From NCBI GenBank assembly GCA_964496425.1, contig CAZBZO010000002.1, positions 66,450 through 130,449 on the forward strand: 64,000 nucleotides of DNA. The letters run 5' to 3'. The translations under genes were made by a program, and so were the position numbers. The notes below the pieces were generated by a model. The model was not told the DNA's origin and did not search any database. It worked only from the letters and a program-made list of their open reading frames with translations. The stretch comes from an uncultured Candidatus Saccharibacteria bacterium. Lineage in GTDB: Bacteria > Patescibacteriota > Minisyncoccia > Phycocordibacterales > UBA9973. Below are positions 1-64,000 of this stretch, piece after piece. Numbering within the stretch: the first letter of the stretch is position 1; each line of letters starts with the position of its first letter.

Positions 1-240
1 GAAATCACAACCAATAGTCAGAGCTTAACCTTTGTGGTTGGTGATCAGAATATTTATCCTGAAGGTGCATGCGTACTTAGTGCTGATTTGAATAATGACT
101 GTCGCGTGAACTTGGTAGATTTTTCAATTTTAGCGTTTTGGTATTTAAAACCATTTCCTCCAACACTTGTTGATTTAAATGGTGACGGTAAAGTGACACT
201 GATAGACTTTTCAATAATGGCATTTTATTGGACAGGTTAA
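1..240 (+). CDS. C-terminal end of a dockerin-repeat protein (5' truncated by window edge)
   Basis: Open frame runs from nt 1. Two tandem ~22-aa repeats, DLNNDCRVNLVDFSILAFWY and DLNGDGKVTLIDFSIMAFYW, match the type-I dockerin calcium-binding repeat pattern (D-x-N-x-D-G-x-V-N-x-x-D). Confidence 0.5.
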   Translation, partial: EITTNSQSLTFVVGDQNIYPEGACVLSADLNNDCRVNLVDFSILAFWYLKPFPPTLVDLNGDGKVTLIDFSIMAFYWTG

Positions 241-255
241 CCAAGAATTGTACTC

Positions 256-1176
256 ATGGATCATCATATACAAATATCATATTGGAATAAAGGAAACACT
301 GTATTATTGTGCTGTGCTATTTTAATTTCAATATATTTTTTACCACTCACTCTTCATGCCGCAACACTTTATTTTGAAAAACCAAGTGGTGAATACGGAA
401 TCGGCGATACGCTCGCTGTGCCTCTTAAACTTGATACATCAGGGGTAGCAGTAAATGCGATATCTGCGGAAATCATTTTCCCTGAAGCATTAGTATCAGT
501 GAGTCGTATTCAAGATGCCAATTCGCCAGTGACACTATGGATCGATCCTCCGAAAATTTCCGGAAGCTCACTGTCGTTTGCCGGTATTATGCCTGGCGGA
601 TTTACGAGCGTGATTGAGCCTGAAACAAACACTAATGTGCCGGCAACCATTCTTACGGTTATTATCACGGTTGAAAAAGCAGGAGATGGAGAAATTAATT
701 TTTCCGAATCAAATTTGTATGTAAACGATGGCAAGGGTACTCGTGCCAATCTCTTGGCCATACCGCTTTTGCTTCATTTTAATAAAGAAGGATCAGGTAA
801 GGCGTATGTAATACGGGACAACATTCCACCAGAGGCTTTTACGCCGCTTGTGACAAACGACCCGAATCTCTATGACGGAAAGTACGTACTTATTTGGAAT
901 ACAACTGACAAAGAAAGCGGGATAGCGTATTACGAGGTAAAAGAGGGGAATGGGCCATGGATGCGTGCCCAAAGTCCCTTCGTACTTGCCGACCAAACCA
1001 TGAAAGGGAGTATCAAGGTGAAAGCTGTTGATCAAGCGGGGAATATTCGCATCGGTTCAACTGGCACTGCGCCGCAATTTCCGATTTCAATTTTTATAAT
1101 TCCTGCTCTACTGATCCTTATTCTTCTCCTTATCTTGCGTCGCGTGTATACTAAACATATTCGCAGAAAAATATGA
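256..1176 (+). CDS. cohesin-like domain surface protein with C-terminal TM anchor
   Basis: N-terminal signal peptide. The beta-rich module (GDTLAVPLKLDTSGVAVNAISAEIIFPEALVSV...PVTLWIDP) resembles the cohesin-domain proteins common in CPR. C-terminal hydrophobic helix followed by a basic tail. Confidence 0.5.
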   Translation: MDHHIQISYWNKGNTVLLCCAILISIYFLPLTLHAATLYFEKPSGEYGIGDTLAVPLKLDTSGVAVNAISAEIIFPEALVSVSRIQDANSPVTLWIDPPKISGSSLSFAGIMPGGFTSVIEPETNTNVPATILTVIITVEKAGDGEINFSESNLYVNDGKGTRANLLAIPLLLHFNKEGSGKAYVIRDNIPPEAFTPLVTNDPNLYDGKYVLIWNTTDKESGIAYYEVKEGNGPWMRAQSPFVLADQTMKGSIKVKAVDQAGNIRIGSTGTAPQFPISIFIIPALLILILLLILRRVYTKHIRRKI

Positions 1177-2918
1177 AAAAATTCCTAATTTTTTTAGCTG
1201 TACTTACGATGTCGGTGCTCTTTGTGCCGAAAGTATTTGCTGCATCATTACTCCTCTCACCCTCAACTGGTGCGTATAAAGTTGGCGATTCTTTTTCCGT
1301 ACAGGTGTTCGTGGCAAGCAACGGCACTGCAATCAATGCTGTATCAGGCTTAGTAACCTATCCGGTAGACAAACTCTCGCTTACCAATATCTCTTCAAGC
1401 GGAAGCATTATCAATTTTTGGACGGTCAATCCGATCAAAGAAGTAAATGGTGCCCACTTTGAAGGAGTGGTACTCAATCCTGGCTACACTGGATCAAGCG
1501 GGAAAATAGTTACGCTTAATTTTAAGGTGTTGAAAGAAGGAGTGGCAACGTTACTTTTTTCTTCTGCTGCAATACTAGCGAACGACGGCTTAGGTACCAA
1601 TGTCCTTGAAACAATTGGTAGTGCCACATACTCGCTCGGAGCAGCTGCGCCGATTTCCACCACCCCAGCAGGAGCACTCGTGCCCCTTGCGCCTGTAGTA
1701 TCTTCACGTACGCATCCGGACCCTGAAAAATGGTATCCATCGCGTGATGTTGAGCTTGGTTGGACACTTGAAGAAGGCACGACTGGTGCAGCTGTGCTTG
1801 TCGATGAGCTTCCCAATACCAATCCAGGCACTAAATCGCTCGGTACGATAACCTCATACGCTCAGACGCTTTCCGCTGATGGTGTCTGGTATGCTCACGT
1901 TCGACTTTTAAATAAATATGGTTGGGGTGGAGTGAGTCACTTCCGCTTGCAGACAGATACGGTAGCGCCAAGTTTGTTTACTATTGAAACACAACCAACT
2001 GAAGAACAAGTGCCATTTGTAAAACTTAAATTCACTGCAACTGATGAACTCTCTGGCATAGATCAATACAAAGTTTCCATTGATGGGGGAGAAGAGAATG
2101 TTTGGACAGATAGTGGCACAAGTATTTACATATCCCCGCATCTTACTCCAGGAAAGCATACACTGATTGCCAAAGCATTTGATAAAGCCGGGAACAATCT
2201 TGCAGCGTCGGTGGACTTTGAAATTACCGCAATCGAAAAACCAGTCATTGAAAAATATCCTAAAAATTTGAAAGACGGTGACTTCTTGATACTCTCCGGT
2301 CATTCGTATCCAGACGCTCGCATTGCTATTATCCTCAAACCAACGCTCCAAGAAAGTACGTCATACTTTGGAACCGTTCGCTATCAAAGTGCTGATGTAA
2401 ATTTGATTACCCGAAGTGTGATCGCGGATCGTAATGGTCTCTTTACCTTTGCCTATGACGAACGAGTACACAGTGGTATCTATACCGTTTATGCGATTGC
2501 GGAGCTTGAAAACGGGGCCCAAAGTCTTCCCTCTGACTCTGTCATAATAGTAGTTTCGCAGACGCTTATTGAACGCATTGTCGGGGTTGTTTCAAAGACG
2601 CTTATTCTTCTCATCCCGTTTATTGGCCTCCTGGCGCTCTTGGCAGGACTCATTTGGTATATCTGGTATCGCTATCGACTTTTCAAAAATCGCGTCAAAA
2701 GAGAGGTATATCAAGCAGAGGAAAGCATCCGGTCTGATATTGGGCCAATAGATGAAAAACTTCGTGCAGAAGTGATCTTACTTCGCAAGCTTCATGCAGG
2801 CGAGCCACTCGCAGCTCATGAAGTGGCCTTCTTAGAACAACTCGATCGCGAAATTGCCGCCGCCGCCGGGCATATTATGGAAAAGGTGGAAGATATCAAT
2901 CAGAGCCTCGGTAAATAA
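1173..2918 (+). CDS. large cohesin-like domain surface protein with Ig/FN3-like repeats, C-terminal TM and cytoplasmic coiled-coil tail
   Basis: Signal peptide. Module YKVGDSFSVQVFVASNGTAINAVSGLVTYPVDKLSLTNISSSGSIINFWTV is paralogous to the module in the upstream gene. ATGA start/stop overlap with the previous gene. TM helix near residue 520. Confidence 0.5.
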   Translation: MKKFLIFLAVLTMSVLFVPKVFAASLLLSPSTGAYKVGDSFSVQVFVASNGTAINAVSGLVTYPVDKLSLTNISSSGSIINFWTVNPIKEVNGAHFEGVVLNPGYTGSSGKIVTLNFKVLKEGVATLLFSSAAILANDGLGTNVLETIGSATYSLGAAAPISTTPAGALVPLAPVVSSRTHPDPEKWYPSRDVELGWTLEEGTTGAAVLVDELPNTNPGTKSLGTITSYAQTLSADGVWYAHVRLLNKYGWGGVSHFRLQTDTVAPSLFTIETQPTEEQVPFVKLKFTATDELSGIDQYKVSIDGGEENVWTDSGTSIYISPHLTPGKHTLIAKAFDKAGNNLAASVDFEITAIEKPVIEKYPKNLKDGDFLILSGHSYPDARIAIILKPTLQESTSYFGTVRYQSADVNLITRSVIADRNGLFTFAYDERVHSGIYTVYAIAELENGAQSLPSDSVIIVVSQTLIERIVGVVSKTLILLIPFIGLLALLAGLIWYIWYRYRLFKNRVKREVYQAEESIRSDIGPIDEKLRAEVILLRKLHAGEPLAAHEVAFLEQLDREIAAAAGHIMEKVEDINQSLGK

Positions 2919-2925
2919 ATTTTAC

Positions 2926-3014
2926 TGCGGAGGAGGGGAGATTCGAACTCCCGATCGAGTTTCCCCGACGCTGGTTTTCGAAACCAGTGCCTTCAACCAC
3001 TCAGCCACTCCTCC
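2926..3014 (-). tRNA. tRNA-Ser (anticodon CGA)
   Basis: Reverse complement folds as a cloverleaf: acceptor GGAGGAG/CTCCTCC, anticodon loop UUCGAAA (CGA), long variable arm, T-loop TTCGAAT, discriminator G, CA present. Confidence 0.85.
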
Positions 3015-3119
3015 CTCATTTCATTCGGTCGTCATGGCTTCGTGCCCTACTCGGGCACTCCCTATAGCATGTTCGCTTTCGCTCACATCAGCTATTCCTT
3101 CGCTTGCGCTTCGGATCAG

Positions 3120-3147
3120 ACAGAATCTAAAGCAGTTTAGATTCTGT
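3120..3147. promoter_or_regulatory. 12-bp-stem hairpin (acagaatctaaa-gcag-tttagattctgt)
   Basis: Perfect inverted repeat upstream (in minus-strand sense) of tRNA-Ser. It is immediately followed by a 12-nt copy of the tRNA-Ser 5' end (agccactcctcc, 3148-3159). Confidence 0.4.
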
Positions 3148-3221
3148 AGCCACTCCTCCTTGTATGAATATCTGTCGATACTAGCACTTTTATTAAAAAA
3201 CTGGAATGTTATACTAGGCAT

Positions 3222-3677
3222 ATGAACATTCCGCGCATAGATCATGCGATCATCAACTTTTTCCGCAAGATCTACATTGTCTCTGCTCGTAGTGCGCTTT
3301 TTGTGGTATTTTTTTGGTTCGGGCTTTTGAAAGTGCTTGGCTTGAGCCCGGCAAGTCCGATGGTCCATGCTTTATTTGATAAGACTATTCCGTATGTATC
3401 GTTCGACACGTTTATCATAGCATTCGGGCTTTTTGAAGTATTGATCGGTATTTTATTTCTTATCCCGAAAGCTACCAGACTGGCGATTCCGCTTCTTTTC
3501 ATGCATATGATTATGACTATGTTGCCGCTTTTTGTCTTGCCACATATGGTTTGGACTGCGTGGTTTGTGCCAACCCTCGAAGGGCAATATATCGTCAAAA
3601 ACCTCGTCCTGATCGCTGCGGCGCTCGGTATTGCGTCACAAATGGTTCCCCTGCATCAGACAAGAACTACGAGGTAA
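3222..3677 (+). CDS. hypothetical polytopic membrane protein
   Basis: ATG ORF with 4 predicted hydrophobic helices and no recognisable catalytic motif. Confidence 0.5.
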   Translation: MNIPRIDHAIINFFRKIYIVSARSALFVVFFWFGLLKVLGLSPASPMVHALFDKTIPYVSFDTFIIAFGLFEVLIGILFLIPKATRLAIPLLFMHMIMTMLPLFVLPHMVWTAWFVPTLEGQYIVKNLVLIAAALGIASQMVPLHQTRTTR

Positions 3678-3758
3678 CACATTATCTTGCTGGAGAAGAA
3701 AAAAAATGGTATTGTCTGGGTGGTTTTATGTATGTAGCTAGTAATTGGTAACTATATT

Positions 3759-3830
3759 GGCCTTATCGTCTAACGGTTAGGACATCGGCTTTTCAAGCCG
3801 GTAATCCGGGTTCGATTCCCGGTAGGGTCA
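3759..3830 (+). tRNA. tRNA-Glu (anticodon TTC)
   Basis: Cloverleaf: acceptor GGCCTTA/TAGGGTC (with GU pairs), D-arm GTCT/GGAC, anticodon loop TTTTCAA, T-arm CCGGG-TTCGATT-CCCGG, discriminator A. Confidence 0.85.
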
Positions 3831-3859
3831 CAACATTCAATAAAATTTATTGAAGTCTT

Positions 3860-4609
3860 ATGGATACTATACAAATTATTATTCTCGCGGCTGGACAAGG
3901 GAAACGCATGCAAACCGAAGTGCCGAAAGCCCTTGTGCCATTTCATGGCATGCCGATGATTGACTACGTGCTGCGCGCAGTAAGAGAAAGCGGTCTATCT
4001 CGGAAGCCAATCGTTGTTGTTGGGTATAAAAAAGAAGAAGTGGTCAAGCATGTTGCCGGGCAAGGAATTTGTGTGGATCAAAAAGAAATACTTGGTACTG
4101 GGCATGCTGTGCTTGCTACGGAAAATGATATACCCCAAGACGTGAGTGATATTGTTGTTCTCTACGCTGATGCACCTTCAGTGACTGGCGCCATGGTTGC
4201 CAACCTTGTGGCAACGCACACAGCTGAAAATAAAAATCTTACGATGGCCACAGTAGTTGTGCCTCATTTTGAAGGCTGGTACGAAGTTTTTTATGCGCCC
4301 TTTAGTCGTGTTGTGCGTGATGAATTTGGGAAAATAGTAAAAAATGTAGAGTTTAAAGATGCAACCGAGGAGGAGAAAAAAATTCGTGAGCTCAATCCCT
4401 GCTACTTCTGCTTTAAGAAAGATTGGCTCTTTGAACACTTAAAACTTATTAAAAATGAAAATACACAAGGAGAGTATTATCTGACTGACCTCGTAAAATA
4501 CGCTGCCACAGAAGGCAGTATTGCCTCCGTGACAATTAGTCCAGAAGAGGCACTAGGGGTAAATAGTAAAGTAGAACTTGAACGTTTGGAAGCAATTGTA
4601 AAAAAGTAA
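3860..4609 (+). CDS. sugar-phosphate nucleotidyltransferase (GlmU N-terminal uridyltransferase-like domain only)
   Basis: N-terminal ILAAGQGKRM...PKALVP motif of NTP-transferase family. No left-handed beta-helix acetyltransferase part. Confidence 0.65.
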   Translation: MDTIQIIILAAGQGKRMQTEVPKALVPFHGMPMIDYVLRAVRESGLSRKPIVVVGYKKEEVVKHVAGQGICVDQKEILGTGHAVLATENDIPQDVSDIVVLYADAPSVTGAMVANLVATHTAENKNLTMATVVVPHFEGWYEVFYAPFSRVVRDEFGKIVKNVEFKDATEEEKKIRELNPCYFCFKKDWLFEHLKLIKNENTQGEYYLTDLVKYAATEGSIASVTISPEEALGVNSKVELERLEAIVKK

Positions 4610-4631
4610 TTCCTACGCTTGTACTAGAGAA

Positions 4632-5561
4632 TTATTCTTTTGTATTGTGAAGCCAGAGGTAGATGTCTTCTAGTGCACGCACTGCATCGCCTGCGGCAAT
4701 GTTGTTTTGATGATAGAGGACATCAGTCACGTCTCCGGCTGCCCATACGCCGAGTACGCTCGTTTTTTGAGTTCGAGGGTCAATAACGATAGATCCGACA
4801 GGATTAAGATCAAGAAAGCCTTTGGCAAAAGAAGAATTTGGGATTTGGCCGATTTCTACGAAAATTCCGGTCCCAGTTAGCTTTTCTTCCTGGCCGGTAG
4901 TGGTATGGCGAATAGTCATACCACTTACAAATTTTTCACCAGAGATGTTTAGAAGTTCAATATCAGTAATCGCCTTGAATTTCGGATCTTTTTTTGTTTG
5001 GGCGACGGTGATTTCATCAGCACGAAAAGTGTTACTGCGGTTTAGGAGCGTGACGCTTTTACAATAGGCGAGGAGCTGCGCTGCAGTTTCAAATGCTGCA
5101 TTGCCTCCGCCGACGACAATCACATCTTGATCACTAAAAAGCGGACCGTCACAAGAGGCACAATAGGTGAGGCCTTTGTTTTCAAATTCTGCGGCACCAG
5201 GGATATCAAGTGCACGACGCTTGGAGCCAGAAGCAATCAAGACAGCTCGCGACGATATTGATTCGCCAGAATCAAGGGTGACAGATAAATTACCAGCAGA
5301 TCCTGCTAGTGCGGTCGTTGTGACACTTTCTTTAACTTCTAGAATATCTCCTTGGTATTCCAAGACATGGGATTTGAGATTTTGTGCGAGTGTAGCACCT
5401 TCGATATGAGGAGTACCGATCCAGTTTTGAATGTCAGTAGACACGACAGATTGGCCACCAAACTCACCTGTTACCAAAAGGGTTTTTAGGCGTTTACGGG
5501 CAGCATATACAGCTGCTGCAGAGCCAGCTGGGCCGCCACCAATAATGATGAGATCGTACAT
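4632..5561 (-). CDS. trxB: thioredoxin-disulfide reductase
   Basis: GGGPAGSAA FAD motif, redox-active CASCDG, second dinucleotide fold VVGGGNAA, and GDVTD near the C-terminus. Confidence 0.9.
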   Translation of the reverse strand: MYDLIIIGGGPAGSAAAVYAARKRLKTLLVTGEFGGQSVVSTDIQNWIGTPHIEGATLAQNLKSHVLEYQGDILEVKESVTTTALAGSAGNLSVTLDSGESISSRAVLIASGSKRRALDIPGAAEFENKGLTYCASCDGPLFSDQDVIVVGGGNAAFETAAQLLAYCKSVTLLNRSNTFRADEITVAQTKKDPKFKAITDIELLNISGEKFVSGMTIRHTTTGQEEKLTGTGIFVEIGQIPNSSFAKGFLDLNPVGSIVIDPRTQKTSVLGVWAAGDVTDVLYHQNNIAAGDAVRALEDIYLWLHNTKE

Positions 5562-5652
5562 AAAAAGTATTAAGTATTAGATATAAAGTATTAAGAATAA
5601 ATACACTCGAATTTCGAGCTCATACATTATACACGATACTTTCTACTTGATA

Positions 5653-6837
5653 CTACTTCTTCGGCCTTCGGAGAAAAGCAGGCACAGCACTCCAGTCATC
5701 TGTCGTGTCATCAAAAATGTCGTCTACTATTTTTTCAGGCTTTTTTATGTAGTCGTTTTCGAGCGAATTGTGAATTTGTTTTTTAGGCGTCACAATCAAT
5801 TCATCTTTTTCCAGGATTGGTTGTGTTGTGGAACTTTGAGCGTTACTTTGGAAAAGGCTCTTACGTGGAGAGTCAGTCGGAAAACCAGTTGCGATAACAG
5901 TCACCTTGACTTCACCTTTTTTCAGACGATCATCCTTGATTGTACCGAATATGACTTTAGCATCCTTGTCGATTGATTCGGTAATCACTTTAGCTGCATC
6001 ACCGATTTCGTGGATTGTGAGATCATCGCCGCCTGAGATAGCAAAGAGAACGCCTTTTGCACCATTGATTGAGAGTTCAAGTAGCGGTGAGTTGATAGCA
6101 GTTGTTGCAGCATTTTCAGCCCGTTTTTCACCTGAGGCAGAGCCGATACCCATCAGAGCGCTCCCTGTGTCTACCATGACAGCCTTAATGTCGGCAAAGT
6201 CAACGTTGATGATACCTGGAGTCGTAATCAGATCAGAAATACCCTCAACCGCTTGGCGAAGCACGTCATCGCAGAGAGCAAACGCGTCTTGGAAACTTGT
6301 TTCTCGTCCTGCGATGGCAAGCAAGCGATCGTTCGGGATGACAATGATTGCGTCAACTTCTTTTTGTAATTCTTCAAGACCAGTTTCTGCGATGCGCATG
6401 CGCTGATTGCCTTCGAAGAAAAATGGTTTCGTTACGACACCGACGGTGAGGATGCCTTGTTCTTTTGCGACGCGCGCTACGATCGGAGCTGCACCAGTAC
6501 CAGTACCACCACCCATACCGCAGGCGATAAAGACCATGTCAGCACCTTTGATGACATCTTGTATTTCTGCTTTGGTTTCTTCGGCTGCATGTTTGCCGAC
6601 TTCAGGATTCATACCTGCACCAAGTCCTTTGGTAAGGTTTTTCCCAAGATGGATCTTTTTTTCAGCAAGGGAGTTGTGTAGGTCTTGAGTATCGGTATTC
6701 ATCGAGATGAATTCCACCCCGCGAACCTTAGAATTGATCATGTGATTGAGGGCATTTTTCCCCGATCCTCCAACACCTATTACTTTTATACGGGCGAATG
6801 TTTCAACGGCTGGATTGATTTTAGGCATGTTTTTCAT
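5653..6837 (-). CDS. ftsZ: cell division GTPase FtsZ
   Basis: GVGGSGKNA and GGGTGTGAAPIVA tubulin signature. C-terminal conserved tail peptide. Confidence 0.95.
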   Translation of the reverse strand: MKNMPKINPAVETFARIKVIGVGGSGKNALNHMINSKVRGVEFISMNTDTQDLHNSLAEKKIHLGKNLTKGLGAGMNPEVGKHAAEETKAEIQDVIKGADMVFIACGMGGGTGTGAAPIVARVAKEQGILTVGVVTKPFFFEGNQRMRIAETGLEELQKEVDAIIVIPNDRLLAIAGRETSFQDAFALCDDVLRQAVEGISDLITTPGIINVDFADIKAVMVDTGSALMGIGSASGEKRAENAATTAINSPLLELSINGAKGVLFAISGGDDLTIHEIGDAAKVITESIDKDAKVIFGTIKDDRLKKGEVKVTVIATGFPTDSPRKSLFQSNAQSSTTQPILEKDELIVTPKKQIHNSLENDYIKKPEKIVDDIFDDTTDDWSAVPAFLRRPKK

Positions 6838-6923
6838 TGAAAATTAAGCGTTTTTTGGTTGAGTATACGCTGGCACTCAGGTAATAATTCGTATCCGATC
6901 ATAATAACAGAAAACAAAAAAAA

Positions 6924-6965
6924 GTATACCCCTACCGAATTTTGAAAAATTCGGTAGGGGTATAC
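6924..6965. promoter_or_regulatory. perfect 42-nt palindrome (20-bp stem, 2-nt loop) between ftsA and ftsZ
   Basis: gtatacccctaccgaatttt-ga-aaaattcggtaggggtatac, with no mismatches. Confidence 0.6.
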
Positions 6966-6991
6966 CCCAGCATCCAGTTATTTTCATTTTC

Positions 6992-8158
6992 TTACGGCAA
7001 AAACTGTCGAAAAATATTTTGCAGTGATCGTTTTGTTTCTGCAATAAAACCTGGGCCATTTCGCCCCGGGTTTGAGGCGTGTTCTTTTGCAAGAAGACAC
7101 AAACCAGAAGCGACAAACCATGCAGAGTCTCTGACTTTATGTTTCGATGCGCTAAAAATTTCAGTCGAACCGATTTTTGAAGGCAATCGAAGTAAGGCTT
7201 TTGATAACTCCTCAATCACCGCAATACTTGATCCACCACCAGTGATAATAATACCGGCTGGAAGGAGTCCACTCCGTTTTATTTTTTTCAAATAATTTTC
7301 GATCAATTCAAATATATCTGAAAGACGTGCCTCAATGATTTCATCGAGTTTTTTCTTCGGATAGTTTGAAAGAAAAGTACCGGTTTTGATACCTTCAGCT
7401 TCCTCAAGTGGGATGCGAAAGCCGAGCGCGATGTCGTTGGTGATGTCAGTGGAACCGATTGAAAACACATGCAGTCCGATTAGGAAAGTGTTTTCCCATA
7501 CAGCGATACTGACAGTTTCTGCTCCGATGTTGACAAGCATTGCTCCCACTGAGCGCTGTTTTGACGAAAGAGCGATTTCGCTTGCAGCAATAGGACTCGG
7601 AATCACATCCACTACTTCAATGCCCGCCAAAGTCACTGTGGTCACCATATCGTCAAGGTGTTGGGCAAGGCAGCTTACAACGAGTGTTTTTACTTCAAGC
7701 TTAATGCCCTGCATAGTTTCCGGCCTACCCATAACTTCTTTACCATCAAGTTTGAAGGCGATAGGAGAAACATGGATAATCTTTCGATTTGAAGTAGTAA
7801 TAGACTCTTCGCTTTGGCTTATTGCTTTGGCGATATCAAGACTCGTGACTTCGTTGTTGGCTTTGGAAATAATCGCCTCGCCGTGGCTGATTTCAGACGA
7901 CAGACTCACTCCACCAATAGAAACGAGCGCCCGTTTAATCGGAACTCCCGCAGCTCGTTCTGCTTCGAGCACTGCTTTTTTGATGCTTTTTACAACGTTT
8001 GCACTTTCAACAATATAGCCGTGGCGCATGCCGTGTGAATCTGCGTATCCTGTTCCAATAATGCGCGGTATATCCGAATCTTTCAACCATTCAGCCACCA
8101 CAACGCGTGTTGCGTATGTGCCGACATCAATTCCTACTGTAATGTTTCTGTTTGCCAT
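6992..8158 (-). CDS. ftsA: cell division protein FtsA
   Basis: Actin-fold N-terminus VGIDVGTYATRVVV, positioned immediately upstream of ftsZ. Confidence 0.9.
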   Translation of the reverse strand: MANRNITVGIDVGTYATRVVVAEWLKDSDIPRIIGTGYADSHGMRHGYIVESANVVKSIKKAVLEAERAAGVPIKRALVSIGGVSLSSEISHGEAIISKANNEVTSLDIAKAISQSEESITTSNRKIIHVSPIAFKLDGKEVMGRPETMQGIKLEVKTLVVSCLAQHLDDMVTTVTLAGIEVVDVIPSPIAASEIALSSKQRSVGAMLVNIGAETVSIAVWENTFLIGLHVFSIGSTDITNDIALGFRIPLEEAEGIKTGTFLSNYPKKKLDEIIEARLSDIFELIENYLKKIKRSGLLPAGIIITGGGSSIAVIEELSKALLRLPSKIGSTEIFSASKHKVRDSAWFVASGLCLLAKEHASNPGRNGPGFIAETKRSLQNIFRQFLP

Positions 8159-8168
8159 GTGTAAAAAT

Positions 8169-8564
8169 CTACTTCAATTTGAAGTGGCGAATCCATTTTT
8201 CTTCAAGTCTTTCCATTGTACTACCATGGACGTGTCCTTTCAAATGCAACATGCCGTGGATAAGTAAAAAAAGCGAAAAACTTTTCTCTGTCATCTCAAA
8301 TTTTGGCGCGTCGAGCTTGACTACGGAACGACAAATGACAAGTTCTCCAGAGTGCGGGGAAAGTGGAAAGCTTAAAATGTTCGTGGGTTTATTTTTGCCG
8401 CGAAAAGTGCTGTTGAGTTTTTGGGAAGTTGGTTTTGAAACAAATACAACTGAAAGCTCGTAGCGAGCGCCAAGAATTTTGTTCTTAAATGTGACAAAAG
8501 GCAAGCTCGGAAGCTTGCCTTTTGTTTGTATACTGATTGATACTTTCTGATCGCTTTTGTGCAT
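8169..8564 (-). CDS. ybeY: rRNA maturation endoribonuclease YbeY
   Basis: HGMLHLKGHVHG three-His metal motif. Size 131 aa. Confidence 0.8.
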   Translation of the reverse strand: MHKSDQKVSISIQTKGKLPSLPFVTFKNKILGARYELSVVFVSKPTSQKLNSTFRGKNKPTNILSFPLSPHSGELVICRSVVKLDAPKFEMTEKSFSLFLLIHGMLHLKGHVHGSTMERLEEKWIRHFKLK

Positions 8565-8568
8565 AGGG

Positions 8569-8808
8569 CTAGCGTTCTCGCTCGACGAGTTTTCCGAGCT
8601 TGCGAAGTTTGTCCATATCTTTACGGCGATTGATGCGCTTGAGGGCTACGGTTTTTTGCTTAAGTTTTGAGAGCGCGCGTTCGTTGTAGCGCTTGGATTT
8701 CACTTTGATAAGGATTCCAGACTCTTGCATGCGACGTGTAAAGCGGCGCAGAAGATTTGCTCCGTTTTCATTACTGTTTTTCTTTACTTCAATGTGGGTA
8801 TTAGCCAT
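8569..8808 (-). CDS. rpsU: 30S ribosomal protein S21
   Basis: LRRFTRRMQESGIL...KRYNE pattern typical of S21. Start moved to the internal ATG (MANTHIEV), because the track start is a TTG. Confidence 0.75.
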   Translation of the reverse strand: MANTHIEVKKNSNENGANLLRRFTRRMQESGILIKVKSKRYNERALSKLKQKTVALKRINRRKDMDKLRKLGKLVERER

Positions 8809-8896
8809 ATGTCTTAGAAGATTAGCATAGTGTATTTGAAAATGCAATTGTAGCTTTAAGGAGGTTTGTCGTCGGGCTTACGAAAACATTGAGTGG

Positions 8897-10822
8897 TCAA
8901 AAAAGATCTTCGGGGTTAATTTCAACGGCATAATTTTGCCCAGCAGTCTCGATCGCCGAAAGAAGTTTTGGGTCACGTTCTCCTTTGTGGCGAAGCCCGG
9001 GTGTCGACCAACGGCTTCCATGCACTCGTACAAGCGCATGGAAGCCAACGGCGCGTCCCTTCCGCGCACGTCCTTCAATGATACTTATTTTTTCGCCTTC
9101 AAAAATTTGCATAAGGCGATTTTTTTCTAGATTTTGCGCTGAGGGTTTTCCGCGGAAAGAGAGCTTAATAAGAACGACAAATGGGGGATAGCGTAACCGT
9201 TCTCGAAGCGTTAGTTCTTCTTGATACCATTGCCGTAGATTGCCACTGTTTTTTACGTATAAAATAGGATCATTCGGATTGCGTGTTTGAATAAAAATTC
9301 TCCGTTCTGTGATCGATCGGAGCATGACGAGGAGCTCTAAAATTCGCTCATTGATCCGGTAGCTTGCGATATTAAAAAGGGAATCAAATGATATTACTGC
9401 AGTTGTATCAACACTTTGATTAAGGTAAAAAAGGGCCATTTCAGTGCCAAGGAGTATGCCTCCTTCTGCGCGCTCAAATTGTTTCATAACCTTTTGCGCG
9501 GCGCTTGCGGTACGTACCACTTCGCGATCAATGCGAAAAATTGGGATATGCGGGAAATCTTTTTTTAGTTCATTAAAAACATATTCAATACCTATGCCAA
9601 GCGGTACAAGATTCCAGCTCTGGCACACGGTACATGTACGCGTCGCGTCGAAGTCATGTTGGCAACGGTTACAGGTGTAGATACGTACTCCACTTCGCTC
9701 GTAAAGCACCAGAGGAGTTTGGCACGTTGGGCATGTCACAAGCGTACCGCAGTCGCGGCAGATGGTGGACGTGGCCAATCCCGTACGGAGTGTGAAAAGA
9801 AATATCTTCTTTTTCGACTCATGAGCTTCTTCGATCGCTTCTCGTACTTGGGGTGTAATACTGGAAAACTTTTTTTTAGCAACTGGTGCATTTTGGCTTG
9901 GGTCGATAATAATTTCTTCGGTTGTATGGGACATCCGAAAGACAGGCGCACTTACTTCGCCGATTTCCCTTGAATCAAACTTATACATTGTTTCAGCTCG
10001 TAATAATGTGTCAGCAATAATAAATCTCAGTTTCTGCTCGTGGGCAAAAATTTCAGCAAATATTCGGAAGTCGATAGTGCTTCCGTGCATACTTCTATAT
10101 GCACCCGAACTTTCATGTTCTACGACAATGGTACCGAGATCGAAGCGGGGTATGGAAAGATAGGGTACCGTAGCGATAATAAGGACTGGATGTGTTTCAG
10201 CTGTCGTGCGATTGTATGCTTCGAGTAACTCTTTTTTTGTCCGTTCGCTATGAAAAACGAAAGTATATTGTTCAATGCCGCGACCGAGACTCTCGCTAAA
10301 TGTTTTAATATCAGCGACGGTCGGCAAACAAATAAATACTGATTGTTTGCGTGCAAAGGCTTCTCGTATAAACGTCCGGTAATAAGACAAACGATCATCA
10401 AGCGGTGCCTGAAATATAAGTTTCTCTTGTACCGTGTCTCGAGTTTCTAAAGGTTTCTCAATTTGAGTTGCGACAATCAGCTTTTCATACTGTTCCAAGA
10501 AAAGTGTTGGAATGAGTTCACCAAAGACGGCGCTCGGTGCTCCTAAAAAATAGGAGCACGTTTCTTCGCAGGCTTTAAAAAAACTTTCAGGGAAGTGCGC
10601 CATTCCTTTCACTGAAGTAATTTTTCGAAGATTGAACGCCGAATTTTTAATCGTCGCTTTGGCCGCGCGTACTTCGTGGGTGCCAATAACGAGTGCGTGA
10701 TGAATTTTTTTCCGCACAGGTACGGTTACAATCATACCGGGCACTATGTCCTTTGCCGAAAAATATGAAAGTTCCTCAGTTCGGATTTTAGTGGAAAGTG
10801 GCAAAACGGTGACTTCCTTCAT
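8897..10822 (-). CDS. priA: primosomal protein N' (PriA)-like, Walker A absent and DExH box degenerate
   Basis: Classic PriA Cys4-Cys4 zinc-binding region CRDCGT..CPTCQ..CNRCQ..CTVCQ. No GxGKT found. VVEHESS replaces DEEH. Confidence 0.75.
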   Translation of the reverse strand: MKEVTVLPLSTKIRTEELSYFSAKDIVPGMIVTVPVRKKIHHALVIGTHEVRAAKATIKNSAFNLRKITSVKGMAHFPESFFKACEETCSYFLGAPSAVFGELIPTLFLEQYEKLIVATQIEKPLETRDTVQEKLIFQAPLDDRLSYYRTFIREAFARKQSVFICLPTVADIKTFSESLGRGIEQYTFVFHSERTKKELLEAYNRTTAETHPVLIIATVPYLSIPRFDLGTIVVEHESSGAYRSMHGSTIDFRIFAEIFAHEQKLRFIIADTLLRAETMYKFDSREIGEVSAPVFRMSHTTEEIIIDPSQNAPVAKKKFSSITPQVREAIEEAHESKKKIFLFTLRTGLATSTICRDCGTLVTCPTCQTPLVLYERSGVRIYTCNRCQHDFDATRTCTVCQSWNLVPLGIGIEYVFNELKKDFPHIPIFRIDREVVRTASAAQKVMKQFERAEGGILLGTEMALFYLNQSVDTTAVISFDSLFNIASYRINERILELLVMLRSITERRIFIQTRNPNDPILYVKNSGNLRQWYQEELTLRERLRYPPFVVLIKLSFRGKPSAQNLEKNRLMQIFEGEKISIIEGRARKGRAVGFHALVRVHGSRWSTPGLRHKGERDPKLLSAIETAGQNYAVEINPEDLF

Positions 10823-10888
10823 ATTTACAGCCTAGCATATATTTCCGTTCTTATCGGCAAGAAATGAATATGGTATACTCCGCTGGCA

Positions 10889-11902
10889 ATGGCACTTTTT
10901 ATGAAAAAATTGGGGATCGATCTGGGCACCGCTAACACCTTGGTTTTTTTGCCAGGCAAAGGCATTGTTTTAAACGAACCATCTGTAGTAGCAGTTTCGG
11001 AACAAGACAATCGGATTTTGGCGATTGGGAATGATGCGAAAGACATGATCGGAAAAACACCTGATAGTATTATTGCTTACCGACCAATGAAAGATGGTGT
11101 GATTGCTGACTATCGTGTGACTGAAGCGATGCTCCGCTATTTTATCGGTAAAGCTCTTGGAAAATGGAATCTATTTAAGCCGGATGTGATGATTTCTGTT
11201 CCTGCTGGGGTGACTTCAACGGAGCGCCGTGCAGTAGTAGAAGCAGCATTAAAAGCAGGTGCAAAAAATGCCTATGTCGTAAAAGAGCCGATTTTGGCTG
11301 CAATCGGCGCCGGTATTCCGATACATGAATCATGTGGACATATGATTGTTGATATTGGTGGTGGAACTACAGACGTGGCAGTTATTTCTCTTGGTGGAAT
11401 CGTAGCTTCAACTTCGGTGAAATGCGCTGGGAATAAAATCGATTCAGCTATTGCTGATTATATAAAAAAAACATTCAACCTTGCGATCGGAGATAAAACA
11501 GCAGAGGACGTAAAAATAAAAATCGGTGCCGCAATTCCGCTCGAGGAAGAGCTCACAATGACAATCAAGGGCCGTGATTTTATTCAAGGTTTGCCACGCT
11601 CTGCTCACGTGTCGACCAATGAAATTGTAAAATCAATCGATAAAGAACTCCGCCAGATGATCAAAGCTATCAAAGACGTGCTCCAGGAGACGCCGCCCGA
11701 GCTCGCGTCCGATATTATTGACCAGGGAATTATTATGACCGGCGGATCTTCCATGCTTCGCAATTTTCCTGACTTGGTCTATCGCAAAACAGGTGTTAAA
11801 GCCAAACTTGCCGATGATGCTCTCTATTGTGTGGCAAAAGGTACGGGTATTGCACTTGAACACCTTGATACCTACAAACGCACCATCATTAGCAAGCGAT
11901 AA
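10889..11902 (+). CDS. mreB: rod shape-determining protein MreB
   Basis: LGIDLGTANTLVF actin-like N-terminus, 337 aa. An alternative ATG lies at 10901. Confidence 0.9.
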   Translation: MALFMKKLGIDLGTANTLVFLPGKGIVLNEPSVVAVSEQDNRILAIGNDAKDMIGKTPDSIIAYRPMKDGVIADYRVTEAMLRYFIGKALGKWNLFKPDVMISVPAGVTSTERRAVVEAALKAGAKNAYVVKEPILAAIGAGIPIHESCGHMIVDIGGGTTDVAVISLGGIVASTSVKCAGNKIDSAIADYIKKTFNLAIGDKTAEDVKIKIGAAIPLEEELTMTIKGRDFIQGLPRSAHVSTNEIVKSIDKELRQMIKAIKDVLQETPPELASDIIDQGIIMTGGSSMLRNFPDLVYRKTGVKAKLADDALYCVAKGTGIALEHLDTYKRTIISKR

Positions 11903-11929
11903 AGCTGCCTCGCTGCTCTTAAATTTATT

Positions 11930-12616
11930 ATGGAATTTTGGGACCAGGAAAATATCGCGAAGACACTACACCATGCCTATATTATAGAAGGCGCATACGA
12001 TAGTGCACTTCCAAAGCTTCATGGACTTTTTGATCGTTTGCAATTTCCAATACAAAACAATCCTGATTTTTACCCTTTGACGTACAAAACATTTAGCATT
12101 AATGATGCTCGGGATTTGAAAAAAAGTGATGCGGAAAAAAGTTCGGGAGCCAACAGAAAAATTTTTGTTATATCATTTTTGTCTATAACAAACGAAGCCC
12201 AGCACGCTTTACTTAAAACACTTGAGGAGCCGCAAGTAAATACACATTTTTTTATTATTACTCCACGGATCGATATTTTTCTGCCCACGGTTCTTTCTCG
12301 GGTTCAAATTGTGCATACGGATCCACTCTACGAAGCTTCTAAGGCTGCACAGGATTTTCTGCGGAGTACGCCGCCTCTGCGCATAGCTCAGGTCACGAAG
12401 CTTATTGCTAAATACAAAAATGCGGAAGACGGAGAGGAGTTGAAAGCCGCTGTCCGAGCCCTCTTGTCTGAAGTGGAAGCTATTGTAGCGAAAGATTTTA
12501 ACGCTTCAAGGGAGGCAGCCAATAAATTGAAGCTTATTGACCAAGCACGATCCTATGTTGGGGATAGGGGAGCTTCAGTGAAGATAATTTTGGAGCATCT
12601 TGCCCTCACTTTGTAA
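11930..12616 (+). CDS. DNA polymerase III delta-prime (clamp loader) subunit-like
   Basis: NALLKTLEEP and SR(V/C)Q motifs of clamp-loader AAA+ lid region. No Walker A. Short (228 aa). Confidence 0.55.
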   Translation: MEFWDQENIAKTLHHAYIIEGAYDSALPKLHGLFDRLQFPIQNNPDFYPLTYKTFSINDARDLKKSDAEKSSGANRKIFVISFLSITNEAQHALLKTLEEPQVNTHFFIITPRIDIFLPTVLSRVQIVHTDPLYEASKAAQDFLRSTPPLRIAQVTKLIAKYKNAEDGEELKAAVRALLSEVEAIVAKDFNASREAANKLKLIDQARSYVGDRGASVKIILEHLALTL

Positions 12617-12670
12617 ATTTGACAAATAAGCCAATAGAGACGAGAATGGGCTCAAACAAAAAAATAGATT

Positions 12671-13018
12671 ATGGAATCGAAAACCTACCAGCTTAAGGTT
12701 TTCGAACCAAGTTTTGAAAACCAAAAAAAGAAAATAATAAAAACTTTTTGTTTCTCATTTGAAGATCAAAAGAATGGGAGCAAGCTTTTGGATATTGAAT
12801 ATTTCCAAGACCTGATAGGAAAATTCGATAAGCCCGTCAATAAACACTTAGATAAAGGCTATACTTTAATCCTAGCTTGTAAAAATTTCTCTGAAGATCA
12901 ATTGGCAACTTATTTTAAGGTTCCAAACGTGAAGAAATATCATCATAAATATGTTAGCGTAGAAGAACTGAAAAATATTCATCAAAAAAAATTTATTGTT
13001 ATTCAATCCATATCTTAA
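12671..13018 (+). CDS. hypothetical protein (AT-rich orphan)
   Basis: ATG ORF of 115 aa, lysine-rich. About 30% GC versus about 48% in flanking genes. Confidence 0.4.
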   Translation: MESKTYQLKVFEPSFENQKKKIIKTFCFSFEDQKNGSKLLDIEYFQDLIGKFDKPVNKHLDKGYTLILACKNFSEDQLATYFKVPNVKKYHHKYVSVEELKNIHQKKFIVIQSIS

Positions 13019-13057
13019 GAGCCAAAATGTATAATTGCAATTGGCTCTTTCTTTTTG
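13018..13057 (+). terminator. intrinsic terminator hairpin overlapping frr promoter
   Basis: aagagccaa...ttggctctt stem followed by tcttttt. -35 TTGCAA and -10 TATACT lie inside and after it. Confidence 0.5.
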
Positions 13058-13070
13058 CTATACTCAGCAT

Positions 13071-13622
13071 ATGGCATACAATTTTTCATCTCTTAAAGCT
13101 GATCTTGTGAAAGTAAGCGAACGTCTTGCTAAAGAATATTCTCAAATCCACACCGGACGAGCGAGCCCAACTCTCTTAGATGGTGTCACGATAGATTCGT
13201 ATGGCGCACAAACTCCGATTAAGAACGTCGCTTCGGTCAACATTGAAGACCCAAAAACGCTTCGAGTCGTACCGTGGGACAAAATGCACAATAAAGAAAT
13301 AGAGAAGGCAATCATTGCTGCAAATCTTGGATTATCAGTCGCGCCTGACGATCAAGGTTTGCGGGTGATCTTCCCGCAGCTCACAACTGAGACGCGGCTA
13401 AAACTCGTGAAGATACTCAAAGAAAAACTTGAAGAAGCCCGAATCGCACTTCGTAAAGAACGCGACGGTGTTTGGAATGATATCCAAGATATGGAGCGCG
13501 ATGGTGCTATGTCGGAAGATGATAAATTCCGCGGCAAAGATGAGCTTCAAAAATATATTGATGAAGCCAATGTCGGTCTCGAAGCGCAATTTTCTAAAAA
13601 AGAAACTGAGGTCATGAATTAA
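13071..13622 (+). CDS. frr: ribosome recycling factor
   Basis: HTGRASPTLLDGVTIDSYGAQTPIKNVASV matches Frr. Start re-set to ATG (MAYNF) downstream of the terminator hairpin. Confidence 0.9.
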   Translation: MAYNFSSLKADLVKVSERLAKEYSQIHTGRASPTLLDGVTIDSYGAQTPIKNVASVNIEDPKTLRVVPWDKMHNKEIEKAIIAANLGLSVAPDDQGLRVIFPQLTTETRLKLVKILKEKLEEARIALRKERDGVWNDIQDMERDGAMSEDDKFRGKDELQKYIDEANVGLEAQFSKKETEVMN

Positions 13623-13623
13623 T

Positions 13624-14742
13624 ATGTCCGTTATTATCTTTATTTTTATTCTTCTTATTCTCGTCCTGGTGCATGAGCTCGGGCATTTTATTTTTGCCAA
13701 GCGAGCTGGTGTGCGCGTAGATGAATTTGGTTTTGGCTATCCGCCACGCGCGGTCAAACTTTTTACCTGGAAGGGGACTCTCTTTACGCTCAACTGGCTG
13801 CCGTTTGGTGGCTTTGTTAAAATCTTCGGAGAAAATCCCGATCCTCTAAGCATGTCTGGACCAGACAAGGAAAGCGCCCTTATTCACAAGCCACGCTATG
13901 TGCAAGCGCTTGTTTTGTTTGCCGGCATACTGTTCAATATTATTCTGGCCTGGATATTATTTTCTGTTGGTTTTATGAGTGGTATGCCAACCTCCGCTGG
14001 TGCAGCACCTGCTGGAGTTGATATTCGTGATCCGAAACTTCTTGTCGTCGATGTCGTAGCTGGTTCGCCAGCAGCAGAGGCTGGACTTCAAACAAAAGAC
14101 CAAATCATTTCACTTGCGACAGAAACTGAAACAGTGGGGGATATAACAGTCCCCGCAGTTCAGAGTTTTATTTCTTCCCACGGAGATACACCGATTACGG
14201 TAACATATGTTCGCGACAACGATGTGCAGACGGTAAGTATTACGCCGAAGACGGGGATTTCTTCAGAGCCTGACACAGCGGTCATCGGAATCAATATGGA
14301 TTTTGTTGGTACGGTCAAGCTCAGTGTGCCTCGGGCTCTGTGGGAAGGGGCCAAACTGACCGTGCATGTATTGGTTGCGACCGTGGTTCAATTTTATACA
14401 CTGATCCATGATGCAATTTCTGGAAAAGGAAGTTTGGATGGGATTGCAGGCCCGGTCGGCATTGTCGGTATTGTTGGCACAGCGTACGAGTTTGGAATTA
14501 TTTATCTACTTTCATTTACTGCGCTCATTTCCATCAACCTTGCAATCATCAACCTCATACCATTTCCTGCGCTCGACGGTGGACGACTCTTCTTCCTTCT
14601 CATAGAAGCTATCAAAGGCTCACGCATCAATCCTAAAATCGGAAATATCGTAAACCTGATCGGTTTCGGGCTCCTTATTCTTCTTATGCTTTTTGTGACC
14701 TACCACGATATTGTGAATTTGATCAAAAATCATGCCGGTTGA
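13624..14742 (+). CDS. rseP: RIP site-2 zinc metalloprotease (RseP family)
   Basis: HELGHF zinc motif in the first TM, a PDZ segment, and LDGG motif in the C-terminal TM region. Confidence 0.85.
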   Translation: MSVIIFIFILLILVLVHELGHFIFAKRAGVRVDEFGFGYPPRAVKLFTWKGTLFTLNWLPFGGFVKIFGENPDPLSMSGPDKESALIHKPRYVQALVLFAGILFNIILAWILFSVGFMSGMPTSAGAAPAGVDIRDPKLLVVDVVAGSPAAEAGLQTKDQIISLATETETVGDITVPAVQSFISSHGDTPITVTYVRDNDVQTVSITPKTGISSEPDTAVIGINMDFVGTVKLSVPRALWEGAKLTVHVLVATVVQFYTLIHDAISGKGSLDGIAGPVGIVGIVGTAYEFGIIYLLSFTALISINLAIINLIPFPALDGGRLFFLLIEAIKGSRINPKIGNIVNLIGFGLLILLMLFVTYHDIVNLIKNHAG

Positions 14743-14778
14743 TACAATTGCTATCATGTGGTATTCTTATGTCACTTC

Positions 14779-14802
14779 GACCGCCGTGCGGTCTTTTTTA
14801 TA
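14779..14802 (+). terminator. intrinsic terminator
   Basis: gaccgc-cgt-gcggtc hairpin followed by a T run after rseP. Confidence 0.5.
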
Positions 14803-14826
14803 GAATAATCAAAATACAAAAAAAGA

Positions 14827-16578
14827 ATGGAAATTCGAAACATCGCAATTATCGCCCACGTTGACCACGGCAAAACAACCCTCACTGACATGCTCATGAA
14901 GCAATGTAACATGGTAGAAGAGGGCGTCACCATGGATTCAAACACGCTCGAGCAGGAGCGCGGCATTACCATATACGCCAAAAATACTTCGGTCATGTAT
15001 AAGGGCACAAAAATTAACATTGTTGATACGCCTGGACACGCTGACTTCGGATCTGAAGTGGAGCGCGTGCTCCGTGCTATCGACTCCGTACTCCTTTTGG
15101 TGGACGCGCAAGAAGGACCGATGCCGCAAACTCGTTTCGTACTTAAAAAATCTCTCGAGCTTGGCCTCCAGCCTATTTTGGTCATCAATAAAATTGACAA
15201 GCCAGCTGCCAATCCTGATCGCACACACGAAGAAGTGCTTGAGCTTTTCCTTGAGCTTGGTGCAACCGATAAGCAAATTGATTTCACGACCGTGTACGCG
15301 ATTGGGCGCGCGGGTATTGCGAAACGAAAACTTACAGATGAATCTACTGATCTCATGCCGCTTCTCGACGTCGTGCTCGAAGAAGTGCCAGCTGCATCCG
15401 GAAAAGAAGCGGAACCATTTCAAGCCCAAGTTTTCAATCTTGCGTATGACAACTTTCTTGGCCGCTTAGCGATTGTTCGGATCTATCAAGGCACGGTTAC
15501 TGATGGTAGTACTATTATCGTGAAAAAAGCCGACGGAGAAAGTCGTACAGCTCGCATTACTAAGATATATACTTTTTTGGGATTAACACGTAAGGAAGTC
15601 AAAGAAGCAACTGCTGGAGATATTGTTATTATTGCAGGTATTCCTGATGTGTATATCGGTGAGACTCTCTGTATGGATTCATCAGTTCTGCCCCTTTCTG
15701 CCATCGGTATTGATGAACCGACAATCTCCCTTAACTTCATGGTAAACGACTCACCGTTTGCCGGCCGCGAAGGAAAGTTTGTCACTTCACGCCAGATCCG
15801 GGATCGCTTGGTGCGAGAGCTTGAAGTGAATGTGGGGCTTAAGGTTGATTTCAATAACAACGACTATTTTACTGTGTATGGTCGCGGCGAACTCCATATT
15901 GCTGTGCTTTTGGAAAATATGCGCCGTGAAGGATATGAAGTACAAGTGTCTCAACCACAAGTAATCGTTAAAGAAGAAAATGGCGAGAAAGTTGAGCCGT
16001 ACGAAGAAGTAATTGTCGATGTGCCAACTGCCGCGAGCGGAACTGTGATTGAAAAACTCACGAAGCGCCGAGGATTACTCCAACATATGCAGGAGAAAGA
16101 GGGAATTACTCGCGTAATATTTGAAATGCCGACACGCGGGCTTTTGGGATATCGCGGACAATTTATCATCGACACGAAAGGCGAAGGTATTTTATCGTCT
16201 CGCTTTATTGGATTTAAGTCATATGTGGGAGAAATTAAAAAGCGAGAAGTTGGATCTATGACTTCCATGATGGCCGGCAAAGCAGTAGCATTTGCGCTTT
16301 GGAATCTTCAAGAGCGCGGACTTTTGTATGTTGAGCCAGGCAATGAAGTCTATGAAGGCATGGTTATCGGCAATGTCACGAAGGGCGATGATCTTGCGGT
16401 CAATCCGATCAAAGGAAAACAGCTTACCAACATGCGCGCTTCAGGATCAGATGAATCTATTTATCTCAAACCGGCCTACGTCTTATCGATTGAGCGGGGA
16501 CTTGAAGTTATGTCCGGGGATGAATTTTTGGAGATAACTCCTGCGTCTGTCCGGCTACGTAAAAACCTCAAAAAATAG
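14827..16578 (+). CDS. typA: translational GTPase TypA/BipA
   Basis: AIIAHVDHGKTTL G1 motif, DTPGHADF G3 motif, 583 aa with BipA-type C-terminal domain. Confidence 0.95.
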   Translation: MEIRNIAIIAHVDHGKTTLTDMLMKQCNMVEEGVTMDSNTLEQERGITIYAKNTSVMYKGTKINIVDTPGHADFGSEVERVLRAIDSVLLLVDAQEGPMPQTRFVLKKSLELGLQPILVINKIDKPAANPDRTHEEVLELFLELGATDKQIDFTTVYAIGRAGIAKRKLTDESTDLMPLLDVVLEEVPAASGKEAEPFQAQVFNLAYDNFLGRLAIVRIYQGTVTDGSTIIVKKADGESRTARITKIYTFLGLTRKEVKEATAGDIVIIAGIPDVYIGETLCMDSSVLPLSAIGIDEPTISLNFMVNDSPFAGREGKFVTSRQIRDRLVRELEVNVGLKVDFNNNDYFTVYGRGELHIAVLLENMRREGYEVQVSQPQVIVKEENGEKVEPYEEVIVDVPTAASGTVIEKLTKRRGLLQHMQEKEGITRVIFEMPTRGLLGYRGQFIIDTKGEGILSSRFIGFKSYVGEIKKREVGSMTSMMAGKAVAFALWNLQERGLLYVEPGNEVYEGMVIGNVTKGDDLAVNPIKGKQLTNMRASGSDESIYLKPAYVLSIERGLEVMSGDEFLEITPASVRLRKNLKK

Positions 16579-16594
16579 GATTTGTTCAGTTTTG

Positions 16595-16623
16595 TTGACT
16601 ATATTTTTATATTGTGTTATGAT
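16595..16623 (+). promoter_or_regulatory. sigma70-like promoter TTGACT-17-TATGAT
   Basis: Consensus-like hexamers with 17-nt spacer in an AT-rich intergenic region. Confidence 0.45.
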
Positions 16624-16697
16624 GCATCTGCAATAGAAAGCAAAAAATACTTGATTTTTAAGGCTTAAAACCATTTAAAAAATTCAAACGTTATTTA

Positions 16698-16726
16698 TTG
16701 ACTGTTGTAAACAATAATGATACTAT
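16698..16726 (+). promoter_or_regulatory. sigma70-like promoter TTGACT-17-TACTAT
   Basis: Second tandem promoter about 40 nt upstream of the 16766 start. Confidence 0.45.
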
Positions 16727-16765
16727 AGAAGTTCAGCTTTAAAAATCTAAAGAATTTTTTAAAAA

Positions 16766-17794
16766 ATGCCTACAATAAATTTTAAACCCAAACAAGTTAC
16801 CAAAAGAATCCTATCTCCACTCCAGGATCGAGCCTATGATGTCGTTGAAAACCGTTTTGGTTTGGCCAATGACGCGGAGCGTAAGACACTCGAAGCGATC
16901 GGAAAAAAATATGGAATTACTCGTGAACGCGTGCGACAGATTGAGCACGCAGCTCTTGCGCTTATTCGAAAATCAAATGAATACAAACAAGAAAATGAAG
17001 TATTCGGTGAAATAAAAAAACTCATTCACGAGCTTGGCGGCATTGTTCCAGAGGAAAATTTTCTTGCCTCACTTTCTAAAGATCCGATGGTACAAAATCA
17101 TGTGCATTTTTATTTGGTGCTCGGTGATGATTTCACAAAACATAAAGAGGATGACCATTTTGAATCTCGCTGGAGTGTGAATGATGAAATCGCGCAAGAT
17201 GTTCATGAATCCTTGCAGCGCTTGTATGCCAGTCTGTCTGATGACGAACTCATTTCAGAATCTGAAATCATCGGCCGTTTTCTTACGCACTTGAAGGATT
17301 CGTCTGATAAATATCGCGATGAAGAAATAGCCCGTCGCTGGCTCGGTCTTTCTAAAAAAATCGCCAAAAATCCACTCGGCGAATGGGGGAAAGCTGATTC
17401 TTCAAATGTCAAAACTCGCGGCGTTCGTGACTATGCGTTTCTCGTGATGCGAAAGCACGGTTCACCAATGCATTTCCATGAAGTAGCTAAAGCGATTTCT
17501 GATACATTTGGCAAAAAGACTCACGTTGCCACATGTCACAATGAGCTTATTAAGGATCCACGTTTTGTGCTCGTCGGCCGCGGTATGTATGCCTTGTCTG
17601 AATGGGGATACAAAACAGGTATTGTTCGGGACGTCATCAAAGAGATCCTTAAAAAGGAAGGTCCAATGCGAAAGGAGGACATCGTGGAGCGTGTCATGAA
17701 AGAGCGCTACCTCAAACGAAACACAATTTTGGTGAATCTTCAAAATCCAAAATATTTCAAAAAAACAAAAGACAAACTCTATACTGTTGCCTAA
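16766..17794 (+). CDS. DNA-binding protein with N-terminal sigma-70 region-4-like HTH and C-terminal HARE-HTH (RpoE-delta-like) winged helix
   Basis: LEAIGKKYGITRERVRQIEHAALALIRK matches the sigma70 r4.2 pattern. The C-terminal segment HFHEVAKAI...DPRFVLVGRGMYALSEWGY resembles the HARE-HTH of RNAP delta. Confidence 0.55.
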   Translation: MPTINFKPKQVTKRILSPLQDRAYDVVENRFGLANDAERKTLEAIGKKYGITRERVRQIEHAALALIRKSNEYKQENEVFGEIKKLIHELGGIVPEENFLASLSKDPMVQNHVHFYLVLGDDFTKHKEDDHFESRWSVNDEIAQDVHESLQRLYASLSDDELISESEIIGRFLTHLKDSSDKYRDEEIARRWLGLSKKIAKNPLGEWGKADSSNVKTRGVRDYAFLVMRKHGSPMHFHEVAKAISDTFGKKTHVATCHNELIKDPRFVLVGRGMYALSEWGYKTGIVRDVIKEILKKEGPMRKEDIVERVMKERYLKRNTILVNLQNPKYFKKTKDKLYTVA

Positions 17795-17800
17795 GAGCAG

Positions 17801-17836
17801 CCAAAACAAAAGCCCCGATCGGGGCTTTTGTTTTGG
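17801..17836 (+). terminator. intrinsic terminator
   Basis: caaaacaaaagccccgatcggggcttttgttttg perfect hairpin with T run. Confidence 0.6.
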
Positions 17837-17874
17837 CTATTAACGATTTTTCGAATTCACAGTATACTGAGACT

Positions 17875-18345
17875 ATGCGGACGTACAATAGAGGAATCAT
17901 TCTCACTTTGATACTCATTGTGATTGGGTTTGTTTTGGTGCTCACACTCATCGGGTTTTTTCGTACCGGCACGCTTGATAGCAAACTCAATTTCACCGTT
18001 AAATCGATCCTTAAGGAGCCCTGCGGTTTAAGTATCAAAACTCCGCATCTTCATGAAAGCGTAACATTTCCGCTTGAAATCACGGGTTATATAAATGGCT
18101 GTGGCTGGGAACCCCGGGACGACCGTGCCGGCACTGTAGTACTTTATTCTGATCACGGTATGCCACTCACGCCTCCAGTCACGCTTCTTATGCCGCCACA
18201 GGCAGAGCGTGAACCGTACTACTTTGAATCAATCATAAACATTGTGCCTCCGAGTGGTACAAAAGAGGGAATACTTATTTTTGAAAACAATCGCGGTAAC
18301 GGTCTTTCTCCTGAATTTGAGGAATATGAAATATCATTTAAATAA
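17875..18345 (+). CDS. hypothetical membrane-anchored protein with Ig-like (Gmad2-like) ectodomain
   Basis: N-terminal TM, then a beta-rich domain. Start set at the ATG (MRTYN), because the track start is non-ATG. Confidence 0.45.
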   Translation: MRTYNRGIILTLILIVIGFVLVLTLIGFFRTGTLDSKLNFTVKSILKEPCGLSIKTPHLHESVTFPLEITGYINGCGWEPRDDRAGTVVLYSDHGMPLTPPVTLLMPPQAEREPYYFESIINIVPPSGTKEGILIFENNRGNGLSPEFEEYEISFK

Positions 18346-18430
18346 GCCTTCTGTAATACGGGAAGCTATATTATACTTACAAATACATGACACACTGTCT
18401 GCAAGTTAATCATAAATTTTCTTTGTTTAT

Positions 18431-19717
18431 ATGGATATAGTATTTGCTATTATTTCTTGGATATTTTTTATTATTGGCAAGCTCGCTATTGTGTGGGGGC
18501 CGATTTTGGCGCTCTACATTGCCTTTGAGTTTTGGCACCATTTTGTGGTGGACCGGTTTATTTCTGGCATCACCTGGAGTTTGCTTGAAGTGGAAGTGCC
18601 ACGCGATATTTTAAAGTCTCCACTTGCCATGGAACTTATTTTCTCCAACGCTATGTACCAGATGAGTAACAAAGGACTCTGGGAGGTGTGGATACAAGGT
18701 GCGGTCCATCTCTGGTTCTCTTTGGAAATCGTTTCGACCGAAGGTCGAGTGCATTTTTATATTCGCACAGCAGATCGTATCAAGCCGCTTTTGGAAGCAC
18801 AGATTTATGGTCAGTATCCGCAAGCCAAAATTGTTGAAGTAGAAGATTATACGTTGAGAGTGCCGTACGATGTTCCGAATGATGATTGGTACATGTGGGG
18901 GTGCGAATTTAAACTTGCCGACGGAGATTTTTATCCGATCAAAACCTATGTCAACTTCGGCCTTGATGAAAATCCAAAAGAAGAAGAAAAAATCGATCCA
19001 CTCACGCCGACTGTAGAATTCCTCGGTTCGCTCACGAAAGGGCAACATATTTGGACGCAGATTATCGTGCGGGCAACAGAAAAACACTATCATCAGCACG
19101 GCACGCTCTTTAAACACCATGGCTGGGTAGAGGAAGGCAATCATTTTCTTAAAGAAATTATGATCCCGTATACCAAAAAGGGTATCAACTACGACGGGAG
19201 TACATCAACCGAAATCCGTATGCCAAAAATTGTGGAAGATAAAGTTAAAGCAATCAAAGAAAAACTTGAGAAAATCGGTTTTGACTGTGGTATTCGAGTG
19301 ATCGTCCTATCAGAAAAAAAATATGTTACACAGGACGCTTTCAACAATCTTCGCCGCGCTTCGCGTCTTATGTATCGTCAATACACAGATCCAGATACAA
19401 ATCGCTTAGAGAGAGTAAAACCAACACAATTTGATTCGCCATTCGCTGATCCAACAGGGAAAAGTTTAAAATTTATAAAACACCGCATGCTGTTTTGGTA
19501 TCGTACTCGTACTTTTTTCCATCCAGCATTTTGGTATGCAGTAAAGTATCCAGCGTTTGTTAGTGCGTTTTTTCCTTCCCATCGGCCTGAACCATTTGTC
19601 CTCAATTCAGAGGAGCTTGCAACACTCTTTCATTTCCCTGGCCAAGTATCGCAAACACCCACATTTAAACGTTTGGAGTCTCGCACTGCAAAACCTCCGA
19701 CCAATCTTCCTATTTAG
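18431..19717 (+). CDS. hypothetical large membrane-anchored protein
   Basis: 428-aa ATG ORF with N-terminal TM hairpin. Typical GC content. Aromatic-rich C-terminus. No recognised motif. Confidence 0.55.
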   Translation: MDIVFAIISWIFFIIGKLAIVWGPILALYIAFEFWHHFVVDRFISGITWSLLEVEVPRDILKSPLAMELIFSNAMYQMSNKGLWEVWIQGAVHLWFSLEIVSTEGRVHFYIRTADRIKPLLEAQIYGQYPQAKIVEVEDYTLRVPYDVPNDDWYMWGCEFKLADGDFYPIKTYVNFGLDENPKEEEKIDPLTPTVEFLGSLTKGQHIWTQIIVRATEKHYHQHGTLFKHHGWVEEGNHFLKEIMIPYTKKGINYDGSTSTEIRMPKIVEDKVKAIKEKLEKIGFDCGIRVIVLSEKKYVTQDAFNNLRRASRLMYRQYTDPDTNRLERVKPTQFDSPFADPTGKSLKFIKHRMLFWYRTRTFFHPAFWYAVKYPAFVSAFFPSHRPEPFVLNSEELATLFHFPGQVSQTPTFKRLESRTAKPPTNLPI

Positions 19718-19719
19718 CT

Positions 19720-20721
19720 ATGCCGCCTGACCCACTCTTTAAAGAAAAACTACCGTCATTTATGCCAGCTAAAAGTGTTCTGATCAATCGCTACAGCATC
19801 GTAGTTGCCATTTGTGTACTACTCGGCTTACTTTGGTACCATACCTCAGCGAAGGCGCCAGTAGAATTTCAAGCCCCCGTCACGTTTACAATTGTCTCTG
19901 GAGAAAGTCTGCATGCGATTAGTACGCATTTAAAAGAGCAGCATCTTATTCGCTCAACCGCGACATTTGAGATTTTTGCGATGCTCTTTGGTAGTGATCA
20001 GCATATCAGTGAAGGAGATTATTATTTTGAACGTGCCATAGGAAGTATCGAAATAGCAAGAAGGATTGCCACGGCTGACCGGCATATAGAACCGATCAAG
20101 GTGACTCTGCCGGAAGGCCTCACACGAAGCGAAATGGCAGTAGCCTTAAGTGAAAAACTACCAGACTTTGATGAAGCAGTATTTTTAGCCTCTACAAAAG
20201 AAGACGAAGGATATTTGTTTCCTGATACGTATTTCTTTTTCCCAAGCACAACCACCGAAGAAGTCATACTGCGTCTCAAAAATGCTTTTACTGAGAAAAT
20301 AGTATCACTTGAAGGAGATATTATTCAATCAGGTCATACGCTTCAAGATATTGTGATTATGGCGTCGATAGTAGAGAAGGAAGCAGGGAGTGGAGTGGAT
20401 CGTGCAATGATTTCGGGTATTCTTTGGAAACGACTTTCTCTTGGCATGCCGCTTCAAGTGGATGCTAGTTTTCTTTTCATTAATGGCAAATCATCAGTAG
20501 AGTTGACCCAAGATGATTTGGCTATTGATTCGCTTTACAACACCTATAAATACAAAGATTTGCCGCCTGGGCCCATTGCCAATCCTGGTCTGGCGGCACT
20601 TGAAGCAGCGATATTTCCGCAAGAATCACCTTACCTTTTTTATCTCCATGACAAAAATGGTATGATCCATTACGCCGAGACGTTTGAGGGGCATAAGCAA
20701 AATAAAGCTCTCTTTCTATAA
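19720..20721 (+). CDS. mltG: endolytic murein transglycosylase MltG (YceG family)
   Basis: N-terminal TM and YceG-like C-terminal region (DSLYNTYKYKDLPPGPIANPG). Confidence 0.8.
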   Translation: MPPDPLFKEKLPSFMPAKSVLINRYSIVVAICVLLGLLWYHTSAKAPVEFQAPVTFTIVSGESLHAISTHLKEQHLIRSTATFEIFAMLFGSDQHISEGDYYFERAIGSIEIARRIATADRHIEPIKVTLPEGLTRSEMAVALSEKLPDFDEAVFLASTKEDEGYLFPDTYFFFPSTTTEEVILRLKNAFTEKIVSLEGDIIQSGHTLQDIVIMASIVEKEAGSGVDRAMISGILWKRLSLGMPLQVDASFLFINGKSSVELTQDDLAIDSLYNTYKYKDLPPGPIANPGLAALEAAIFPQESPYLFYLHDKNGMIHYAETFEGHKQNKALFL

Positions 20722-20737
20722 TCCAAATTTTAAAACA

Positions 20738-22174
20738 ATGGAAACAAAATACTACTATACAATCGGTCTTGAAATCCATGCTGAGCTCAACACTGAGACC
20801 AAAATGTTTTGCGACTGCAAGAATGATCCAGAGGAGAAACGCCCCAATGTAAATATTTGCCCAGTCTGTATGGCCCACCCTGGATCTTTACCGGTCATCA
20901 ATAAGGGTGCTGTAGAAAATGTGATTAAAATCGGACTTGCAGTAGGAGGCGTGATTGCTGATTTTACAGAATTTGATCGAAAAAACTATTTCTATCCTGA
21001 TATTCCCAAAGGCTATCAGATTTCTCAGTACAAGTATCCAATCGTTTCAGGCGGTCATCTTGCTGGGATGGCGATTAGAAGAGTGCATCTCGAAGAAGAT
21101 ACTGGCACATCAAAACATGACCATGGTGACTATTCGCTTCTTGATTTTAACCGCGCCGGTGTTCCACTCTCCGAGCTTGTGACCGAGCCGCATACATTCG
21201 GGTCGATCGATGAAGCTGCAAAAGCTGCACTTGTTTTTGCCAGAGAATATCAGCTGACTCTTATGTACTTGGATGCATCAAAGGCTAATATGGAAAAAGG
21301 GGAAATGCGCGTGGAAGCAAATATTTCAGTATCTAAAGAGAAAGATGTCCTCAATCCTCGACGTGTAGAAGTAAAAAACCTCAATTCATTTAAAAGTGTA
21401 GAGCGCGCTATTGCCTATGAGCTTACTCGGATGGTTGAGCTTTTTGAAGATGGAAAAGAAATAGAGATTGTTCAGGAGACTCGAGGCTGGGATGAACAAA
21501 AACAAAAAACATTTTCGCAGAGAAGCAAGGAAAATCTCGAAGATTATCGCTACTTTGCCGATCCTGATCTGCCAAAGCTCATGCTCTCTGAAGTCTGGAA
21601 CACAGAATCACTCCGTGCATCTCTGTCTGAGCTCCCGGGTGCCAAGCGAGATAGGTACAAAAACACATTTGGTATTAAAGACGAAGATATTGAGAGTTAT
21701 ATTGGGGACTTTATACTGTCAGATTTTTTTGAAGACGTGGTGACTGAGCTCGGAGAGGATACGGAAAAAATAAAAATTGCTTCAAACTATATTACTTCTG
21801 ACATGCTCGGACTTTTGAAAAAAAACGAAAACTTAAAAATACCACATGCACACAACTTTGCTGAGCTTATTGCCATGATCTCGGCGGGGGATATTTCTTC
21901 GCGAGCTGCCAAAGATATCTTGGCGATGATTGTGGAAGAAGATGAATCACCTCGAAAAATAGCGGAGGAAAAAGACTTACTTCAGAAAAATGATGAAAGT
22001 GCACTCACTGAAGTCGCCAAAAAAATTATCACTGCAAATCCCAAAGTGGTCGAAGACTACAAAGGCGGTAAGGAAACTTCACTTCAGTTCTTTGTGGGTC
22101 AGATGATGAAGGAAACGAAAGGCGCCGCCAATCCTGCTGTCGTAGCAAAATTATTTAAAGAATTATTGTCCTAA
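20738..22174 (+). CDS. gatB: Asp/Glu-tRNA amidotransferase subunit B
   Basis: YYTIGLEIHAELNTETKMFCDC...NICPVCMAHPGSLP GatB N-terminus. Start re-set to ATG (METKYY). Confidence 0.9.
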   Translation: METKYYYTIGLEIHAELNTETKMFCDCKNDPEEKRPNVNICPVCMAHPGSLPVINKGAVENVIKIGLAVGGVIADFTEFDRKNYFYPDIPKGYQISQYKYPIVSGGHLAGMAIRRVHLEEDTGTSKHDHGDYSLLDFNRAGVPLSELVTEPHTFGSIDEAAKAALVFAREYQLTLMYLDASKANMEKGEMRVEANISVSKEKDVLNPRRVEVKNLNSFKSVERAIAYELTRMVELFEDGKEIEIVQETRGWDEQKQKTFSQRSKENLEDYRYFADPDLPKLMLSEVWNTESLRASLSELPGAKRDRYKNTFGIKDEDIESYIGDFILSDFFEDVVTELGEDTEKIKIASNYITSDMLGLLKKNENLKIPHAHNFAELIAMISAGDISSRAAKDILAMIVEEDESPRKIAEEKDLLQKNDESALTEVAKKIITANPKVVEDYKGGKETSLQFFVGQMMKETKGAANPAVVAKLFKELLS

Positions 22175-22177
22175 CAT

Positions 22178-22609
22178 ATGATATACCTTCTCATACTTGT
22201 CCTCACATTTTTCATCAGTCAGACACTGAAATTCATCATACGGTATTTCTCATCGAGTACGAAAATTGATCGAGGGATCGTCTGGACATATATCTGGGCA
22301 ACAGGCGCGCCGAGTACACACAGTGCGATGCTTGTCGCTGGGCTTACGATGCTCTATCGTGATACTGGCTTCTCAGCACTTTTTGCATTTTGCGTGCTAG
22401 TAGCTGGTGTGTTTATGTACAATTTAGTGGCTGACCGGACACGAGAAATAATTGAAGAGAAATTCTTTGCCGAAGGAGATGAAGCTGAACGGAAAATCGT
22501 GGCTACCGGAAGAGTGCTAGATATTTCCGGACACAGTTTCTTTGATATTATTACAGGAATCATTACCGGATTTGTGTCAGCGCAATTATTATTAAATTTG
22601 TTACAATAG
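22178..22609 (+). CDS. divergent PAP2 / DUF212 family membrane protein
   Basis: TGAPSTHSAM matches the GGMPSSHSA motif of the YuiD-like family. 3-4 TM helices. Confidence 0.6.
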   Translation: MIYLLILVLTFFISQTLKFIIRYFSSSTKIDRGIVWTYIWATGAPSTHSAMLVAGLTMLYRDTGFSALFAFCVLVAGVFMYNLVADRTREIIEEKFFAEGDEAERKIVATGRVLDISGHSFFDIITGIITGFVSAQLLLNLLQ

Positions 22610-22613
22610 AGAC

Positions 22614-23696
22614 ATGGAAAATAAAAAAATCAGAGTTGGTATCAACGGTTTTGGGCGCATTGGTCGGGCATTTTTGAAGATCGCCTGGGAGCGGCCAGAG
22701 ATAGAGATTGTGGCCTTAAATGACTTAGGCTCGCTTGAGGCTATGGCATATTTACTAAAATACGACACCGTTTATCGTACTTGGAATCATGACATTCGTA
22801 CACGTGGGATCGAGGGTGAAGCCGCAACCAAAGAAGTCAAAGCTGGATCACTTTTTATAAAAAATTCTAATGGCGAGGAAAAAGAAGTCGTGGTGTTTGC
22901 TCAAAAAGATCCCATCAATATTCCATGGGGAGATGTTGGCGTTGACGTGGTAGTAGAATCTACTGGATTTTTCACGAACTACGACAAGGCCAAAGCGCAC
23001 ATTGATGCTGGTGCGAAAAAGGTAGTTATCTCGGCTCCCGCCAAGTCTGGTGAAGATGCCAGCGTGAAAGGTGAGACAATCCTCCTTGGAGTGAATGAAA
23101 ACAAATTTGGCACCTGTGATATTACTTCCAATGCTTCTTGTACAACTAACGCTGCTTCGCCCCTCATTGCAATTCTCCACGAATCAATCGGTATTGAAAA
23201 AGCAATGCTCAACACCGTGCATGCGTATACTGGTACTCAAGCACTGGTAGATGGTCCATCAAAGAAGGATTTGCGAGAAGGCCGTGCAGCTGCACAAAAT
23301 ATTGTGCCGTCTTCTACGGGCGCCGCTATTGCTGTCACTAAAGCATTTCCTGAGCTCATTGGACTTTTTGACGGTATTTCCATCCGAGTGCCAGTGCCTG
23401 CCGGATCTATCGTCGACGTAACCTTTATCGCCAAACGCGATACGACAGCGGAGGAAGTGAATATGATTTTGAAAAAAGCAGCGAGCGATCCACATTGGAG
23501 TAAGGTGTTTGCGGTGACGGAGGAAGCACTAGTTTCTTCTGATATTTTAGGCAACTCTCATGCCTCGATCGCTGATCTGGCTATGACGCGAGTCGTCGGC
23601 GGCAATCTAGTCAAAGTGCTTGGCTGGTATGACAACGAAATGGGGTATACCTATACGCTTGTGGATCATGTGATAAAAACTGCTAAAAGTTCTTAA
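22614..23696 (+). CDS. gap: type I glyceraldehyde-3-phosphate dehydrogenase
   Basis: INGFGRIGR NAD motif and SNASCTTN catalytic Cys region. Confidence 0.95.
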   Translation: MENKKIRVGINGFGRIGRAFLKIAWERPEIEIVALNDLGSLEAMAYLLKYDTVYRTWNHDIRTRGIEGEAATKEVKAGSLFIKNSNGEEKEVVVFAQKDPINIPWGDVGVDVVVESTGFFTNYDKAKAHIDAGAKKVVISAPAKSGEDASVKGETILLGVNENKFGTCDITSNASCTTNAASPLIAILHESIGIEKAMLNTVHAYTGTQALVDGPSKKDLREGRAAAQNIVPSSTGAAIAVTKAFPELIGLFDGISIRVPVPAGSIVDVTFIAKRDTTAEEVNMILKKAASDPHWSKVFAVTEEALVSSDILGNSHASIADLAMTRVVGGNLVKVLGWYDNEMGYTYTLVDHVIKTAKSS

Positions 23697-23726
23697 CAAA
23701 GAGTTACAAAAAGCGCATTAATTCCT

Positions 23727-24107
23727 GTGAAAAAAATATTTCCCAAGCTTATAATCATCGGTATTATTCTTGCAGGGGTTTCTGTTGGTCGTGGTGTGGG
23801 AGATTTTTTACTTCTCCTTGGCCTTCTTTTGATAGTTATTGGCACTATTGTCATACTAATAAATATTGCTAGAAAAAAACAATTTAAAAAACTTGCTATC
23901 ATCGCTATAGTAGTAATTCTCGTATGTCTCCCGGTAATCCCCGTAAAAAATAACTTAGATTTTCATGATGCAGCTATATGTCAAAATGTTCCAACAGAAA
24001 AAAGGTGTGCAGAGTATATACACCGTAGTTTGATTTTCTTATTATTAGCTCAAATATCTGAATTATCTATCAGAAACTATTCTGGTGGGATACACATGGA
24101 TGAATAA
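23727..24107 (+). CDS. small 3-TM membrane protein with Cys pair (AT-rich island member)
   Basis: 126 aa with three hydrophobic helices, then AICQNVPTEKRC. Confidence 0.4.
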   Translation: MKKIFPKLIIIGIILAGVSVGRGVGDFLLLLGLLLIVIGTIVILINIARKKQFKKLAIIAIVVILVCLPVIPVKNNLDFHDAAICQNVPTEKRCAEYIHRSLIFLLLAQISELSIRNYSGGIHMDE

Positions 24108-24110
24108 ATT

Positions 24111-24347
24111 ATGATAAAAACAATTATTGCCATCATTATTGTCGTGGGGGTATGGTATGCTTGGAGTCATCCTGTTGTGCCGTATAAAGGGGAGAAGGTG
24201 ACCTTGCAATCAATAGTTATGCCTTTGGTAAAAAATCATACAGTTGAAATTGGCTGTACGATGGAAGCTAAGATCTGTTCAGATGGTTCTTCGGTTGGTC
24301 GCCAAGGACCAATGTGTGAATTTGAGAAGTGCCCGGGAGAGGAGTAA
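24111..24347 (+). CDS. small single-pass membrane Cys peptide
   Basis: 78 aa with an N-terminal TM, then four Cys (CTMEAKICSDGSSVGRQGPMCEFEKCP). Confidence 0.4.
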   Translation: MIKTIIAIIIVVGVWYAWSHPVVPYKGEKVTLQSIVMPLVKNHTVEIGCTMEAKICSDGSSVGRQGPMCEFEKCPGEE

Positions 24348-24348
24348 A

Positions 24349-24522
24349 ATGGAAAGAAGAACCAAAATCATATTTTATATAGTGGTTGGTATACTTATAA
24401 TTTTATTTTTCATGCCTTTGATTCATTTTAAATCAAGTTCTGAATGTATTTACCCGCCTTGTAGTGGTATAAATACGCATGTATCTTTGTACAGTATAAT
24501 TCGTGAGATACTAAAGTCATGA
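24349..24522 (+). CDS. small single-pass membrane Cys peptide (57 aa)
   Basis: ATG directly after the previous stop. TM, then SECIYPPCSGINTH. The track ORF is extended upstream into the previous gene. Confidence 0.35.
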   Translation: MERRTKIIFYIVVGILIILFFMPLIHFKSSSECIYPPCSGINTHVSLYSIIREILKS

Positions 24523-24716
24523 AAATTCCTTTAGTATTTAAAATCTGTCTTTGCCTGATAATATTAGTTGTGGTGTCATGGTTCTTACCCCTTATTCCAT
24601 TAAAACAGGCTAGTATAATTCCTTGTGTGGGTACCTCATGTATTCCTACACAAACCCATGATCGTATGGTTACACTAAAGCAATGGATTCACGAGAAATT
24701 TTTCATAATCTCTTAA
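24519..24716 (+). CDS. small single-pass membrane Cys peptide (65 aa)
   Basis: TM, then PCVGTSCIPTQTH. 4-nt overlap with the previous gene. Confidence 0.4.
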   Translation: MKIPLVFKICLCLIILVVVSWFLPLIPLKQASIIPCVGTSCIPTQTHDRMVTLKQWIHEKFFIIS

Positions 24717-24722
24717 TATTGT

Positions 24723-24881
24723 ATGTCAAAAAGATTCAAAATTAATCTTATAGTACTTCTCGTTGCTATAGTAATCTTAGTAATAGCGTTTAAACCGACC
24801 GGATTGAGTTGGAGAGATTATCTCCATATTCCTCAATGTCTTTTAGGTTGCGTGTATACTAATAACTCTCGCGTAATTTAA
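24723..24881 (+). CDS. small single-pass membrane Cys peptide (52 aa, below track cutoff)
   Basis: Manually translated as MSKRFKINLIVLLVAIVILVIAFKP...PQCLLGCVYTNNSRVI. TAATG junction with the next gene. Confidence 0.3.
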   Translation: MSKRFKINLIVLLVAIVILVIAFKPTGLSWRDYLHIPQCLLGCVYTNNSRVI

Positions 24882-25384
24882 TGTCAAAATCATCTAAAAT
24901 TTTTCTGGTCGTCTTTAGCTTATTATTAATTGCTGGTATTTTGCTTTTAACTTCATTTGGTAGAAAAATGATAATTCATACCTCCGTAGGCTACGAGTCC
25001 ATTAAGTTTACTGAATCAATAAAATGGAAGCTCATTGAAGAAATAAAATGGAATCCCTTAACATCAAAACTACATAGCCCTAACAAGCAACTAACTGTAA
25101 CAGATATGGAAGCTGCGCAACAATATTTGAACGAGAAAAAACTCACAGCAACTATTAGCGATAAAATCCCAACAATTGAAATTGGTATCTATGATAACAG
25201 ATCTATCGTCCTAGAAGGCTCATCGTGTTGGGGAGGAGATTACTGTCCAAACAATGAAATAACGTGGATAGCTTTCTATAAAGAGCCTATCCCTGAGAGT
25301 GAGTGTGGATCCTCTGTGAGCGGTGATCCAATTATTACCGTAGCGTGGGGCCCGACATATCATGGCTGTTCACCTGTTCACTAA
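24881..25384 (+). CDS. signal-anchored secreted Cys-rich protein
   Basis: 167 aa, N-terminal TM/signal, SCWGGDYCPNN and GCSPVH motifs. AT-rich. Confidence 0.45.
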   Translation: MSKSSKIFLVVFSLLLIAGILLLTSFGRKMIIHTSVGYESIKFTESIKWKLIEEIKWNPLTSKLHSPNKQLTVTDMEAAQQYLNEKKLTATISDKIPTIEIGIYDNRSIVLEGSSCWGGDYCPNNEITWIAFYKEPIPESECGSSVSGDPIITVAWGPTYHGCSPVH

Positions 25385-25463
25385 TCTATGAAACTCATTT
25401 TCTTAACAAAAAATTATCAATGGTTCGAATAAGTACATTCGCTATATTTACACCAAAAGAATT

Positions 25464-25982
25464 ATGAAAATTTACATTGGCACCGATCACACAGGATTTG
25501 AGCTCAAGGAAAAACTAAAACCATTTTTAGTATCACTTGGGCATGAAGTGGAGGATAAGGGTGCATTTACATTTGATCCCAACGACGATTACCCAGACTT
25601 TATCCGGCTAGTTGCAGAAAGTGTTGGCCAAGCTCACTTTGGTGAAACTCTTCCTTATAAAGTAATGCTTGATACAGCAGGAATTATTTTAGGCGGTTCA
25701 GGTCATGGAGAAGCTATGGTTGCCAATCGAATACCTGGAGCACGCACAGCTGAATTTTATGGACCTCGACTTCCAGTCGAAGCCGTGGATGTGTCGGGGC
25801 GTAAAAGCGAAGATCCGTTTGAGATTGTGCGTTTGTCGCGTAAACATAACAATGCAAACATTCTCTCTATTGGTTTTCGTTTTGCCTCTGAAGATGATAT
25901 AAAGAAGGCGATCGAGATATGGCTTTCGACACCATTTGAAGGAGGCCGACATGAGCGTCGTGTGCAGAAAATTGATCTCTAA
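25464..25982 (+). CDS. rpiB: ribose-5-phosphate isomerase B (RpiB/LacAB family)
   Basis: MKIYIGTDHTGFELKEKL N-terminus and GGSGHGEAMVANR motif. Confidence 0.85.
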   Translation: MKIYIGTDHTGFELKEKLKPFLVSLGHEVEDKGAFTFDPNDDYPDFIRLVAESVGQAHFGETLPYKVMLDTAGIILGGSGHGEAMVANRIPGARTAEFYGPRLPVEAVDVSGRKSEDPFEIVRLSRKHNNANILSIGFRFASEDDIKKAIEIWLSTPFEGGRHERRVQKIDL

Positions 25983-26018
25983 CTACTTACTATTTTCTAT
26001 TAACTATTTACTATTCTC

Positions 26019-26711
26019 ATGATCGAAATCATTCCGGCAATACTGCCACAAGATTTAAAAGAACTTCAAACTAAGATCGCGCTTGTCAAAGATTACGTGC
26101 AAACTGTGCAGGTGGATTTTTGCGATGGTGTATTTGTGCCGTCGCGCACCTGGCCGTACGCCGGCAAAGATGAAGAATTTTTCCATCAGATTTTAAATGA
26201 AGAAGAAGGAATGCCGTATTGGGAAAACGTGGACTTCGAATTCGACCTCATGATTGCAGATGCGACCGCGCAAGCAGAAACATTTACTAAGCTTGGGGCA
26301 CGACGCATCATATTTCATATTGAAGGTGTACCTACTGTTCGCGAATATCTCGAAGGACTCGATTCATATACACGTGATATTACAGAAATAGGACTTGCTA
26401 TCAACACAAGTACTCCACTCTCCGAAATCATTCCGCATATCAACAATATTGATTTTGTACAATGTATGGGTATTTCACAGATCGGTTTTCAAGGCAATCC
26501 ATTTGATCCGAAGGTTATTGAAAACATCGCTACACTTCATAAAGAATATCCTGACTTAATAATCAGTGTTGATGGTTCAGTGACGCTGGTGACTGGTAGA
26601 GAATTGGTAAAAGCTGGGGCAACGCGGCTTGTTTCAGGCTCAGGCATATTTAAGGCTGAAAATATACCCGCTACCATTCAAGCATTTCAAATGCTCGATC
26701 AGGATTTGTAG
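26019..26711 (+). CDS. ribulose-phosphate 3-epimerase family protein
   Basis: DFCDGVFVPS, MGISQIGFQGNPF, VDGS and SGSGIF align with the Rpe motifs DVMDGHFVPN, SVNPGFGGQ, VDGG and AGSAIF. Confidence 0.65.
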   Translation: MIEIIPAILPQDLKELQTKIALVKDYVQTVQVDFCDGVFVPSRTWPYAGKDEEFFHQILNEEEGMPYWENVDFEFDLMIADATAQAETFTKLGARRIIFHIEGVPTVREYLEGLDSYTRDITEIGLAINTSTPLSEIIPHINNIDFVQCMGISQIGFQGNPFDPKVIENIATLHKEYPDLIISVDGSVTLVTGRELVKAGATRLVSGSGIFKAENIPATIQAFQMLDQDL

Positions 26712-26741
26712 AATTTCTGGAGTGGTTCTGGTATACTCTGT

Positions 26742-27617
26742 GTGCAAACATGTATGGAAACTCTTACTGATCAACAAACAAAAGACCTCACGCTAAAGGC
26801 CAATGAAATTCGCCAGTCAGTTCTGCGTTCGCTTTTATCCACTGGAGGCTCAGGGCACACTGCAGGACCGCTCGGTATGGCAGATATTTTCACCGCACTC
26901 TATTTTCACCTCATGAAGCATGATCCAAAGCGGCCTGATTGGTCAGAGCGTGATAGGCTCGTACTCTCCAACGGCCATATTTGCCCAATACTCTACGCCA
27001 CCATGGCTCATGCGGGATATTTCCCTCTAGAAGAGCTCCTTACGCTCCGTAAGCTCGGCTCCCGTCTTCAAGGCCATCCACATCGTGAATATCTTCCCAT
27101 GCTTGAGACATCGTCCGGGCCGCTCGGCTCTGGACTTTCGCAAGCGGCTGGGATGGCGCTTGCCGATAAAATTGATTTTGGAGTGAAATCATCTCGGAAT
27201 ATTTTTTGTCTTATGAGCGACGGTGAACTTCAAGAAGGTAATACTTGGGAAGCAATACAGCTGGCCGGTAAATATCGCTTGCACAATCTTGTCGCTATTA
27301 TTGATCGCAATAACATTCAGATCGAAGGTAACACTGAAGACATCATGCCGCTTGAACCCTTGGCTGCTAAATGGGAAAGCCACAACTGGCATGTGCAAGA
27401 GATAGACGGGCACAACTTCAACGACATCGTGGGCTCGGTGATGCGATCAAAAGCAGTATTTGAAAAGCCATCAGTGATCATTGCGCGCACCATTCCCGGC
27501 AAAGGCGTATCTTTTATGGAGCGTGATTATAAATGGCATGGCCGTCCGCCAACAAAAGAGGAAGGGGAGAAAGCATTAACAGAACTCGAATCTATCCGCT
27601 TGGCGATGACAAACTAA
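26742..27617 (+). CDS. transketolase, N-terminal (thiamine-diphosphate binding) subunit
   Basis: GHTAGPLGMADI, LSNGH and GDGELQEG thiamine-PP motifs. 291 aa (split-type transketolase). Confidence 0.85.
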   Translation: MQTCMETLTDQQTKDLTLKANEIRQSVLRSLLSTGGSGHTAGPLGMADIFTALYFHLMKHDPKRPDWSERDRLVLSNGHICPILYATMAHAGYFPLEELLTLRKLGSRLQGHPHREYLPMLETSSGPLGSGLSQAAGMALADKIDFGVKSSRNIFCLMSDGELQEGNTWEAIQLAGKYRLHNLVAIIDRNNIQIEGNTEDIMPLEPLAAKWESHNWHVQEIDGHNFNDIVGSVMRSKAVFEKPSVIIARTIPGKGVSFMERDYKWHGRPPTKEEGEKALTELESIRLAMTN

Positions 27618-27618
27618 T

Positions 27619-27828
27619 ATGAAAATACTTCTTACATTTATTATTATTGGCGGAGCAGTTGCACTGTTGTATTATTTTTTTTATACCGACCATAAGCCAA
27701 TTGATTTGCAGATACAAGAGCCAATAACCGTGAAGTGCGAGAAGGCAATGCAGACCATGCGATTTGATAGTCCAGAATCGAGCAATCAGTATTATATCGA
27801 TTGTTTGGCAGGGAAATTTGAAAACTAA
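27619..27828 (+). CDS. small single-pass membrane protein with Cys pair, located between the two transketolase halves
   Basis: 69 aa, TM, then VKCEKA...YIDCLAG. AT-rich. 1-nt spacing on both sides. Confidence 0.35.
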   Translation: MKILLTFIIIGGAVALLYYFFYTDHKPIDLQIQEPITVKCEKAMQTMRFDSPESSNQYYIDCLAGKFEN

Positions 27829-27829
27829 C

Positions 27830-28858
27830 ATGCTTAACCCAAATCAAAAACTAAATCCAAATATTTTTGCAGATGATGTAGAGCAGATTCCGATCCGCCA
27901 AGGCTTTGGTGAGGGGCTTTTAGAAGCTGGTACGAAAGACAAAAATGTAGTTGGTCTTTGTGCAGACCTGACTGAAAGTACCAAGATGAATCTTTTTGCC
28001 GACAAGTTTCCTGAGCGGTTTATCCAAGTAGGGGTAGCAGAGCAAAATCTTGTCACGGTAGCTTCAGGTATGGCAGCAATGGGCAAAGTTCCATTTACGA
28101 GTTCATATGCGATGTTTAGTCCGGGACGCAACTGGGAGCAGATCCGCACTACTTGTGCCTACAACGACCGCAAAGTTATCATCGTAGGCTCGCATGCCGG
28201 CATTTCTGTGGGACCAGACGGTGGCACGCACCAGGCCATCGAAGATATGGCTATTATGCGCGCTATGCCTCATATGATAGTCCTTTCACCGTGCGATAGT
28301 ATGGAGGCCAAAAAAGCCACCCTTGCTCTCGCTGACGCAACCAATAGCAAACCAGCCTATATACGTCTCGGTCGCGAAAAAACTCCTATTATGACCACGG
28401 TAGACACGCCGTTTGAGCTTGGTAAGGCACAAATCGTTTGGTCACCAGAGGGCACTTCCGACTCCGCAGAAGGCTCCGTCGTGACAAAGCCGCAAGTGGG
28501 AATTATTGCCACTGGCGCACTTTTGCATAAAGCATTACTCGCTGCGAAAGACCTTGAGAGCGAAGGAACAAAAGTTAAAGTTATGAATCTTGCCACAATC
28601 AAGCCTCTTGATGAAGAAGCAGTCATTGCACTTGCAAAAGAATGTGGAAAAATTGTGACAGTTGAAGAACACCAAATCGCCGGTGGTATGGGATCTGCTG
28701 TGGCAGAATGCCTCGCACAAAACTTTCCTGTACCAATCGAATTTATCGGCGTACGAGATCTCTTCGGTCAATCAGGAACTCCAAAAGAGCTTATTGAACA
28801 CTATGGGATGGGAAAAGATGCGATCAAGAATGCAGTTACTAAGGTTCTAAAACGCTAA
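27830..28858 (+). CDS. transketolase, C-terminal (pyrimidine-binding/C-terminal domain) subunit
   Basis: FGEGLLEAG and CADLTESTKM pyrimidine-binding region. Start re-set to the ATG (MLNPNQ) after the stop of the small ORF. Confidence 0.85.
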   Translation: MLNPNQKLNPNIFADDVEQIPIRQGFGEGLLEAGTKDKNVVGLCADLTESTKMNLFADKFPERFIQVGVAEQNLVTVASGMAAMGKVPFTSSYAMFSPGRNWEQIRTTCAYNDRKVIIVGSHAGISVGPDGGTHQAIEDMAIMRAMPHMIVLSPCDSMEAKKATLALADATNSKPAYIRLGREKTPIMTTVDTPFELGKAQIVWSPEGTSDSAEGSVVTKPQVGIIATGALLHKALLAAKDLESEGTKVKVMNLATIKPLDEEAVIALAKECGKIVTVEEHQIAGGMGSAVAECLAQNFPVPIEFIGVRDLFGQSGTPKELIEHYGMGKDAIKNAVTKVLKR

Positions 28859-28864
28859 TCTAAA

Positions 28865-29218
28865 CTAATTACTGATATTGCGGCACTCCTCACGTAGCAT
28901 TGACAGGACTAGCGAAAAGCTTTCATACCATTCTTCCTTAACTTTTAAATTTGCGAAAAGATTTTGATAGCGTTCAGATTCTCGGTCTAGTTGTTTTGCT
29001 ACTTCCCTCAAGCGTGCTTCACCGACGGTAAGATCATTGTTGTGAACTAAATTTTTAATCCGAATTAAGGATTGATCTAGCTGTCCCTCTATGTTACTTC
29101 TTGATTGTGAGATTTTTTCAAGCTCAATAAAATACTTTTGAATGGTAGCATCGAGCTCACGTAATATGTCCACAAACTTTTTAAGCGGGTTTTGGTTTTC
29201 GAAACTATTTTCCTCCAT
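28865..29218 (-). CDS. hypothetical coiled-coil protein
   Basis: 117 aa, charged heptad-rich, 2 nt downstream of the pfkB-family gene. Confidence 0.4.
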   Translation of the reverse strand: MEENSFENQNPLKKFVDILRELDATIQKYFIELEKISQSRSNIEGQLDQSLIRIKNLVHNNDLTVGEARLREVAKQLDRESERYQNLFANLKVKEEWYESFSLVLSMLREECRNISN

Positions 29219-29220
29219 TT

Positions 29221-30216
29221 CTATATCTCTTTCACCTTATAATCCTCCGGGGCATTTTTGATATATTCTTCAAGCTTCTCCCGAGAGAGAAGACCTTTTT
29301 GTGCACCAACTTGGAGAGTGACCGACATTGCATTGATCGGTGCCCATAGAAGAGCCTCGGCGAAGCTTTTACCAAGTACTAGGGCAGAAGCGAATGTGGA
29401 AGTAAATGCATCTCCGGCGCCAGTACGCTCAAATGGTGCATGTGGATAGACAGGTACAAAGTAAGACTTTTCTCCATCATATGCATAGGCACCTTTGATA
29501 CCGTCGGTAAGCAAAATCTTTTTTGGCCCAATTGCACGGAGCATTTCCATCAGTTTTTTATGGTCTTTTTCTGTACTATTTAAAATACGCTGTGCTTCCT
29601 CGACATTGCAAGAAAAAAGCTCAGTGTGCTCATAAATTGTTTTTGTTTTTTCAATACCGAGCTTCATTTGAAATGTGCCGGGCTGGTAGACCAGTTTGGT
29701 ATTTGGATGGTTTGATAAGTATTCTGCTATTTGTTCGTGATATGGCGCAGAGTTTGACGCAAGGGAAGAAAGATACATCCACTTGGGTTCTGGAAGATCC
29801 ATGGGAAAAGAGTAGGGGAATTCGGTGTGTTTCACTAAGATTGTGCGTTCGACGTCGTACCAAAGGACATAGTGATAGTTGGAAGCGTAGCCGGCTTCTG
29901 TCTTCATATAGTCAGTATGAACACCATTTTTAGTGAGCTCTTCAAGATTGCCGTGGCCGATCAAGTCATCGCCAATGTAGCTCATGAGATAGCTTTTTAC
30001 TCCAAGACGGGCAGCTGATACGGCAGCGTTGGCACTGTTACCTACTGCGCGCATAACTTCAGCAGATTCGTATGGCACTTTGTCGCCAAATCGGACGCAA
30101 AGCTTGCAATGTTCTTGATCAAGATCACACGTAGCTTCAGCGTCTTCGAGTCTGATAAACGGTTCGGTGACAACATCACCGATAGCAACAAATTCTATTT
30201 CGTTTGGTGTATTCAT
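29221..30216 (-). CDS. PfkB-family carbohydrate/nucleoside kinase
   Basis: GAGDAFTSTFASAL ATP-binding signature of the ribokinase/PfkB family. Confidence 0.8.
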   Translation of the reverse strand: MNTPNEIEFVAIGDVVTEPFIRLEDAEATCDLDQEHCKLCVRFGDKVPYESAEVMRAVGNSANAAVSAARLGVKSYLMSYIGDDLIGHGNLEELTKNGVHTDYMKTEAGYASNYHYVLWYDVERTILVKHTEFPYSFPMDLPEPKWMYLSSLASNSAPYHEQIAEYLSNHPNTKLVYQPGTFQMKLGIEKTKTIYEHTELFSCNVEEAQRILNSTEKDHKKLMEMLRAIGPKKILLTDGIKGAYAYDGEKSYFVPVYPHAPFERTGAGDAFTSTFASALVLGKSFAEALLWAPINAMSVTLQVGAQKGLLSREKLEEYIKNAPEDYKVKEI

Positions 30217-30255
30217 ACCCTCTATTTTAGCCTGTATCGCCAGGTTTCCATAGTC

Positions 30256-30284
30256 TTGACTAAAAAGATAAAATAGTGTACAAT
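30256..30284 (+). promoter_or_regulatory. sigma70-like promoter TTGACT-17-TACAAT
   Basis: Near-consensus hexamers about 55 nt upstream of the 30341 ATG, in a divergent intergenic region. Confidence 0.5.
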
Positions 30285-30340
30285 ACTGCCGAAAACTCTA
30301 ACTCTACATACATTTTTTCATCTTTTAAAACAAAAAAACA

Positions 30341-31510
30341 ATGATACAGAAAATCTTTTTACTTGCTCTTTTGGCACAAATGCTGTCAGGAGTGCTTGCC
30401 GCACAGGAAAATGAATACCAGATAATTGATTCTATGCCGAGCATTGCAGGACGTGGCGTAGTAGACATGAAAAGCTTTAGTTATGCTGCTACGGTGGTTA
30501 ATGGTGAGAAGCTTGACGAGGTTTCTATTGGAGAGCTTAAAAATAAGCAGGACTCAATAATTACTGTAAACTCAAAACTTGTGTTTATTTTGCCAAGCCA
30601 TACTGCGAATTACAAAAAACACAGCAGGCCAATGTTTGCTGATTATGCTTTAGTAAAAAATATAAATGGACATTTTATTCTATGGCGTGACGCAAAGGAT
30701 AAAACCGCTGTACCAAGAATATTCAAATATGGAAACCAAGTACCACTACAGGGAAAAAGTATTTCGCTTGAAGATTTTTTAAAGGTAGATAGCGTAGATG
30801 ACAAGCGAATACTCGGAGCTCTGGACTTAGAGAAAGTTATTTTTTATGAAATGATTTTCAAAAAGCCAGGACCCGATCTTGCTATTTGGCAGACTGCTAT
30901 GACGCAATACGATACTGTAGGAGATAAGGTGTACCGAACAATGCGACTAATAAACTTTATTAATGCATCCGATACCGTTGGACTCACTAGTAGAAGTACG
31001 GCAGCATTGATTGAATTGGTACCATCAGTTTGGAGTAATCAGTTGAACAAATTCGTTGCTCTTTCTGAAACTCCATGGAGGAGTAAAGCTAAAACAAAAA
31101 GACTTGCTTTAGACATTGCCTTCAATGCTGATTCAGAAAATCCTCCAAAGAGTAAAGGTAGGGATAAATCTTCTGATAAATCACAAGGTGGTGAAAAAGA
31201 TAAAGATGAAACAATAGTCCCAATCCAACTGATTGAAGCAAAAAGTAATTCTTTTATCGTTAAGATTGATCCTGTACAGAAGGCCAAAAGTTATATAGTC
31301 ACCATAGCCACTGACGAAGATATGAAAAATAAAGTGTCAGATCAAAAAGCACAAGGAATGTTGAATAGAGTATCTCTTAATGAGGAAAATGGTAAAAAAA
31401 TAATAGCGAACACTACTTACTATATTCAATACAAAGGATACTCAGGAGATGAAGGATCGGGAGATCTTGTTTTTACAAGTGATGTCTATACCATCAAAAG
31501 TGGAAAATAA
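30341..31510 (+). CDS. hypothetical secreted protein
   Basis: Cleavable-looking signal peptide (LLALLAQMLSGVLAAQ), 389 aa, lysine-rich low-complexity middle region. Confidence 0.5.
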   Translation: MIQKIFLLALLAQMLSGVLAAQENEYQIIDSMPSIAGRGVVDMKSFSYAATVVNGEKLDEVSIGELKNKQDSIITVNSKLVFILPSHTANYKKHSRPMFADYALVKNINGHFILWRDAKDKTAVPRIFKYGNQVPLQGKSISLEDFLKVDSVDDKRILGALDLEKVIFYEMIFKKPGPDLAIWQTAMTQYDTVGDKVYRTMRLINFINASDTVGLTSRSTAALIELVPSVWSNQLNKFVALSETPWRSKAKTKRLALDIAFNADSENPPKSKGRDKSSDKSQGGEKDKDETIVPIQLIEAKSNSFIVKIDPVQKAKSYIVTIATDEDMKNKVSDQKAQGMLNRVSLNEENGKKIIANTTYYIQYKGYSGDEGSGDLVFTSDVYTIKSGK

Positions 31511-31526
31511 GTAGTTTGATATTTGC

Positions 31527-31558
31527 AGAAGGCGTTTCGTTAGAAGCGCCTTCTTTTT
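31527..31558 (+). terminator. intrinsic terminator
   Basis: agaaggcg...cgccttct stem followed by ttttat. Confidence 0.5.
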
Positions 31559-31583
31559 ATTTTATAAATGCTATAATTTCCCC

Positions 31584-33287
31584 ATGAAAGAAGAAATTAT
31601 GAAGTTTTTCAAGGGCGATATTGCTGATGACGACAACACACTTTTAGCCTATTCGCACGATGCAAGCTTGTTTGAAGTCCGTCCAAAGCTTGTGCTTTTT
31701 GCCAAAGATTCTCTTGATATTCAAAACCTCGTGAAATGGGCAGGGGAGGCAAAATCACGCTATTCCGACCTATCTATTACTGTCCGCGCAGCCGGTACCT
31801 GCATGTCTGGTGGTCCACTCAATCATTCAATCATCCTCGATACCAACAAATACATGAATGCCATAAAAAGCGTTCGCAAAGTGGATCCATACATGATCAA
31901 ACCACTTTTCCCAGGCAGTGTACCTGTCGAGATAGTGGGGGAAGCTATTGTAGAGCCTGGATGTTTTTATCGAGATTTTGAAGCAAGCACACTCAAGCAA
32001 GAGCTCTTGCTTCCATGTTTTACCGCTTCAAAAAGTATTAATGCCGTCGGCGGCATGGTTGGTAACAATTCAGCCGGCGAGCTGACGCTTCGCTATGGCA
32101 AAACAGAAGATTATGTTTCGCAACTTAAAATTGTCCTTGCTGATGGCAACGAATACACGGTAAAGCCACTTACAGAAAGTGAATTTCAATTAAAGATTAC
32201 TCAAAAGGATTTTGAAGGCAATCTGTATCGTTCGCTGTACGATCTTTTGCGAAAAAACCAGGAGCTTTTGGAGAATGCTAAGCCAAATGTTTCCAAAAAT
32301 TCTGCTGGCTACTATCTTTGGAATATTTTAGGGAAAAATCAAAACGGGGAAACTATGTTTGACGTCTGCAAGCTCATTGTCGGATCGCAGGGTACGCTTG
32401 GTATTGTGACTGAGATCACATTTCGTTTGATCGAAACACCTAAAAATATGAAACTTGCAGTCGTATTTCTTAAAGATTCAAAAAATCTTGGTAAAATTGT
32501 TGACGAGATTCTTCTCAGTCATCCGATTTCAGTCGAATCCTATGATGATAAGACTTTCAAGCTCGGAGTACGCTTTTTTCGCGACTTCGTACATGCGAAA
32601 GGTGTATGGGGAGCGCTTCGTTTTGGACTTTCATTTATGCCTGAGTTTGCTATGAATCTTTTTGGTGGTATTCCAGCGTTAATACTTTTGGTAGAGTATG
32701 ATGGAAAAACACCCGGAGAAGTAGATGCAAAGTGTAAAGCACTAAAAACCAGTCTGGCCGCGTTTCCTGTCAAAATTCATATCACTAAAAATCCAAGAGA
32801 GAGCGAGAAGTATTGGACATTTAGACGTGACAGTTTTGCACTTCTCCGAAAGCATGTGGCGCATATGCGCACCGCACCTTTTATCGATGACATCATAGTC
32901 AACCCGGAGTTTCTACCTGACTTTCTGCCTAAAATTAATGCCCTCGTGCAACAGTATCCTGATCTCACCTATACTATCGCTGGTCATGCCGCAAACGGTA
33001 ATTTCCATATTATTCCATTAGTACCTGAACACGACACTGATCTCAAAGAGACGGTGCTGGAGCTTTCTAAAAAAGTCTATGATTTGGTGTTGTCATACAA
33101 AGGCTCGATAACAGCAGAGCATAACGACGGCATTATTCGCACTCCATTTTTAAAACAAATGTATGGCGAAACTATTTGCGCTCTTTTTGAAGCAACCAAG
33201 AAAATATTTGATCCGTCGGTCATTTTCAATCCTGGTAAAAAAGTTGGTGGTACCGAAGCAGACCTTGTAAACGCTTTTAAGCCCTAA
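31584..33287 (+). CDS. FAD-linked oxidase (PCMH-type FAD-binding, GlcD/D-lactate dehydrogenase-like)
   Basis: FAD_binding_4-like N-terminal region (ITVRAAGTCMSGGPLN) and a large C-terminal oxidase domain. 567 aa. Confidence 0.7.
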   Translation: MKEEIMKFFKGDIADDDNTLLAYSHDASLFEVRPKLVLFAKDSLDIQNLVKWAGEAKSRYSDLSITVRAAGTCMSGGPLNHSIILDTNKYMNAIKSVRKVDPYMIKPLFPGSVPVEIVGEAIVEPGCFYRDFEASTLKQELLLPCFTASKSINAVGGMVGNNSAGELTLRYGKTEDYVSQLKIVLADGNEYTVKPLTESEFQLKITQKDFEGNLYRSLYDLLRKNQELLENAKPNVSKNSAGYYLWNILGKNQNGETMFDVCKLIVGSQGTLGIVTEITFRLIETPKNMKLAVVFLKDSKNLGKIVDEILLSHPISVESYDDKTFKLGVRFFRDFVHAKGVWGALRFGLSFMPEFAMNLFGGIPALILLVEYDGKTPGEVDAKCKALKTSLAAFPVKIHITKNPRESEKYWTFRRDSFALLRKHVAHMRTAPFIDDIIVNPEFLPDFLPKINALVQQYPDLTYTIAGHAANGNFHIIPLVPEHDTDLKETVLELSKKVYDLVLSYKGSITAEHNDGIIRTPFLKQMYGETICALFEATKKIFDPSVIFNPGKKVGGTEADLVNAFKP

Positions 33288-33295
33288 GGCTAAAA

Positions 33296-34303
33296 CTAGG
33301 CTCGTGTCCAAAGATCACTGACTGAATCTGAGTTGTGGAGATTGTCGACGATTTGTGCGAGCAACCGTGATACGGAAATAACACACAATTTTTTCCCGGA
33401 TTTTTTCACGGCTTCAATAAAAGTTTTAGGCACTGGCACGGTATCAGTAACCCAAATTTCTTTAAACTTCGATTCTGTCATGTTCTCGAGTGTTTCGTCG
33501 CCAAAATCTGCATGGGTTGCGGCTGCATAAAAATTTTTGATCCGCGGATGCTCTTTGTAGACGGCATCAGCTGCTTTTCGAAGTGTGCCAAATGTACTAA
33601 TAAGATCATCCACAAATACCACATCTTTTATTTTGTCTGAAATAGTACCGTAGGTATACACCTTCATTACTGTTGTATTTCCGTTTTTTAAATCTCGCTC
33701 CTTGTCAGCAATGATAATTGGAGTACCAAGTTTGTTTGCGATCTTGCGACAATATTTTGCTCCCCCCATATCGCCAGTTGCGATAGCGACTTCGGAAAGA
33801 TTTGGGAAACGTTTTTTTATTTCGTGTATGATGAGCGGTGTGGTATCGGCATTTTCCATCGGAGGGTTTTCAGTGCGGCTGGCTGGGTTGTGGAGTTTGC
33901 ACACAACGAGATGGTCCGCTCCAGCTGCTTTTAAAAGATCAGGAAAAAAGCTTACCATAGGAGGCTCGCGATCTTCGAGATTTTCGACATCTTGCCGTTG
34001 GTGAGGGAGTTTTGGTAAAACAACTGTTATTTTATGGGGTCCTCGTGCTTTGATCGCACGAATAAAACGCAAGTAATCCATAAGCCAATAATCAATATTG
34101 CCACCACATTGGCTCGTGAATATTACAAAAACATCTCGTCCACGTACTGTTTCCAATTGATGTGGCATCCGTTCGCCATCAGGAAATAGTTTGGTTTCAT
34201 GCGTGGCTGGTCGCTCTTTCAATAATTTAGCAATCGTATCTCCTAAAGTAGTATCGCTGCCAAACACAAAAATTTGTTTTGGGTAGGGGTGTTTGATATT
34301 CAT
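33296..34303 (-). CDS. prs: ribose-phosphate pyrophosphokinase
   Basis: Two PRTase-type domains, VVDDLISTFGT PRPP-binding loop, 335 aa. Confidence 0.8.
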   Translation of the reverse strand: MNIKHPYPKQIFVFGSDTTLGDTIAKLLKERPATHETKLFPDGERMPHQLETVRGRDVFVIFTSQCGGNIDYWLMDYLRFIRAIKARGPHKITVVLPKLPHQRQDVENLEDREPPMVSFFPDLLKAAGADHLVVCKLHNPASRTENPPMENADTTPLIIHEIKKRFPNLSEVAIATGDMGGAKYCRKIANKLGTPIIIADKERDLKNGNTTVMKVYTYGTISDKIKDVVFVDDLISTFGTLRKAADAVYKEHPRIKNFYAAATHADFGDETLENMTESKFKEIWVTDTVPVPKTFIEAVKKSGKKLCVISVSRLLAQIVDNLHNSDSVSDLWTRA

Positions 34304-34415
34304 GTAAGTATTTTCGTACCAAAAGAGTATATCATATCATCTAAAAATCAATGCCCATTTCGGGTAGATATCCGTTGACTCAAAGGTTCTTCTTTGATAT
34401 ACTCCCAAAACCAAT

Positions 34416-35069
34416 ATGTTAACCCTGAAAGCAGACATACGAGATCCCAAGGTAAATCTTGCAGATCTTCGAAAGAGCGGCAAAATGCCGGCTGTTTTTT
34501 ATGGACTCAAAAAGACCTCCACTGCGATTAGTCTTTCACAGAGCGCATTTCAAAAAGCTTGGAAGGAAGCCGGTGAATCTACGGCTATTTCACTTGAAAC
34601 CCCCAACGGTACCCTTGACGTGATGATTCATGATGTCAACATCGACCCTATGAAAGGCCGTCCGATACATGCTGATTTTCTCGTGATTGATACTTCGAAA
34701 GCTATTGAAGTCGGTGTGCCGCTTGAATTCGTCGGTATATCAGAACCTGTCAAAAACGGCAGTGGTATTCTGGTCAAAGTTATGCACGAACTTGAAATTA
34801 GCGCACTTCCAAAAGACCTACCGCATTCAATTGAGATTGATATCAGTGTTATGGGTGCTATCAACGACCAGATCACCGTGGAAGATATCAAACTTCCTCA
34901 CGGCGTCACTGCGATTACAAAACTCACCGAAGTTGTGGCCCTGATCTCTGAAGCAAAAGAAGAAAAAGAAGAAGACGTAGCGCCGGTGGATCTCTCTGCG
35001 ATTGAAGTAGAGAAAAAAGGTAAAAAAGAAGAAGATGCTGTTCCTGAAGATGACAAAAAGGCCTCCTAG
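34416..35069 (+). CDS. rplY: 50S ribosomal protein L25 / general stress protein Ctc (long form)
   Basis: L25 N-terminal beta-barrel region (PAVFYG) plus an acidic C-terminal extension. Confidence 0.85.
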   Translation: MLTLKADIRDPKVNLADLRKSGKMPAVFYGLKKTSTAISLSQSAFQKAWKEAGESTAISLETPNGTLDVMIHDVNIDPMKGRPIHADFLVIDTSKAIEVGVPLEFVGISEPVKNGSGILVKVMHELEISALPKDLPHSIEIDISVMGAINDQITVEDIKLPHGVTAITKLTEVVALISEAKEEKEEDVAPVDLSAIEVEKKGKKEEDAVPEDDKKAS

Positions 35070-35082
35070 AGGCCTTTTTTCT
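35056..35082 (+). terminator. intrinsic terminator
   Basis: ggcctcctagaggcc hairpin followed by tttttt. Confidence 0.6.
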
Positions 35083-35137
35083 AAGTCCAAATAAAAGACC
35101 GTAACATCAATCGTTCTCACACGTCTTATATGGTACA

Positions 35138-36568
35138 ATGTATCTTATGAGAAATCGTTTTTTTGCGTATATGTTGCTCATCGTGATGGCTGTGGGCCTT
35201 GTTATTTCTTCTGTTGGTATTCCTGCACTCGCCCAAACCACTTCTGGCACACAATTGCAAAGTGCTGAACAACAAAAAGCAGCACTTCAAGCAGAGCTCG
35301 CAGGTCTTGAAAAAGAAATTGCCGAGAAAGAAGCGTTGTTAAAGCTGCAGCAAAACCATTCAGGTACACTCTCGGGTGAAATCGCCGCGCTGACTACTCA
35401 AATCAATAAAAAAAAGCTCGATATTAAAGCAAAAAATCTTGTTATTCAACAGCTGGGCGGTGAAATCACTGAAAAAGGTAAAACCATCCGATCACTGGAA
35501 GAAAAAATCGCTATTGAAAAGGAATCTCTGGCACAATTGATACGCAAAACCAACGAAATCGACAAGCATCCGTTGATCCATATTGTCATGTCGAGCACCA
35601 ATTTGTCGGATTTTTACAACGATGTTGCTGCGTACAATTCTTTGAAGGCATCAGTCAATGATTCGGTCAATGAAATTAAGGGAGTTAAGCAAGTGACGCT
35701 GACCGAAAAAGAGCAACTTGAGAAAAAACAAAGTGAAGAAATGGACGTCAAAGCTGCACTTGAAGATGCGCAGCGCACCGTAGAAAAAGATCAAGCCAAT
35801 CAGAAACAACTTCTTTCAATCAGTAAGAACAAAGAAACAGAATACAAAGCGTTGGTTGCAGAACGTCAGAAAAAAGCTGCCGAGATCCGTACGCGGCTAT
35901 TCCAGTTTTCAAGTGGCGCTGCTGTGCCGGCAATACAATTTGCTGATGCAGTACGGTATGCTGACGTGGCTTCAAAAGCTACCGGTGTTCGTAGCGCTCT
36001 CATCTTAGCTATTGTGAAGCAAGAAACTGATTTTGGAAACAATACTGGATCTTGTTATCTCACAAATCCAGTGACGGGTGCAGGAGCAGGTGCCAATACA
36101 GGGTCTCCATTTCCAAATGTTATGAAGCCAACACGCGACGTAGCTCCATTTTTGGAAATTATGCAAGGACTTGGCCGTGATCCATACAAAACACGCGTAT
36201 CCTGTCCGGTTGGAGCAACATTCGTCAATACAACAGTGGGGTATATCAATCCTTTTGGGTATGGAGGCGCCATGGGCTATACGCAGTTTATTCCTTCTAC
36301 CTGGAAGCTTTTCCAATCTCGAGTGGCCGCTGCTGTGGGCAAGGCAGTTCCAGATCCTTGGGTAGCAACTGATGCTTTTGCCGCTACAGGGTTATATCTA
36401 AAAGACTTAGGTGCAGGTGCTCAAACATATTCTGCAGAAATTGGTGCTGCCTGTAGATATTATGGTACTGGAGGAACTACCTGTGCCTATGGAAAAAGTG
36501 TTATGGCGATCGCTCAAGGGCTCCAGGACGACATAGATTATGTCAACCAGTACGGAGTTGCAAAATAA
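35138..36568 (+). CDS. membrane-anchored coiled-coil protein with C-terminal MltB-like lytic transglycosylase domain
   Basis: N-terminal TM and a long coiled coil of about 250 aa. C-terminal [14 protein letters not shown]...[10 protein letters not shown] motifs match the MltB/SLT family (G-x-MQF-x-P-x-TW). Extended -10 tgnTACAAT lies 8 nt upstream. Confidence 0.65.
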
Positions 36569-36593
36569 ATATTTCGTGCTACTATACACAGAT

Positions 36594-36815
36594 ATGAAAA
36601 AAGACGTACATCCGAAATATTTTCCTGCTGCCAAAGTGACCTGCGTATGCGGTCAGGTATTTTCTGTTGGCTCAACGCTTGAAGATTTTACTGTTGAAAT
36701 CTGCAGTGCGTGCCACCCATTTTATACAGGCAATGAAAAAATACTTGATACTGCTGGACGCGTAGACAAATTCAAAAAGCGCAAAGTTGCTTCTGATCTC
36801 AAAAAAGCTAAATAG
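36594..36815 (+). CDS. rpmE: 50S ribosomal protein L31
   Basis: MKKDVHPKY start and zinc-binding CVCG...[10 protein letters not shown]. Confidence 0.85.
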
Positions 36816-36895
36816 CGAATCTTACAAAAGTCGCTCTATCTCGGGCGGCTTTTGTATTGTACGTGAGTTTGAGTTATGCTGAACTAGGTAAATAT

Positions 36896-37867
36896 ATGTC
36901 ATTTGATTTAGAAGAAACAAAAAAGAACTACAAAACGACTTATCTCGCCGAACAATACGAGCATCTTCTGCGTGAAGAAGAAAAAGTACAAAGCTTACTG
37001 ACAAGTGACCCTTCCATGGAAGAACTTGCGGCGGAAGAGCTTGGAACTATTCGCGAACAAAAAGAAGCCATTGAGCGACAAGTAGAAGAGATACTTAAAA
37101 GCGAAGAAGTCGCTGAGGAATTTCCCAACGAAATCATTCTTGAAGTCCGTGCTGGCGCGGGAGGGGATGAAGCATCGCTTTTTGCCCGTGAAGTTGCCGA
37201 AATGTATACCAAGTACGCAGACAAAGTGGGTTGGGAATGGAAGACACTCTACGAATCAGAAAGTGCCGCCGGCGGCTACAAAGAAGCTTCGTTTGAAATC
37301 CATGGACGTGAAGCCTACAAAAAAATGCGCTTTGAAACAGGAGTGCATCGTATTCAGCGCATCCCGGCCACAGAAAAAAACGGCCGCATCCACACTTCGA
37401 CTGCGTCAGTGGCCGTGCTTCCGATCCGCAAGAAAGTAACCGTGGAGATCAATCCAGTGGACTTGGAAATGGAATACTCACGCTCGGGTGGTGCTGGTGG
37501 ACAAAACGTCAACAAAGTAGAAACAGCAGTGCGGCTCATCCACAAGCCGACCGGTATTGATGTGCGTTCTACGAGTGAGCGTAGCCAGCTCAAGAATCGC
37601 GAAAAAGCTATGTCGATTCTTTTGGCCAAACTCCAACAGCTCAAAGAAGAGGAAGAAGCTAAAAAATATTCTGCAGATCGTAAAAGCCAAATCGGCACGG
37701 CTGATCGCAGCGAGAAAATCCGTACCTACAACGGCCCCCAAGATCGCGTGACTGATCATCGTATCAAACAATCCTGGCACAATTTGCCTGGCATATTTTT
37801 AGGCAACATCGACCCAATCATTGAAGCGCTTGAATCTGGGACAGTCGGGGAAGTGGAGGAGGAATAG
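36896..37867 (+). CDS. prfA: peptide chain release factor 1
   Basis: GGQNVNK hydrolysis motif and RIPATE tripeptide anticodon motif (PxT, RF1-type). Start re-set from TTG to ATG. Confidence 0.9.
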
Positions 37868-37911
37868 AATAAATTTCTAAAACATAGACCTAAGCATATT
37901 CACAAAGTGGG

Positions 37912-38158
37912 TTGACAAGCAGGTCGTATGGGAAGATACTAGTGTTAATTTATTGTTCACCAAAAACTTTTCGAACATGAAAAGAAAAAATTCAGTACGT
38001 GGTCCGGATGCACAAAGTTCTGCATCCTGCAAGCAAAGTAAACTGAAAGAAGAAAAAGGTTTAACTTTGTTTACCATCAGTCAAAATCATCCACATTAGG
38101 TGGTATTGGGCACAGCGTAGGGGGAACACTTCATTGTGTTTCCCCTAAATTTTTATTT
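37912..38158 (+). ncRNA. candidate small RNA transcription unit (promoter TTGACA-17-GATACT to hairpin terminator)
   Basis: About 430-nt non-coding gap between prfA and the RRM gene. Near-consensus -35, internal hairpins (ggatgca-caaagttc-tgcatcc), and a terminal ggggaacac-ttcatt-gtgtttcccc stem followed by TAAATTTTTATTT. Strand assumed from the promoter and terminator. Confidence 0.3.
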
Positions 38159-38303
38159 ATCCCCATCATTGTAATTTTTGCCTTTCTATGTCATATTAAC
38201 TACAAGTAGTTTCCAACGTTAATGTTTTGTCGAACGTGCGTAGGGTAATTACATTACTAAGTGTTAAGTTTTGCGAAAGGGTAATGCCTTACGCGATAGA
38301 AAA

Positions 38304-38630
38304 ATGGCTAAAAAGCTCTATGTTGGTGGTTTGCCTTACAGCACTACCGACGCTGAACTCAAATCCCACTTCGAAGGTGCTGGATCTGTTTCATCAGCAA
38401 CTATTATCATGGACAAGATGTCTGGTCGTTCTAAAGGTTTCGGTTTCGTAGAAATGGAAAACGATGCCGATGCTGACAAGGCAATCTCAATGTTTAACGG
38501 TGCTGATTTCGGTGGCCGCAAGCTCACAGTCAACGAAGCTCGCCCGCTTGAAGCTCGCCCTCCACGTTCTGGTGGATCAGGTGGCTACGGTGGCGGTCAT
38601 GGTGGCTCTAGTGGACGCCGAGACTACTAA
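38304..38630 (+). CDS. RRM-type RNA-binding protein with Gly-rich C-terminal tail
   Basis: RNP2 LYVGGL and RNP1 KGFGFVEM motifs. RGG/GYGGG tail. Confidence 0.8.
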   Translation: MAKKLYVGGLPYSTTDAELKSHFEGAGSVSSATIIMDKMSGRSKGFGFVEMENDADADKAISMFNGADFGGRKLTVNEARPLEARPPRSGGSGGYGGGHGGSSGRRDY

Positions 38631-38650
38631 TACTTTCAAACTTAGAAAAT

Positions 38651-38675
38651 ACCCTGACATGTGTCAGGGTATTTT
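38651..38675 (+). terminator. intrinsic terminator
   Basis: accctgacatgtgtcagggt hairpin followed by atttt. Confidence 0.55.
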
Positions 38676-38678
38676 CGT

Positions 38679-38707
38679 TTGCGGGGAAAGGCTAATTTTG
38701 TTATAGT
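38679..38707 (+). promoter_or_regulatory. sigma70-like promoter TTGCGG-17-TATAGT upstream of tRNA-Ile
   Basis: Hexamers with 17-nt spacing, about 45 nt before the tRNA 5' end. Confidence 0.4.
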
Positions 38708-38751
38708 AGTGCGAGTTCAAGAAATGGACGCGTTTTGTTGTTTTTAAATAT

Positions 38752-38826
38752 GCGTGTGTAGTTCAGTGGTAGAACGCTGTCCTGATAAGACAGAGGTCGA
38801 AGGTTCGATTCCTTCCACACGCACCA
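38752..38826 (+). tRNA. tRNA-Ile (anticodon GAT), CCA encoded
   Basis: Acceptor GCGTGTG/CACACGC, anticodon loop CTGATAA, T-arm GAAGG-TTCGATT-CCTTC, 3' ACCA. Confidence 0.9.
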
Positions 38827-38937
38827 GCGGGGAGCAGGCAAACTGCTTTGCCTGCGAGAAGGAATCGAAAGACTTTTCGTTCGCTGTGTTAACAGAGCGA
38901 AAAGTACCTGCGACCGTAGGGCGAGATTCCTTCACAC
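38827..38937 (+). ncRNA. unassigned structured element between tRNA-Ile and the atp operon (two strong hairpins plus a long-range GAAGGAATC/GATTCCTTC pairing)
   Basis: GCAGGCAAA-CTGC-TTTGCCTGC 9-bp hairpin and an imperfect hairpin of about 14 bp (CTTTTCG..CGAAAAG). The 3' end GATTCCTTCACAC copies the tRNA-Ile T-arm/acceptor 3' strand. Does not fold as a canonical tRNA. Confidence 0.3.
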
Positions 38938-38944
38938 AAACATT

Positions 38945-39196
38945 ATGGATCTAAAACAAAAACCTTGGTGGCGGGATTCGCTTATGGTATTTGGTAAAGT
39001 GACCACGTGGGTCGCAATACCGATCGTCATGGCTTTGTTTCTCGGGAAATACCTTGACCGTGCTTTTGGTACCGAACCTTGGATATTTCTTGGACTTACT
39101 GGACTCGCATTTTTTGTTTCCATTTTCGGCATTCTCAAAGTTATAAAAGATTATTTAAAAACACTTAAAGACGAAGACACGACCACTCATGCATAA
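38945..39196 (+). CDS. AtpZ/AtpI-like small membrane protein (ATP synthase gene 1 family)
   Basis: 83 aa with two TM helices. LGKYLDRAFGTEPWIFLGLTGLAFF matches the PF09527-type pattern. First gene of the atp operon. Confidence 0.5.
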   Translation: MDLKQKPWWRDSLMVFGKVTTWVAIPIVMALFLGKYLDRAFGTEPWIFLGLTGLAFFVSIFGILKVIKDYLKTLKDEDTTTHA

Positions 39197-40118
39197 CGAA
39201 GAAGAAATTGTTCATACGACAGAAGCCAGTGAAATTGCTCACGCTGAAGGTGATGCAGCACATGGTGAAATTGCTCATGAAGTCACCATCTTTGCAGAGC
39301 CGATCACGCATATCGGCAACTTTACTGTTACCAACGCACTCCTCACCAGCTGGATCGCTGTCGGCATCATCATCATACTTTGTGTGGCAGTGCGCTTAAG
39401 CATCCGGAAGGTGCCTGGCAAGCTTCAAACATTTTTTGAAGTTATCATCGAACAAACACTCAACCTCACCGATCAGATCACCGGCAACCGCGCCAAATCC
39501 CTCAAAGTCTTTCCCATCGCGATGGCGGTGTTTTTCTTTATCCTCATCAACAACTGGCTCGGTATTTTGCCGCTTGGAGCATTTGGCCTGGTGGCAGAAC
39601 ATGGCGGTGAGAGCGCTTTTTTGCCATTTTTACGAAGTGGTACAGCAGATATCAATACCACGCTCGCCCTTGCAGTCATGGCAGTCATCGGCTCAAATGT
39701 CTTTGGAATCCTTTCGATCGGCGCCTGGAAAACATTTAACAAATATGTTAATCTAAAGGCGCTCGGACGCATCTTTACTGATGTGCGCAAGGATCCGAGT
39801 GTTTTAATGGTGGCGCCGGTCATGTTCTTTGTCGGTATCCTTGAACTCGTCGGAGAAGCCGCCAAAGTCGCCTCATTGTCGTTTCGTCTTTTCGGAAACG
39901 TCTTCGCTGGAGAAGTGCTTTTGGCCTCGATGGCGGCACTCCTAGCGTACGTACTCCCAATACCATTTCTCGGACTTGAAATATTTGTGGGACTGATTCA
40001 GGCGCTCATATTTTCAATGCTCACTCTGGTCTACTTTGCGATTGCATCGGAGGATCATGAGGCGCACGAGGAAGAGCATCATGAAAAACACGAGCCTGCA
40101 TTACATCAGACCGCGTAA
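39189..40118 (+). CDS. atpB: F0F1 ATP synthase subunit a
   Basis: Polytopic protein with the conserved Arg in LSFRLFGN, in operon context. Confidence 0.85.
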   Translation: MHNEEEIVHTTEASEIAHAEGDAAHGEIAHEVTIFAEPITHIGNFTVTNALLTSWIAVGIIIILCVAVRLSIRKVPGKLQTFFEVIIEQTLNLTDQITGNRAKSLKVFPIAMAVFFFILINNWLGILPLGAFGLVAEHGGESAFLPFLRSGTADINTTLALAVMAVIGSNVFGILSIGAWKTFNKYVNLKALGRIFTDVRKDPSVLMVAPVMFFVGILELVGEAAKVASLSFRLFGNVFAGEVLLASMAALLAYVLPIPFLGLEIFVGLIQALIFSMLTLVYFAIASEDHEAHEEEHHEKHEPALHQTA

Positions 40119-40149
40119 TCAATTTATTATAAGTATTATTAATTATTAA

Positions 40150-40410
<261 letters not shown>

Positions 40411-40476
40411 TAAGCCAAAAGCGAGTAGGGAATTGGGAAAGCATCCCTCTCTTCCCTGATCGCTATTTATTCTTAT

Positions 40477-40974
40477 ATGGATTCTCTCATCACAACATTT
40501 CACATTGACTGGAAGATCATGATCGCTCAGGCGATCAACTTTGCAATTGTCTTTTTCGTCATTTGGCGCTTTGCCATCCGGCCGATCAAAAAGCTGATGG
40601 ATGAACGCACTGCCACGATCGACAAAGGTCTCGCAGATGCCAAAGTCCAGGCTGAAATACTTGCTCGGACTGAGACTGAATACCAGGCAATGCTCACTCA
40701 AGCTCGTAAAGAAAGCCAAGAGATCGCGGCCAAAGACAAAAAGGAGCGCGAGATTGAACATGCCAAAGAGACGGAAAAGACTCGTGCCGAAGTCGCTCGC
40801 ATGATTGAAGAAGGACGCAAACAAATAGAGCTTGATAAAAATAAAATGATGACGGAGATCAAAAGTGAAGTCGCAGACCTGGTGATCGCCAGTACTGAAA
40901 AAGTCCTCGGTAAAGCCGTGACCCCGCATCTTGATAAGGAGATAGTTAAGGAAACCATCAAGGAATTAAAATAG
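40477..40974 (+). CDS. atpF: F0F1 ATP synthase subunit b
   Basis: N-terminal TM followed by a long charged helix. In operon position. Confidence 0.8.
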   Translation: MDSLITTFHIDWKIMIAQAINFAIVFFVIWRFAIRPIKKLMDERTATIDKGLADAKVQAEILARTETEYQAMLTQARKESQEIAAKDKKEREIEHAKETEKTRAEVARMIEEGRKQIELDKNKMMTEIKSEVADLVIASTEKVLGKAVTPHLDKEIVKETIKELK

Positions 40975-40975
40975 T

Positions 40976-41218
40976 ATGTCAAAAGGATTTAAAATTATTG
41001 GAATAATTTTAGGACTTATTATTTTAATGTTGTTGCCAATTTTCCCTGTTAAAGTAAGTTCATCCATTGAACATCCTTGCGCAAAAGAAGAGACAAATAG
41101 TGCATCATTTTTACCATCTATGCCTACGTGTTATGACTCTGAAACCCTTTTTGTAAGCCCTTTAATCCATATTATTAAACCCGGGTACCAAAAGTACTAC
41201 TTCGATTTCAGTAAATAA
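40976..41218 (+). CDS. small single-pass membrane Cys protein inserted between atpF and atpH
   Basis: 80 aa, TM, then EHPCAKEE...MPTCYDSE. AT-rich. 1-4 nt spacing to neighbours. Confidence 0.35.
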   Translation: MSKGFKIIGIILGLIILMLLPIFPVKVSSSIEHPCAKEETNSASFLPSMPTCYDSETLFVSPLIHIIKPGYQKYYFDFSK

Positions 41219-41222
41219 AAAC

Positions 41223-41636
41223 ATGTCTAAACGAATTAAAACAACTGAAATCGCTCGAGCTTTGTTTGAAGAAGCTAAAGGTAAAGATCATACAGCAGTA
41301 GATCTGCTTACGACAAACACAGTTAAGCTTTTGGCTAAAGGTGAGCTTGCGAAAGATGGCGAAGCCGTACTTCAAGAACTCGAACGACTGGAAAACGATG
41401 AAGCCAAGATCGTCCAAGCTGAAGTGGAAAGCAAAGGTTCACTCGGAGAACATGAATCAAAAGAGATAGAAGATTTTATCCACCACAAGTTTCCACATCA
41501 CCATGTCAGTCTGAGTCATACCGTAAACCCAAATATTATCGGCGGAGTGAAGATCAAAATTGGCGACGAAGTCTGGGATCTTACCCTCAACCGTCAACTT
41601 TCAAATTTAAAAACCCATTTAGTCACCGAAGTCTAA
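41223..41636 (+). CDS. atpH: F0F1 ATP synthase subunit delta (short form)
   Basis: Operon position, 137 aa, C-terminal IIGGVKIKIGDEVWD matches delta/OSCP. Confidence 0.7.
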   Translation: MSKRIKTTEIARALFEEAKGKDHTAVDLLTTNTVKLLAKGELAKDGEAVLQELERLENDEAKIVQAEVESKGSLGEHESKEIEDFIHHKFPHHHVSLSHTVNPNIIGGVKIKIGDEVWDLTLNRQLSNLKTHLVTEV

Positions 41637-41666
41637 TTTAATTATTCATAATTCACCAAAAGTCAC

Positions 41667-43172
41667 ATGTCCAATCAAAACTACGTTGTCGAAAGTCTCA
41701 AAAAGAAAATAGCTGATTTCTCCACCAGTCTGAAAGGGGAGAAGGTCGGCCGCGTCGTCGAAGTCTTCGACGGTATTGCCCGCGTCTCCGGTCTCTCTGA
41801 TGTTAAAGCATCCGAAATGGTGAACTTCGCATCAGGCGCCGTGGGTGTGGCACTCAACCTCGAAGAAGATTCCGTGGGTGTGATTGTGCTTGGTGACTTT
41901 TCCAAGATCAAAGAAGGTGAAGAAGTGAAGTCCACAGGCAAGATTCTTGAAATCCCTGTCGGTGATGCGCAGATTGGACGAGTGCTCAACGTGCTCGGTG
42001 AGCCGATCGACGGACGTGGTGCAGTCAAAGCCGACAAACAGTATCCGATAGAGCGTGTGGCCTCTGGTGTTATTACTCGCCAGTCAGTCACTCAGCCTGT
42101 GCAGACTGGTATCAAGGCTATTGATGCACTCATCCCGATCGGCCGTGGTCAACGCGAGCTTTTGATCGGAGATCGTCAGACAGGAAAGACTGCTATCGCT
42201 ATCGACACTATTCTCAACCAAAAAGGTCAGAACCTTATCTGTGTCTATGTATCGATTGGCCAGAAGGACTCTAAGCTCCGCAAAATAGAAGCTCGTCTTC
42301 GCGACGCGGGAGCGATGGAATACACCATCATCGTCTCAGCTGGTGCCTCAGAGCCGGCAGCACTTTCATATCTCGCACCATACGCGGGTGTTTCGATCGC
42401 AGAATACTTCATGGACAAAGGCCAAGATGTGCTGATCATTTACGATGATCTTTCGAAGCACGCTGTGGCCTACCGCGAAATCTCGCTCCTGCTTCGCCGC
42501 CCGCCAGGTCGTGAAGCTTTTCCAGGAGACGTCTTCTACCTCCACTCACGTTTACTTGAGCGCGCATGTCGTCTCAACAAAGACTATGGCGGCGGCTCGA
42601 TCACGGCGCTTCCGATCATTGAGACTCAAGCCGGTGACATTACGGCTTACATTCCGACCAACGTCATTTCTATTACTGACGGACAAATATTTTTGGAAAC
42701 TGATCTTTTCTACAAAGGCGTGCGTCCTGCGGTCAACGTCGGAAACTCCGTTTCTCGTGTGGGTTCAAGTGCGCAGATCAAAGCCATGAAAAAAGTGGCA
42801 GGAACTTTGAAGCTCGACCTCGCACAGTTTCGTGAACTCGAAGCTTTCTCACAATTTGGCTCTGATCTTGATGAAGCTACACGGAAGACTCTCGATCGTG
42901 GCCGCCGCGCTGTAGAGCTTTTGAAACAACTTCAATACTCACCAGTCGTCGTCGAAAAACAAGTGGTGATCATGTATGCGCTTACCCGCGGGTATATCGA
43001 TGACGTGGCAGTCGATCGCTTGAAAGAATTCGAATCCGGCCTCGTCGACTACGTAAGCTCTCATGCCAAAAACTTTATGACCGAAATCCGCGAAAAAGGT
43101 ATGTGGAGCGATGCCGAAGAGGAGAATTTGAAGAAAGCGATAGGGGAGTATAAAGGGACATTCAATAAATAA
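41667..43172 (+). CDS. atpA: F0F1 ATP synthase subunit alpha
   Basis: GDRQTGKT Walker A and the alpha-subunit signature regions. Confidence 0.97.
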
Positions 43173-43176
43173 TTTT

Positions 43177-43572
43177 ATGGTGCCATTTTTTGAAAGCTTC
43201 CTTCATAAGCTTGGTATTAAAATCGAAGCAAATAAAGGAGATACTTTTAAAAATATTGATAACAAAAAAGGAGTATTCATTGTTGGGGATAATAATAAAG
43301 TTTCTGTAAACATGAAAAAAGATGAATTAAAAGAAAAACTCGAGCAAATACTTAACCTGGCAGATCCGCGATATTTTGAATTTTTGAGAAAAAATAATCA
43401 AGTATCAATCTTGTTAACTAATGATGAACTCTCAACTTTAAAGGAGATAGAGTACTCTCTTCTTAGTAATAAAATAGTGAGACTCGAAAGTAATGGTAAT
43501 ATGATGCAAAACAGACCAGACGGTAAAATGAGAACCGGTTGGGTTATTTATAAGTTACCAAGCTTTGATTAA
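43177..43572 (+). CDS. hypothetical soluble protein inserted between atpA and atpG
   Basis: 131 aa, about 28% GC. 4-nt gaps on both sides. Confidence 0.45.
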   Translation: MVPFFESFLHKLGIKIEANKGDTFKNIDNKKGVFIVGDNNKVSVNMKKDELKEKLEQILNLADPRYFEFLRKNNQVSILLTNDELSTLKEIEYSLLSNKIVRLESNGNMMQNRPDGKMRTGWVIYKLPSFD

Positions 43573-43576
43573 CTAA

Positions 43577-44488
43577 ATGGCATCAACGAAAGAAATAAAA
43601 CGTCGAATAAAATCGATTAAAAATACCAAGAAGATCACCAAGGCCATGGAGCTGGTGGCGGCTTCGAAGATGCGTAAGGCTGTGGGCAGTACGCTTGCTT
43701 CGCGCGCCTATGCAGGATATTCATGGGAAATACTTCAGTCACTTTCGCAAGCAATAGTAGACAGCGTCCATCCACTTTTCCAGACTCGTGAATCAAAGCG
43801 TGAGCTCATCATCCTCATCACTTCCAACCGTGGCCTCTGCGGCGCCTACAATGCGCAAATCATCCGCAAAGTGGTTGCTCGACTCCGAGATGCAGGAAAT
43901 AAAGACGAGCAGATTGACTTCATCACCATTGGCAAAAAAGGCGACGCAGCACTGCGACGTCTCGGCGCTACTGTCATCGCTTCTTTTACAGAGCTTGACG
44001 GTGTTTCACTTCGCGCTATTACGCCAGTCGTAGAGCTTGCTATGAATGAATTTGAAAAAGGCACCTACGGACGTGTGTCGGTGGCCTACACCGACTACAA
44101 GTCAGCGATTTCTCAAATCCCGCAAATCCGTCCGCTCTTGCCGATCTCCAAAGCTGACCTTCAAGCTGTTATCGAATCTGCGGCTGATACATCATCAAAA
44201 AACACTTCTCTTACCCCGAATGTACAGCCTACCAACTACCTTTTTGAGCCTTCGTACTCGGTGCTCATCAATTCTCTGGTTGAAAAACTCGCCCGTATGC
44301 AGGTCTACCAAATGATGTTAGAATCAGTCGCAAGCGAAGAATCGTCCCGTATGGTGGCTATGAAAAATGCTTCTGACGCAGCAGGGGAAATGATTGACGA
44401 TTTGACCTTGATATTCAACAAAGCCCGCCAGGCAAGTATTACCAAAGAAATATCAGAAATAAGCGCCGGTATGGCGAGTGTGAGTTAA
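43577..44488 (+). CDS. atpG: F0F1 ATP synthase subunit gamma
   Basis: MASTKEIKRRIKSIKNTKKITKAMELVAASKMRKA gamma N-terminus. Confidence 0.9.
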   Translation: MASTKEIKRRIKSIKNTKKITKAMELVAASKMRKAVGSTLASRAYAGYSWEILQSLSQAIVDSVHPLFQTRESKRELIILITSNRGLCGAYNAQIIRKVVARLRDAGNKDEQIDFITIGKKGDAALRRLGATVIASFTELDGVSLRAITPVVELAMNEFEKGTYGRVSVAYTDYKSAISQIPQIRPLLPISKADLQAVIESAADTSSKNTSLTPNVQPTNYLFEPSYSVLINSLVEKLARMQVYQMMLESVASEESSRMVAMKNASDAAGEMIDDLTLIFNKARQASITKEISEISAGMASVS

Positions 44489-44490
44489 TT

Positions 44491-46550
<2,060 letters not shown>

Positions 46551-46562
46551 TATTTTTACACG

Positions 46563-47006
46563 ATGTCATCTAATGAATTTGGTGAAATAACAAATCCAGG
46601 GGGAGAGGGTCACAAGAAAACACCTGAACAGGAGCTCTATCTTCTTTGCCAAAGTGGTTTAACTACTGGGAATGTTTTACCACCTGGGTTTGAATTGGAT
46701 GAAGGTGCTACGCTCTACTATAAATCTCACCATATTGATGAGATGAAATCACTTTTAGATGAGATAAGGCAATTTTCTTCACAAAATAAAATTGAGAAAA
46801 TTTTAAATCCTGTTAATAATGCAGAAGATAGTGTTCAAAATATCATTGCACAAATTCAAAGGAACATAGATTTTTCAGAAAGAGTAAATAGCGAGATTAA
46901 AATAAACCCTCCCAGGGTAGAAAATAAACTTACTGTCGAAGAACGAGAAAAAAGAAGGCAAGCAACGATAAATAAATTGAGAAAAAACAATGATAAAAAC
47001 TCTTAA
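46563..47006 (+). CDS. hypothetical soluble protein inserted between atpD and atpC (overlaps atpC start by 17 nt)
   Basis: 147 aa, AT-rich, with a C-terminal KR-rich coiled segment. Confidence 0.45.
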   Translation: MSSNEFGEITNPGGEGHKKTPEQELYLLCQSGLTTGNVLPPGFELDEGATLYYKSHHIDEMKSLLDEIRQFSSQNKIEKILNPVNNAEDSVQNIIAQIQRNIDFSERVNSEIKINPPRVENKLTVEEREKRRQATINKLRKNNDKNS

Positions 47007-47448
47007 ACTTAAAATTGTCACTCCAGAACGTACAATTCTCGAAGAAGATGTCGAGCAGGTGACCTTACCGACCTCGGAAGGGGAAATTACGGTACTACCT
47101 GGTCATGTGCCTCTCATTTCTACACTTCGCTCAGGCGAGATAGTCGCCAAGAAAGATGGTGAGTATATTCCAATGGCTGTTGTCGGAGGGTTTATAGAAG
47201 TCAGACCCACCTCCGCACAAGGCTCTGGCGTGGCAACGGAAGTTGCCGTGCTTGCAGATTATGCCGAATCTATCTCTGCTATTACTGAAGACGAGATCGT
47301 AAAAGCCAAAGCGCGTTCAGTAGAGCTCGCCAAGCTCGCTGAAAACAAAGAGCATGTCGACTTCGAACACTTTGCGACTGAACTTGAACGCTCACTTACC
47401 CGTGTGAAAATCGCCGATAAGTGGCGTACAAAAAAGTATCGTAAGTAA
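46990..47448 (+). CDS. atpC: F0F1 ATP synthase subunit epsilon
   Basis: N-terminal beta-sandwich region (LKIVTPERTILEEDVEQVTLPTSEGEITVLPGH) with a helical C-terminus. Confidence 0.85.
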   Translation: MIKTLKLKIVTPERTILEEDVEQVTLPTSEGEITVLPGHVPLISTLRSGEIVAKKDGEYIPMAVVGGFIEVRPTSAQGSGVATEVAVLADYAESISAITEDEIVKAKARSVELAKLAENKEHVDFEHFATELERSLTRVKIADKWRTKKYRK

Positions 47449-47477
47449 ACCGCACTCTGGAAAGAAGACGAACATTA

Positions 47478-47506
47478 TTGACATTGAAGTTAATTCATGC
47501 TATTAT
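47478..47506 (+). promoter_or_regulatory. sigma70-like promoter TTGACA-17-TATTAT
   Basis: Consensus -35 and near-consensus -10 with 17-nt spacer, 8 nt upstream of the 47514 ATG. Confidence 0.5.
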
Positions 47507-47513
47507 CTCGCGC

Positions 47514-49364
47514 ATGAAAAACACATTAATAGGGAGCCTTCTTGTAACCGCAGTTCTTATCAGCCCTCTCTCAGTACTTGCAGAAAATCACACACTCACT
47601 ATTAACGTCGATACGAGTACCTCAGTAGCCGCGCCAAAGTACTTTTCTGGCTTCAATACCAACGAAGTCAAGACCACATGGACTTATAATGACCCGCTTT
47701 TTCAAAGTGCAGTAAAAAAGCTCTATCCCAAGACTCTTCGCTGGCCAGCAGGAGGAGCTGCCAGTAAGTTTGATTGGCGTACGGGAGATATCACGAGCGC
47801 ATTTATCGAGCGTTCTGTTGCACTCGGACTGAGTCTTCCAACAAAGCTTGAAGATGATTATGAAACGCAAGCAGAGAGCCGCAGTAAACTCGGCGTAGAT
47901 TTAATTGAATTTTCTGACCTCGTTTTAAAACCAAATAAAGCTTCAGCTACTATCATGATCAACAGTCTGACTGACTTTCCAGAACTTCCGGGAAGCGACT
48001 ATGCAGCATCTGCTCGCGACCTGGCAGCATACGCACGAGATAATGGTGTACCTGTTGAATATTGGGAGCTCATGAATGAGCCCTATCTAAAAAACAAGCT
48101 TCTCTTTTGGGATTTGATCGGCATTGAGCTTGGTATGAGCAAGGATGGAGGCGAGAGCCTTGGGCATTACAACGGCCGTGTCTATATGGCATGGACAAAG
48201 ATTTTTTCTGATGCTATTAAGTCACAAATACCTGCAGCAAAAACTGTTGTCATGTTTGCACCTGGTAAGCTTGCTGATCAGACATATAAAGGAGAGACGG
48301 ATCTCGACTACCAAACACATTTTAATGATGCCATATGGGAATATGGACAAACAAACGGAACTTTCTGGAACGCTATGTCATTTCACTGGTACCCGTGCTA
48401 CCCAATCTATGAAGGCGAAGAGACTATGGAGGGAGCAGAAAAATGCTTGAATGGAAACATTAAATATCTTGAAAGCACGATTGGAGACTATTATATTCCT
48501 AAAAATACTGAGTATTTAGGTAATGCGAATATGCCGATAATTATCACCGAGACCAACGTTTCACCAGATAGTCCAATCATGGGTACACTTTTCAATACCG
48601 TATATATTTCTGAAATGCTTGGACGTCTCAGTGCATACCCCCAAGTAAAAAGTATTAACATCCAAAGTATGGCTGCAAATGGCGCCATACATTGGGGAGC
48701 TTTTCGCTTATTGAATCAGGGATATTGGGCCGATGTTTCAGAAGATACCTACGCGTCAACGCCAGAAAATATTTTACCAAAGGCCCAACCGTTTTTTGAT
48801 GCAGGCCTCGTATCCTTCACCTCACAATATACTGACGCAGGACGAGAAACTGGTGTTATTGACCTCAAGAACGTACCGACGCTTCCTGATTTTGCTACCA
48901 ATCCTGCTTTCTCAAATTATAAAATTATCAATACAATTAACGGCGAAGCTTTAAAATTCGTCAATGAAATATTTTTTGATGCAAAATCTTCTTTCCCGAT
49001 ATCAGTGACGAGCGGCACACAAGCGACAGTCATGTACGGTGAACAGCCGCAATTGCCCGTAGCGACTGACATCGGTGGAAGTATTACCGTAGGTGATGCA
49101 CTCTATATGCGTGGCTTTCTATCGCGCACTAATGTTCGAAGAATTCTTATTACCAACAAGTCCGGAGATACTCACACCGTAAGCATCAATTGGGCAGGTA
49201 TACCACCAACCACAAAGGTAACGCATATATCTATCTCAAATCCTGATAAACTTTTGAAAAATACAGATGCCGCACCAACTTCAGTGACATCAACAACTAC
49301 AAGTATCCTTACACCGGTTACTATCGGACCATATTCGGTAAACGTCATTAACTTGAAAAAATAG
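47514..49364 (+). CDS. secreted clan GH-A glycoside hydrolase (GH5-like TIM barrel)
   Basis: Signal peptide. WELMNEPY (acid/base Glu in NEP) and IIITETNV (nucleophile Glu) motifs. C-terminal beta-sandwich region of about 200 aa. Confidence 0.6.
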   Translation: MKNTLIGSLLVTAVLISPLSVLAENHTLTINVDTSTSVAAPKYFSGFNTNEVKTTWTYNDPLFQSAVKKLYPKTLRWPAGGAASKFDWRTGDITSAFIERSVALGLSLPTKLEDDYETQAESRSKLGVDLIEFSDLVLKPNKASATIMINSLTDFPELPGSDYAASARDLAAYARDNGVPVEYWELMNEPYLKNKLLFWDLIGIELGMSKDGGESLGHYNGRVYMAWTKIFSDAIKSQIPAAKTVVMFAPGKLADQTYKGETDLDYQTHFNDAIWEYGQTNGTFWNAMSFHWYPCYPIYEGEETMEGAEKCLNGNIKYLESTIGDYYIPKNTEYLGNANMPIIITETNVSPDSPIMGTLFNTVYISEMLGRLSAYPQVKSINIQSMAANGAIHWGAFRLLNQGYWADVSEDTYASTPENILPKAQPFFDAGLVSFTSQYTDAGRETGVIDLKNVPTLPDFATNPAFSNYKIINTINGEALKFVNEIFFDAKSSFPISVTSGTQATVMYGEQPQLPVATDIGGSITVGDALYMRGFLSRTNVRRILITNKSGDTHTVSINWAGIPPTTKVTHISISNPDKLLKNTDAAPTSVTSTTTSILTPVTIGPYSVNVINLKK

Positions 49365-49384
49365 GTTCAAATAAGTACTCAAAA

Positions 49385-49414
49385 ATGCCACCTGACAAAT
49401 AGGTGGCATTTTTG
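49385..49414 (+). terminator. intrinsic terminator
   Basis: atgccacctgacaaataggtggcat hairpin followed by ttttg. Confidence 0.6.
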
Positions 49415-49429
49415 TTATACTAGCCCGGC

Positions 49430-50320
49430 ATGTATACCATAATTCTGTTTTATAAATACGTAAAAATCAAGGCTACTCATGAGGAGATGGTTAAACAGCG
49501 GGCTGTGTGCGAAGCTCTAGGTCTTTTTGGGCGGATGATTGTGGCCGAAGAGGGGATCAATGGCACGTTTGAAGGCACGACTGAAAATATTGAAAAGTAT
49601 ATTACCTGGATGAATGGGCGGAAAGGATTTATGGACATCCATTGGAAAAAAAGTGCTGGTACTGGAGAGGCATTCCCAAGATTATCTATCAAAGTACGAA
49701 ATGAAATAGTTTCGCTCCATTTGGGCAAAGAAAAAGATATTGATCCTCGGAAGTTTACTGGAGCGCATTTGAAACCCGAAAAACTCAAAGAGTGGTATGA
49801 CCAAGGCAAAGAGTTCTACATCGTCGATATGCGAAATAGTTACGAACTCAAAGTAGGTAAATTTGAAAATACTGTTTTCCCCGGTATGGAGAATTTTCGG
49901 GATTTGAAAGAAAAAGTGAACGAAATAAAAAATCTCAAAGATAAAACAGTGCTCACCGTCTGTACAGGAGGCGTGCGGTGCGAAAAAGCCTCTGGATATC
50001 TGAAACGAGAAGGGTTTACTGATGTCCATCAGCTAGATGGAGGTATTGTGTCTTACATGGAAAAATATCCTGGCCAAGATTTTAAAGGATCTCTTTATGT
50101 CTTCGACAATCGTATTACTATGCATTTTGATAAGCCGGAAACTCATGAAGTGATTGGTGTATGTGGACGATGTGGAGAAAAATCCGAGCATTACATAAAC
50201 TGTGGCAACCAACTCTGCCATGAGCATATTATTTGTTGCGAGCAGTGCGTAGAAGCACATGCTGGAATCGGCTATTGCTCAGACAGTTGCAAAGAAGTGA
50301 GTTCTCCACAGATTGCATAG
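49430..50320 (+). CDS. trhO: rhodanese-domain tRNA U34 hydroxylase TrhO (YceA/UPF0176) with Cys-rich C-terminal extension
   Basis: ILFYKY...CEALGLFGRMIVAEEGINGT N-terminal signature, rhodanese active-site Cys (CTGGVRCEKA). The C-terminal CGRCGE...CGNQLC...CCEQC..C..C cluster is an extension. Confidence 0.75.
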   Translation: MYTIILFYKYVKIKATHEEMVKQRAVCEALGLFGRMIVAEEGINGTFEGTTENIEKYITWMNGRKGFMDIHWKKSAGTGEAFPRLSIKVRNEIVSLHLGKEKDIDPRKFTGAHLKPEKLKEWYDQGKEFYIVDMRNSYELKVGKFENTVFPGMENFRDLKEKVNEIKNLKDKTVLTVCTGGVRCEKASGYLKREGFTDVHQLDGGIVSYMEKYPGQDFKGSLYVFDNRITMHFDKPETHEVIGVCGRCGEKSEHYINCGNQLCHEHIICCEQCVEAHAGIGYCSDSCKEVSSPQIA

Positions 50321-50416
50321 TAAAGGCTTTCTCGGCATAGTATACTTTACAAATAAGGTCGAAGAACTTTATGGCGACAGTCGCTATAAAACAATTTTTT
50401 AAAACAATATATTACT

Positions 50417-50818
50417 ATGGCAAAAAAGTTAGCAATGATTTTTGGAGTAGTGTTCGTACTTGTTGGCTTGCTTGGATTTATCAATAATCCGATAGTCGGT
50501 GCGGAGGGTATTTTCAATACAAATATGCTCCACAATATCGCGCATTTGCTTATTGGTATTGTCCTTATCCTTGTAGCCAAAAAAGAAAGCACGGCAGTAC
50601 TGTGGATGAAAATCTTCGGTGCAGTCTATCTACTTTTGGCGGTACTCGGCTTTATGGTGGTTTCAAAAGGTGGCGACATGATTCTCAATCTTGTTGCAGT
50701 CAACGCCGCAGACAACTGGCTCCATGTCGTCCTCGGTGTAGTACTCCTCATCGTCGGCTTTATGGCTGGCAAAAGTACAACGCAGGGACCAGCAATGAAC
50801 TCTTCTTCAAATATGTAA
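50417..50818 (+). CDS. hypothetical 4-TM membrane protein (DUF4383-like)
   Basis: 133 aa with four hydrophobic helices and a conserved LHN..HL pattern. Confidence 0.5.
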   Translation: MAKKLAMIFGVVFVLVGLLGFINNPIVGAEGIFNTNMLHNIAHLLIGIVLILVAKKESTAVLWMKIFGAVYLLLAVLGFMVVSKGGDMILNLVAVNAADNWLHVVLGVVLLIVGFMAGKSTTQGPAMNSSSNM

Positions 50819-50845
50819 CATGTAGAGTTATTTCTCTCGTAAAAA

Positions 50846-50870
50846 CCCCGACTACCTATCCGGGGTTTTT
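50846..50870. terminator. bidirectional intrinsic terminator between convergent genes
   Basis: aaaaaccccg...cggggttttt has an A tract and a T tract flanking a GC stem. Confidence 0.55.
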
Positions 50871-50934
50871 ATATTAAAAAAGCACTTACAATATGTAATA
50901 CGTAAGCGCTTGTAGGGATAATATAAATTTTCTT

Positions 50935-51588
50935 TTATAAATAAAATATATTTGATTCCCAAATATACAGAGAATGATTTTGTATCCAATAATTTTTTAA
51001 GTCTTTTGGCATATTTTTTTCAAACTCAGGATGGGTGATAAATATATATTTATTAAACTCACCAAATGAACTTGAATAAAGGACTTGCCGAAGTAGCCCA
51101 TTATACTTCTCCAGTGTTTTTTTAGCGTTGAATTTATCATCCGGATCGCTAAAAAATGAATTGCTTAAAATCTCTTTTACTACTAATGGTTGGAGAAGTA
51201 TTAGAGAAAATTGCCGCGCACTAGTTTCTGCACGCGGTAAATCTGAGGTCCATATAACAGCTGGACCTAAATTTTTCTCTTTAAATCTCTCCGCAGCCAC
51301 TTTTACTTCTTTTTTCCCAAACTCCGTGAGTTGGAAACAATCATCAAGATATTCGGGTTGGACAACAAAAGGATAGATCGTAAGCATGGTAGTAGGATTT
51401 CGTTCATATGCATTGTACAACTTTCCTAGAAAAAGTACAGTGGCAAGGATATTAAAATTTTGGTAGTATTCTGATACAACTAAATACGCATCAAGAGTGG
51501 TGGGGAAAGCCTTGGCTTGTAGATCCATCCAGCAACTTGTCCAAAAGATAAAGTGCTCCATCCAAGCCCCTTGCAGGGAAAGATACAT
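50935..51588 (-). CDS. hypothetical protein (lone minus-strand AT-rich gene)
   Basis: 217 aa with no TM and no recognised motif. Start uncertain; internal ATGs at MEHFIFW and MDLQAKA. Confidence 0.45.
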   Translation of the reverse strand: MYLSLQGAWMEHFIFWTSCWMDLQAKAFPTTLDAYLVVSEYYQNFNILATVLFLGKLYNAYERNPTTMLTIYPFVVQPEYLDDCFQLTEFGKKEVKVAAERFKEKNLGPAVIWTSDLPRAETSARQFSLILLQPLVVKEILSNSFFSDPDDKFNAKKTLEKYNGLLRQVLYSSSFGEFNKYIFITHPEFEKNMPKDLKNYWIQNHSLYIWESNIFYL

Positions 51589-51618
51589 CTTACTAAATCT
51601 CTCCTTGCAGAGATTTTT

Positions 51619-52677
51619 ATGTTTTTAAATAATAAAACCTATACAACAGAGTCAGTTACCGGCGGACATCCAGATAAAGTTTGTGATCAGATTTCAGATG
51701 CGATCTTGGATGCCTGTGTAAGCCAAGATCCATTATCACGAGTAGCTGTAGAATGCCTCGGTAGTCATGGGCTGCTTGTCATTGGCGGAGAAATTACCAC
51801 TCGGGCGAAAGTGGATTATAAAGCTATCGCCGCTACTTTATACAAAGATATCGGCTACGACGATGAATTAGAAATTGTCTCGCATCTTTCAGAACAATCG
51901 CCTGACATCGCTCAAGGTGTTGATCGAGAAGGAGCAGGAGATCAAGGCATGATGTATGGATATGCTACCAACGAAAATGATAGTTTTTTACCCGAAGGTT
52001 ATGTCCTTACTCAAAATCTCGCACGACAACTAGAAATGGTGAGGAAAAATAAAACAGTAGCGTGGCTTAAGCCGGATGGTAAAACTCAAGTGACAATGGA
52101 AAATGGCAAGGTAGCGACGATTTTGGTCAGTGCTCAGCACGAGAAAGGAATAGATGCGGCAACGGTGCGCCATGCCCTCATCGAACATGTCATCAAGCCG
52201 ATGGTTAACATTGACCTTGCTGATATAGAAATACTCACAAACCCAACAGGGACTTTCGTTAGTGGTGGTTTTGAAGCCGACTGTGGCGTGACTGGACGAA
52301 AAATTATGGTGGATAGCTATGGTGGTCTTGCTCCTCACGGCGGCGGGTGCTTTTCAGGTAAAGATGCTACAAAAGTTGATCGTTCTGGGGCATATATGGC
52401 TCGTTTCGCAGCAAAAAACCTTGTCGCCAAAGGTTTTGGTAATCAAATCATTGTTTCAGTCGCATATGCAATCGGTAAAGAAGAACCACTTATGTTGCAA
52501 GCTATCGATGAAAAAGGTACCGATCTATCTGAAGTTTTAAAAAAGAATTTTGATTTCAGACCTCGCGCAATTATCGAGCGTCTAGCGCTTCGTAATCCGA
52601 TTTATCAAAAAACTGCTACGTATGGCCATTTTGGTATCAAAAACGTACCGTGGGAAGCTTTGGTTGACTTGGCATGA
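51619..52677 (+). CDS. metK: S-adenosylmethionine synthetase
   Basis: TTESVTGGHPDKVCDQISDAILDA N-terminal signature and GGGCFSGKD. Start re-set to ATG (MFLNNK). Confidence 0.95.
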   Translation: MFLNNKTYTTESVTGGHPDKVCDQISDAILDACVSQDPLSRVAVECLGSHGLLVIGGEITTRAKVDYKAIAATLYKDIGYDDELEIVSHLSEQSPDIAQGVDREGAGDQGMMYGYATNENDSFLPEGYVLTQNLARQLEMVRKNKTVAWLKPDGKTQVTMENGKVATILVSAQHEKGIDAATVRHALIEHVIKPMVNIDLADIEILTNPTGTFVSGGFEADCGVTGRKIMVDSYGGLAPHGGGCFSGKDATKVDRSGAYMARFAAKNLVAKGFGNQIIVSVAYAIGKEEPLMLQAIDEKGTDLSEVLKKNFDFRPRAIIERLALRNPIYQKTATYGHFGIKNVPWEALVDLA

Positions 52678-52694
52678 TGCTATAATTATCCGTA

Positions 52695-53390
52695 ATGGAA
52701 ATAAAAAAACGAAAAGTTGCTATTTTCGATATTGACGGTACAATTTTCCGTTCTAGTTTACTTATTGCACTTATCGAAGGCTTGATCGAGGCTGGGATGT
52801 TTTCTCCAAAGATCAGAAAGGAATACGAAAAAGAGTTGAATCGTTGGCAAGACAGGAAAGGGGAGTATGAGGACTATATTTTAAAAGTCGTCGAGGCTTT
52901 TATGGTGCACGTAAAAGGGCTTCCGTTTGAATCATTCGAACAGGTCGCAAAAAAAGTTGTGCAAGAAAACCAAGACCGAATATATCGCTATAGCCGTGAT
53001 TTGATCCGTGATCTGAAAAAGAAAAAATACTTTTTACTTGCAATATCTCAGTCTCCGTGGGGCATTGCCAATATATTTTCCAAAAATTTAGGGTTTGATA
53101 AAGTCTATGGACGTTTTTATGAGCTTGGACCATCAGATCAATTTACCGGAAAAATTATTGATGAGCATTTGATCGCCAACAAAGGCACGATCGTAAAGCG
53201 CGCCATAGAAAAAGAAAATCTCACACTTCGGGATTCAATTGGGGTCGGAGATACAGAAGGGGATATTGCTATGCTCGAACTTGTCGAAAATCCCATTTGT
53301 TTTAATCCAAATATGAAACTCTACCGCACTGCGAAACGCCAAGGCTGGAAAGTCGTTGTCGAGCGCAAAGACGTTATCTATACTTTGTAA
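52695..53390 (+). CDS. HAD-IB family hydrolase (phosphoserine phosphatase-like)
   Basis: Motif I DIDGTI, motif III/IV GVGDTEGD. Confidence 0.7.
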   Translation: MEIKKRKVAIFDIDGTIFRSSLLIALIEGLIEAGMFSPKIRKEYEKELNRWQDRKGEYEDYILKVVEAFMVHVKGLPFESFEQVAKKVVQENQDRIYRYSRDLIRDLKKKKYFLLAISQSPWGIANIFSKNLGFDKVYGRFYELGPSDQFTGKIIDEHLIANKGTIVKRAIEKENLTLRDSIGVGDTEGDIAMLELVENPICFNPNMKLYRTAKRQGWKVVVERKDVIYTL

Positions 53391-53421
53391 GGCACTTTTT
53401 CTTCGTGGTATACTCAACTGC

Positions 53422-54168
53422 ATGAATGAATCCACCGGTACGCTTTATGTTGTAGCTACACCTATCGGTAATCTTGAAGACATAACACTTCGGGCGCTTA
53501 CAGTACTTGGAAGTGTGGATCTAGTGCTTTCAGAAGATACTCGAGTAACAGCCAAACTCTTTGCAGCGCATTCGATACAAAAAAAACTCATACGCTACGA
53601 CTCGCACAGCAAGAGCGATTTTTCAGACAAAATGGCAGTATTGCTCACTGAGGGAAAAAATATTGCTCTTGTGTCTGATGCGGGTACGCCGGGCATATCT
53701 GACCCAGGAATGCTTTTGGTACACACCATTCGAGGGAAATATCCGACAATCCCAATTGTCGCTATTCCGGGACCGTCCGCCGTTACAGCAGCCCTTTCCG
53801 CAAGCGGACTTCCTGCATCGGATTTTCTTTTTTTAGGCTTTTTGCCTCATAAAAAGGGGAGACAAACGTTGCTTCAAGAAACCAAAGATTCAAAACGCAC
53901 CGTGGTGCTGTATGAATCACCACATCGGATCTTAAAACTGCTTGATGAACTAGAAAAAATAATCGAAGGCACACGAACTGTTATTATCGGTAGAGAGCTA
54001 ACAAAACACTTCGAAGAATTCATCTCGGGTACCGCATCAGAACTTAAAATATTTTTTGCAAAAAATCCTGAAAAAGTGCGAGGGGAATTTGTCGTGATGA
54101 TAGAAGCTCTTGGAAAATTACCACACAGTACAAGTCCCAAAAAATCGAAATACCCACCAAAATATTAA
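53422..54168 (+). CDS. rsmI: 16S rRNA (cytidine1402-2'-O)-methyltransferase
   Basis: GTLYVVATPIGNLEDITLRAL...SEDTR tetrapyrrole-methylase-fold N-terminus. Start re-set to ATG. Confidence 0.85.
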   Translation: MNESTGTLYVVATPIGNLEDITLRALTVLGSVDLVLSEDTRVTAKLFAAHSIQKKLIRYDSHSKSDFSDKMAVLLTEGKNIALVSDAGTPGISDPGMLLVHTIRGKYPTIPIVAIPGPSAVTAALSASGLPASDFLFLGFLPHKKGRQTLLQETKDSKRTVVLYESPHRILKLLDELEKIIEGTRTVIIGRELTKHFEEFISGTASELKIFFAKNPEKVRGEFVVMIEALGKLPHSTSPKKSKYPPKY

Positions 54169-54206
54169 ATCTTTCATTTTATCTCTTTGTATCGTATACT
54201 TATTCC

Positions 54207-54416
54207 ATGATCGGACAGGCCAAAATACTGCTTGTATTGGGAGCGCTCGCTTCAGTCGTATCTTTCCTTGGGCTTCCAGAGACTATCAAAAAGATTGCAT
54301 TACTGGTCTTAGGTCTCGCTGTAGCAGTCTTGGCGCGCCTTATTCTTCGCAGATTGCACATGCTTGAAGATAAGAAGGATATTAACAATAGTACATACAC
54401 TGAGCATCGGATATAA
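54207..54416 (+). CDS. small 2-TM membrane protein
   Basis: 69 aa with two hydrophobic helices. Confidence 0.35.
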   Translation: MIGQAKILLVLGALASVVSFLGLPETIKKIALLVLGLAVAVLARLILRRLHMLEDKKDINNSTYTEHRI

Positions 54417-54455
54417 ACCTAACATATAGCAATTTATTTGCTGTACAAAATATAT

Positions 54456-55664
54456 ATGGAACAACGAAAATTTACATCGCGATTTAGATTGGTTGCAGGT
54501 ATTTTACTTGCACTTGTTTTTGTTGGAGGTATATATGTTGGTGTGCACGGGCGAGAAGCTTTAGCAAAAATTACTTCGCTTTCTGCTGTTGAATCTGAAA
54601 CCGCAGATTTCACTTCTTTTTGGAAAGTTTGGAATATTATAAACGAAAAATATCCCAATGCTTCAGGCGTGAGTTCACAAGAGCGAGTCTATGGTGCTAT
54701 TAAAGGCCTCGTCGAATCGCTCGAAGATCCATATTCTGAATTTTTTACGCCAGAAGAAACGAAAGATTTCCAGGATCTTATCAACGGCTCATTTGGGGGT
54801 GTTGGAATTGAAATCGGCGTGAAAGAAAAAACTCTCACTGCAATGTCTGTGCTGCCAAATACTCCAGCGGAAAAAGCCGGAATACTTGCAGGCGATAAGA
54901 TTTTAAAGATTGATGCTACTGCGACAAGTGATCTGTCTATAAATGGAGCAGTTAACCTTATTAAGGGTGAAGAAGGGACAACGGTAACGCTTACTATTTA
55001 TCGCGAAGGAGAAAGTGTGACTCGAGAGATTGCTCTGGTGAGGGCTAAAATCATCGTGCCCACACTTTCCACCGAACTTCGTTCTGATGGCATATTTGTG
55101 ATTGAATTTTACAATTTCGACTCGCACGCTATTTCCGAATTCAAAACTGCAGTTTTGGCATTTGCAAAAACTGGGTCAAAAAAACTTATTATTGATTTGC
55201 GAGGAAATCCGGGAGGTTTTTTGGATGCAGCAATCGATACTGCAAGCTGGTTTCTGCCAGCAGGAGAGGTGATTGTTCGTGAAAATTTTGGCCCAGACGA
55301 ACCTGAAACTATATATCGCAGCAAAGGATACGCCACACTACAAGGTAAAAATATAAAAATTGAAATACTTGTTGATGGAGGTTCGGCTTCAGCGTCAGAA
55401 ATTTTTGCAGGAGCACTCTCTGAGCATGGTGTCGCTGATTTAGTAGGAGAGCAGACATACGGAAAAGGTTCAGTTCAGGAACTTATCGGCATTACTGGAG
55501 AAACTTCTCTTAAGCTGACTATTGCCAAATGGCTTACACCAAAAGGTATTTCTATCTCAGAACAAGGCTTGACCCCAACCTACGTAGTACCTTTTACGGA
55601 TAATGATGCAACTCTCGCGATTGACCCTCAGCTTAACAAAGCTATTGAACTCTTAAATCAATGA
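54456..55664 (+). CDS. ctp: carboxyl-terminal processing protease (S41A)
   Basis: N-terminal TM, PDZ (GILAGDKILKID), DLRGNPGG and catalytic GGSASASEIFAG. Confidence 0.85.
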   Translation: MEQRKFTSRFRLVAGILLALVFVGGIYVGVHGREALAKITSLSAVESETADFTSFWKVWNIINEKYPNASGVSSQERVYGAIKGLVESLEDPYSEFFTPEETKDFQDLINGSFGGVGIEIGVKEKTLTAMSVLPNTPAEKAGILAGDKILKIDATATSDLSINGAVNLIKGEEGTTVTLTIYREGESVTREIALVRAKIIVPTLSTELRSDGIFVIEFYNFDSHAISEFKTAVLAFAKTGSKKLIIDLRGNPGGFLDAAIDTASWFLPAGEVIVRENFGPDEPETIYRSKGYATLQGKNIKIEILVDGGSASASEIFAGALSEHGVADLVGEQTYGKGSVQELIGITGETSLKLTIAKWLTPKGISISEQGLTPTYVVPFTDNDATLAIDPQLNKAIELLNQ

Positions 55665-56101
55665 AAGTAATTTTACGAAAAGATATTCCAAAACTTGGAA
55701 AAAAGAATGAGATAAAAGAAGTGCCGGAAGGGTATGGGCGGAATTTCCTTTTACCAAACGGCTTAGCGGATATCGCAACACCTCAGGCTATTGCTGAAAT
55801 CGACAGAGTAAAAAATATCAAAAAAGTTGAAAAACAAGTAGAAAGAAACCTTCTCCTAAAAAATCTCCATGACTTGGAAAACATTGTTGCGACGATCCAT
55901 GTTGAAGCAAATGAAAAAGGTAATTTATTTAAAAGTATTCACAAGGAAGACATTGCAAACGAACTTAAGAAAACACATCGGATCGAAGTTGATCCAGATA
56001 CTATTTTACTCCCTACGCCACTCAAGTCTCTCGGAGAGTATAAAATCGAAGTCCTCGTTATGGACAAAAAAGGAACTTTTACTCTGATAGTTAAAAAATA
56101 A
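55661..56101 (+). CDS. rplI: 50S ribosomal protein L9
   Basis: MKVILRKDIPKLGKKNEIKEVPEGYGRNFLLP N-terminus. Confidence 0.9.
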   Translation: MKVILRKDIPKLGKKNEIKEVPEGYGRNFLLPNGLADIATPQAIAEIDRVKNIKKVEKQVERNLLLKNLHDLENIVATIHVEANEKGNLFKSIHKEDIANELKKTHRIEVDPDTILLPTPLKSLGEYKIEVLVMDKKGTFTLIVKK

Positions 56102-56103
56102 AA

Positions 56104-56126
56104 CCCCGTAACGGGGGTTTATTTTT
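56104..56126. terminator. bidirectional intrinsic terminator (rplI / rpmA convergent)
   Basis: aaaccccgtaacgggggtttatttttt. Confidence 0.6.
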
Positions 56127-56137
56127 TAGATATTGTC

Positions 56138-56410
56138 TTAAATAACGTGTACGGATTTTTTTACGCTCTTACTGCCGTCAAAGTGAGTTTTTCTTTTGTT
56201 GTCAAAACGGACCGTTCCTTCTTTGAGTGCATATAAGGTATGGTCTTTGCCCATCCCGACATTTTTGCCTGCCACAATAACTGTGCCACGTTGTCGGATA
56301 ATAATAGAACCAACTCCTGCTTTTTCTCCAGCGTAAAGTTTGGTACCAAGGTACTTTGGGTTTGAATCTCTTAGGTTTTTGGCGGATCCGCCTGCTTTTC
56401 TATGTGCCAT
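56138..56410 (-). CDS. rpmA: 50S ribosomal protein L27
   Basis: [16 protein letters not shown]...[10 protein letters not shown]...GKDHTLYA. Start re-set to ATG (track start is extended upstream). Confidence 0.9.
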
Positions 56411-56462
56411 AGTGCTATATTTTTTAGACTTTACGTAATATAATACAACCTGTAATTGCGCT

Positions 56463-56849
56463 ATGACTATACAGGAAATAGGCCAAAAAATCAAGCATAG
56501 AGCTAAAAGTAGGCAAGGAAACGACTTTTTGCTAGTGGCGACCCTTATATGTGTGGCTCTGACGGCATTTCTTCTTGGTCGTATTTCGCTTAGAAGCGAA
56601 GGGAAGCCAGAAGTGGTGATACAAGGTGCGCCACTTGATTTTCTTTCGGCACAACAAGCAAAAGTACCGTTTACGGAGGGAACAGGGTCAGCGTCTAGTC
56701 CTCTTGGAGCTATTTTTGCCTCAAAGAATGGTACTAAATATTATTTTAATGGCTGCTCCTCTCAAGTGAAAGAAGAGAATAAAATATGGTTTACTTCCGA
56801 AGACGAAGCACTCGCTGCAGGATTTACCAAATCAAGTACGTGTAAATAA
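56463..56849 (+). CDS. hypothetical signal-anchored protein with C-terminal Cys pair
   Basis: 128 aa, TM near the N-terminus, then ...GCSSQV...SSTCK. Confidence 0.4.
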
Positions 56850-56855
56850 TTTCTT

Positions 56856-57725
56856 ATGAAAATACTAAAACTAATCGCTCCCATACTGATACTTACTTGT
56901 GTTGGAATTTTTTTCATTTCCGATGATACTCAAAATATAGTACTTGAAAATAAAGTTGTTAAAAATATTTTAAGTAAAGATTTCGGATTTAATTTCCATA
57001 GTAAATTTGAAGAGATTTTAAGTACACTTCCCGGACCACTAAAAAAGATAGTCGGGGATGGGGAAGTGCCTGCTTCACTTTCTGCATCTCTTATTATCAA
57101 TGCTACGAACGCGGCGCGCATGCAAAATGGAAACTTGCCAGCTCTGGCTACCAATCCTGAGCTTTCCGCGTCGAGTGAAAGCAAAGTAGATGATATGTTC
57201 ATTGGCCAATACTTTGAGCATGTTTCTCCATCAGGCATTTCTGTTGCCGAACTTACGACAACCGCTGGATATGAATACATTGTTGTGGGAGAAAATCTTG
57301 CCTTGGGCAATTTTCTAACAGAACAGGCAATCGTGGACGCCTGGATGGCGAGCCCTGGCCATCGCGCAAATATTTTAAATGATCGATATACAGAAATTGG
57401 CGTTTCGGTGAAAAAAGGCATCTATGAAGGCCAAGAAGTTTTCATCGCAGTTCAACATTTTGGCCTCCCACTTTCTACGTGTCCGGAAATAAATACTGGG
57501 CTCAAAAACACCATTACCGAGCTCGAGAAGGAAGTAGCTGACTTAGAGGTTGAGCTTGCGAGCCAGAAAGCCCAGATTGATGCCGAAGAGGGAAATGCAA
57601 AAAAAGAAATAGAAGCGTATAACGAAACTGTTGATATTTATAATAAAACGATTGCTGTTTTGAAAATACAAATCGCAGCATACAATTCGTCAGTCACTGC
57701 CTTCAATGCTTGTCTAGCGGGGTAG
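56856..57725 (+). CDS. CAP (SCP/PR-1-like, YkwD-type) domain protein with C-terminal coiled coil
   Basis: N-terminal TM. CAP-domain motifs GHRANILN, YTEIGV and central EH. C-terminal heptad-rich segment of about 80 aa. Confidence 0.7.
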   Translation: MKILKLIAPILILTCVGIFFISDDTQNIVLENKVVKNILSKDFGFNFHSKFEEILSTLPGPLKKIVGDGEVPASLSASLIINATNAARMQNGNLPALATNPELSASSESKVDDMFIGQYFEHVSPSGISVAELTTTAGYEYIVVGENLALGNFLTEQAIVDAWMASPGHRANILNDRYTEIGVSVKKGIYEGQEVFIAVQHFGLPLSTCPEINTGLKNTITELEKEVADLEVELASQKAQIDAEEGNAKKEIEAYNETVDIYNKTIAVLKIQIAAYNSSVTAFNACLAG

Positions 57726-57830
57726 GGCGCCTTTACTCTAGGGTGAATGTCGCACAATATATCTTTTGCGACATACAACAGCGAAAATATAAAGGGTAAA
57801 ATAACCCTGGGTAAAAGCTCTCCAACTTCT

Positions 57831-58088
57831 CTACTCAGTAGCTGCAGTCTCAGAGGGCTCGTTTTCAGTATTTCCTACTGAAGATATTTTCTCCTTAATA
57901 CTTTCATAAAAATGAATGGCTGCATTTTTAGCAACTTCACTGGCATAGGCTAGATTTGACTGACTCGCTGGTTTTTCAACTACATCTTTAATCTCTATAT
58001 TGAAATACCCCAATACAAGCAGTACTGCTACGATAATGAGTACGATACTTAAGATTCCTCCTTTTTCTTTTGCTTGTGTGCCTTTCAT
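57831..58088 (-). CDS. small single-pass membrane protein
   Basis: 85 aa with a TM helix, immediately downstream of the M23 gene (1-nt gap). Confidence 0.35.
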   Translation of the reverse strand: MKGTQAKEKGGILSIVLIIVAVLLVLGYFNIEIKDVVEKPASQSNLAYASEVAKNAAIHFYESIKEKISSVGNTENEPSETAATE

Positions 58089-59396
58089 CTAGTTGTAATA
58101 TATCATGCTGGATTGAATCGGCGGCCAATATTGCATTGGGTCCAAATAGGCGTTTATTGCGGCTACTGGTTGTGTGTAAATTTTGCCACTGCAGGCTTTA
58201 CTCGGAACCTGTGATACCTGTACGGCATTGTGCGGAAAAAGCGATACGTGGAGATGTGGTCCAGTAGAATAGCCCGTAGAGCCCGTATAGGCCACCACTT
58301 GGCCTCCTGAGACCCTATCGCCGGCTTTGGCTTTTACAAGCGATAAATGAGCATATACGCTTGTTAAACCATTGTCGTAATCAATAAGGATCCAATTGCC
58401 ATAGGACGCTCCTGGGCATGCTAAATCGGTGTTTCCAGCCCCTATAACGGTGCCAGAGGCCATGGCTTTAGCTCCTGTGCCGACCGCAGCCCCAAAGTCG
58501 ACTCCGTTGTGCGACCCAGATACGTACAATCGTTGTGCAGCAACAGTTTTGCCGAAAAGTTGAGTGATTTTTACTGTATCTGTTGGCCAGATAAGCGGCG
58601 CACTTCCAGCGAGTGGAAGGCTTCCTGGCTCGAGGATAAATTTGAGTTGGGATTCAAAAGAACGCACATCTTGTTCAAATTGGGCTTTGCGGGCGACTTT
58701 ATCTGCAAGAAGTTTGGCATAATTGGATTCCTTGGCTTTTGTTTCTTGAAGTAAGTCAGCTTTTTCAGCAGCAGTTTGATCAACAATTTTTTTCTGATCT
58801 GAGCGATCGTTTTGTAAAGATATAAGTTCTGCTTTGGTTGTTTCGATCTTCTCTTTGTTTGTGATGAGCTCTTTTTTCACACCTTGTAGGGTCTGTATGT
58901 GATCATCAACTTCCTTTTGAAATAAGATTAAATTCCCTATTTCTCGCCATGATTCTGATACCTTATCCTGTGATAAAAATATTTCAAGAAAAGTTTTATT
59001 ATCCATGCTATGAAGTTTCTGTATGCCTTTTATAAGCGCATCTCTTTGTTGTTCAATTAGCTCAGATTTTGAAAGTATAGTATCGGAAAGTTCCCCAATG
59101 CTCGCATTTGCTGAGCTGATTTTTGTTTCAGTCACTTTAATGTCTGTAAGAAGCTTTTTCTTCTGAAGATCAAGGGTGGCGATCGCAGTATTGAGTGATT
59201 TTTTGTCTTTACCAACTTTATCAAGTTCACCTTGATACTGCGCAATCTCTTTTTCAAGTGCAGCAATCTCTGCGGTTTTAGAAGTGATTTGAGCCTGTAA
59301 CTCACTTGCCGTTTGCGCAAAAATGCGTTGTCCAAAAAGCGCAAGAGTTATGACACACACAAAAAATACAAGCTGTACACACTGATTCCATTTCAT
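58089..59396 (-). CDS. M23 family metallopeptidase with N-terminal coiled coil (EnvC-like architecture)
   Basis: Signal peptide, coiled coil of about 250 aa, LytM motifs HNGVDFGA and GSTGYSTGPHLH. Confidence 0.8.
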   Translation of the reverse strand: MKWNQCVQLVFFVCVITLALFGQRIFAQTASELQAQITSKTAEIAALEKEIAQYQGELDKVGKDKKSLNTAIATLDLQKKKLLTDIKVTETKISSANASIGELSDTILSKSELIEQQRDALIKGIQKLHSMDNKTFLEIFLSQDKVSESWREIGNLILFQKEVDDHIQTLQGVKKELITNKEKIETTKAELISLQNDRSDQKKIVDQTAAEKADLLQETKAKESNYAKLLADKVARKAQFEQDVRSFESQLKFILEPGSLPLAGSAPLIWPTDTVKITQLFGKTVAAQRLYVSGSHNGVDFGAAVGTGAKAMASGTVIGAGNTDLACPGASYGNWILIDYDNGLTSVYAHLSLVKAKAGDRVSGGQVVAYTGSTGYSTGPHLHVSLFPHNAVQVSQVPSKACSGKIYTQPVAAINAYLDPMQYWPPIQSSMIYYN

Positions 59397-59443
59397 ACCT
59401 TTATTGTACCTTGCGCCGTCAAAGGATTCAAATTGAATGAATG

Positions 59444-60808
59444 TTACTTAAGTGCGTCAATCGCTGTTTGAATTCTTTTTTTGCTCTCGGTAATCCCCAA
59501 AATTTCCATAAGCATAAACGGATCAGGAGATTTTTCGCGACCAGAAAGAGCATAGCGAAGTGGCCAAAGCACTTCTCCCCTCCCTGACTCCTCGGCATAG
59601 GGCCAGAGCAGATTGCGTACCTCATCTGATGAAAGGTTGTTACTCTGATCATGTATGAGGGAAAGTATTTTTTGTAAATGAATTTTAGTTTTTTCAATGC
59701 CATTTTCCGTATCTTTTAGAGATTTCCAAAGTAAATCTATAGCGGGGTATGTGTCAGATGATTGAAAAAAATAGCGCAACTCCCCTGCCCTAGCCATTTC
59801 AGCCACATCGCCAAGAGTTAGTATCCGGTCTTTAATAATTGGCACAATTTTTTGGAATGCTTCTTTAGTAAAACTAGGAAGATTTTTTATTTCGTCTGGC
59901 AACCATTCAAATATCATTTCACTGCAGTCGGCCTCTGGCAATAATTTTATATGTTCTTTATTAAACCATTTTAGTTTTTCTTCATTGAATACGGCTGGAC
60001 TTTTTTGCACCTTAGATAATTCAAAAGAAGCGATCAGCTCATCGTGGCTAAATATTTCCTGCTCTGTGCCAGGATTCCAGCCGATGAAGGCAACACCATT
60101 TAATATTGCTTGCGGAAGAAACCCCTTATCTCGATAGGAAGTAAGTGCTTGAGCGCCACGACGTTTGGAGAGCTTAAGCTTGTCTGGTCCTAAAACGAGT
60201 GGTAAATGAGCATAGATTGGCGTTGGGGCACCAAGAGCACGTTGAATCAAGATCTGCCGCGGAGTATTTGATGTATGATCTTCTCCGCGAATGACATGAG
60301 TTACTCCGGCTAAAAAATCATCCACAACAACAGCAAAGTGAAACAGGGGCTCTTGTAGATTCTTAGCTAAAACGAAATCGCCGAGATCCGTGGTGTTCAT
60401 GGTGACGTCCCCTTTTACCTCATCTTTAAACGTTATATCAATATTAGGATTTCGAAACCTGACAAGTTCTTTCATTGTTCCGCTCCCATCTTTTGCCTCT
60501 TCCTTTGACAGATACGCTGTGCCTTCCGCAATCATTTTTTCTAGATACGACTGATGCGTACTTACATGTTCTGACTGGCGATAAAATTTGTCATGCGTGA
60601 GCCCGAGCCAGGTAAGACTTTCGAGGATATTTTCTTCATATTCTTTTTTGCTTCGTTCACGATCGGTATCTTCAATACGAAGAACAAACGTCCCTCCGTT
60701 TTTTTTGGCATATAAATACGAAAAAATTGCCGTTCGGTACGTACCGATATGGAGAAGTCCAGTCGGACTCGGGGCAAAACGTGTGATTACTTTTTGTGGC
60801 TCATTCAT
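59444..60808 (-). CDS. gltX: glutamyl-tRNA synthetase (probably non-discriminating, given gatB)
   Basis: TRFAPSPTGLLHIG HIGH region and KLSKR (KMSKS). Start re-set to ATG (MNEPQKV), because the track start is a TTG overlapping murG. Confidence 0.9.
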   Translation of the reverse strand: MNEPQKVITRFAPSPTGLLHIGTYRTAIFSYLYAKKNGGTFVLRIEDTDRERSKKEYEENILESLTWLGLTHDKFYRQSEHVSTHQSYLEKMIAEGTAYLSKEEAKDGSGTMKELVRFRNPNIDITFKDEVKGDVTMNTTDLGDFVLAKNLQEPLFHFAVVVDDFLAGVTHVIRGEDHTSNTPRQILIQRALGAPTPIYAHLPLVLGPDKLKLSKRRGAQALTSYRDKGFLPQAILNGVAFIGWNPGTEQEIFSHDELIASFELSKVQKSPAVFNEEKLKWFNKEHIKLLPEADCSEMIFEWLPDEIKNLPSFTKEAFQKIVPIIKDRILTLGDVAEMARAGELRYFFQSSDTYPAIDLLWKSLKDTENGIEKTKIHLQKILSLIHDQSNNLSSDEVRNLLWPYAEESGRGEVLWPLRYALSGREKSPDPFMLMEILGITESKKRIQTAIDALK

Positions 60809-60812
60809 ATTT

Positions 60813-61937
60813 CTAATCGTGCGATAGCGCAATCTTAATAAGCTCTTCTGCGATATTCATTGCAGCATCACCACCAGAAAATGTAAGTGCTGCCTCACTC
60901 ATTGCTGTATGCTTTACAGGATTTTCAATTATCTTATCGATTTCTGATGAAAGAATATGGGCTGTGAGATTATTTTCTTCTATCACAATACACGCTCCCG
61001 CTCGCGCATAATTGAATGCATTCTTGAGTTGATGGCTGCCATTTGATGAAGTAATTGGGATGATAAGAGATGGAACTCCCCATGAAGCTATTTCAAATAT
61101 AGTTGATCCAGCGCGAGAAATCACAAGCGAAGCTGCGCCGGCAGCCATTTTAAGCTCGAGCTCGTTTAAAAATCCGTACTGTCGATAACGGTTTGTATGC
61201 TGGCTTTTTTCAAGCACAAGCCCGGCCCGCTCCGATACTTCTTTCATATTTTTAATACCAACTTGATGTATGACTTGATAGCGTTCAAGAAGCTCTGGGA
61301 GGGTGTCTAAGACAACATTGTTGATAATTTCAGCCCCAAGCGAGCCGCCGATAACCACAAGCACTGGGAGCGAAGCGTCAAATTGGAAAAATTCTGATAC
61401 ACCTTCCTTGATCCCCTTTCTGATAGCCATTCGTATTGGTTGGCCTGTCAATGCTATTTTTTCTTTTGGAAAAAAGGCTCCTGCTTCGGCATACGAAAGG
61501 GCGATTCGCACAGCAAATTTTGCACTCCATGCATTTACTCGCCCGGGATGAGAATCAGATTCGTGAATAAAAACAGGTATACGTAGAATACGCGCTGCAC
61601 AGACGACAGGAAACGAAGCATAACCACCCTTGCTGAAGACAACATCGGGATAAATGCGAAAAAGAGTGAGGAGAGCACCAATCGTGCCAAAAAATATTTT
61701 GAATAAATCAAAAAAGTTCGCAACTGAAGCGTAGAGGCGACGCTTTCCGGAAGAGACATATATAAACGTGACGTTGTTTTCAAACAGTGCCTTCTTGTCG
61801 TACGCTGCATTTGAAAGATAAAACAACTTTGCTCCAATAATCTTTTCGCGATCAACGATTTGATTGACTCTCTCAGCAACGGCGATAATAGGATAGAAAT
61901 GTCCACCCGTGCCTCCCCCTGTAAATACGATTCTCAT
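60813..61937 (-). CDS. murG: UDP-GlcNAc:lipid I GlcNAc transferase MurG
   Basis: MRIVFTGGGTGGHFYPIIAV N-terminal G-loop. GT28 fold, 374 aa. Confidence 0.9.
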   Translation of the reverse strand: MRIVFTGGGTGGHFYPIIAVAERVNQIVDREKIIGAKLFYLSNAAYDKKALFENNVTFIYVSSGKRRLYASVANFFDLFKIFFGTIGALLTLFRIYPDVVFSKGGYASFPVVCAARILRIPVFIHESDSHPGRVNAWSAKFAVRIALSYAEAGAFFPKEKIALTGQPIRMAIRKGIKEGVSEFFQFDASLPVLVVIGGSLGAEIINNVVLDTLPELLERYQVIHQVGIKNMKEVSERAGLVLEKSQHTNRYRQYGFLNELELKMAAGAASLVISRAGSTIFEIASWGVPSLIIPITSSNGSHQLKNAFNYARAGACIVIEENNLTAHILSSEIDKIIENPVKHTAMSEAALTFSGGDAAMNIAEELIKIALSHD

Positions 61938-61984
61938 AAAAGGAAATTAATTTAGGATTAAAAAGTGGGATGATATTCGACGTA

Positions 61985-63094
61985 TTAAGCTTTTGTCGTT
62001 CGCTCGTGTTTTGAAATATGCAAGACGATGCCAACAGCTGCAAGTGAAATAAGAAGTGAAGTACCTCCGTGGCTGACAAAAACGAGCGGTACTCCGGTGA
62101 GTGGAAAGACTCCAATAATTGCTGCAATATTCAAAAATGACTGCGTAACAATCAGTATAACAATTCCCGTAACCAAAAGTCTACTGAAGGCATCGGGGGC
62201 ACGATACGCGATTCGAAGCCCTCGTAAACCAAATGCGACAAACAAAAGGACTAAGATTGATGCTCCGACAAACCCGAATTCTTCTCCAACAACTGCGAAA
62301 ATCGAATCCCCTTGCGGCTCTGGCAGGTAGCTAAATTTTTGTATGCTCTGGCCGAATCCACGTCCAAATACTCCACCGGAACCAACAGCGATTAATGATT
62401 GCTGAAGCTGATACGAAGACCCTTGCGGATCATGCGTTGGATTTAAAAATGTATGTACCCGATCACGTACATATGGCACAAAAAATGTCAGGCTTAAGAA
62501 GCCCACCACACAGACAATAAATAATCCAATAAGATACTTCCATGGCAATCCACTAATAAATAGCAGCACAAGTCCGGTTGTAAACATCAAAATCAAACTT
62601 TTTGTATCAGGCTGCTTTAGGAGTACGACAATCATCACAAGCATAAGTCCCAAAAGCGGTAGGGCCGAAAGCTTCATATCTTTAAATTTATGTTTGACCC
62701 AGGAAAGCCAGGCCGCAAGGTACATGATGAAAGCAAATTTGAGACATTCTACTGGCTGGAGCGATACTGGGCCAAGGGCTAGCCATCGTCGAGCGCCGCC
62801 ATGTGAAAATCCGAGACTTGGTACAAACACAAGCATCGTAAGTAAAAGTGCGCCAATAAAAAAATAAAATGCATACGACCGCCAAAAAAGATACGGAATC
62901 TTTGAAGTAATAAGCATGGCGATACAGCCTCCAATGAGTCCTAGTACCAGTTGATTGAAAAGAACACCAAAAAATTCGTTTTCGTTTTTTGCAAGCACGC
63001 CAAAAGATGCCGAGATAAACATAAAAATACCAGTTACGACGATAGCGATGACAATGCCGAGAAAAAAAGTATCGCTGTGGGTATTTTTAACCAT
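61985..63094 (-). CDS. ftsW: SEDS-family peptidoglycan glycosyltransferase (FtsW/RodA)
   Basis: 10-TM SEDS topology with conserved PEPQ/DSIFAV region. Sits between mraY and murG as in dcw clusters. Confidence 0.8.
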   Translation of the reverse strand: MVKNTHSDTFFLGIVIAIVVTGIFMFISASFGVLAKNENEFFGVLFNQLVLGLIGGCIAMLITSKIPYLFWRSYAFYFFIGALLLTMLVFVPSLGFSHGGARRWLALGPVSLQPVECLKFAFIMYLAAWLSWVKHKFKDMKLSALPLLGLMLVMIVVLLKQPDTKSLILMFTTGLVLLFISGLPWKYLIGLFIVCVVGFLSLTFFVPYVRDRVHTFLNPTHDPQGSSYQLQQSLIAVGSGGVFGRGFGQSIQKFSYLPEPQGDSIFAVVGEEFGFVGASILVLLFVAFGLRGLRIAYRAPDAFSRLLVTGIVILIVTQSFLNIAAIIGVFPLTGVPLVFVSHGGTSLLISLAAVGIVLHISKHERTTKA

Positions 63095-63097
63095 AGC

Positions 63098-64000
63098 TTA
63101 TATGAAAACTAAAATAATGCCGACGACTGCGCAAAAAACGGAAATAATCCAATACCGCATAGTGACTTTGTAGTTGGGCCAGCCGATGGCCTGAAAATGA
63201 TTGTGAAGTGGTGAGACAAGAAAAACTTTTTTTCCATTACGCCATCGTTTGGATAAAAGCTGGATAACGACTGAGAGACTGGTGACAATGAGCGGCAAGG
63301 CGATAATGACAAGTACTCCGACTTGTCCAGTCAGGAATGCCACGACGACGAGTGTTGTGGTAAGGCCCATCGTCCCGGTTTCCGAAAGAAAAAATCGTGC
63401 CGGTGGAATATTAAACCACAAAAATGCCAGGAGACCCCCGACAATGACCATGCAAAAAGCTGCGAGGTCGACTTGATTGTTATAAAATGCAATCAATGCA
63501 TACGAAGAGTACATGACAGTAAATATTCCTCCTGCGAGTCCATCCACACCATCAATAATACCGCCTGAGTACATACCCACCATGAAAATAACAAAAATTG
63601 GAATGAAAAAAATTCCGAGTGGAAGTGTGCCAAAAAACGGAATAATGATTGCGCTCATGTCGAGCTTGATGTAGAACCACCAGGCGCACATGATTGCGAC
63701 AAGTCCGATAACCAGCAAGCGTTTTGATAGTGACAACCCCCCGCCGATATGAGTGCCGCGATCATTGCATACCAAGTAATCATCAAAAAGTCCGATAAGC
63801 GAAGTGAATAAAAGCACAGCGAGTGGCAAGAGAGTTTGGTTACGAGAAAGAAAACTTATTTTTTCAGTAAGTTCGCTTGGGAAAAAAAGAGAAAATGTCG
63901 CCACGCCAATCGTAGTCACGAGTACGCTTCCCCATACCACGATACCCCCCATGCGAGGAGTTTTCCGCTCCTCGTCATTGTGGATTTTCTGAGAATACGG
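63098..64000 (-). CDS. mraY: phospho-N-acetylmuramoyl-pentapeptide transferase MraY (5' end beyond window)
   Basis: GGIIDGVDGLAGG matches the DGLDGLA motif. The frame stays open upstream of the first Met to the window edge (ERKTPRMGG matches the conserved KRGTPTMGG). Confidence 0.8.
   Translation of the reverse strand, partial: PYSQKIHNDEERKTPRMGGIVVWGSVLVTTIGVATFSLFFPSELTEKISFLSRNQTLLPLAVLLFTSLIGLFDDYLVCNDRGTHIGGGLSLSKRLLVIGLVAIMCAWWFYIKLDMSAIIIPFFGTLPLGIFFIPIFVIFMVGMYSGGIIDGVDGLAGGIFTVMYSSYALIAFYNNQVDLAAFCMVIVGGLLAFLWFNIPPARFFLSETGTMGLTTTLVVVAFLTGQVGVLVIIALPLIVTSLSVVIQLLSKRWRNGKKVFLVSPLHNHFQAIGWPNYKVTMRYWIISVFCAVVGIILVFI

Follow-up and report, generated by a model that had tools for sequence, protein, structure and literature searches.

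The first 2,918 nucleotides of the window, which is the whole 64,000-nucleotide stretch of DNA analysed, cover the 3' end of an operon that is conserved in Patescibacteria and has three core genes, referred to here as D, E and F. The product of D ends in a dockerin, and E and F encode paralogous, membrane-anchored proteins that carry one cohesin module each. It is fairly probable that the three proteins form a non-cellulosomal, Ca2+-dependent cohesin-dockerin complex at the cell surface, with E and F as a membrane stalk and D as a detachable distal piece.

Operon organization

All three genes are located on the + strand. The window begins within D, of which the last 79 codons and the stop codon are present (1..240), recognized by translation and by a match to Pfam Dockerin_1. 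Gene E (ORF1, 256..1176), defined from the open reading frame list, its homologs and an AF2 model, encodes the small cohesin protein of 306 amino acids (aa). Gene F (ORF2, 1173..2918), defined from the open reading frame list and its sequence, encodes the large cohesin protein of 581 aa. In the source genome the D-E gap is 15 nt and the E-F gap is -4 nt; the latter corresponds to an ATGA at 1173-1176, where the start ATG of F overlaps the stop TGA of E, as reported in a preliminary description made from the sequence. The 64-kb window holds one dockerin and two cohesins, and a search of it turned up no others.

The dockerin protein D

Frame 1 of 1..240 translates to ...ACVLSADLNNDCRVNLVDFSILAFWYLKPFPPTLVDLNGDGKVTLIDFSIMAFYWTG*, the 3' end of D. 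This fragment contains two EF-hand-like loops of 12 residues, at residues 29-40 (DLNNDCRVNLVD) and 58-69 (DLNGDGKVTLID), with DFSI.AF after each. The first repeat (85..150) has D or N at loop positions 1, 3, 5, 9 and 12 and continues with FSILAFWYLK; the second (172..237) continues with FSIMAFYWTG, the extreme C-terminus of the protein. Read from the sequence, the Ca2+-loop ligand positions are D29-N31-D33-N37-D40 and D58-N60-D62-T66-D69. The window fragment scores 33.3 bits (E 5.6e-8) against Pfam Dockerin_1 (PF00404), for which the gathering cut-off is 22.9 bits, and the profile of the D family matches the solved type I dockerins 2y3n_B (E 3.1e-6) and 1daq_A (E 1.9e-4). These matches bear out the earlier claim that the first reading frame ends in two dockerin repeats.

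Dockerin_1 is also matched by 48 of 65 D orthologs at E <= 1e-3. Across 66 dockerins, D1, N3, D5, N9, D12 and F-S-I are kept at no less than 80-90%, and in all 71 family members checked the domain is placed at the C-terminal end of D with two residues or fewer beyond it. The pattern VDFSI.AY.W is common to both dockerin halves, in which the domain is like symmetric type I dockerins. Judged by its profile matches and sequence features, the C-terminal domain of D appears to be a type I dockerin composed of two duplicated Ca2+-loop segments.

The preliminary description had proposed looking upstream of the window for the remainder of the dockerin protein, and the complete D (308 aa) was obtained from an identical contig (L002:3645-4571). 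It consists of a signal peptide, a Gly-rich linker, two Ig-like domains and the C-terminal dockerin, and at full length it matches Big_6 (32.8 bits) and Dockerin_1 (27.5 bits, above the cut-off of 22.9). A domain scan of the full 308 aa found no enzyme domain or carbohydrate-binding domain. The operon was originally suggested not to be a cellulosome, and this holds because each cohesin protein has a single cohesin and D has neither of those domain types.

Domains and topology of E and F

The products of E and F are paralogs with the layout of type I membrane proteins, each with a predicted cleavable signal peptide. Their paralogy, also claimed in the preliminary description, is evident from BLASTP over the N-terminal ~150 aa (26% identity, E 3e-13), from a second BLASTP match within the Ig-like domain (E 0.001) and from hhalign of the two family profiles (probability 100%, E 1.1e-47). 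E is composed of the signal peptide, a cohesin module (361..783, residues ~36-176), an Ig-like domain of the OmpL47/Big_13 type (823..1065, residues ~190-270), a C-terminal membrane helix (1081..1149, residues ~276-298) and a short basic tail. F begins with its cohesin module (1242..1640, residues ~24-156), which is the most conserved part of the protein, and continues with three beta-sandwich stalk domains (1680..2558): FN3-like at residues ~170-262, Ig-like of the Big_13/OmpL47 type at ~263-352 and a third, Ig-like domain at ~353-462. A membrane helix (2592..2660, residues ~474-496) and a predicted cytoplasmic helical tail that is conserved in the F family (2661..2915, residues 497-581) complete it. 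The Ig-like domain of E scores 29.8 bits against NCBIfam barrel_OmpL47, under the cut-off of 40, and aligns with an Ig domain of F in both BLASTP and hhalign; the E-family profile additionally matches the Ig-like domain of chitinase 6bt9 (E 0.0013).

The signal peptide and C-terminal membrane anchor attributed earlier to each protein are visible in the hydropathy profiles. N-terminal hydrophobic signal regions cover residues 15-33 of E and 4-22 of F, and the C-terminal helices cover residues 276-294 of E and 476-494 of F, with hydropathies of 3.09 (19-residue window) and 2.72, respectively. A basic stretch stands just past each helix (RRVYTKHIRRKI in E, RYRLFKNRVKR in F), on the predicted cytoplasmic side. 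The AF2 models, with pLDDT of 91.9 for E and 88.9 for F, place a helix at 278-305 in E and helices at 465-540 and 548-578 in F (pLDDT 50-75), so modelled that the F tail consists of two long helices. Some heptad periodicity is present in this tail, and L546 and E550 are near-invariant in the F-family consensus. The model thus supports a helical cytoplasmic tail in F, and the coiled coil that the preliminary description placed there is plausible.

The E homologs (n = 35) are all ~250-350 aa in length, and more than 285 homologs of F have a length of ~580 aa. At E <= 1e-30 the F family comprises 6,353 clusters (50% identity), some of which are giant multi-Ig proteins.

Cohesin identity of the N-terminal modules

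When the structure models are compared with the PDB, the N-terminal modules of both proteins have the nine-stranded flattened beta-sandwich (jelly-roll) of cohesins, and the top structural matches include the anchoring-scaffoldin cohesins 3ul4 and 4dh2. The E-family profile matches the solved cohesins 5aoz_A (E 3.6e-5) and 5m2o_A (E 1e-4). The F-family profile returned only Ig-like domains and coiled coils from the PDB and no solved cohesin, and single-sequence phmmer searches of E and F against the PDB gave nothing useful.

The Pfam search suggested in the preliminary description was positive for Dockerin_1 on D and negative for Cohesin (PF00963) on the two proteins of the window. E has no match, and F reaches 14.4 bits (E 0.045), short of the cut-off of 24.1 bits, which is an operational threshold and not a structural definition. 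Some relatives do match: 7 of 35 E-family members at E < 0.01 (best 4.3e-6) and, as precomputed PF00963 matches, 24 of the 120 listed F-family members. The cohesin-like beta module described earlier in each protein has the cohesin fold and is homologous to cohesins at the profile level. The initial interpretation withstood both refuting conditions set in the preliminary description, one on Pfam matches and one on predicted folds.

Several positions are conserved in both paralog families, namely N55/A56, W83, P87, G98 and L135-T142 (F numbering). With strands numbered by their order, these would sit in strands 3, 5, 6 and 8. In solved complexes such as 1OHZ, the 8-3-6-5 sheet of the cohesin contacts the dockerin.

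Conservation across Patescibacteria

Relatives were matched in at least 585 Patescibacteria species-representative genomes. All named relatives are Patescibacteria, in agreement with the CPR-like genome recognized earlier. Synteny was assessed in loci drawn from species-representative genomes (L007-L086), with D counted in the 63 loci whose upstream sequence extends for 2.5 kb or more and E counted in 70 loci. D is located upstream in at least 62 of 63 loci, invariably on the same strand, and E is located upstream of F in 68 of 70, which strongly supports the self-contained dockerin-cohesin set first proposed from the window. The order of D, an E of ~300 aa and an F of ~580 aa recurs on one strand, with short or negative gaps between the operon genes. 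Each of the ~80 loci of roughly 16 kb has exactly one dockerin, at the extreme C-terminus of D, and no cohesins were found there besides those of the operon. E and F are joined in a single protein of ~800-900 aa in at least eight distinct representatives (P0014, P0030, P0033, P0162, which is locus L019, P0163, P0165, P0172 and P0220). The fusions retain a VFA|AS site, where signal peptidase may cut. A search for D-E or D-F fusions among the loci found none.

The slowest-evolving parts are the dockerin and the F cohesin, with mean p-distances of 0.42 and 0.46, and the E cohesin is fast-evolving (0.66). Mirror-tree correlations, which are confounded by shared phylogeny, are 0.46 (partial 0.32) for the dockerin and the F cohesin and 0.35 (partial 0.20) for the dockerin and the E cohesin, a signal that leans weakly and slightly towards F as the dockerin partner. 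An NDGxGT loop is invariant, a feature of which the surface-complex reading gives no account.

The operon often extends upstream of D by three more surface-protein genes. One of them, gene C, encodes a protein with a signal peptide and a membrane helix at its C-terminus; 7 of 33 members of its family match Pfam WxLIP_PGBD (best E 1.6e-4), all under the Pfam cut-off. The secreted B proteins encoded ahead of gene C share a C-terminal domain. By eye this domain is WxL-like, a likeness without Pfam or PDB sequence support: no Pfam match to the WxL domain was obtained in 25 B-family members, and no PDB sequence match. When the identical contig was scanned for promoters and terminators, sites were no more frequent than expected by chance. 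An extended -10 promoter-like site that directly precedes gene B, and the lack of a + strand terminator inside B-F in that scan, are suggestive only.

Interpretation of the operon

In the proposed surface complex, E and F would be produced 1:1 via translational coupling or, in lineages with fused genes, as a single polypeptide. Both would enter the membrane next to each other and keep their cohesins at a distance from the cell; each cohesin is predicted to form the mature N-terminus and so to be the most membrane-distal part. Folded round two Ca2+ ions, the D dockerin would plug into a cohesin of E, F or both. F may be the likelier partner, given the similarly low evolutionary rates of its cohesin and of the dockerin. 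The resulting two-piece fibril would run from the membrane through the stalk, the cohesin::dockerin junction and the Ig domains to the variable N-terminal tip of D, and it could display or tether material on a wall-bearing, single-membrane cell. Its purpose is probably adhesion or envelope scaffolding and not polysaccharide degradation, and it may act in the host or partner attachment that the preliminary description raised. Counting against this explanation are the presence of two cohesins for only one dockerin, of which it gives no account, the Pfam Cohesin scores of the window's E and F below threshold, the weak co-evolution and the lack of any D-E or D-F fusion among the loci.

In a rival explanation, D, E and F belong to one structure, but the cohesins of E and F would bind one another, a ligand on a host or partner cell, or dockerins encoded elsewhere, and the D dockerin would have another partner or act only as a Ca2+-stabilised C-terminal cap. 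The E-F fusions and the ATGA coupling indicate that E and F act together, and no fusion of D was found in the loci; the rapid divergence of the E cohesin fits a module that faces a variable ligand; and TMEM132 is a precedent for a non-cellulosomal cohesin without a known dockerin partner (PMC6030884). This arrangement is nevertheless considered unlikely. D adjoins the cohesin genes in 62 of 63 loci, with a single dockerin beside exactly these cohesins, conservation is highest in the dockerin and in the F cohesin, and the conserved cohesin positions appear to lie on dockerin-contacting strands. Archaeal non-cellulosomal cohesin-dockerin pairs have, in addition, been shown to bind, according to work cited in PMC9012536.

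Two further explanations are given very little weight. A minimal cellulosome-like system, in which the cohesins would fasten carbohydrate-active enzymes with dockerin tags, from genes at other sites in the genome, to the cell surface, would agree with the combination of one cohesin and a cell anchor, which resembles OlpA and OlpC (the top structural matches 3ul4 and 4dh2). It is made highly improbable by the sole dockerin protein of the operon, in which Ig-like domains are present but neither a catalytic nor a carbohydrate-binding module, by the absence of another dockerin in the 64-kb window or the ~80 loci, and by the absence of a multi-cohesin scaffoldin. Equally remote is the notion that the N-terminal modules are CnaA-like/CLIPPER isopeptide-linked mechanical stalk domains whose cohesin likeness reflects fold convergence. 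In such domains a triad of Lys (in the first strand), Asn and a catalytic Asp/Glu gives an intramolecular isopeptide bond (doi 10.1101/2025.04.25.650565). The required Lys is not conserved in the first strands of either the E- or the F-family consensus, for which this reading was rejected, and 9ifr_A ranked under 18 cohesins in the structural search.

Relation to known systems

Non-cellulosomal cohesin-dockerin proteins have been surveyed by Peer et al. (2009; PMC3035643, as cited in PMC9012536). Known examples include the Archaeoglobus fulgidus cohesin (2xdh) and the toxin-complex cohesins of Clostridium perfringens, GH84C cohesin-FN3 (2w1n) and GH33 (2vo8). Unlike these, E and F are fixed to the membrane by a helix at the C-terminus, with a predicted cytoplasmic tail in F, the dockerin carrier D has Ig-like domains only and no enzyme or toxin, and the genes form a fixed three-gene operon conserved across a whole radiation. 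The Clostridium thermocellum scaffoldins OlpA, OlpC and SdbA (3ul4, 4dh2, 5k39) use an SLH-domain wall anchor and tether enzymes or the CipA scaffoldin, whereas E and F have a transmembrane helix as anchor, form a sometimes-fused paralog pair and would carry a cargo without an enzyme.

The domain order of F is also that of TMEM132/coherin of holozoans, a predicted adhesion molecule in which a cohesin outside the cell is followed by about three Ig-like domains, a single membrane helix and a cytoplasmic tail (PMC6030884). TMEM132 is eukaryotic and has no known dockerin partner, and its likeness to F rests on shared domain types. In the ANME archaea, which are non-cellulolytic and partner-dependent, cohesin-dockerin proteins have been proposed to organise the surface or cell-cell contact (PMC9012536); those sets vary, include proteins with several cohesins as well as solute-binding proteins with a dockerin tag, and do not form a fixed three-gene operon as here. 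A possible connection with the essential Southlakia dockerin protein SEML1_0315 (Cell 2023, PMC10633639) was rejected, as that protein is 927 aa long and its gene lies outside a D-E-F operon, flanked by a hydrolase gene and a tRNA gene. The WxL/Csc clusters of Firmicutes, which combine a WxL-domain protein with a WxL-interacting protein (WxLIP_PGBD/DUF916), can be compared with the upstream genes only, where gene C, with its weak WxLIP_PGBD match, follows secreted proteins, and they differ from the present operon in having neither cohesin nor dockerin.

Significance

The majority of CPR/Patescibacteria have not been cultured, and a life in attachment to other cells is assumed for them. To our knowledge, surface construction and attachment in the large Parcubacteria-type lineages are largely undescribed, and no description of the D-E-F operon was found in the searchable literature. 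The cohesin-dockerin pair is one of the strongest protein-protein plugs known. The operon, present in hundreds of species representatives, offers a biochemically testable hypothesis for a CPR surface structure, and its three small modules could be produced and assayed in E. coli with no need to grow the source organism. It would also extend cohesin-dockerin biology to transmembrane-anchored cohesins, a sometimes-fused paralog pair, an enzyme-free cargo and a cytoplasmic tail.

A bolder proposal, put forward here with considerable doubt, is that D-E-F forms a lineage-defining Patescibacteria surface organelle. A heterodimeric E/F stalk would capture the symmetric D dockerin between or on its two cohesins, the variable D tip and, where present, the variable B proteins would contact the host, and the F tail would couple engagement to the cell interior. 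If this were true, the operon would be a general genetic handle on the partner attachment of non-Saccharibacteria CPR cells.

Dockerin protein and its complete gene

The 3' end of the dockerin gene, here named D, lies at window positions 1..240 (+), where frame 1 carries the end of an ORF that starts beyond the window edge and reads ...ACVLSADLNNDCRVNLVDFSILAFWYLKPFPPTLVDLNGDGKVTLIDFSIMAFYWTG*. The fragment contains two EF-hand-like loops of 12 residues each, with Asp, Asn or Thr at positions 1, 3, 5, 9 and 12 and DFSI.AF after each loop. It matches Pfam Dockerin_1 with 33.3 bits (E 5.6e-8; gathering cut-off 22.9), which confirms the dockerin repeats that the preliminary description had placed at the end of this ORF. 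At the family level, the D profile matches solved type I dockerins (2y3n_B at 3.1e-6 and CelS 1daq_A at 1.9e-4), and Dockerin_1 is matched by 48/65 D orthologs. The two dockerin halves are near-identical (VDFSI.AY.W), a sequence pattern that would fit either dual-mode binding or a dockerin that engages both cohesins. Two cysteines, Cys24 and Cys34 in fragment numbering (window 70-72 and 100-102), flank Ca2+ loop 1 (C..L.ADLNNDC); each is present in ~40% of 66 orthologs, and a possible disulfide between them would stabilise the loop.

The second cohesin gene of the locus (ORF2) was found at 100% identity on other public contigs, one of which (L002) reaches 5.5 kb upstream and contains the complete D gene, encoding 308 aa. 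The protein begins with a signal-peptide-like segment and a Gly-rich linker, followed by an Ig-like domain (Big_6, 32.8 bits versus a cut-off of 27.6), a second beta-rich region and, at the extreme C-terminus, the dockerin (Dockerin_1, 27.5 bits). No catalytic or carbohydrate-binding domain was found in the complete protein; the upstream part, where such a catalytic or binding portion was to be sought, carries the Ig-like domain and the beta-rich region. Each locus has one dockerin, in every case terminating the D protein (...YWTG*). The N-terminal region is variable, and many orthologs reach 350-500 aa by carrying Cys-rich modules before a poly-Gly linker (L005:5851-6903, L009:6861-7943, L014:6438-7934 and L034:3545-4720), one of which matches DUF4215 (E 2e-12). 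D thus varies at the terminus that lies away from its dockerin.

Paralogous membrane-anchored cohesins

D is followed after 15 nt by gene E (ORF1, 256..1176, 306 aa), which overlaps gene F (ORF2, 1173..2918, 581 aa) at ATGA, as verified from the ORF coordinates and sequence. E and F are paralogs, as proposed: their N-terminal ~150 residues align in BLASTP at E 3e-13 and an Ig-like domain gives a further match, and the family profiles align with one another (hhalign probability 100%, E 1.1e-47), ORF2 having an extra ~100-residue domain between the two shared domains and further C-terminal parts.

Whether the N-terminal modules are cohesins depends on the level at which they are searched. With single sequences, ORF1 has no match in Pfam, ORF2 scores 14.4 bits against Pfam Cohesin (cut-off 24.1), and phmmer searches of both against the PDB found nothing. 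At the family level, Pfam Cohesin is matched by 7/35 ORF1-family members (best E 4.3e-6) and, among the matches listed, by 24/120 ORF2-family members, and the ORF1-family profile matches solved Ruminococcus flavefaciens cohesins (E 3.6e-5 and 1e-4). AlphaFold2 models were built from alignments of 94 ORF2 relatives and 35 ORF1 relatives, with mean pLDDT of 88.9 and 91.9, respectively. Because fold and family-level sequence evidence agree despite the weak single-sequence HMM scores, both modules are concluded to be genuine, though divergent, cohesins; the earlier assignment is upheld, although the individual translations fall short of the HMM threshold.

Positions kept in both paralog families (N55/A56, W83, P87, G98 and L135-T142) would fall in strands 3, 5, 6 and 8, as numbered by strand order in the model. 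In solved cohesin complexes such as 1OHZ, strands 3, 5, 6 and 8 form the sheet that contacts the dockerin. After strand 8, both families carry a (near-)invariant loop, (L/Y)xNDGxGT, at window 715-738 (ORF1 residues 154-161) and 1575-1598 (ORF2 residues 135-142). No counterpart was recognised among canonical cohesin features, and the loop may serve to bind metal or to contact a partner.

Each of E and F has a hydrophobic signal region at its N-terminus and, toward the C-terminus, one membrane helix with a basic stretch after it, in agreement with the signal peptide and membrane anchor described previously, so the body of each protein is placed outside the cell and its C-terminus inside. The C-terminal 85 residues of ORF2 are modelled as two long helices with some heptad periodicity, which fits the cytoplasmic coiled coil suggested earlier, at modest model confidence. 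The operon end is marked by tRNA-Ser(CGA) (2927..3014, minus), on the opposite strand 8 nt downstream of the ORF2 stop, together with tRNA-Glu(TTC) (3759-3831, +).

Conservation of the operon

The peptide pattern LANDGxGT[ND][IV] identified at least 585 confirmed relatives in species-representative genomes, and an exhaustive search with the ORF2-family profile returned 6,353 50%-identity clusters at E <= 1e-30, the best of which are mostly ~570-600 aa and match end-to-end, with some giant multi-Ig proteins. All named relatives are Patescibacteria, consistent with the CPR-like genome noted at the outset: Parcubacteria/Paceibacterota, Magasanik-, Falkow-, Portnoy-, Wolfe-, Colwell-, Jorgensen-, Brenner-, Vogel-, Wildermuth-, Komeili- and Doudnabacteria. 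Among species representatives, the operon also occurs in MAGs labelled Gammaproteobacteria, Pseudomonadales, Planctomycetia, Methylomirabilis or Deferribacteres (loci L011, L015, L018, L033, L044, L048, L053, L059, L060, L075, L077 and L084); these loci resemble those of Patescibacteria, so the bins are probably mislabelled or contaminated. The contigs identical at ORF2 come from two NCBI metagenome assemblies and one SRA-derived assembly. Among the matches listed, the nearest non-identical ORF2 protein has 53% identity and the best match in GTDB species representatives 41% (Portnoybacteria); the source organism therefore appears to be without a close genome representative.

When the ORFs of 80 loci were assigned using family HMMs, the order D-E-F on one strand was near-universal in classified loci (66 complete triplets), with E upstream of F in 68/70 loci and D upstream in 62/63 loci having at least 2.5 kb of upstream sequence. 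Independent Pfam scans of three further genomes gave the same series of a Big_6 and dockerin protein followed by two cohesin-like proteins. The surface-protein genes C and B, upstream of D, were recognised less often (at least 34/58 and 15/48 loci, respectively), and D-E-F is therefore the core, often extended upstream by B-B-C.

E and F are fused into one protein of ~800-900 aa in at least eight distinct representatives (P0014, P0030, P0033, P0162, P0163, P0165, P0172 and P0220; an example ORF is L019:6871-9471), classic gene-fusion evidence that the two work together. The fusions retain the E membrane helix and the signal-like hydrophobic segment of F with its VFA|AS motif; the product would have three membrane spans or be re-cut by signal peptidase.

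The slowest modules are the dockerin and the F cohesin (mean p-distance 0.42 and 0.46); change is faster in the E cohesin (0.66) and in the remainder of F (0.62-0.66). Dockerin distances track the F cohesin slightly better than the E cohesin, and rates and correlation together point weakly toward the F cohesin as the likelier partner.

The B and C genes lie upstream of window position 1 (L002:1-3637; also L005, L008, L012, L015 and others), with intergenic gaps of 7 and 11 nt upstream of D on L002. C encodes 344 aa with a signal peptide and a C-terminal membrane helix. The two B genes encode secreted proteins, one large and one of ~350 aa, with a common ~170-residue C-terminal domain (...STNAxxGY...GTEQFG...AGSYTxTITYxATxNF) that has no match in Pfam or the PDB. 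On the strength of weak matches of the C family to WxLIP_PGBD (7/33 members, best E 1.6e-4), B and C may be a distant analogue of Firmicute WxL/Csc surface clusters.

Relation to known systems and proposed function

A cellulosome was rejected, as in the preliminary description: D-E-F has no multi-cohesin scaffoldin, dockerin-bearing enzymes or carbohydrate-binding module, and the 64 kb window contains no second dockerin or further cohesin. In its working, the system resembles cohesin-dockerin pairs of a non-cellulosomal kind, as in Archaeoglobus and Clostridium perfringens, and also the single-cohesin anchoring scaffoldins of cellulosomes. The differences lie in the paralogy of E and F, which are coupled or fused as a pair, in their anchor, a membrane helix in place of SLH domains or a sortase linkage, in the cytoplasmic tail of F and in a cargo that contains no enzyme. 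F parallels in architecture the holozoan TMEM132 family, whose members join a cohesin and Ig domains to a membrane helix and a tail (PMC6030884). A functional precedent comes from syntrophic ANME archaea, where sets of cohesin and dockerin proteins have been proposed to organise the cell surface (PMC9012536). A link to the essential dockerin protein reported in Southlakia (a Saccharibacterium) was considered and rejected, that protein being encoded by another gene in another context.

In both E and F the cohesin forms the mature N-terminus and so lies at the end farthest from the membrane, with the Ig/FN3 domains as a putative stalk. The D dockerin is predicted to bind an E or F cohesin, plugging into it to give a two-piece fibril that would run from the membrane through stalk, cohesin::dockerin and Ig domains to a variable tip. 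Such a fibril could attach the cell to a host or partner, or it could tether envelope components.

The domains themselves and non-cellulosomal cohesin-dockerin pairs are already known. No description of the D-E-F operon was found in the literature searched on dockerins or cohesins in Patescibacteria, the candidate phyla radiation (CPR), Parcubacteria or Saccharibacteria. The fixed operon and its breadth across the CPR appear to be new, as do the cohesin pair with its transmembrane anchors and occasional fusion and the Ig-only cargo. D-E-F offers a cheap and direct experimental way into CPR surface biology.

Follow-up and report, generated by a model that had tools for sequence, protein, structure and literature searches.

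Our results indicate that the 342-aa protein encoded by the open reading frame at 16766..17794 (+ strand) of the window, the 64-kb stretch of DNA analysed here, most likely serves as an abundant regulator that binds promoter DNA, rather than as a sigma factor, to judge from its sequence and predicted fold. Pfam, the predicted model and database matches assigned to this coding sequence a sigma-70 region 4 domain (sigma-4) and four winged helices. The protein was 100% identical to database protein P0001, and its N-terminus fits the family consensus MxxIxFKPKQVTK. Full-length collinear relatives of about 340-360 aa with both the sigma-4 and the HARE-HTH domain were found from 100% down to 34% identity, and all full-length relatives located in genomes belonged to Patescibacteria. 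Those named by NCBI (Paceibacterota or Patescibacteria MAGs) were full-length, 54-74% identical, and carried the same two Pfam domains. The family comprises at least 8,000 clusters at 90% identity and about 1,150 clusters at 50% identity, with 589 of the 50%-identity clusters at E < 1e-30. The combination of sigma-4 and HARE-HTH also occurs outside the window and is the hallmark of a very large family, annotated before this work, of the ultra-small CPR/Patescibacteria bacteria; the 342-aa protein is a catalogued but uncharacterised member of it. NCBI already names the family "sigma factor-like helix-turn-helix DNA-binding protein," a generic label based on domains without a functional study behind it, and no functional study of the sigma-4/HARE-HTH family of Patescibacteria was found in the literature searched; two papers on CPR bacteria say nothing of sigma factors or transcription factors. 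What this work adds is a refined annotation for a known family, and no new mechanism is demonstrated.

Residues 8-72 (16787..16981, + strand) form a group-1-type sigma-70 region 4, consisting of region 4.1 and the helix-turn-helix of region 4.2, according to Pfam, PDB sequence matches and Foldseek. The Pfam model Sigma70_r4 (PF04545) matched residues 16-69 (E 2.7e-11; 43.2 bits, cut-off 24.1). The sigma-70 region-4-like domain proposed in the initial annotation was thus confirmed above the curated cut-off, and the motif quoted there, GITRERVRQIEHAAL, corresponds to residues 50-64. In a conservation set of 44 diverse family members sharing 34-56% identity, both Sigma70_r4 and HARE-HTH exceeded their curated thresholds in every member. 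The domain was 44-48% identical to domain 4 of SigA/RpoD and 48% identical to region 4 of one Patescibacteria RpoD, and Foldseek superimposed it on 3n97, 7kug, and 1ku3 with an rmsd of 1.0-1.3 Å. It shares with region 4 of the group-1 sigma-70 factors (RpoD/SigA) the same fold and sequence family over about 60 residues at an rmsd of about 1 Å. Its recognition helix is TRERVRQIE, and the -35 recognition helix, TRER(V/I)RQIE, is identical between group-1 sigma region 4 and this protein.

Conservation was high at the residues expected to face DNA. T41, L42, G46, R53, E54, R55, R57, Q58, and I59 were invariant in the 44 members, and R22, R30, T41, L42, E43, T52, R53, E54, R55, R57, and Q58 were invariant or nearly so. 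We take R22, R30, T41, L42, and E43 to be equivalent to R554, R562, T572, L573, and E574 of E. coli sigma-70; T52, R53, E54, R55, R57, and Q58 presumably correspond to T583, R584, E585, R586, R588, and Q589. At the level of sequence, the sigma-4 domain keeps every residue by which sigma-70 reads the -35 hexamer TTGACA. By contrast, the family has conserved neither the positions that match the activator-contact patch (K593, R596, K597) nor the RHPSRS tail that group-1 sigmas share.

The remainder of a sigma factor is missing. The absence of regions 2 and 3 had been recognized in the initial annotation and was upheld here, as profile and PDB matches were confined to region 4. Sigma70_r2 was not detected in the protein by Pfam at E up to 1, NCBIfam sigma models aligned only through their C-terminal 55-65 residues (18-52 bits against cut-offs of 43-800), and all PDB sequence matches were to sigma domain 4. 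Unlike group-1 sigmas, the protein carries its sigma-4 without regions 1.2, 2, and 3, and four winged helices come after it. A bona fide region 4 lacking region 2 might be one half of a split two-subunit sigma, as in SigO-RsoA of B. subtilis, with a separate region-2 protein supplying core binding and -10 melting. This is highly improbable, since no co-encoded region-2 partner was found: a tblastn search with E. coli region 2 gave no region-2-like ORF in the window, and none was present within 6-10 kb in 23 loci. In addition, the gene conserved next door encodes a membrane protein with an unrelated fold, the RpoD of Patescibacteria is complete with its own region 4, and sigma factors contain nothing that corresponds to the four winged helices. 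The idea that the domain is the split-off region 4 of a truncated RpoD was likewise rejected, because Patescibacteria RpoD was complete in two other genomes (L043, L018).

Profile searches and structure prediction, two of the checks suggested in the initial annotation, gave both domains above curated cut-offs and a confident model. The AlphaFold model (pLDDT 90, pTM 0.71) contained no segment with pLDDT below 50. The two-domain fusion described initially stands as regards its two domains, and its architecture has to be revised to sigma-4 plus four tandem winged helices. The predicted order of the five domains is sigma-4, two acidic or neutral winged helices, a basic HARE-HTH, and a second basic winged helix. 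Winged helix 1 (residues 75-139; 16988..17182, + strand) shows the secondary structure H-b-H-H-b-b with pLDDT above 90, is acidic (net charge -7 in the window protein, -3.0 in the family) and poorly conserved, and Pfam returned nothing significant for the middle region between sigma-4 and HARE-HTH to which it belongs. Winged helix 2 (residues 140-215; 17183..17410, + strand) was delimited by hhalign, secondary structure and charge; it is acidic to neutral (family charge -0.5) and is a repeat of winged helix 1 (hhalign probability 89%, E 2.3e-6, 60 columns).

The two C-terminal domains differ from this pair in charge. The HARE-HTH winged helix (residues 216-282; 17411..17611, + strand) was matched by Pfam PF05066 at residues 222-280 (E 1.8e-10; 41.5 bits, cut-off 25.9). 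The initial annotation had correctly proposed this domain but had placed it in the last 90 aa or so, a segment largely occupied by another winged helix. HARE-HTH has H-H-H-b-b secondary structure with pLDDT around 90, is basic (+5), and contains invariant PxHF, HNEL, and GRGxY motifs. Winged helix 4 (residues 283-342; 17612..17791, + strand), also H-H-H-b-b and basic (+9), is a diverged HARE-HTH-like repeat (hhalign to HARE-HTH, probability 74%, E 2.9e-5) with weak Pfam matches to HARE-HTH (E 0.012) and DUF3320 (E 0.0012). Charges across the family were +4.7 for sigma-4, +5.5 for HARE-HTH, and +4.7 for winged helix 4. Invariant recognition-helix residues were H258, N259, E260, L261, and R272 in HARE-HTH and T320, N324, and L325 in winged helix 4. 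A profile of residues 75-342 gave no meaningful match among PDB sequences. Weak Foldseek matches (E 6e-4 to 1e-2) pointed to the eukaryotic winged-helix arrays of Pol III RPC62/C82, Dcc1, and UFL1-DDRGK1, in which consecutive winged helices serve as a rod-like scaffold; with no sequence relationship, TM-scores of 0.16-0.23 and rmsd above 12 Å, this is an analogy of architecture only. Two domain fusions that might have been informative, a 659-aa SecF fusion (P0180) and an AAA_14 fusion (P0130), were set aside as apparent errors of gene calling or assembly.

The initial annotation left open whether the protein is associated with RNA polymerase or binds DNA, and the evidence leans toward DNA binding without settling the matter. 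As a polymerase accessory subunit, the protein would dock its sigma-4 on the beta-flap tip helix, competing with the housekeeping sigma or replacing it once its sigma-4 has been released, its HARE-HTH would contact the polymerase in the manner of the N-terminal domain of delta, and it would modulate promoter selectivity or recycling throughout the lineage. We consider this possible, with a chance well below even. The beta flap is the natural partner of sigma-4, the fold fits sigma-4/flap-tip chimera structures at 1.2-1.8 Å, and the conserved hydrophobic core pattern of the domain (L16, L19, V26, F31, L33), read from sequence, would also be required for binding to the beta-flap tip. On the other hand, the DNA-contact residues are invariant, whereas the C-terminal tail with which group-1 sigma-4 packs on the flap shows no conservation in the family. 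RNA polymerase delta (RpoE of Firmicutes) is the one well-studied bacterial HARE-HTH protein, and its domain binds polymerase, not DNA. HARE-HTH is common to delta and the 342-aa protein and aligns to positions 7-74 of the delta-subunit model TIGR04567 (E 2e-7), although its score of 31.1 bits is below the cut-off of 42; JGI also labels some family members as delta subunits.

The HARE-HTH of the family is basic (+5.5) and internal (match at residues 222-284 of 342), whereas the N-terminal domain of delta is acidic, as seen in the B. subtilis sequence. Unlike delta, the protein has no acidic disordered C-terminal half, its model being fully ordered and ending in a basic winged helix, and it adds sigma-4 and three more winged helices. 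The family is widespread in Patescibacteria lineages and apparently highly expressed, as would be expected of a polymerase subunit, but the gene was not linked to rpoB, rpoC, or rpoD in any of the 23 loci. Aravind and Iyer (2012, Cell Cycle 11:119) reportedly grouped HARE-HTH proteins that combine features of the RNA polymerase (alpha) subunit and sigma factors, a grouping that speaks for a polymerase-accessory role. The present family, with a bacterial HARE-HTH fused to a sigma-type helix-turn-helix, is probably the same as that class, which is described only computationally, or a sister to it. No region resembling the alpha C-terminal domain was found in the 342-aa protein by Pfam at E up to 1.

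Both near-consensus promoters claimed for the gene were found, and only the proximal one was conserved in relatives. The distal promoter-like site P1 (16595..16623, + strand; TTGACT-17 nt-TATGAT with a TG extension, 10/12 matches) starts 17 nt past the typA stop codon. It was absent from the 70%-identical relatives at L001, L002, and L081, so P1 is specific to this lineage. The proximal promoter P2 (16698..16726, + strand; TTGACT-17 nt-TACTAT with a TG extension) lies about 40 nt upstream of the ATG, and an equivalent TTGAC/TG/TAnnnT promoter was present in 17 of 19 loci, in sequences anchored on TTGAC. A loose promoter scan, with 5 sites where 3.4 were expected, did not exceed shuffled sequences. 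The strict pattern TTGACN-N16-18-TAnnnT occurred only six times in the 64-kb window, two of them in the 187-bp spacer upstream of this gene. Of the 16 relatives compared, 11 carried it, the background frequency being 0.015 per 200 nt. Such promoters are sparse in the window: only 5 of 43 intergenic extended -10 motifs had a -35 matching at least 5 of 6 positions. The hexamer TTGACA was depleted (20 observed, 42.6 expected). The gene is probably highly expressed, to judge from its full promoter; one other full promoter of the window, at 34375, drives the gene for ribosomal protein L25, which fits this view. Beyond the canonical promoter elements, alignment of the promoters of relatives revealed no conserved motif that would point to an additional operator. 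A second TTGAC copy or an inverted TTGACAC/GTGTCAA repeat turned up in single loci (L002, L014, L013) but not systematically, and Rfam found nothing in the upstream spacer, its matches in the window being three tRNAs.

The gene ends in an intrinsic terminator at 17799..17838 (+ strand), with a perfect 18-bp stem and a 4-nt loop (-32.2 kcal/mol, z = -7.8; none of 200 shuffles folded as well). It looks bidirectional, with an A-tract and a U-tract inside its arms, and a consensus terminator scan missed it because the T-run sits inside the stem. With its own promoter and this hairpin just past the end coordinate reported for it, the gene is the independent, strongly terminated unit that the initial annotation had described. 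Most relatives have a comparable hairpin behind the gene. Even in distant lineages, the gene has retained its own TTGAC/extended -10 promoter, a type rare in Patescibacteria genomes, and usually a strong terminator.

Of the readings considered, we favour a protein that would act on its own, bind DNA at both ends and read -35-like hexamers without being a sigma factor, a reading suggested by sequence and model to which we give about an even chance. Isolated sigma-4 is known to bind duplex DNA without RNA polymerase, and the free sigma-4 of this protein would bind TTGAC(A/T)-type sites in the same way. Winged helices 1 and 2, acidic or neutral, look like a rigid spacer, and the C-terminal basic pair of HARE-HTH and winged helix 4 would hold neighbouring DNA. 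The protein would then occupy promoters bearing a -35 element and compete with or modulate region 4 of the housekeeping sigma there. It probably regulates itself, because the only -35-bearing promoter that the family has retained is that of its own gene. Nevertheless, TTGAC is conserved without an extra operator motif, so its conservation may simply reflect a strong promoter.

Downstream of the gene lies a second conserved gene, coding for a membrane-anchored DUF8128 protein of 428 aa (18431..19717, + strand). Of 15 genome loci, 12 had it directly downstream, with the sigma-4/winged-helix protein as little as 32% identical, and it was also downstream in L081, L086, and L088; in the window, one extra gene (17833-18345) lies between the two. 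DUF8128 (PF26449) was assigned from the precomputed annotation of homologues, and a local Pfam search on the protein gave nothing significant. Its model (pLDDT 86) has an N-terminal transmembrane helix and a fold like the N-terminal domain of VirB4/TrwK (Foldseek to 7o42 and 8rtd, E about 1e-4), and its disordered but conserved C-terminal tail, ...KPPSNLP, resembles a docking motif. The lasting adjacency of the two genes is not accounted for by the DNA-binder model.

The DUF8128 protein is a possible functional partner of the sigma-4/winged-helix protein. The two could form a membrane-coupled system, in which the regulator is held at the membrane and released by a signal, by analogy with anti-sigma factors, whose genes come after those of their sigmas, or in which it brings DNA to a VirB4-N-terminal-like assembly. 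The transmembrane helix, the fold and the docking-like tail would suit such a role, and no synteny other than this gene pair persists over the range from 70% to 32% identity. We nevertheless think this unlikely, since the two genes are set apart by a strong terminator and by 44-636 bp, in which another small gene sometimes lies, and the DUF8128 gene has its own extended -10-type promoter. Moreover, the pair is absent in L014, and DUF8128 has about 2,000 matches in all against at least 8,000 for the sigma-4/winged-helix family.

The wider gene context consists of housekeeping neighbours. A phage origin was rejected, as the family is essentially absent from viral contigs, and so was a role as an anti-phage defence component: PADLOC MzaA matched residues 13-70 only (28 bits), and no defence-system match was obtained outside this sigma-4 part. 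Discrimination of modified bases has been proposed for HARE-HTH in restriction enzymes, and the invariant polar recognition-helix residues would agree with a HARE-HTH pair that senses modified bases while sigma-4 directs it to promoters, linking methylation to transcription. Such a reader is very unlikely here: the sensing role of HARE-HTH is itself only predicted, and no methyltransferase, restriction or defence gene was found linked to the gene in its housekeeping context.

Much of bacterial diversity belongs to the Patescibacteria (CPR), which have very few recognisable transcription factors and for which, to our knowledge, almost no transcription biochemistry is available. The reuse of the -35-reading domain of the housekeeping sigma, in a protein present in many of their lineages and probably highly expressed, gives a concrete handle on promoter control in these bacteria and could reveal how a sigma domain functions away from RNA polymerase. 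The family is easy to test with recombinant protein owing to its invariant DNA-reading residues, its conserved own promoter, and its conserved membrane-protein neighbour. More tentatively, and with a chance well below even, the protein may be a lineage-wide, abundant promoter reader, a -35 module split from RNA polymerase that globally gates the few -35-dependent promoters of these tiny genomes, possibly under the control of DUF8128. Its sigma-4 and basic HARE-HTH pair would be set at a sigma-like distance by the two winged-helix spacers, and it would either bind promoters as duplex DNA or attach to the beta flap. If true, transcription would be controlled globally in a way for which no counterpart has been characterised.

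The ORF at 16766-17794 (+) codes for a protein of 342 aa and is separated from typA/bipA (14827-16578) by a spacer of 187 bp. The initial annotation had described this protein as a fusion of a sigma-70 region-4-like helix-turn-helix and a HARE-HTH domain, and as something other than a standard sigma factor. Both domain calls were borne out by Pfam profile searches above the gathering scores, with Sigma70_r4 at residues 16-69 (43.2 bits, E 2.7e-11) and HARE-HTH at residues 222-280 (41.5 bits, E 1.8e-10). The NCBIfam models for RpoD, RpoS, SigA, and RpoH aligned with the protein solely via their final 55-65 positions, with scores far under the full-length cut-offs, and a PDB sequence search returned only chains of sigma domain 4, the top one being S. 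aureus SigA domain 4 (E 8e-10). In addition, no sigma region 2 was found anywhere in the 64-kb window. Taken together, these matches and the absence of region 2 indicate that the statement on sigma factors was also correct. A split sigma would need a partner, which was not found in the window, and is a less likely explanation.

The AlphaFold2 model of the protein, built from 95 homologues, was confident throughout and had no disordered segment (mean pLDDT 90.1, pTM 0.71). Secondary structure, profile-profile comparison of sub-alignments (hhalign), and charge analysis delimited five domains: sigma-4 at residues 8-72 (family mean net charge +4.7); winged helix 1 at residues 75-139 (-3.0), with the pattern H-b-H-H-b-b; winged helix 2 at residues 140-215 (-0.5), a repeat of winged helix 1 (hhalign 89%, E 2.3e-6); the HARE-HTH (PF05066) at residues 216-282 (+5.5); and winged helix 4 at residues 283-342 (+4.7), a diverged HARE-HTH repeat (hhalign 74%, E 2.9e-5) with weak Pfam matches to HARE-HTH and DUF3320. 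Two basic ends are held apart by an acidic or neutral spacer. In a Foldseek search of the PDB, the first domain superposed on sigma region 4 (3n97, 7kug, 1ku3) with an rmsd of 1.0-1.3 A and ~40% identity, and the remainder gave weak matches only, to the tandem-winged-helix proteins UFL1-DDRGK1, Dcc1, and RPC62. No sequence relative of known structure was found for the part after sigma-4 among the PDB sequences. As far as we can tell, the four-winged-helix architecture with this charge polarity is new here.

The sigma-4 domain and region 4 of a Patescibacteria RpoD share 48% identity over 60 residues. Across 44 aligned family members with a mutual identity of just 34-56%, R22, R30, G32, T41, L42, I45, G46, T52, R53, E54, R55, R57, Q58, I59, and E60 were invariant or nearly so. 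We take these residues to correspond to R554, R562, G564, T572, L573, V576, G577, T583, R584, E585, R586, R588, Q589, I590, and E591 of E. coli sigma-70, respectively. Those sigma-70 residues contact -35 DNA and form the helix-turn-helix, as seen in the Taq sigma-4/-35 DNA structure (1ku7) and in E. coli genetics. However, the equivalents of the activator patch (K593, R596, K597) and the RHPSRS tail were not conserved among the 44 members, suggesting that selection in this family kept the reading of DNA more visibly than other sigma-4 surfaces. It is mainly for this reason that direct DNA binding is favoured. Sigma-4 would bind duplex DNA at TTGAC(A/T) sites, and the basic pair of HARE-HTH and winged helix 4 would bind adjacent DNA. 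The protein would thereby be located on -35-box promoters, which are in the minority and include its own; there it would act on region 4 of the housekeeping sigma as a competitor or modulator and on its own gene as a regulator. We consider the chances of this evenly balanced. A role as a polymerase accessory factor like RNA polymerase delta, with sigma-4 docking on the beta-flap tip, is the chief alternative, about half as likely. The HARE-HTH domain is common to both proteins, but here it is internal and basic, the acidic tail is missing, the C-terminal tail of sigma-4 is unconserved, and the match of residues 222-284 to the delta model TIGR04567 was sub-threshold (31 bits, cut-off 42). Thus, although the protein appears to work in part like sigma region 4, it lies outside the delta family and, lacking region 2, outside the sigma factors. 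It is also less likely that the HARE-HTH reads modified DNA, a role proposed for restriction-enzyme fusions (PMC10853773); besides the match to the sigma-4 part, no defence-system signature was found in the protein.

The gene had also been assigned two tandem promoters. Both promoter-like sites, a distal one at 16595-16623 and a proximal one at 16698-16726, were recovered in a consensus scan; however, a loose scan is at chance level, and the distal site is lineage-specific, the proximal one being the strong -35/-10 promoter conserved in the family. The strict pattern TTGACN-16..18-TAnnnT occurs just six times in 64 kb, twice in the 187-bp spacer. Among 43 extended -10 motifs (TGnTAnnnT) in the 7.6 kb of intergenic DNA of the window, only five have a -35 element at >=5/6, and TTGACA is about two-fold depleted (20 observed; a third-order Markov model predicts 42.6). 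These results indicate that -35-box promoters are unusual in this genome, and the extended -10 type seems to prevail among its promoters. Full -35/-10 promoters also precede the gene for ribosomal protein L25 (promoter 34375-34403, gene 34416-35069) and that for an unannotated 389-aa protein (promoter 30256-30284, gene 30341-31510) that matches nothing in Pfam or NCBIfam. Of 16 relative loci, 11 had a strict match in the 200 nt before the gene (background rate, 0.015 per 200 nt), and with a slightly relaxed -10 the count was 17 of 19. To retain a -35-bearing promoter where such promoters are rare is, to the best of our judgement, likewise new here. Nothing besides the canonical promoter elements was conserved in the aligned promoter regions of relatives. 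At three relative loci, second -35-like hexamers stand beside the promoter (inverted TTGACAC-N5-GTGTCAA at ~400-440 of L014; TTGTCAA ... TTGACT at ~160-190 of L013; TTGACA-N5-TTGACT at ~4450-4475 of L002); they are possible candidate operators, and the pattern is not systematic. Downstream of the gene lies a terminator with a perfect 18-bp stem (17799-17838; -32.2 kcal/mol, z = -7.8), and most relatives have similar hairpins after the gene.

The protein is 100% identical to one database protein, and at the 90%-cluster level its relatives number at least 8,000, all with PF04545 and PF05066. When 1.84 billion representatives were searched without filters, ~1,150 clusters at 50% identity had E <=1e-10 and 589 had E <=1e-30, nearly all collinear and 330-390 aa long, and both domains were present in all 44 diverse members tested. 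In species-representative genomes, every full-length relative belonged to Patescibacteria (Paceibacterota, Kaiserbacteria, Parcubacteria, Falkowbacteria, Peregrinibacteria), and viral contigs essentially lack the family (one partial match). Members are labelled "sigma factor-like helix-turn-helix DNA-binding protein" by NCBI and sometimes "RNA polymerase delta subunit" by JGI. The protein is an ordinary member of an already annotated, uncharacterised Patescibacteria family. Aravind and Iyer reportedly noted in 2012, computationally, HARE-HTH fused with sigma-type features; our literature search turned up neither experiments on the family nor a computational study devoted to it. Patescibacteria RpoD genes found in the same scan, in records other than the genome studied here, were complete with their own region 4, which argues for a protein that exists alongside the primary sigma and led us to reject a piece detached from RpoD. 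Several third-party assemblies titled 'uncultured Candidatus Saccharibacteria' (L001, L003, L004, L006, L010, L011) resemble Paceibacteria loci in gene order, at 50-70% identity; the name in these titles appears to cover Patescibacteria at large and should not be read as Saccharibacteria proper. The database relative P0180 (659 aa), SecF fused to a sigma-4/HARE-HTH protein, most likely results from a frameshift or a gene-calling error, and P0130 (AAA_14 plus the HARE-HTH half) appears chimeric too.

Upstream of the gene, mreB, holB-like, frr, rseP-like, and typA are conserved among close relatives only, secF lies directly upstream in distant lineages (including L007, L009, and L010), and rpoD was never nearby in 23 loci. 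Elsewhere in the window, a 641-aa protein (8897-10822, -) gave only a weak TFIIB-type zinc-ribbon match, and its counterpart in locus L081 a weak match to the PriA 3'-DNA-binding domain; the protein may be a divergent form of PriA. Only one neighbour, the DUF8128 gene, persists as identity falls from 70% to 32%; it follows the sigma-4/HARE-HTH gene immediately in 12 of 15 genome loci and also in additional loci from metagenomes. Here it codes for a protein of 428 aa (18431-19717, +) with an N-terminal transmembrane helix, assigned to PF26449 by Pfam results precomputed for homologues. By Foldseek (E ~1e-4, probability 1.0), the confident model of this protein (pLDDT 86) is similar to the N-terminal portion of TrwK/VirB4, the ATPase of type IV secretion; the ATPase domain is absent, and a conserved, disordered C-terminal tail ends in ...KPPSNLP. 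About 2,000 homologues exist, the few source-named ones being Patescibacteria/Paceibacteria, and no mention of DUF8128 was found in the literature searched. The linkage of the two genes is real. Co-transcription is doubtful, since a strong hairpin and 44-400 bp usually lie between them and the DUF8128 gene has its own promoter, of the extended -10 type without a -35. In the window, the gap of 636 bp contains an extra lineage-specific membrane-protein gene (17833-18345, +) with a promoter-like site, TTAACG (17840) and TATACT (17863-17868) separated by 17 nt. Because the predicted transcription start (~17875) coincides with the ATG of Met15, its true product may be a leaderless protein of 156 aa. 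The relative loci L001, L081, and L088 (4522-4977) have small transmembrane ORFs at this position. A coupling to the DUF8128 membrane protein, by sequestration or DNA delivery, would draw on the persistent linkage and is less likely than binding at -35-type promoters. The conserved pairing with a VirB4-N-terminal-like protein is, so far as we know, new here as well. Our results offer a plausible, still unproven, route from this sigma-4/HARE-HTH protein to something of wider interest.

What the first reader, a model, noticed from the sequence alone, without database searches (positions are those of the whole stretch)
23727..25384. AT-rich island encoding a tandem array of six small membrane-anchored cysteine-pair peptides
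Six back-to-back ORFs of 126, 78, 57, 65, 52 and 167 aa, several overlapping by 1-4 nt, each begin with a hydrophobic anchor or signal. Each is followed by a short extracytoplasmic tail with a C-x(3-6)-C motif, often ending in T-H or T-N (PPCSGINTH, SCIPTQTH, CLLGCVYTNN, CSDGSSVGRQGPMC). The island sits between gap and rpiB and is about 30% GC. It looks like a paralogous family of disulfide-bonded surface micro-proteins or peptides, possibly bacteriocin-like, metal-binding or receptor-like. One member is below the ORF-track size cutoff.
Basis: seen in the sequence. Interest (0 to 1): 0.7.

Follow-up and report, generated by a model that had tools for sequence, protein, structure and literature searches.

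The report
Cluster of tiny cysteine-pair membrane proteins
Between two housekeeping genes of an uncultivated ultra-small bacterium (Paceibacteria, CPR) lie six small genes for membrane-anchored proteins with outward-facing cysteine pairs; three or four of them belong to an undescribed family limited to this lineage, and nothing here establishes what they do.

Summary
The six same-strand ORFs exist as described, between gap and rpiB. This is the lowest-GC stretch of the window (35.3% against 42.6%). Their tiling never arose in 1000 shuffles.

They are not one six-member family.
- p1, p3 and p4 belong to an unannotated family, together with a seventh gene at 40976-41218 inside the ATP synthase operon. 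The family has a basic N-terminus, a TM helix, a juxtamembrane P-h-h-P-h-K motif, two invariant Cys and a short hydrophobic stretch. An HMM built only from other genomes ranks these ORFs top among 632 window ORFs.
- p5 is borderline.
- p2 shares only the anchor and motif. It carries a different 4-Cys module and is the most conserved resident of the site.
- p6 is an ORFan that shares only the MSKxxKI start.

Orthologues of p1, p2 and p7 show pN far below pS, so these are real genes. p3-p6 are absent from the nearest relatives. The gap-rpiB junction is a gene-turnover hot spot across Paceibacteria.

There is no match in Pfam, NCBIfam, PHROGs, PADLOC, phages or plasmids, and no bacteriocin machinery nearby. 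My best reading is operon-embedded, N-in/C-out micro-membrane proteins, MgrB/CydX-like in architecture only. Function is inferred, not shown.

The parts
23727..24107 (+). p1, 126 aa. Two N-terminal TM helices plus one family module (residues ~49-126: RKKQFKK, TM, LPVIPVK, C-x8-C, hydrophobic stretch).
   Evidence: A 126-aa orthologue P0008 sits in the same gap-downstream slot in L088/L081. pN 0.28 against pS 0.68. The external HMM gives E 4e-9. Codon score 0.17 is in the gene range.
24111..24347 (+). p2, 78 aa. Signal anchor, HPVVPYK motif, linker, and a 4-Cys module CTMEAKICSDGSSVGRQGPMCEFEKCP. It is the conserved resident of the junction and has genome-typical GC.
   Evidence: Homologues P0002 (74%), P0011 (cluster member, ~86% identical by eye), and P0003/P0004 (63% over the module only). 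Present after gap in L088/L081 and L090. pN 0.13 against pS 0.62. In the AF2 model the module has pLDDT ~71-77 with short strands. No PDB fold match.
24349..24522 (+). p3, 57 aa. Family member: MERRTK, TM, MPLIHFK, C-x4-C, INTH, VSLYS.
   Evidence: External-only HMM E 3e-7 and distant-only HMM E 1.9e-6, rank 1 of 632. Not called in public annotations. Codon score -0.11, intermediate.
24519..24716 (+). p4, 65 aa. Family member: TM, LPLIPLK, PC-x4-C, PTQTH. Its start overlaps the p3 stop (ATGA).
   Evidence: External HMM E 3e-4 and 1.2e-3. Its tail resembles P0010 (PCIGEDCGKQTH).
24723..24881 (+). p5, 52 aa. Probable degenerate family member. It has the MSKRFKI start of p7/P0010, a TM, no P-h-h-P-h-K motif, and C-x3-C-VYTNN.
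   Evidence: External HMM E 0.0016, rank 5 of 632, but 0.29 with the distant-only HMM. Best non-self hit among 8543 ORFs is P0010 (E 0.007). 5' DNA similarity to p7, P0007 and P0010.
24881..25384 (+). p6, 167 aa. Signal anchor with an MSKSSKI start, then a ~135-aa ORFan ectodomain with 4 Cys. It contains a 24-nt tandem repeat (25004-25051).
   Evidence: Only itself is found among 5.8e9 proteins. No local homologues. AF2 pLDDT 44. Codon score 0.12. Called as a gene in public assemblies.
40976..41218 (+). p7, 80 aa. The same family, outside the reported coordinates: MSKGFKI, TM, LPIFPVK, C-x16-C. It is encoded between atpF (40477-40974) and atpH (41223-41636).
   Evidence: Relatives P0007 and P0010 occupy the same atpF-atpH slot in L084, L086 and L087. 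pN 0.30 against pS 0.70 versus L086.
23931..23948 (+). Juxtamembrane motif PVIPVK of p1. The equivalents are 24171-24188 (p2, PVVPYK), 24415-24432 (p3, PLIHFK), 24588-24605 (p4, PLIPLK) and 41036-41053 (p7, PIFPVK).
   Evidence: TM followed by P-h-h-[PHR]-h-[KRDQ] gives 16 hits in 940 kb over six frames, and 14 of them are these proteins or their relatives. A reversed-motif control gives 1 hit.
22614..23696 (+). gap (GAPDH), the upstream flank in the same orientation. There is a 30-nt spacer to p1.
   Evidence: Pfam Gp_dh_N and Gp_dh_C.
25464..25982 (+). rpiB, the downstream flank in the same orientation, 79 nt after p6. It is followed by rpe and split tkt.
   Evidence: Pfam LacAB_rpiB. Synteny in 60+ relatives.

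Best explanation
The island is an operon-embedded cluster of lineage-specific small membrane proteins in a Paceibacteria (CPR) genome.

Shown:
- Six tightly packed same-strand genes lie between gap and rpiB.
- p1, p3 and p4, plus p7 in the ATP synthase operon, belong to one undescribed family. Its parts are a basic N-terminus, one TM helix ending in P-h-h-P-h-K, a loop bounded by two invariant Cys, and a short hydrophobic segment.
- p2 carries the same anchor and motif but a different, conserved 4-Cys module.
- p5 and p6 share only the MSKxxKI anchor start.
- p1, p2 and p7 have orthologues under purifying selection.
- p3-p6 are missing from the nearest relatives.
- The site is a gene-turnover hot spot.

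Inferred:
- The array grew by local duplication of an anchor cassette, followed by rapid tail divergence.
- The proteins insert N-in/C-out, with a disulfide-stapled (or metal-binding) loop at the outer membrane face.
- They are co-expressed with the host operon.
- They act inside or at the membrane as accessory or regulatory partners of larger membrane proteins, in the manner of MgrB or CydX. They are not exported toxins or peptides.
For: Real ORFs and non-random tiling:
-.
- Codon scores are gene-like for p1, p2 and p6, and are the best of six frames for p3-p5.

Family:
- The profile of p1, p3, p4 and p7 against 1.84e9 representatives returns only p7 itself, a p7 orthologue, the p1 orthologue, and two further small proteins with the same motif and Cys pair.
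- Local HMMs add members in L011, L014, L015, L018, L019 and L069. The best reversed-sequence decoy scores only E 0.15.
- In the leave-out test, an HMM built from non-window members ranks p7, p1, p3, p4 and p5 as the top 5 of 632 window ORFs.
- There are two invariant Cys and a near-invariant Pro in 14 aligned sequences.
- The motif is specific.

Selection:
- pN/pS is 0.28/0.68 for p1, 0.13/0.62 for p2, 0.30/0.70 for p7 and 0.10/0.74 for the 53-aa orthologues.

Turnover:
- L088/L081 read gap | 64-aa ORF | p1 | p2 | rpiB.
- L090 reads gap | unrelated ORF | p2 | unrelated ORF.
- The window reads p1-p6.
- 39 of 63 relatives have more than 100 nt between gap and rpiB, against 18 of 60 for rpiB-rpe and 13 of 52 for rpe-tkt.

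Operon embedding:
- Overlapping or 1-6-nt spaced stops and starts.
- No terminator-like site inside the island.

Orientation and the missing SD:
- The acidic or neutral C-flanks against basic N-termini in the family alignment fit an N-in/C-out orientation.
- The genome barely uses SD sequences (1 of 47 genes), so the lack of SD upstream of these ORFs is not evidence against translation.

Architectural precedents:
- MgrB is bitopic, N-in, and depends on two periplasmic Cys (PMC8404706, PMC12648545).
- CydX is encoded next to its partner complex (PMC12648545).
Against: - There are no expression data.
- p3, p4 and p5 are not called by public gene predictions. Their codon scores fall between coding and non-coding.
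- No orthologues of p3-p6 exist, so selection on them cannot be tested.
- p5's membership is weak, and p6's rests on about 8 residues and 24 nt.
- The hydrophobic cores are only 14-17 residues before the first Pro. A cleavable Sec signal, and hence secreted peptides, is therefore not excluded. No signal-peptide predictor could be run.
- The disulfide state is unknown. The organism is probably anaerobic, and no Dsb-like gene was identified in the window.
- No partner protein is identified. The link to operons partly reflects sampling, because most loci were fetched through gap.
Confidence: 0.5

Rival explanations
1. The proteins are secreted, disulfide-containing peptides such as pheromones or bacteriocin-like peptides. 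On this reading the N-terminal hydrophobic segments are cleavable Sec signal peptides, and the 25-40-residue Cys-loop tails are released.
For: - The hydrophobic cores are short (14-17 residues) and followed by helix-breaking Pro.
- Some members have small residues after the motif (p7 VSSS, p3 SSS, L015 VKA) that could form a signal-peptidase site.
- Tails diverge fast, as is common for secreted effectors.
Against: - There is no consistent A-x-A-like site. p1, p2 and P0009 have none.
- Pfam and inspection of the flanking genes show no ABC/C39 transporter, immunity or modification genes nearby.
- No bacteriocin-related Pfam or NCBIfam match was found for any of the six ORFs.
- The conserved P-h-h-P-h-K motif and the post-loop hydrophobic stretch suggest a membrane-associated mature protein.
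- p1 has two extra TM helices upstream of its module, so that module cannot be an N-terminal signal peptide.
Confidence: 0.15
2. The proteins are surface-exposed, fast-evolving determinants of host or phage interaction in an episymbiont. They would be short receptor or decoy loops under diversifying selection.
For: - Members are lineage-specific, duplicated, AT-rich and hypervariable, and lie at a turnover hot spot.
- CPR-enriched families are mostly unannotated membrane proteins linked to cell-cell interaction (PMC6744442).
Against: - Ectodomains of 25-40 residues are unlikely to reach beyond the cell envelope.
- The orthologues that exist are under purifying rather than diversifying selection.
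- p7-type genes keep a fixed slot inside the ATP synthase operon.
Confidence: 0.15
3. p3-p5, and perhaps p6, are non-functional. They would be decaying duplicates or fortuitous ORFs in AT-rich spacer DNA, in which T-rich codons mimic TM helices. Only p1 and p2 would be real genes.
For: - Public gene callers skip p3-p5.
- Their codon scores are below the 5th percentile of real 55-codon chunks.
- They have no homologues among 5.8e9 predicted proteins.
- They are absent from the relatives L081, L088 and L090.
Against: - ORF tiling was reached in 0 of 1000 shuffles.
- p3 and p4 are hit by HMMs built from other genomes and keep the motif plus both invariant Cys.
- A 167-codon open frame in 37% GC DNA is very unlikely by chance.
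- Stop/start overlaps typical of coupled translation are intact.
- The locus is identical or nearly identical in three independent assemblies.
Confidence: 0.12
4. The genes are small hydrophobic toxins of the type I toxin-antitoxin or holin kind, which kill or arrest the cell by permeabilising the membrane.
For: - Their size and single-TM architecture resemble Hok-type toxins, and tandem arrays of such toxins are known (own knowledge; PMC12648545, section on small membrane toxins).
- There is a weak PHROG holin hit for p5 (E 0.21) and a PADLOC '2TM effector' hit for p6 (E 0.036), both insignificant.
Against: - They are co-directional and translationally packed inside housekeeping operons.
- No terminator or separate unit is evident, and there is no Rfam antisense RNA.
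- Orthologues keep conserved slots under purifying selection.
- There is no significant toxin or holin family hit.
Confidence: 0.05

Closest known systems
MgrB (47-aa inhibitor of the PhoQ sensor kinase, enterobacteria)
   Same: It is a bitopic small protein with its N-terminus in the cytoplasm. A short extracytoplasmic tail carries two conserved cysteines that are essential for activity and report the redox state. The TM segment takes part in partner binding (PMC8404706, PMC12648545).
   Different: There is no sequence relationship and no Pfam or NCBIfam hit. The organism, the Cys spacing (x3-x16 against x10) and the juxtamembrane P-h-h-P-h-K motif all differ. No PhoQ-like partner is known here. 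These genes are operon-embedded and multi-copy rather than a single regulon member.
CydX / CioY-type accessory micro-subunits encoded beside their complex
   Same: These are very small single-TM proteins encoded within or next to the operon of the membrane complex they join (PMC12648545). p7 and its relatives keep a fixed slot between atpF and atpH.
   Different: There is no evidence that p7 binds ATP synthase. The island copies lie next to soluble sugar-metabolism genes, not a membrane complex. CydX has no Cys-loop ectodomain.
Hok/Gef-type type I toxins
   Same: They are about 50 aa long, with an N-terminal TM and an extracytoplasmic tail containing Cys (own knowledge).
   Different: There is no antisense RNA or separate regulatory unit, and no family hit. 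The genes are packed co-directionally in housekeeping operons, and orthologues are under purifying selection.
CPR-enriched unannotated membrane protein families (Meheust et al. 2019, PMC6744442)
   Same: This is the same general class: families restricted to CPR, poorly annotated, and mostly carrying at least one TM helix.
   Different: Those families were built from called proteins. p3-p5 are below gene-caller sensitivity. I did not check whether this specific family is among theirs.

Membership tests
Undescribed 'TM / P-h-h-P-h-K / Cys-pair' small-protein family (defined here from P0007-P0010, L011, L014, L015, L018, L019, L069) | Significant score against an HMM built only from members outside the window | tested here: met
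   p7 1.4e-15, p1 4e-9, p3 3e-7, p4 3e-4. These are among the top 5 of 632 window ORFs. p5 scores 1.6e-3, which is borderline (0.29 with the distant-only HMM). p2 and p6 are not hit.
Undescribed 'TM / P-h-h-P-h-K / Cys-pair' small-protein family | Juxtamembrane P-h-h-[P/H]-h-K directly after the hydrophobic segment | tested here: met
   Present in p1, p2, p3, p4 and p7, and absent in p5 and p6. 14 of 16 hits in 940 kb over six frames are family members or p2 relatives. The reversed-motif control gives 1 hit.
Undescribed 'TM / P-h-h-P-h-K / Cys-pair' small-protein family | Two Cys columns conserved downstream of the motif | tested here: met
   both Cys are invariant in 14 of 14 aligned sequences, including p1, p3, p4 and p7. 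p5 also has a pair (C-x3-C) but was not in that alignment.
Undescribed 'TM / P-h-h-P-h-K / Cys-pair' small-protein family | N-in/C-out topology with oxidised (disulfide) Cys pair | not testable with these tools
   Only the positive-inside rule applied by eye. No topology or signal-peptide predictor is available, and there is no biochemistry.
MgrB family | Sequence homology to MgrB (Pfam/NCBIfam model) | tested here: not met
   No hit at E <= 1 in Pfam or NCBIfam for any of p1-p7.
MgrB family | Binds and inhibits a PhoQ-type sensor kinase | not testable with these tools
   No partner can be inferred from the sequence. I did not look for a sensor kinase gene near the island.
Class II bacteriocins / RiPP precursors | Leader peptide (double-glycine or equivalent) plus a nearby dedicated transporter, immunity or modification genes | tested here: not met
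   Neighbours are gatB, a PAP2-like gene, gap, rpiB, rpe and tkt. There is no GG leader in the sequences and no bacteriocin-related Pfam or NCBIfam match.
Type I toxin (Hok/Fst/Ldr-like) | Family model hit, and an independent unit with an antisense RNA | tested here: not met
   No Pfam, NCBIfam or PADLOC hit of significance. No Rfam RNA on either strand. The genes are packed co-directionally with overlapping stops and starts. A novel antisense RNA cannot be excluded.
Type IV pilin-like proteins (class III signal peptide) | G/A-F/M-T-L-I-E prepilin cleavage motif before the hydrophobic segment | tested here: not met
   By inspection, no such motif occurs in p1-p7. For contrast, an ORF in relative L013 shows FTLIELLVV.
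Mobile genomic island / prophage remnant | Integrase or transposase, att-like repeats, similarity to mobile elements | tested here: not met
   No such genes are present. There is no phage or plasmid DNA match. The only flanking repeat is a 15/17-nt match, and my estimate is about 0.6 such pairs by chance in the region.

The most novel reading that the evidence does not exclude
The TM / P-h-h-P-h-K / Cys-loop proteins are a CPR-specific class of operon-embedded micro-subunits. The member held in the atpF-atpH slot (p7, P0007, P0010) would be an unrecognised accessory or assembly component of the Paceibacteria F-type ATP synthase. The gap-rpiB array would be duplicated copies that have been re-targeted to other membrane partners.
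Probability: 0.12. Interest if true: 0.7.

Novelty: new variant of a known kind. Interest (0 to 1): 0.35.

Why it matters
CPR bacteria have tiny genomes in which a large share of genes are unannotated membrane proteins. Many proteins under 70 aa are never called at all, and here three of the six ORFs are missing from public annotations.

This locus gives a concrete, testable example. It defines a small-protein family by a juxtamembrane proline motif and an invariant cysteine pair. Members are inserted into the intergenic slots of core operons (gap-rpiB-rpe and atpF-atpH), and the family expands by tandem duplication at a recombination-prone junction.

If the ATP-synthase-slot member proves to be a functional partner of the enzyme, that would bear on how these fermentative symbionts run their ATP synthase. 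If not, the finding is a modest addition to the catalogue of lineage-specific micro-proteins, and a caution about gene-caller blind spots.

Tried and rejected
- **Family libraries.** Pfam, NCBIfam, PHROGs and PADLOC scans of p1-p7 and neighbouring AT-rich ORFs gave nothing significant.
- **Word-seeded searches of 5.8e9 proteins.** p2 has 4 clusters. p6 finds only itself. The p3+p4 profile finds nothing.
- **Pairwise tail alignments with shuffles.** Among the six island members only p3-p4 is significant, so I dropped the idea of a six-member family defined by tail similarity.
- **Structure.** The AF2 model of p6 without an alignment has pLDDT 44 and is unusable. The AF2 model of p2 with 4 sequences has pLDDT 66, and a Foldseek search against PDB gave no hit below E 5. 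The afdb50 library was unavailable. A PDB sequence search for p6 found nothing.
- **RNA and terminators.** An Rfam scan of 22000-27000 gave no hits, and no terminator lies inside the island.
- **Mobile-element idea.** There is no phage or plasmid DNA match. The viral-contig scan for the p2 module found none. The flanking 17-nt repeat is at chance level.
- **Metagenome scans.** The scan with the p7 subfamily returned only a contig I already held.
- **Extending beyond the window ends.** This added a few kb and no further members.
- **Shine-Dalgarno test.** I dropped it as a test of translation because the genome has SD-like sites in only 1 of 47 genes.
Full report
**Context.** The window comes from an uncultivated Paceibacteria (Patescibacteria/CPR) genome of about 42.6% GC. 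Its GAPDH is at most 75% identical to any species representative, and all of the best matches are Paceibacteria or Nomurabacteria MAGs. Nearly identical DNA occurs in independent assemblies: L082 is 100% identical and L083 differs by 2 SNPs over 3.4 kb. The gene order around the finding is gatB, a PAP2-like gene, gap, [island], rpiB, rpe, then split tkt, all on the + strand.

**Observation.**
- p1 23727-24107 (126 aa, GTG start)
- p2 24111-24347 (78 aa)
- p3 24349-24522 (57 aa)
- p4 24519-24716 (65 aa)
- p5 24723-24881 (52 aa)
- p6 24881-25384 (167 aa)

Stops and starts overlap (p3/p4 by ATGA, p5/p6 by TAATG) or are 1-6 nt apart. Each ORF starts with Lys/Arg followed by a hydrophobic segment. 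p1 has three such segments, with a strongly basic loop (ARKKQFKK) before the third. That arrangement puts its tail on the same side as the tails of the others.

The island is 35.3% GC and is the lowest-GC stretch of its length in the window. p2 alone matches the genome mean at 42.6%. Cys is enriched 6-fold in the tails. ORF tiling of the p3-p5 stretch was never matched in 1000 dinucleotide shuffles.

Codon-usage scores are gene-like for p1, p2 and p6. They are intermediate for p3-p5, although the annotated frame is the best of the six frames in each case. The genome has almost no Shine-Dalgarno sites (1 of 47 genes), so their absence here means nothing. Public gene calls include p1, p2 and p6 but skip p3-p5.

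Tail-only alignments with shuffles are significant only for p3 against p4 (1/1000). A broader pattern does emerge, though.

- An ORF elsewhere in the window, p7 at 40976-41218, reads MSKGFKIIGIILGLIILMLLPIFPVK...C...C. It shares the LP-h-h-P-h-K juxtamembrane motif with p1 (LPVIPVK), p4 (LPLIPLK) and p3 (MPLIHFK), and the MSKxFKI start with p5.
- A profile of p1 (module only), p3, p4 and p7 was searched against 1.84 billion cluster representatives. It returned just five proteins:
  - p7 itself
  - P0007, a 186-aa p7 orthologue
  - P0008, the 126-aa p1 orthologue
  - P0009 (...LPIVPVKIQVLCIKGPCYP...)
  - P0010 (MSKGFKI..LPVCPTQ..PCIGEDCGKQTH...), which combines the p7/p5-type start with the p3/p4-type C-x4-C-x3-QTH tail
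- Local HMM searches of all ORFs in about 0.95 Mb of related loci added members in L015, L014, L011, L069, L018 and a tandem pair in L019. The best reversed-sequence decoy scored only E 0.15.
- In the decisive leave-out test, an HMM built only from non-window members ranks p7, p1, p3, p4 and p5 as the five best of 632 window ORFs. Their E-values are 1.4e-15, 4e-9, 3e-7, 3e-4 and 1.6e-3. With only the distant members, p3, p7 and p4 remain the top three.
- The 14-sequence alignment has two invariant Cys and one near-invariant Pro.
- A relaxed motif scan (TM followed by P-h-h-[PHR]-h-[KRDQ]) gives 16 hits in 940 kb over six frames. Fourteen of these are family members or p2 and its orthologues (p2 reads HPVVPYK). 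A reversed-motif control gives one hit.

My resulting classification is as follows:
- p1, p3, p4 and p7 are family members.
- p5 is probably a degenerate member.
- p2 shares the anchor and motif, but its ectodomain is a distinct 4-Cys module (CTMEAKICSDGSxVGRxGPxCEFEKCP). That module also occurs fused to another Cys-rich segment in P0003 and P0004.
- p6 shares only the first ~8 residues and 24 nt with p5 and p7. Otherwise it is an ORFan.

**Are they genes?** Orthologue pairs show non-synonymous change far below the (saturated) synonymous change:
- p1: pN 0.28 against pS 0.68
- p2: 0.13 against 0.62, as conserved as GAPDH in the same genome pair
- p7 against L086: 0.30 against 0.70
- 53-aa members L011 against L069: 0.10 against 0.74

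For p3-p6 no orthologue exists. Their status therefore rests on family membership (p3, p4), ORF statistics and intact coupling signals.

**Evolution of the site.** The nearest relatives differ in content:
- L088/L081 carry gap | 64-aa ORF | p1 | p2 | rpiB.
- L090 carries gap | unrelated 68-aa ORF | p2 | unrelated ORF.

p2 is therefore the stable resident, p1 is older than the window species, and p3-p6 are specific to it.

Across 63 Paceibacteria loci, 39 have more than 100 nt between gap and rpiB. The cargo reaches about 4 kb and is heterogeneous: MazG-like genes, toxin-antitoxin pairs, other small TM families, and large secreted proteins. By comparison, 18 of 60 loci have such gaps at rpiB-rpe and 13 of 52 at rpe-tkt.

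Family members recur in these slots:
- after gap in L014 and L015
- between rpiB and rpe in L011, L018, L019 and L069
- between atpF and atpH in the window, L084, L086 and L087

There is no integrase, no phage or plasmid similarity, and no significant flanking repeat. Local duplication and divergence is therefore more likely than import of a mobile element. The low GC3 (0.24-0.34 against 0.39) fits young or weakly expressed genes.

**Mechanism.** What is shown is the architecture and conservation pattern: a basic N-terminus, a TM helix whose outer end is P-h-h-P-h-K, a 3-16-residue loop bounded by invariant Cys, and then a short hydrophobic or amphipathic stretch (VSLY-like).

What is inferred:
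- N-in/C-out insertion. The N-termini are basic, and the C-flanks are acidic or neutral, strikingly so in the 53-aa subgroup.
- A disulfide-stapled, or possibly metal-binding, juxtamembrane loop.
- Co-expression with the host operon.
- Action within the membrane plane as a partner of larger proteins.

The closest working analogies are MgrB and operon-encoded micro-subunits such as CydX. MgrB is bitopic and N-in, and its two periplasmic Cys are essential and redox-sensitive (PMC8404706, PMC12648545). Neither is a homologue, since there are no model hits.

The main rival is that the hydrophobic segments are cleavable signal peptides and the tails are secreted. The short hydrophobic cores leave this open. 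However, the lack of a consistent cleavage motif, the position of p1's module after two other TM helices, and the absence of export or immunity genes all argue against a bacteriocin system. Toxin, surface-variation and pseudo-ORF readings are scored lower, for the reasons given under the rival explanations.

**Novelty and verdict.** The family has no Pfam, NCBIfam, PHROG or PADLOC model and no source-given name. It appears restricted to a subclade of Paceibacteria. It is a new family within a well-known general class, the small bitopic membrane proteins that are abundant and unannotated in CPR (PMC6744442).

Interest is moderate to low, unless the ATP-synthase-slot member turns out to be a functional partner of that enzyme.

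Noticed in passing
window 40976-47006: In the ATP synthase operon, four junctions between conserved genes hold an AT-rich, unannotated ORF. They are p7 (40976-41218, between atpF and atpH), 43177-43572 (131 aa, GC 0.30, between atpA and atpG), 44491-45183 (230 aa, signal anchor plus 4 Cys, GC 0.34, between atpG and atpD) and 46563-47006 (147 aa, GC 0.33, between atpD and atpC). Relative L086 also has inserted ORFs at equivalent junctions, but without detectable sequence similarity.
   Followed up: partly
window, all gene starts (e.g. 10889, 31584, 34416, 49430, 52695): Only 1 of 47 genes has an SD-like site. Several genes have a TATAAT/TATACT-like box 6-12 nt upstream of the ATG, which suggests leaderless or very short-leader mRNAs.
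   Followed up: partly
L021, L026, L027, L036, L042, L051 (gap-rpiB interval); L026, L041, L052: Other gene families recur at the same gap-rpiB hot spot in relatives. One is a ~100-aa MazG-like protein (MESYNKLVRDKIPEILD...). Another is a different small multi-TM family ending in GWIYGKIKNRK. HicA/HicB-like and nucleotidyltransferase/HEPN-like pairs also occur (L009, L063).
   Followed up: no
window 23690-23706 and 25400-25416: An imperfect 17-nt direct repeat (TTCTTAACAAAGAGTTA / TTCTTAACAAAAAATTA, 15/17) brackets the island exactly. The first copy overlaps the gap stop codon. By my estimate about 0.6 such pairs are expected by chance in the region, so it may be meaningless.
   Followed up: partly
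window 25004-25051: A 24-nt tandem duplication inside p6 encodes KFTESIKW / KLIEEIKW.
   Followed up: no
L019 7988-8391: Relative L019 carries a tandem pair of family members (72 aa and 54 aa) between rpiB and rpe. Tandem duplication of this family is therefore not unique to the window.
   Followed up: partly
L091 (P0004, 3027-3431): The p2-type 4-Cys module occurs at the C-terminus of a 134-aa anchored protein. There it follows another Cys-rich segment (DEHGCIGSAGYSWCEAKSECLRPWE). The gene sits on a contig with three weak T4SS-pilin-like genes.
   Followed up: no
window 12671-13018 and 50935-51588: Two further low-GC ORFs (115 aa at GC 0.29, and 217 aa on the minus strand at GC 0.35) lie among housekeeping genes. 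The first has no family match. The second was not examined.
   Followed up: no
window 23693-23902 (- strand): A 69-aa antisense ORF overlaps p1, and a similar one exists opposite the p1 orthologue in L088. This is most simply a by-product of conservation of the sense frame, but I did not test it separately.
   Followed up: no

Follow-up and report, generated by a model that had tools for sequence, protein, structure and literature searches.

We favour the view that the 111-nt structured element directly 3' of the tRNA-Ile(GAU) gene (38827-38937), within the 64,000-nt stretch of DNA analysed here (the window), is a tRNA-like element (TLE) that arose from a partial duplication of this adjacent tRNA gene, was subsequently remodelled, and serves as a processing or folding element in a tRNA-atp co-transcript. 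To this reading as a whole we assign a probability of about 0.6. The tRNA-derived origin is well supported by sequence comparison, and the function in the co-transcript is plausible by analogy. Judged from its relatives, the window copy belongs to a family that has not been described before and is itself partly decayed, and it is the family, together with a nested architecture seen in related genomes, that makes up the interesting part.

The tRNA-Ile(GAU) gene, with an encoded CCA, was placed at 38752-38826 by both ARAGORN and the Rfam tRNA model (77.6 bits); this gene and all other features of the locus lie on the + strand. The first open reading frame of the atp operon starts with an ATG at 38945, 7 nt past the element, and the initial annotation, which had described a tRNA-Ile followed by a 111-nt structured element immediately upstream of the atp operon, was correct on both points. 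This frame (38945-39196) encodes an 83-aa AtpI/AtpZ-like protein of the PF09527 family, and Pfam ATPase_gene1 is recorded for an identical 83-aa protein in loci L094/L095 and also for its orthologues. Next comes atpB (F0 subunit a, 39189-40118), which we used as the anchor for gathering orthologous loci; the nearest database relatives of the window AtpB are 86-87% identical, and the protein assigns the DNA to a CPR/Patescibacteria bacterium of the Paceibacteria ("Ca. Nomurabacteria"). Upstream, the gene of an RRM RNA-binding protein is closed by a terminator-like hairpin with a 15-bp perfect stem and a T-run (38645-38680; arms 38645-38659 and 38662-38676, 100% complementary, then TTTTCGTTT), and relatives have equivalent terminator-like hairpins at the same position upstream of tRNA-Ile.

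A probable sigma-70-type promoter for the tRNA-Ile(-atp) transcript was read from the sequence at 38679-38707 (TTGCGG, 17-nt spacer, TATAGT). It was not called in the consensus scan because its -35 hexamer matches only 3/6 bases; a layout of the type TTGC.., 17 nt, TATAGT is kept in relatives, 5' of tRNA-Ile or of its outer 5' half (see below). The tRNA leader (38708-38751) may hold a weakly recognisable, decayed remnant of such an upstream 5' half (GCGAGTTCA, 38711-38719), and an AAATGG motif (38722-38727) resembles, by eye only, the spacer called X in relatives. Profile HMMs of the X and Y spacers did not detect a remnant at 38708-38751, where the local-alignment score was at background level. 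Between tRNA-Ile and the ATG (38827-38944), scans for intrinsic terminators and consensus promoters found none. As there is no T-run after any of the element's three hairpins, an intrinsic terminator or attenuator was rejected. The element is not an assembly artefact, since two independent assemblies of other samples carry the identical sequence; lineage-specific versions are also present in many projects.

The element is predicted to fold into a three-way junction just upstream of the first atp frame, with a minimum free energy (MFE) of -49.4 kcal/mol (z = -5.2, none of 200 shuffles being equally stable). The initial annotation had listed a perfect 9-bp hairpin, a second long hairpin and a long-range pairing, and all three are present. 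At its 5' end, GCGGGGA (38827-38833) occupies, by alignment with the orthologous loci L118 and L120, the position of a decayed acceptor 5' strand; it no longer pairs with the 3' end of the element, and its counterparts are GAGTGTG in L118 and GTGTGTG in L120. Then follows hp1, the perfect hairpin (38834-38855), with GCAGGCAAA (38834-38842) and TTTGCCTGC (38847-38855) as arms on either side of CTGC; in terms of tRNA anatomy it evidently stands in for the D arm, the anticodon arm and the variable loop. The segment 38858-38869 consists of a T-stem 5' strand (GAAGG) and an 'anti-T-loop' (AATCGAA), and it provides the 5' strand of the closing helix P1, formed by GAAGGAATC (38858-38866) and GATTCCTTC (38925-38933). 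Within the expanded T loop the MFE fold places two hairpins, the long imperfect hp2 (38872-38905; arms 38872-38882 and 38895-38905) and hp3, CCTGC-GACC-GTAGG (38907-38920).

The 3' strand of P1 belongs to a copy of tRNA-Ile positions 56-69, GATTCCTTC-ACAC (38925-38937), made up of the 3' part of the T loop, the 3' strand of the T stem and a truncated acceptor 3' strand. The direct repeat of the tRNA's T-loop/T-stem 3' strand (38807-38815 and 38925-38933, with 98 nt between) extends through ACAC minus one C, so that 13/14 positions are matched, in agreement with the original observation that the distal strand plus ACAC repeats the tRNA 3' end. The observed local-alignment score was reached in 6 of 2000 shuffles of the element only and in 12 of 2000 when 300 nt downstream were considered, and the segment is homologous to complete 3' copies in L081, L118 and L120.

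The searches assigned the element to no tRNA gene and no Rfam family. ARAGORN and the Rfam tRNA model called only 38752-38826, with 38827-38944 empty even at E = 10, and ARAGORN with introns allowed found only the ordinary tRNA-Ile in the window. A canonical tRNA gene (no cloverleaf recognised in 38827-38944) and an intron-containing tRNA gene (no exon halves found in the window by the ARAGORN intron option) were both rejected on these grounds, which bears out the earlier statement that the element does not fold as a tRNA. When the window, the nested loci and the L118 element were compared with Rfam at gathering and permissive thresholds, only tRNA reached threshold, and nothing besides tRNA was found for the L118 element or the nested locus L047. 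The best non-tRNA match overlapping the element, to YrlA, scored 15.7 bits (gathering score 69) over a span that includes the genuine T arm. Curated RNA families (riboswitch, T-box, group I intron, YrlA, tmRNA) were set aside for want of an Rfam match, a group I intron also because the 'intron' of the nested loci is itself a tRNA. A blastn comparison of the element with 80 related loci gave no similarity.

Among about 100 related Paceibacteria ("Ca. Nomurabacteria") loci we found a clear orthologue of the element between tRNA-Ile and the ATG in three, which represent two further lineages, L118/L119 and L120. Their AtpB proteins are 72% identical to that of the window and 82% to each other. The automatic three-sequence structural alignment of the TLEs shifted P1 by one column, and the helices were therefore read by eye. 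From 5' to 3' the orthologues consist of an acceptor 5' strand, an A, hp1, the T-stem 5' strand followed by AATCGGAC, two hairpins, GAGAT.., the T-stem 3' strand, the acceptor 3' strand CACACTC and a discriminator A, to which L120 adds CCA. The acceptor stem is GAGTGTG/CACACTC in L118 (7/7 pairs) and GTGTGTG/CACACTC, with one mismatch, in L120 (6/7, plus ACCA), in both lineages identical or nearly identical to that of the tRNA. L118 has GATGG/CCATC as its T stem, L120 and the window have GAAGG/CCTTC, and each matches the tRNA of its own genome; the T-loop insert is 60-95 nt long in the TLEs. Since these lineages carry orthologues, we place the window element in this small TLE family, as a member in which the acceptor strands have decayed (GCGGGGA ... 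ACAC). Absence of the element from orthologous loci, a prospect raised by the initial annotation, holds for most relatives but not for L118, L119 and L120.

Conservation within the family is uneven. hp1 is identical to the window at 22/22 positions in L118/L119 and at 21/22 in L120, and the approximately 38 nt formed by hp1, the junction and the antisense segment described below vary at only 2-3 positions across lineages whose AtpB is 72% identical; the non-coding DNA around this core cannot be aligned between the same genomes. At the position of hp2 the orthologues have a hairpin of different sequence, and the second inner hairpin, the counterpart of hp3, differs between L118 and L120 through compensatory changes. 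The direct repeat of the tRNA 3' end spans 14 nt in L120 and 18 nt in L118, and because the latter includes 3 nt of the tRNA trailer, the duplication appears to have taken place at the DNA level.

A feature that the initial annotation had not mentioned is a perfect 12-nt reverse complementarity between GAAGGAATCGAA (38858-38869) in the element and TTCGATTCCTTC (38804-38815) in the genuine tRNA, where it covers the T loop and the T-stem 3' strand. The antisense match is perfect in all three lineages, with 12/12 positions in the window, 14/14 in L118 (read from sequence) and 13/13 in L120, and it tracks the T-loop variant, AATCGAA occurring with TTCGATT and AATCGGA with TCCGATT. This covariation, based on one variable position in three lineages, is suggestive. 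By comparison, the 3' strand of the element itself is imperfect in L118 and L120. Taken together with the acceptor 5' strand, the antisense segment is complementary to the last ~20 nt of the tRNA, broken only by hp1. RNAfold favours the swapped tRNA/TLE pairing in L118, and the swapped pairing was also seen in the centroid structure of the window.

The wider context of these elements was apparent from 80 loci gathered around atpB homologues as an unbiased sample. In most of them tRNA-Ile(GAU) lies directly upstream of the small PF09527 frame and atpB, the ATG follows within 0-35 nt, often with a short hairpin and a U-run between, and in several relatives the start codon abuts the tRNA. Extra pieces of tRNA-Ile were present in about 1/6 of the sample, and a metagenome pattern search added nine more such loci. 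In the complete, nested layout an outer 5' half (nt 1-37, ending CCTGATA) is followed by X (45-60 nt), the inner tRNA-Ile, Y (~45 nt) and an outer 3' half starting at A38, and the outer copy is interrupted exactly between A37 and A38 in L047, L005, L086 and L087. In L047 and L092 the outer halves match the inner gene at every aligned position (34-36 nt each). L086 has three layers, the outermost being the most decayed, and other loci keep one side or remnants of the outer copy. The closest relative, L081 (AtpB 86%), has a different form at the element position, where hp1 is absent: its 3' half is 32/32 identical, plus CCA, and its 5' half is broken by a hairpin insertion. Only remnants of partial copies are left in L004 and L090. 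This graded series at the same position, from L047/L092 through L081 and L004/L090 to the 13/14 match of the window, supports a tRNA-derived origin on comparative grounds. With the acceptor and T stems kept in three orthologues, it also bears out the earlier suggestion of a tRNA-derived pseudo-tRNA.

In the nested loci the leader X and the trailer Y form a helix in which 12 of 25 pairs are changed on both sides, a number that none of 500 shuffles reached and that collapsed in slid controls. The helix has conserved U-G pairs, and the constraint therefore acts on the sense RNA. The MFE folds of nested loci are nested double cloverleaves (z = -7.7 and -10). The anticodon of the outer copy is mutated in several lineages (L038, L088, L090 and L093), so it is not maintained as a decoding tRNA. 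The ARAGORN intron option, applied to L047 and L005, gave artefactual hybrids of the outer and inner copies; by direct reading the halves join at 37/38. The states of the outer copy are scattered over the AtpB tree, nest-free sister taxa included, and nest-free genes have flanks similar to the outer ones of nested genes. Such a distribution fits a repeated collapse through recombination between direct repeats, and a gain of nests by transfer is possible. The first 30 nt of the element and the leader had no similarity to the nested-form X/Y spacers that profile HMMs could detect. Because the X/Y profile HMMs found no match in the window, taking the element for a decayed Y would draw on its position only. 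Our literature searches returned no account of CPR bacteria with nested tRNA genes or with tRNA introns, and a tRNA-Ile gene wrapped in its own pieces, as present in these CPR/Paceibacteria, is previously undescribed in the searchable literature.

From these observations we propose that a partial DNA duplication of the tRNA-Ile(GAU) gene was remodelled into the TLE. The element would be read from the conserved promoter (38679-38707) as part of the tRNA-Ile-atp co-transcript, and once RNase P and 3' processing had freed the tRNA, it would remain as the structured 5' leader of the atp mRNA. An ancestral TLE whose acceptor/T minihelix was still intact, like those of L118 and L120, could have provided a second cleavage site of the RNase P/RNase Z type. 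The strands of this minihelix are lost in the window copy, unlike in L118 and L120, and since its acceptor stem is gone this copy would itself be no good RNase P/Z substrate. The antisense segment may pair with the last ~20 nt of the nascent tRNA and could in this way alter folding and processing of the precursor. The conserved tRNA-Ile-atp synteny and the start codons that abut the tRNA make a role in processing or punctuation plausible. Most relatives have nothing at this position, and the element must therefore be dispensable.

The main rival to a functional TLE is a neutral relic, that is, a decaying pseudo-tRNA fragment with hairpins acquired by chance or mutation, which has no present function and persists because it is harmless. 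Several of the above findings would fit: the acceptor stem of the window copy has decayed, the outer halves in relatives are found at every stage of decay or loss with a patchy distribution on the AtpB tree, most loci are empty between the tRNA and the ATG, and GC-rich hairpin insertions are common in decaying halves too (L081, L070 and L089). Neutral decay does not, however, readily account for a ~38-nt hp1/antisense core that is nearly invariant at 72% AtpB identity amid unalignable non-coding DNA, for an antisense segment perfectly complementary to the genuine tRNA in three lineages, or for the compensatory change in the inner hairpin between L118 and L120. We therefore consider it rather unlikely, while still the strongest of the alternatives.

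Less probable in our view is a miniature mobile or mobilisable insertion, one that targets the 3' part of a tRNA, duplicates its target and spreads by recombination between lineages, with hp1 and the tRNA-derived ends as recognition features. Direct repeats of the 3' end of the tRNA flank the element (L118, 18 nt; L120, 14 nt; window, 13/14 nt). If the insert is removed from the L118 or L120 sequence, the usual tRNA-hairpin-ATG layout of the relatives reappears. Its presence does not follow AtpB kinship, as the window and L118 have it and L081, L115 and L116 are without it. In the nested loci, too, X/Y spacer similarity does not correlate with AtpB distance (rho = 0.19), with too few variable sites to call horizontal transfer. 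That hp1 is conserved in sequence and not via compensatory change could also reflect a recent horizontal spread. The window and L118 copies differ greatly in their inner parts, and any transfer of the element would thus not have been recent.

A possibly related element in the window, upstream of tRNA-Ser(CGA) (3015-3159, - strand), can also be read as a sign of mobility. It has an exact 12-nt copy of the tRNA 5' end (3148-3159) and a hairpin with the same tip, AAACTGCTTT, followed by GAAGGAAT, GAGCGAAA and GTAGGGC in the same order as in the Ile element, so that the two share four collinear exact words of 10, 8, 8 and 7 nt. Its folding z-score is -6.6, and 1 of 2000 shuffles reached the score of its tRNA copy. 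We sought it in relatives via the neighbouring proteins, where synteny is not conserved. Against a mobile insertion stand the copy number, as these two are the only copies in the 64-kb window and none was found elsewhere in about 1 Mb of DNA from related loci, and the absence of a transposase or integrase nearby and of terminal inverted repeats. Viral contigs, scanned for the nested pattern, gave nothing, and scanned for hp1 they gave only chance-level matches to its 16-nt palindrome core.

A more far-reaching interpretation is conceivable, which we hold to be quite improbable. The precursor would be bistable, with the antisense 5' part of the element, broken only by hp1, competing with the 5' half of the tRNA, and this strand-exchange switch would couple tRNA maturation to atp expression. 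For the nested relatives the same interpretation would be that a covarying helix, inserted into a second copy at 37/38, carries a complete tRNA at its tip, in up to three layers. RNase P and RNase Z would cut out the inner tRNA, and the outer tRNA would be left in two pieces; the nested form would then be a new bacterial intervening sequence at 37/38. Alternatively, it might be a self-propagating cassette that invades the anticodon loop of tRNA-Ile and carries its own replacement tRNA.

A further alternative, suggested in the initial annotation as an att-like scar, is that an integrative element once entered tRNA-Ile by recombination at the T loop/3' end and afterwards lost nearly all of its DNA through deletion, leaving an attR-type remnant with a displaced tRNA 3' end. 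The 3' copies start in the anticodon loop in the nested form and in the T loop in the TLE, and these are reportedly, as described by Williams in 2002, the usual crossover sublocations of integrases. As in attL/attR pairs, a direct repeat of the 3' part of the tRNA lies beside a complete tRNA gene, and partial copies in this setting are the classical signature of integration (PMC9897764). In the integrative-element cases, however, kilobases of mobile DNA separate the partial tRNA copies (PMC9897764), whereas here the copies are only 45-150 nt apart (98 nt without an ORF in the window), and about 20 loci lack an integrase or other element genes. The 5' halves upstream in relatives are not a product of integration into the 3' part of a tRNA, X and Y of the nested form make a helix that covaries and contains G-U pairs, and the acceptor 5' strand and T-loop antisense of the TLE would be unexpected in an attR. 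We thus regard such a scar as very improbable, and that part of the initial annotation is not upheld. Finally, a riboswitch or another ligand- or protein-sensing leader of the atp operon, with an incidental resemblance to tRNA, could explain a three-way-junction fold with a strong z-score just upstream of the first atp frame, but is scarcely credible and already largely refuted by the comparative data, as no Rfam family was matched even at E = 10, most orthologous atp leaders are without the element, the fold is coupled neither to a terminator nor to sequestration of the start codon, and the tRNA-derived parts are clearly homologous.

Partial tRNA copies are usually dismissed as integration scars. 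The ones described here are short and come without mobile-element genes; the RNA structures that they build around a single tRNA-Ile(GAU) gene are conserved and covary, and this gene is apparently co-transcribed with the ATP synthase operon. If these structures direct processing or folding, they would constitute a bacterial tRNA punctuation built from recycled tRNA parts, and the nested form would provide the first case of a bacterial tRNA gene with something other than a group I intron as the interruption at the canonical intron position 37/38. As the hybrid predictions of the ARAGORN intron option illustrate, tRNA finders and annotation pipelines can mis-handle such loci.

The nearest precedent for the functional TLE that we propose is found in the E. 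coli tyrT/tyrV-rttR repeats (rtT / RttR, tpr). In tyrV-rttR three 178-bp repeats carry the tRNA 3' end, the last overlapping the 3' 19 nt of tyrV. Transcripts of the tRNA extend through this region, from which a small RNA is processed. Common to the two systems is a structured unit that lies 3' of a tRNA gene, in the same orientation, and ends in a repeat of the 3' terminal segment of the tRNA. Unlike the window element, rttR is a tandem array and is followed by a terminator rather than an operon; there is no sequence similarity between the two, and nothing in rttR corresponds to the nested form with 5' and 3' halves seen in the relatives. We know of no acceptor 5' strand, T-loop antisense or hp1-like hairpin in the rttR unit.

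In archaea and eukarya tRNA introns are situated at 37/38, and in split or intron-containing pre-tRNAs the sequences flanking the break pair in a long helix. The nested loci are similar in that the outer copy is broken at 37/38 and the sequences adjoining the break pair in a long helix. They differ in that the hosts are bacteria, a bulge-helix-bulge motif was not recognised in them, and the 'intron' holds a complete tRNA-Ile.

Structures that resemble tRNA are used as processing signals in mitochondrial tRNA punctuation, in MALAT1 mascRNA and in phage T4 species 1 RNA. The enzymes that process them, as well as tRNA tertiary folding, rely on the T loop, and the elements described here differ in that the T loop is replaced by a 60-95-nt insert and that the window copy has lost its acceptor stem. 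The likeness lies in an acceptor/T-arm minihelix that adjoins another transcript and is kept in both L118 and L120, in the latter with an encoded CCA.

In L086 (1430-1800, minus strand), one of the related Paceibacteria loci that were compared with the window, tRNA-Ile is nested in three layers, with decayed halves outermost, an intact pair of halves in the middle and a complete gene innermost. Each layer has its own X and Y spacers, on the 5' and the 3' side respectively, and these are complementary to each other. In decaying outer tRNA halves we found perfect GC-rich hairpins inserted at loop or junction positions, that is after nt 9 and in the D loop, the variable loop and the T loop. Such insertions lie at 9465-9500 and 9683-9701 in L081, the closest relative. 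In L070 and L089 they are upstream of tRNA-Ile, about 45-64 nt from the gene at 5539 and about 53-85 nt from the gene at 1801, respectively, and in L005 they are downstream, about 47-84 nt from the tRNA-Ile that ends at 5580. Hairpins have entered outer halves recurrently, as if this were a regular mode of remodelling. Upstream of the tRNA-Ile in L118 (916-984) there are two 33-nt tandem repeats, 97% identical, each with a piece that resembles the 5' part of tRNA-Ile (GCGTAGTTGTTGGTAAACC), and the same TAGTTGTTGGT variant occurs in what is left of the outer 5' half in L078, L033 and L067.

A structured stretch of 145 nt (3015-3159, minus strand; folding z = -6.6) was also observed in the window itself, upstream of the tRNA-Ser(CGA) gene (2927-3014). 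Its first 12 nt (3148-3159) duplicate the 5' end of tRNA-Ser exactly, and a second piece similar to the tRNA-Ser 5' region is present at 3049-3061. Within the stretch is a 12-bp hairpin whose tip, AAACTGCTTT, is identical to that of the perfect 9-bp hairpin (38834-38855) in the 111-nt element downstream of tRNA-Ile. After the hairpin come GAAGGAAT, GAGCGAAA and GTAGGGC, in an order that matches the Ile element. The stretch may be a paralogue of that element at a different tRNA.

Only 0-4 nt separate tRNA-Ile from the ATG of the first atp ORF in L020, L030, L032, L035, L044, L050 and L071, and also in L059, L022, L003 and L001, and therefore 3' processing of the tRNA would yield an essentially leaderless atp mRNA. 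In nine loci (L002, L033, L036, L043, L067, L069, L080, L118 and L120) a short terminator-like hairpin with a U-run is located 5-12 nt upstream of the atp start codon, between the ATG and the tRNA or tRNA-like element. The space downstream of this hairpin is too small for a promoter, which suggests that atp is expressed by transcripts that start at the tRNA promoter and read through the hairpin. This hairpin is missing from the window.

Further into the operon, L119 carries a small GIY-YIG ORF of the homing-endonuclease type between atpE and atpF (1640-1903); in L118, with an AtpB identical to that of L119, the same position is a 294-nt gap with no gene called. Between atpF and atpH the window has an 80-aa hydrophobic ORF (40976-41218), and ORFs of similar size are called there in the relatives L082, L083 and L094.

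The short-read contigs of L094, L095, L119 and L120 start inside the D/anticodon region of tRNA-Ile. Probably the assembly graph breaks here because all related species within one sample share an identical 38-nt core in this region, and loci of this kind are for that reason under-represented in assemblies. In many loci (e.g. L001, L047, L078, L118 and L120) the T loop of tRNA-Ile reads TCCGATT in place of TTCGATT, so that position 55, almost universally U, is a C; TTCGATT, the usual form, is present in the window and in L081.
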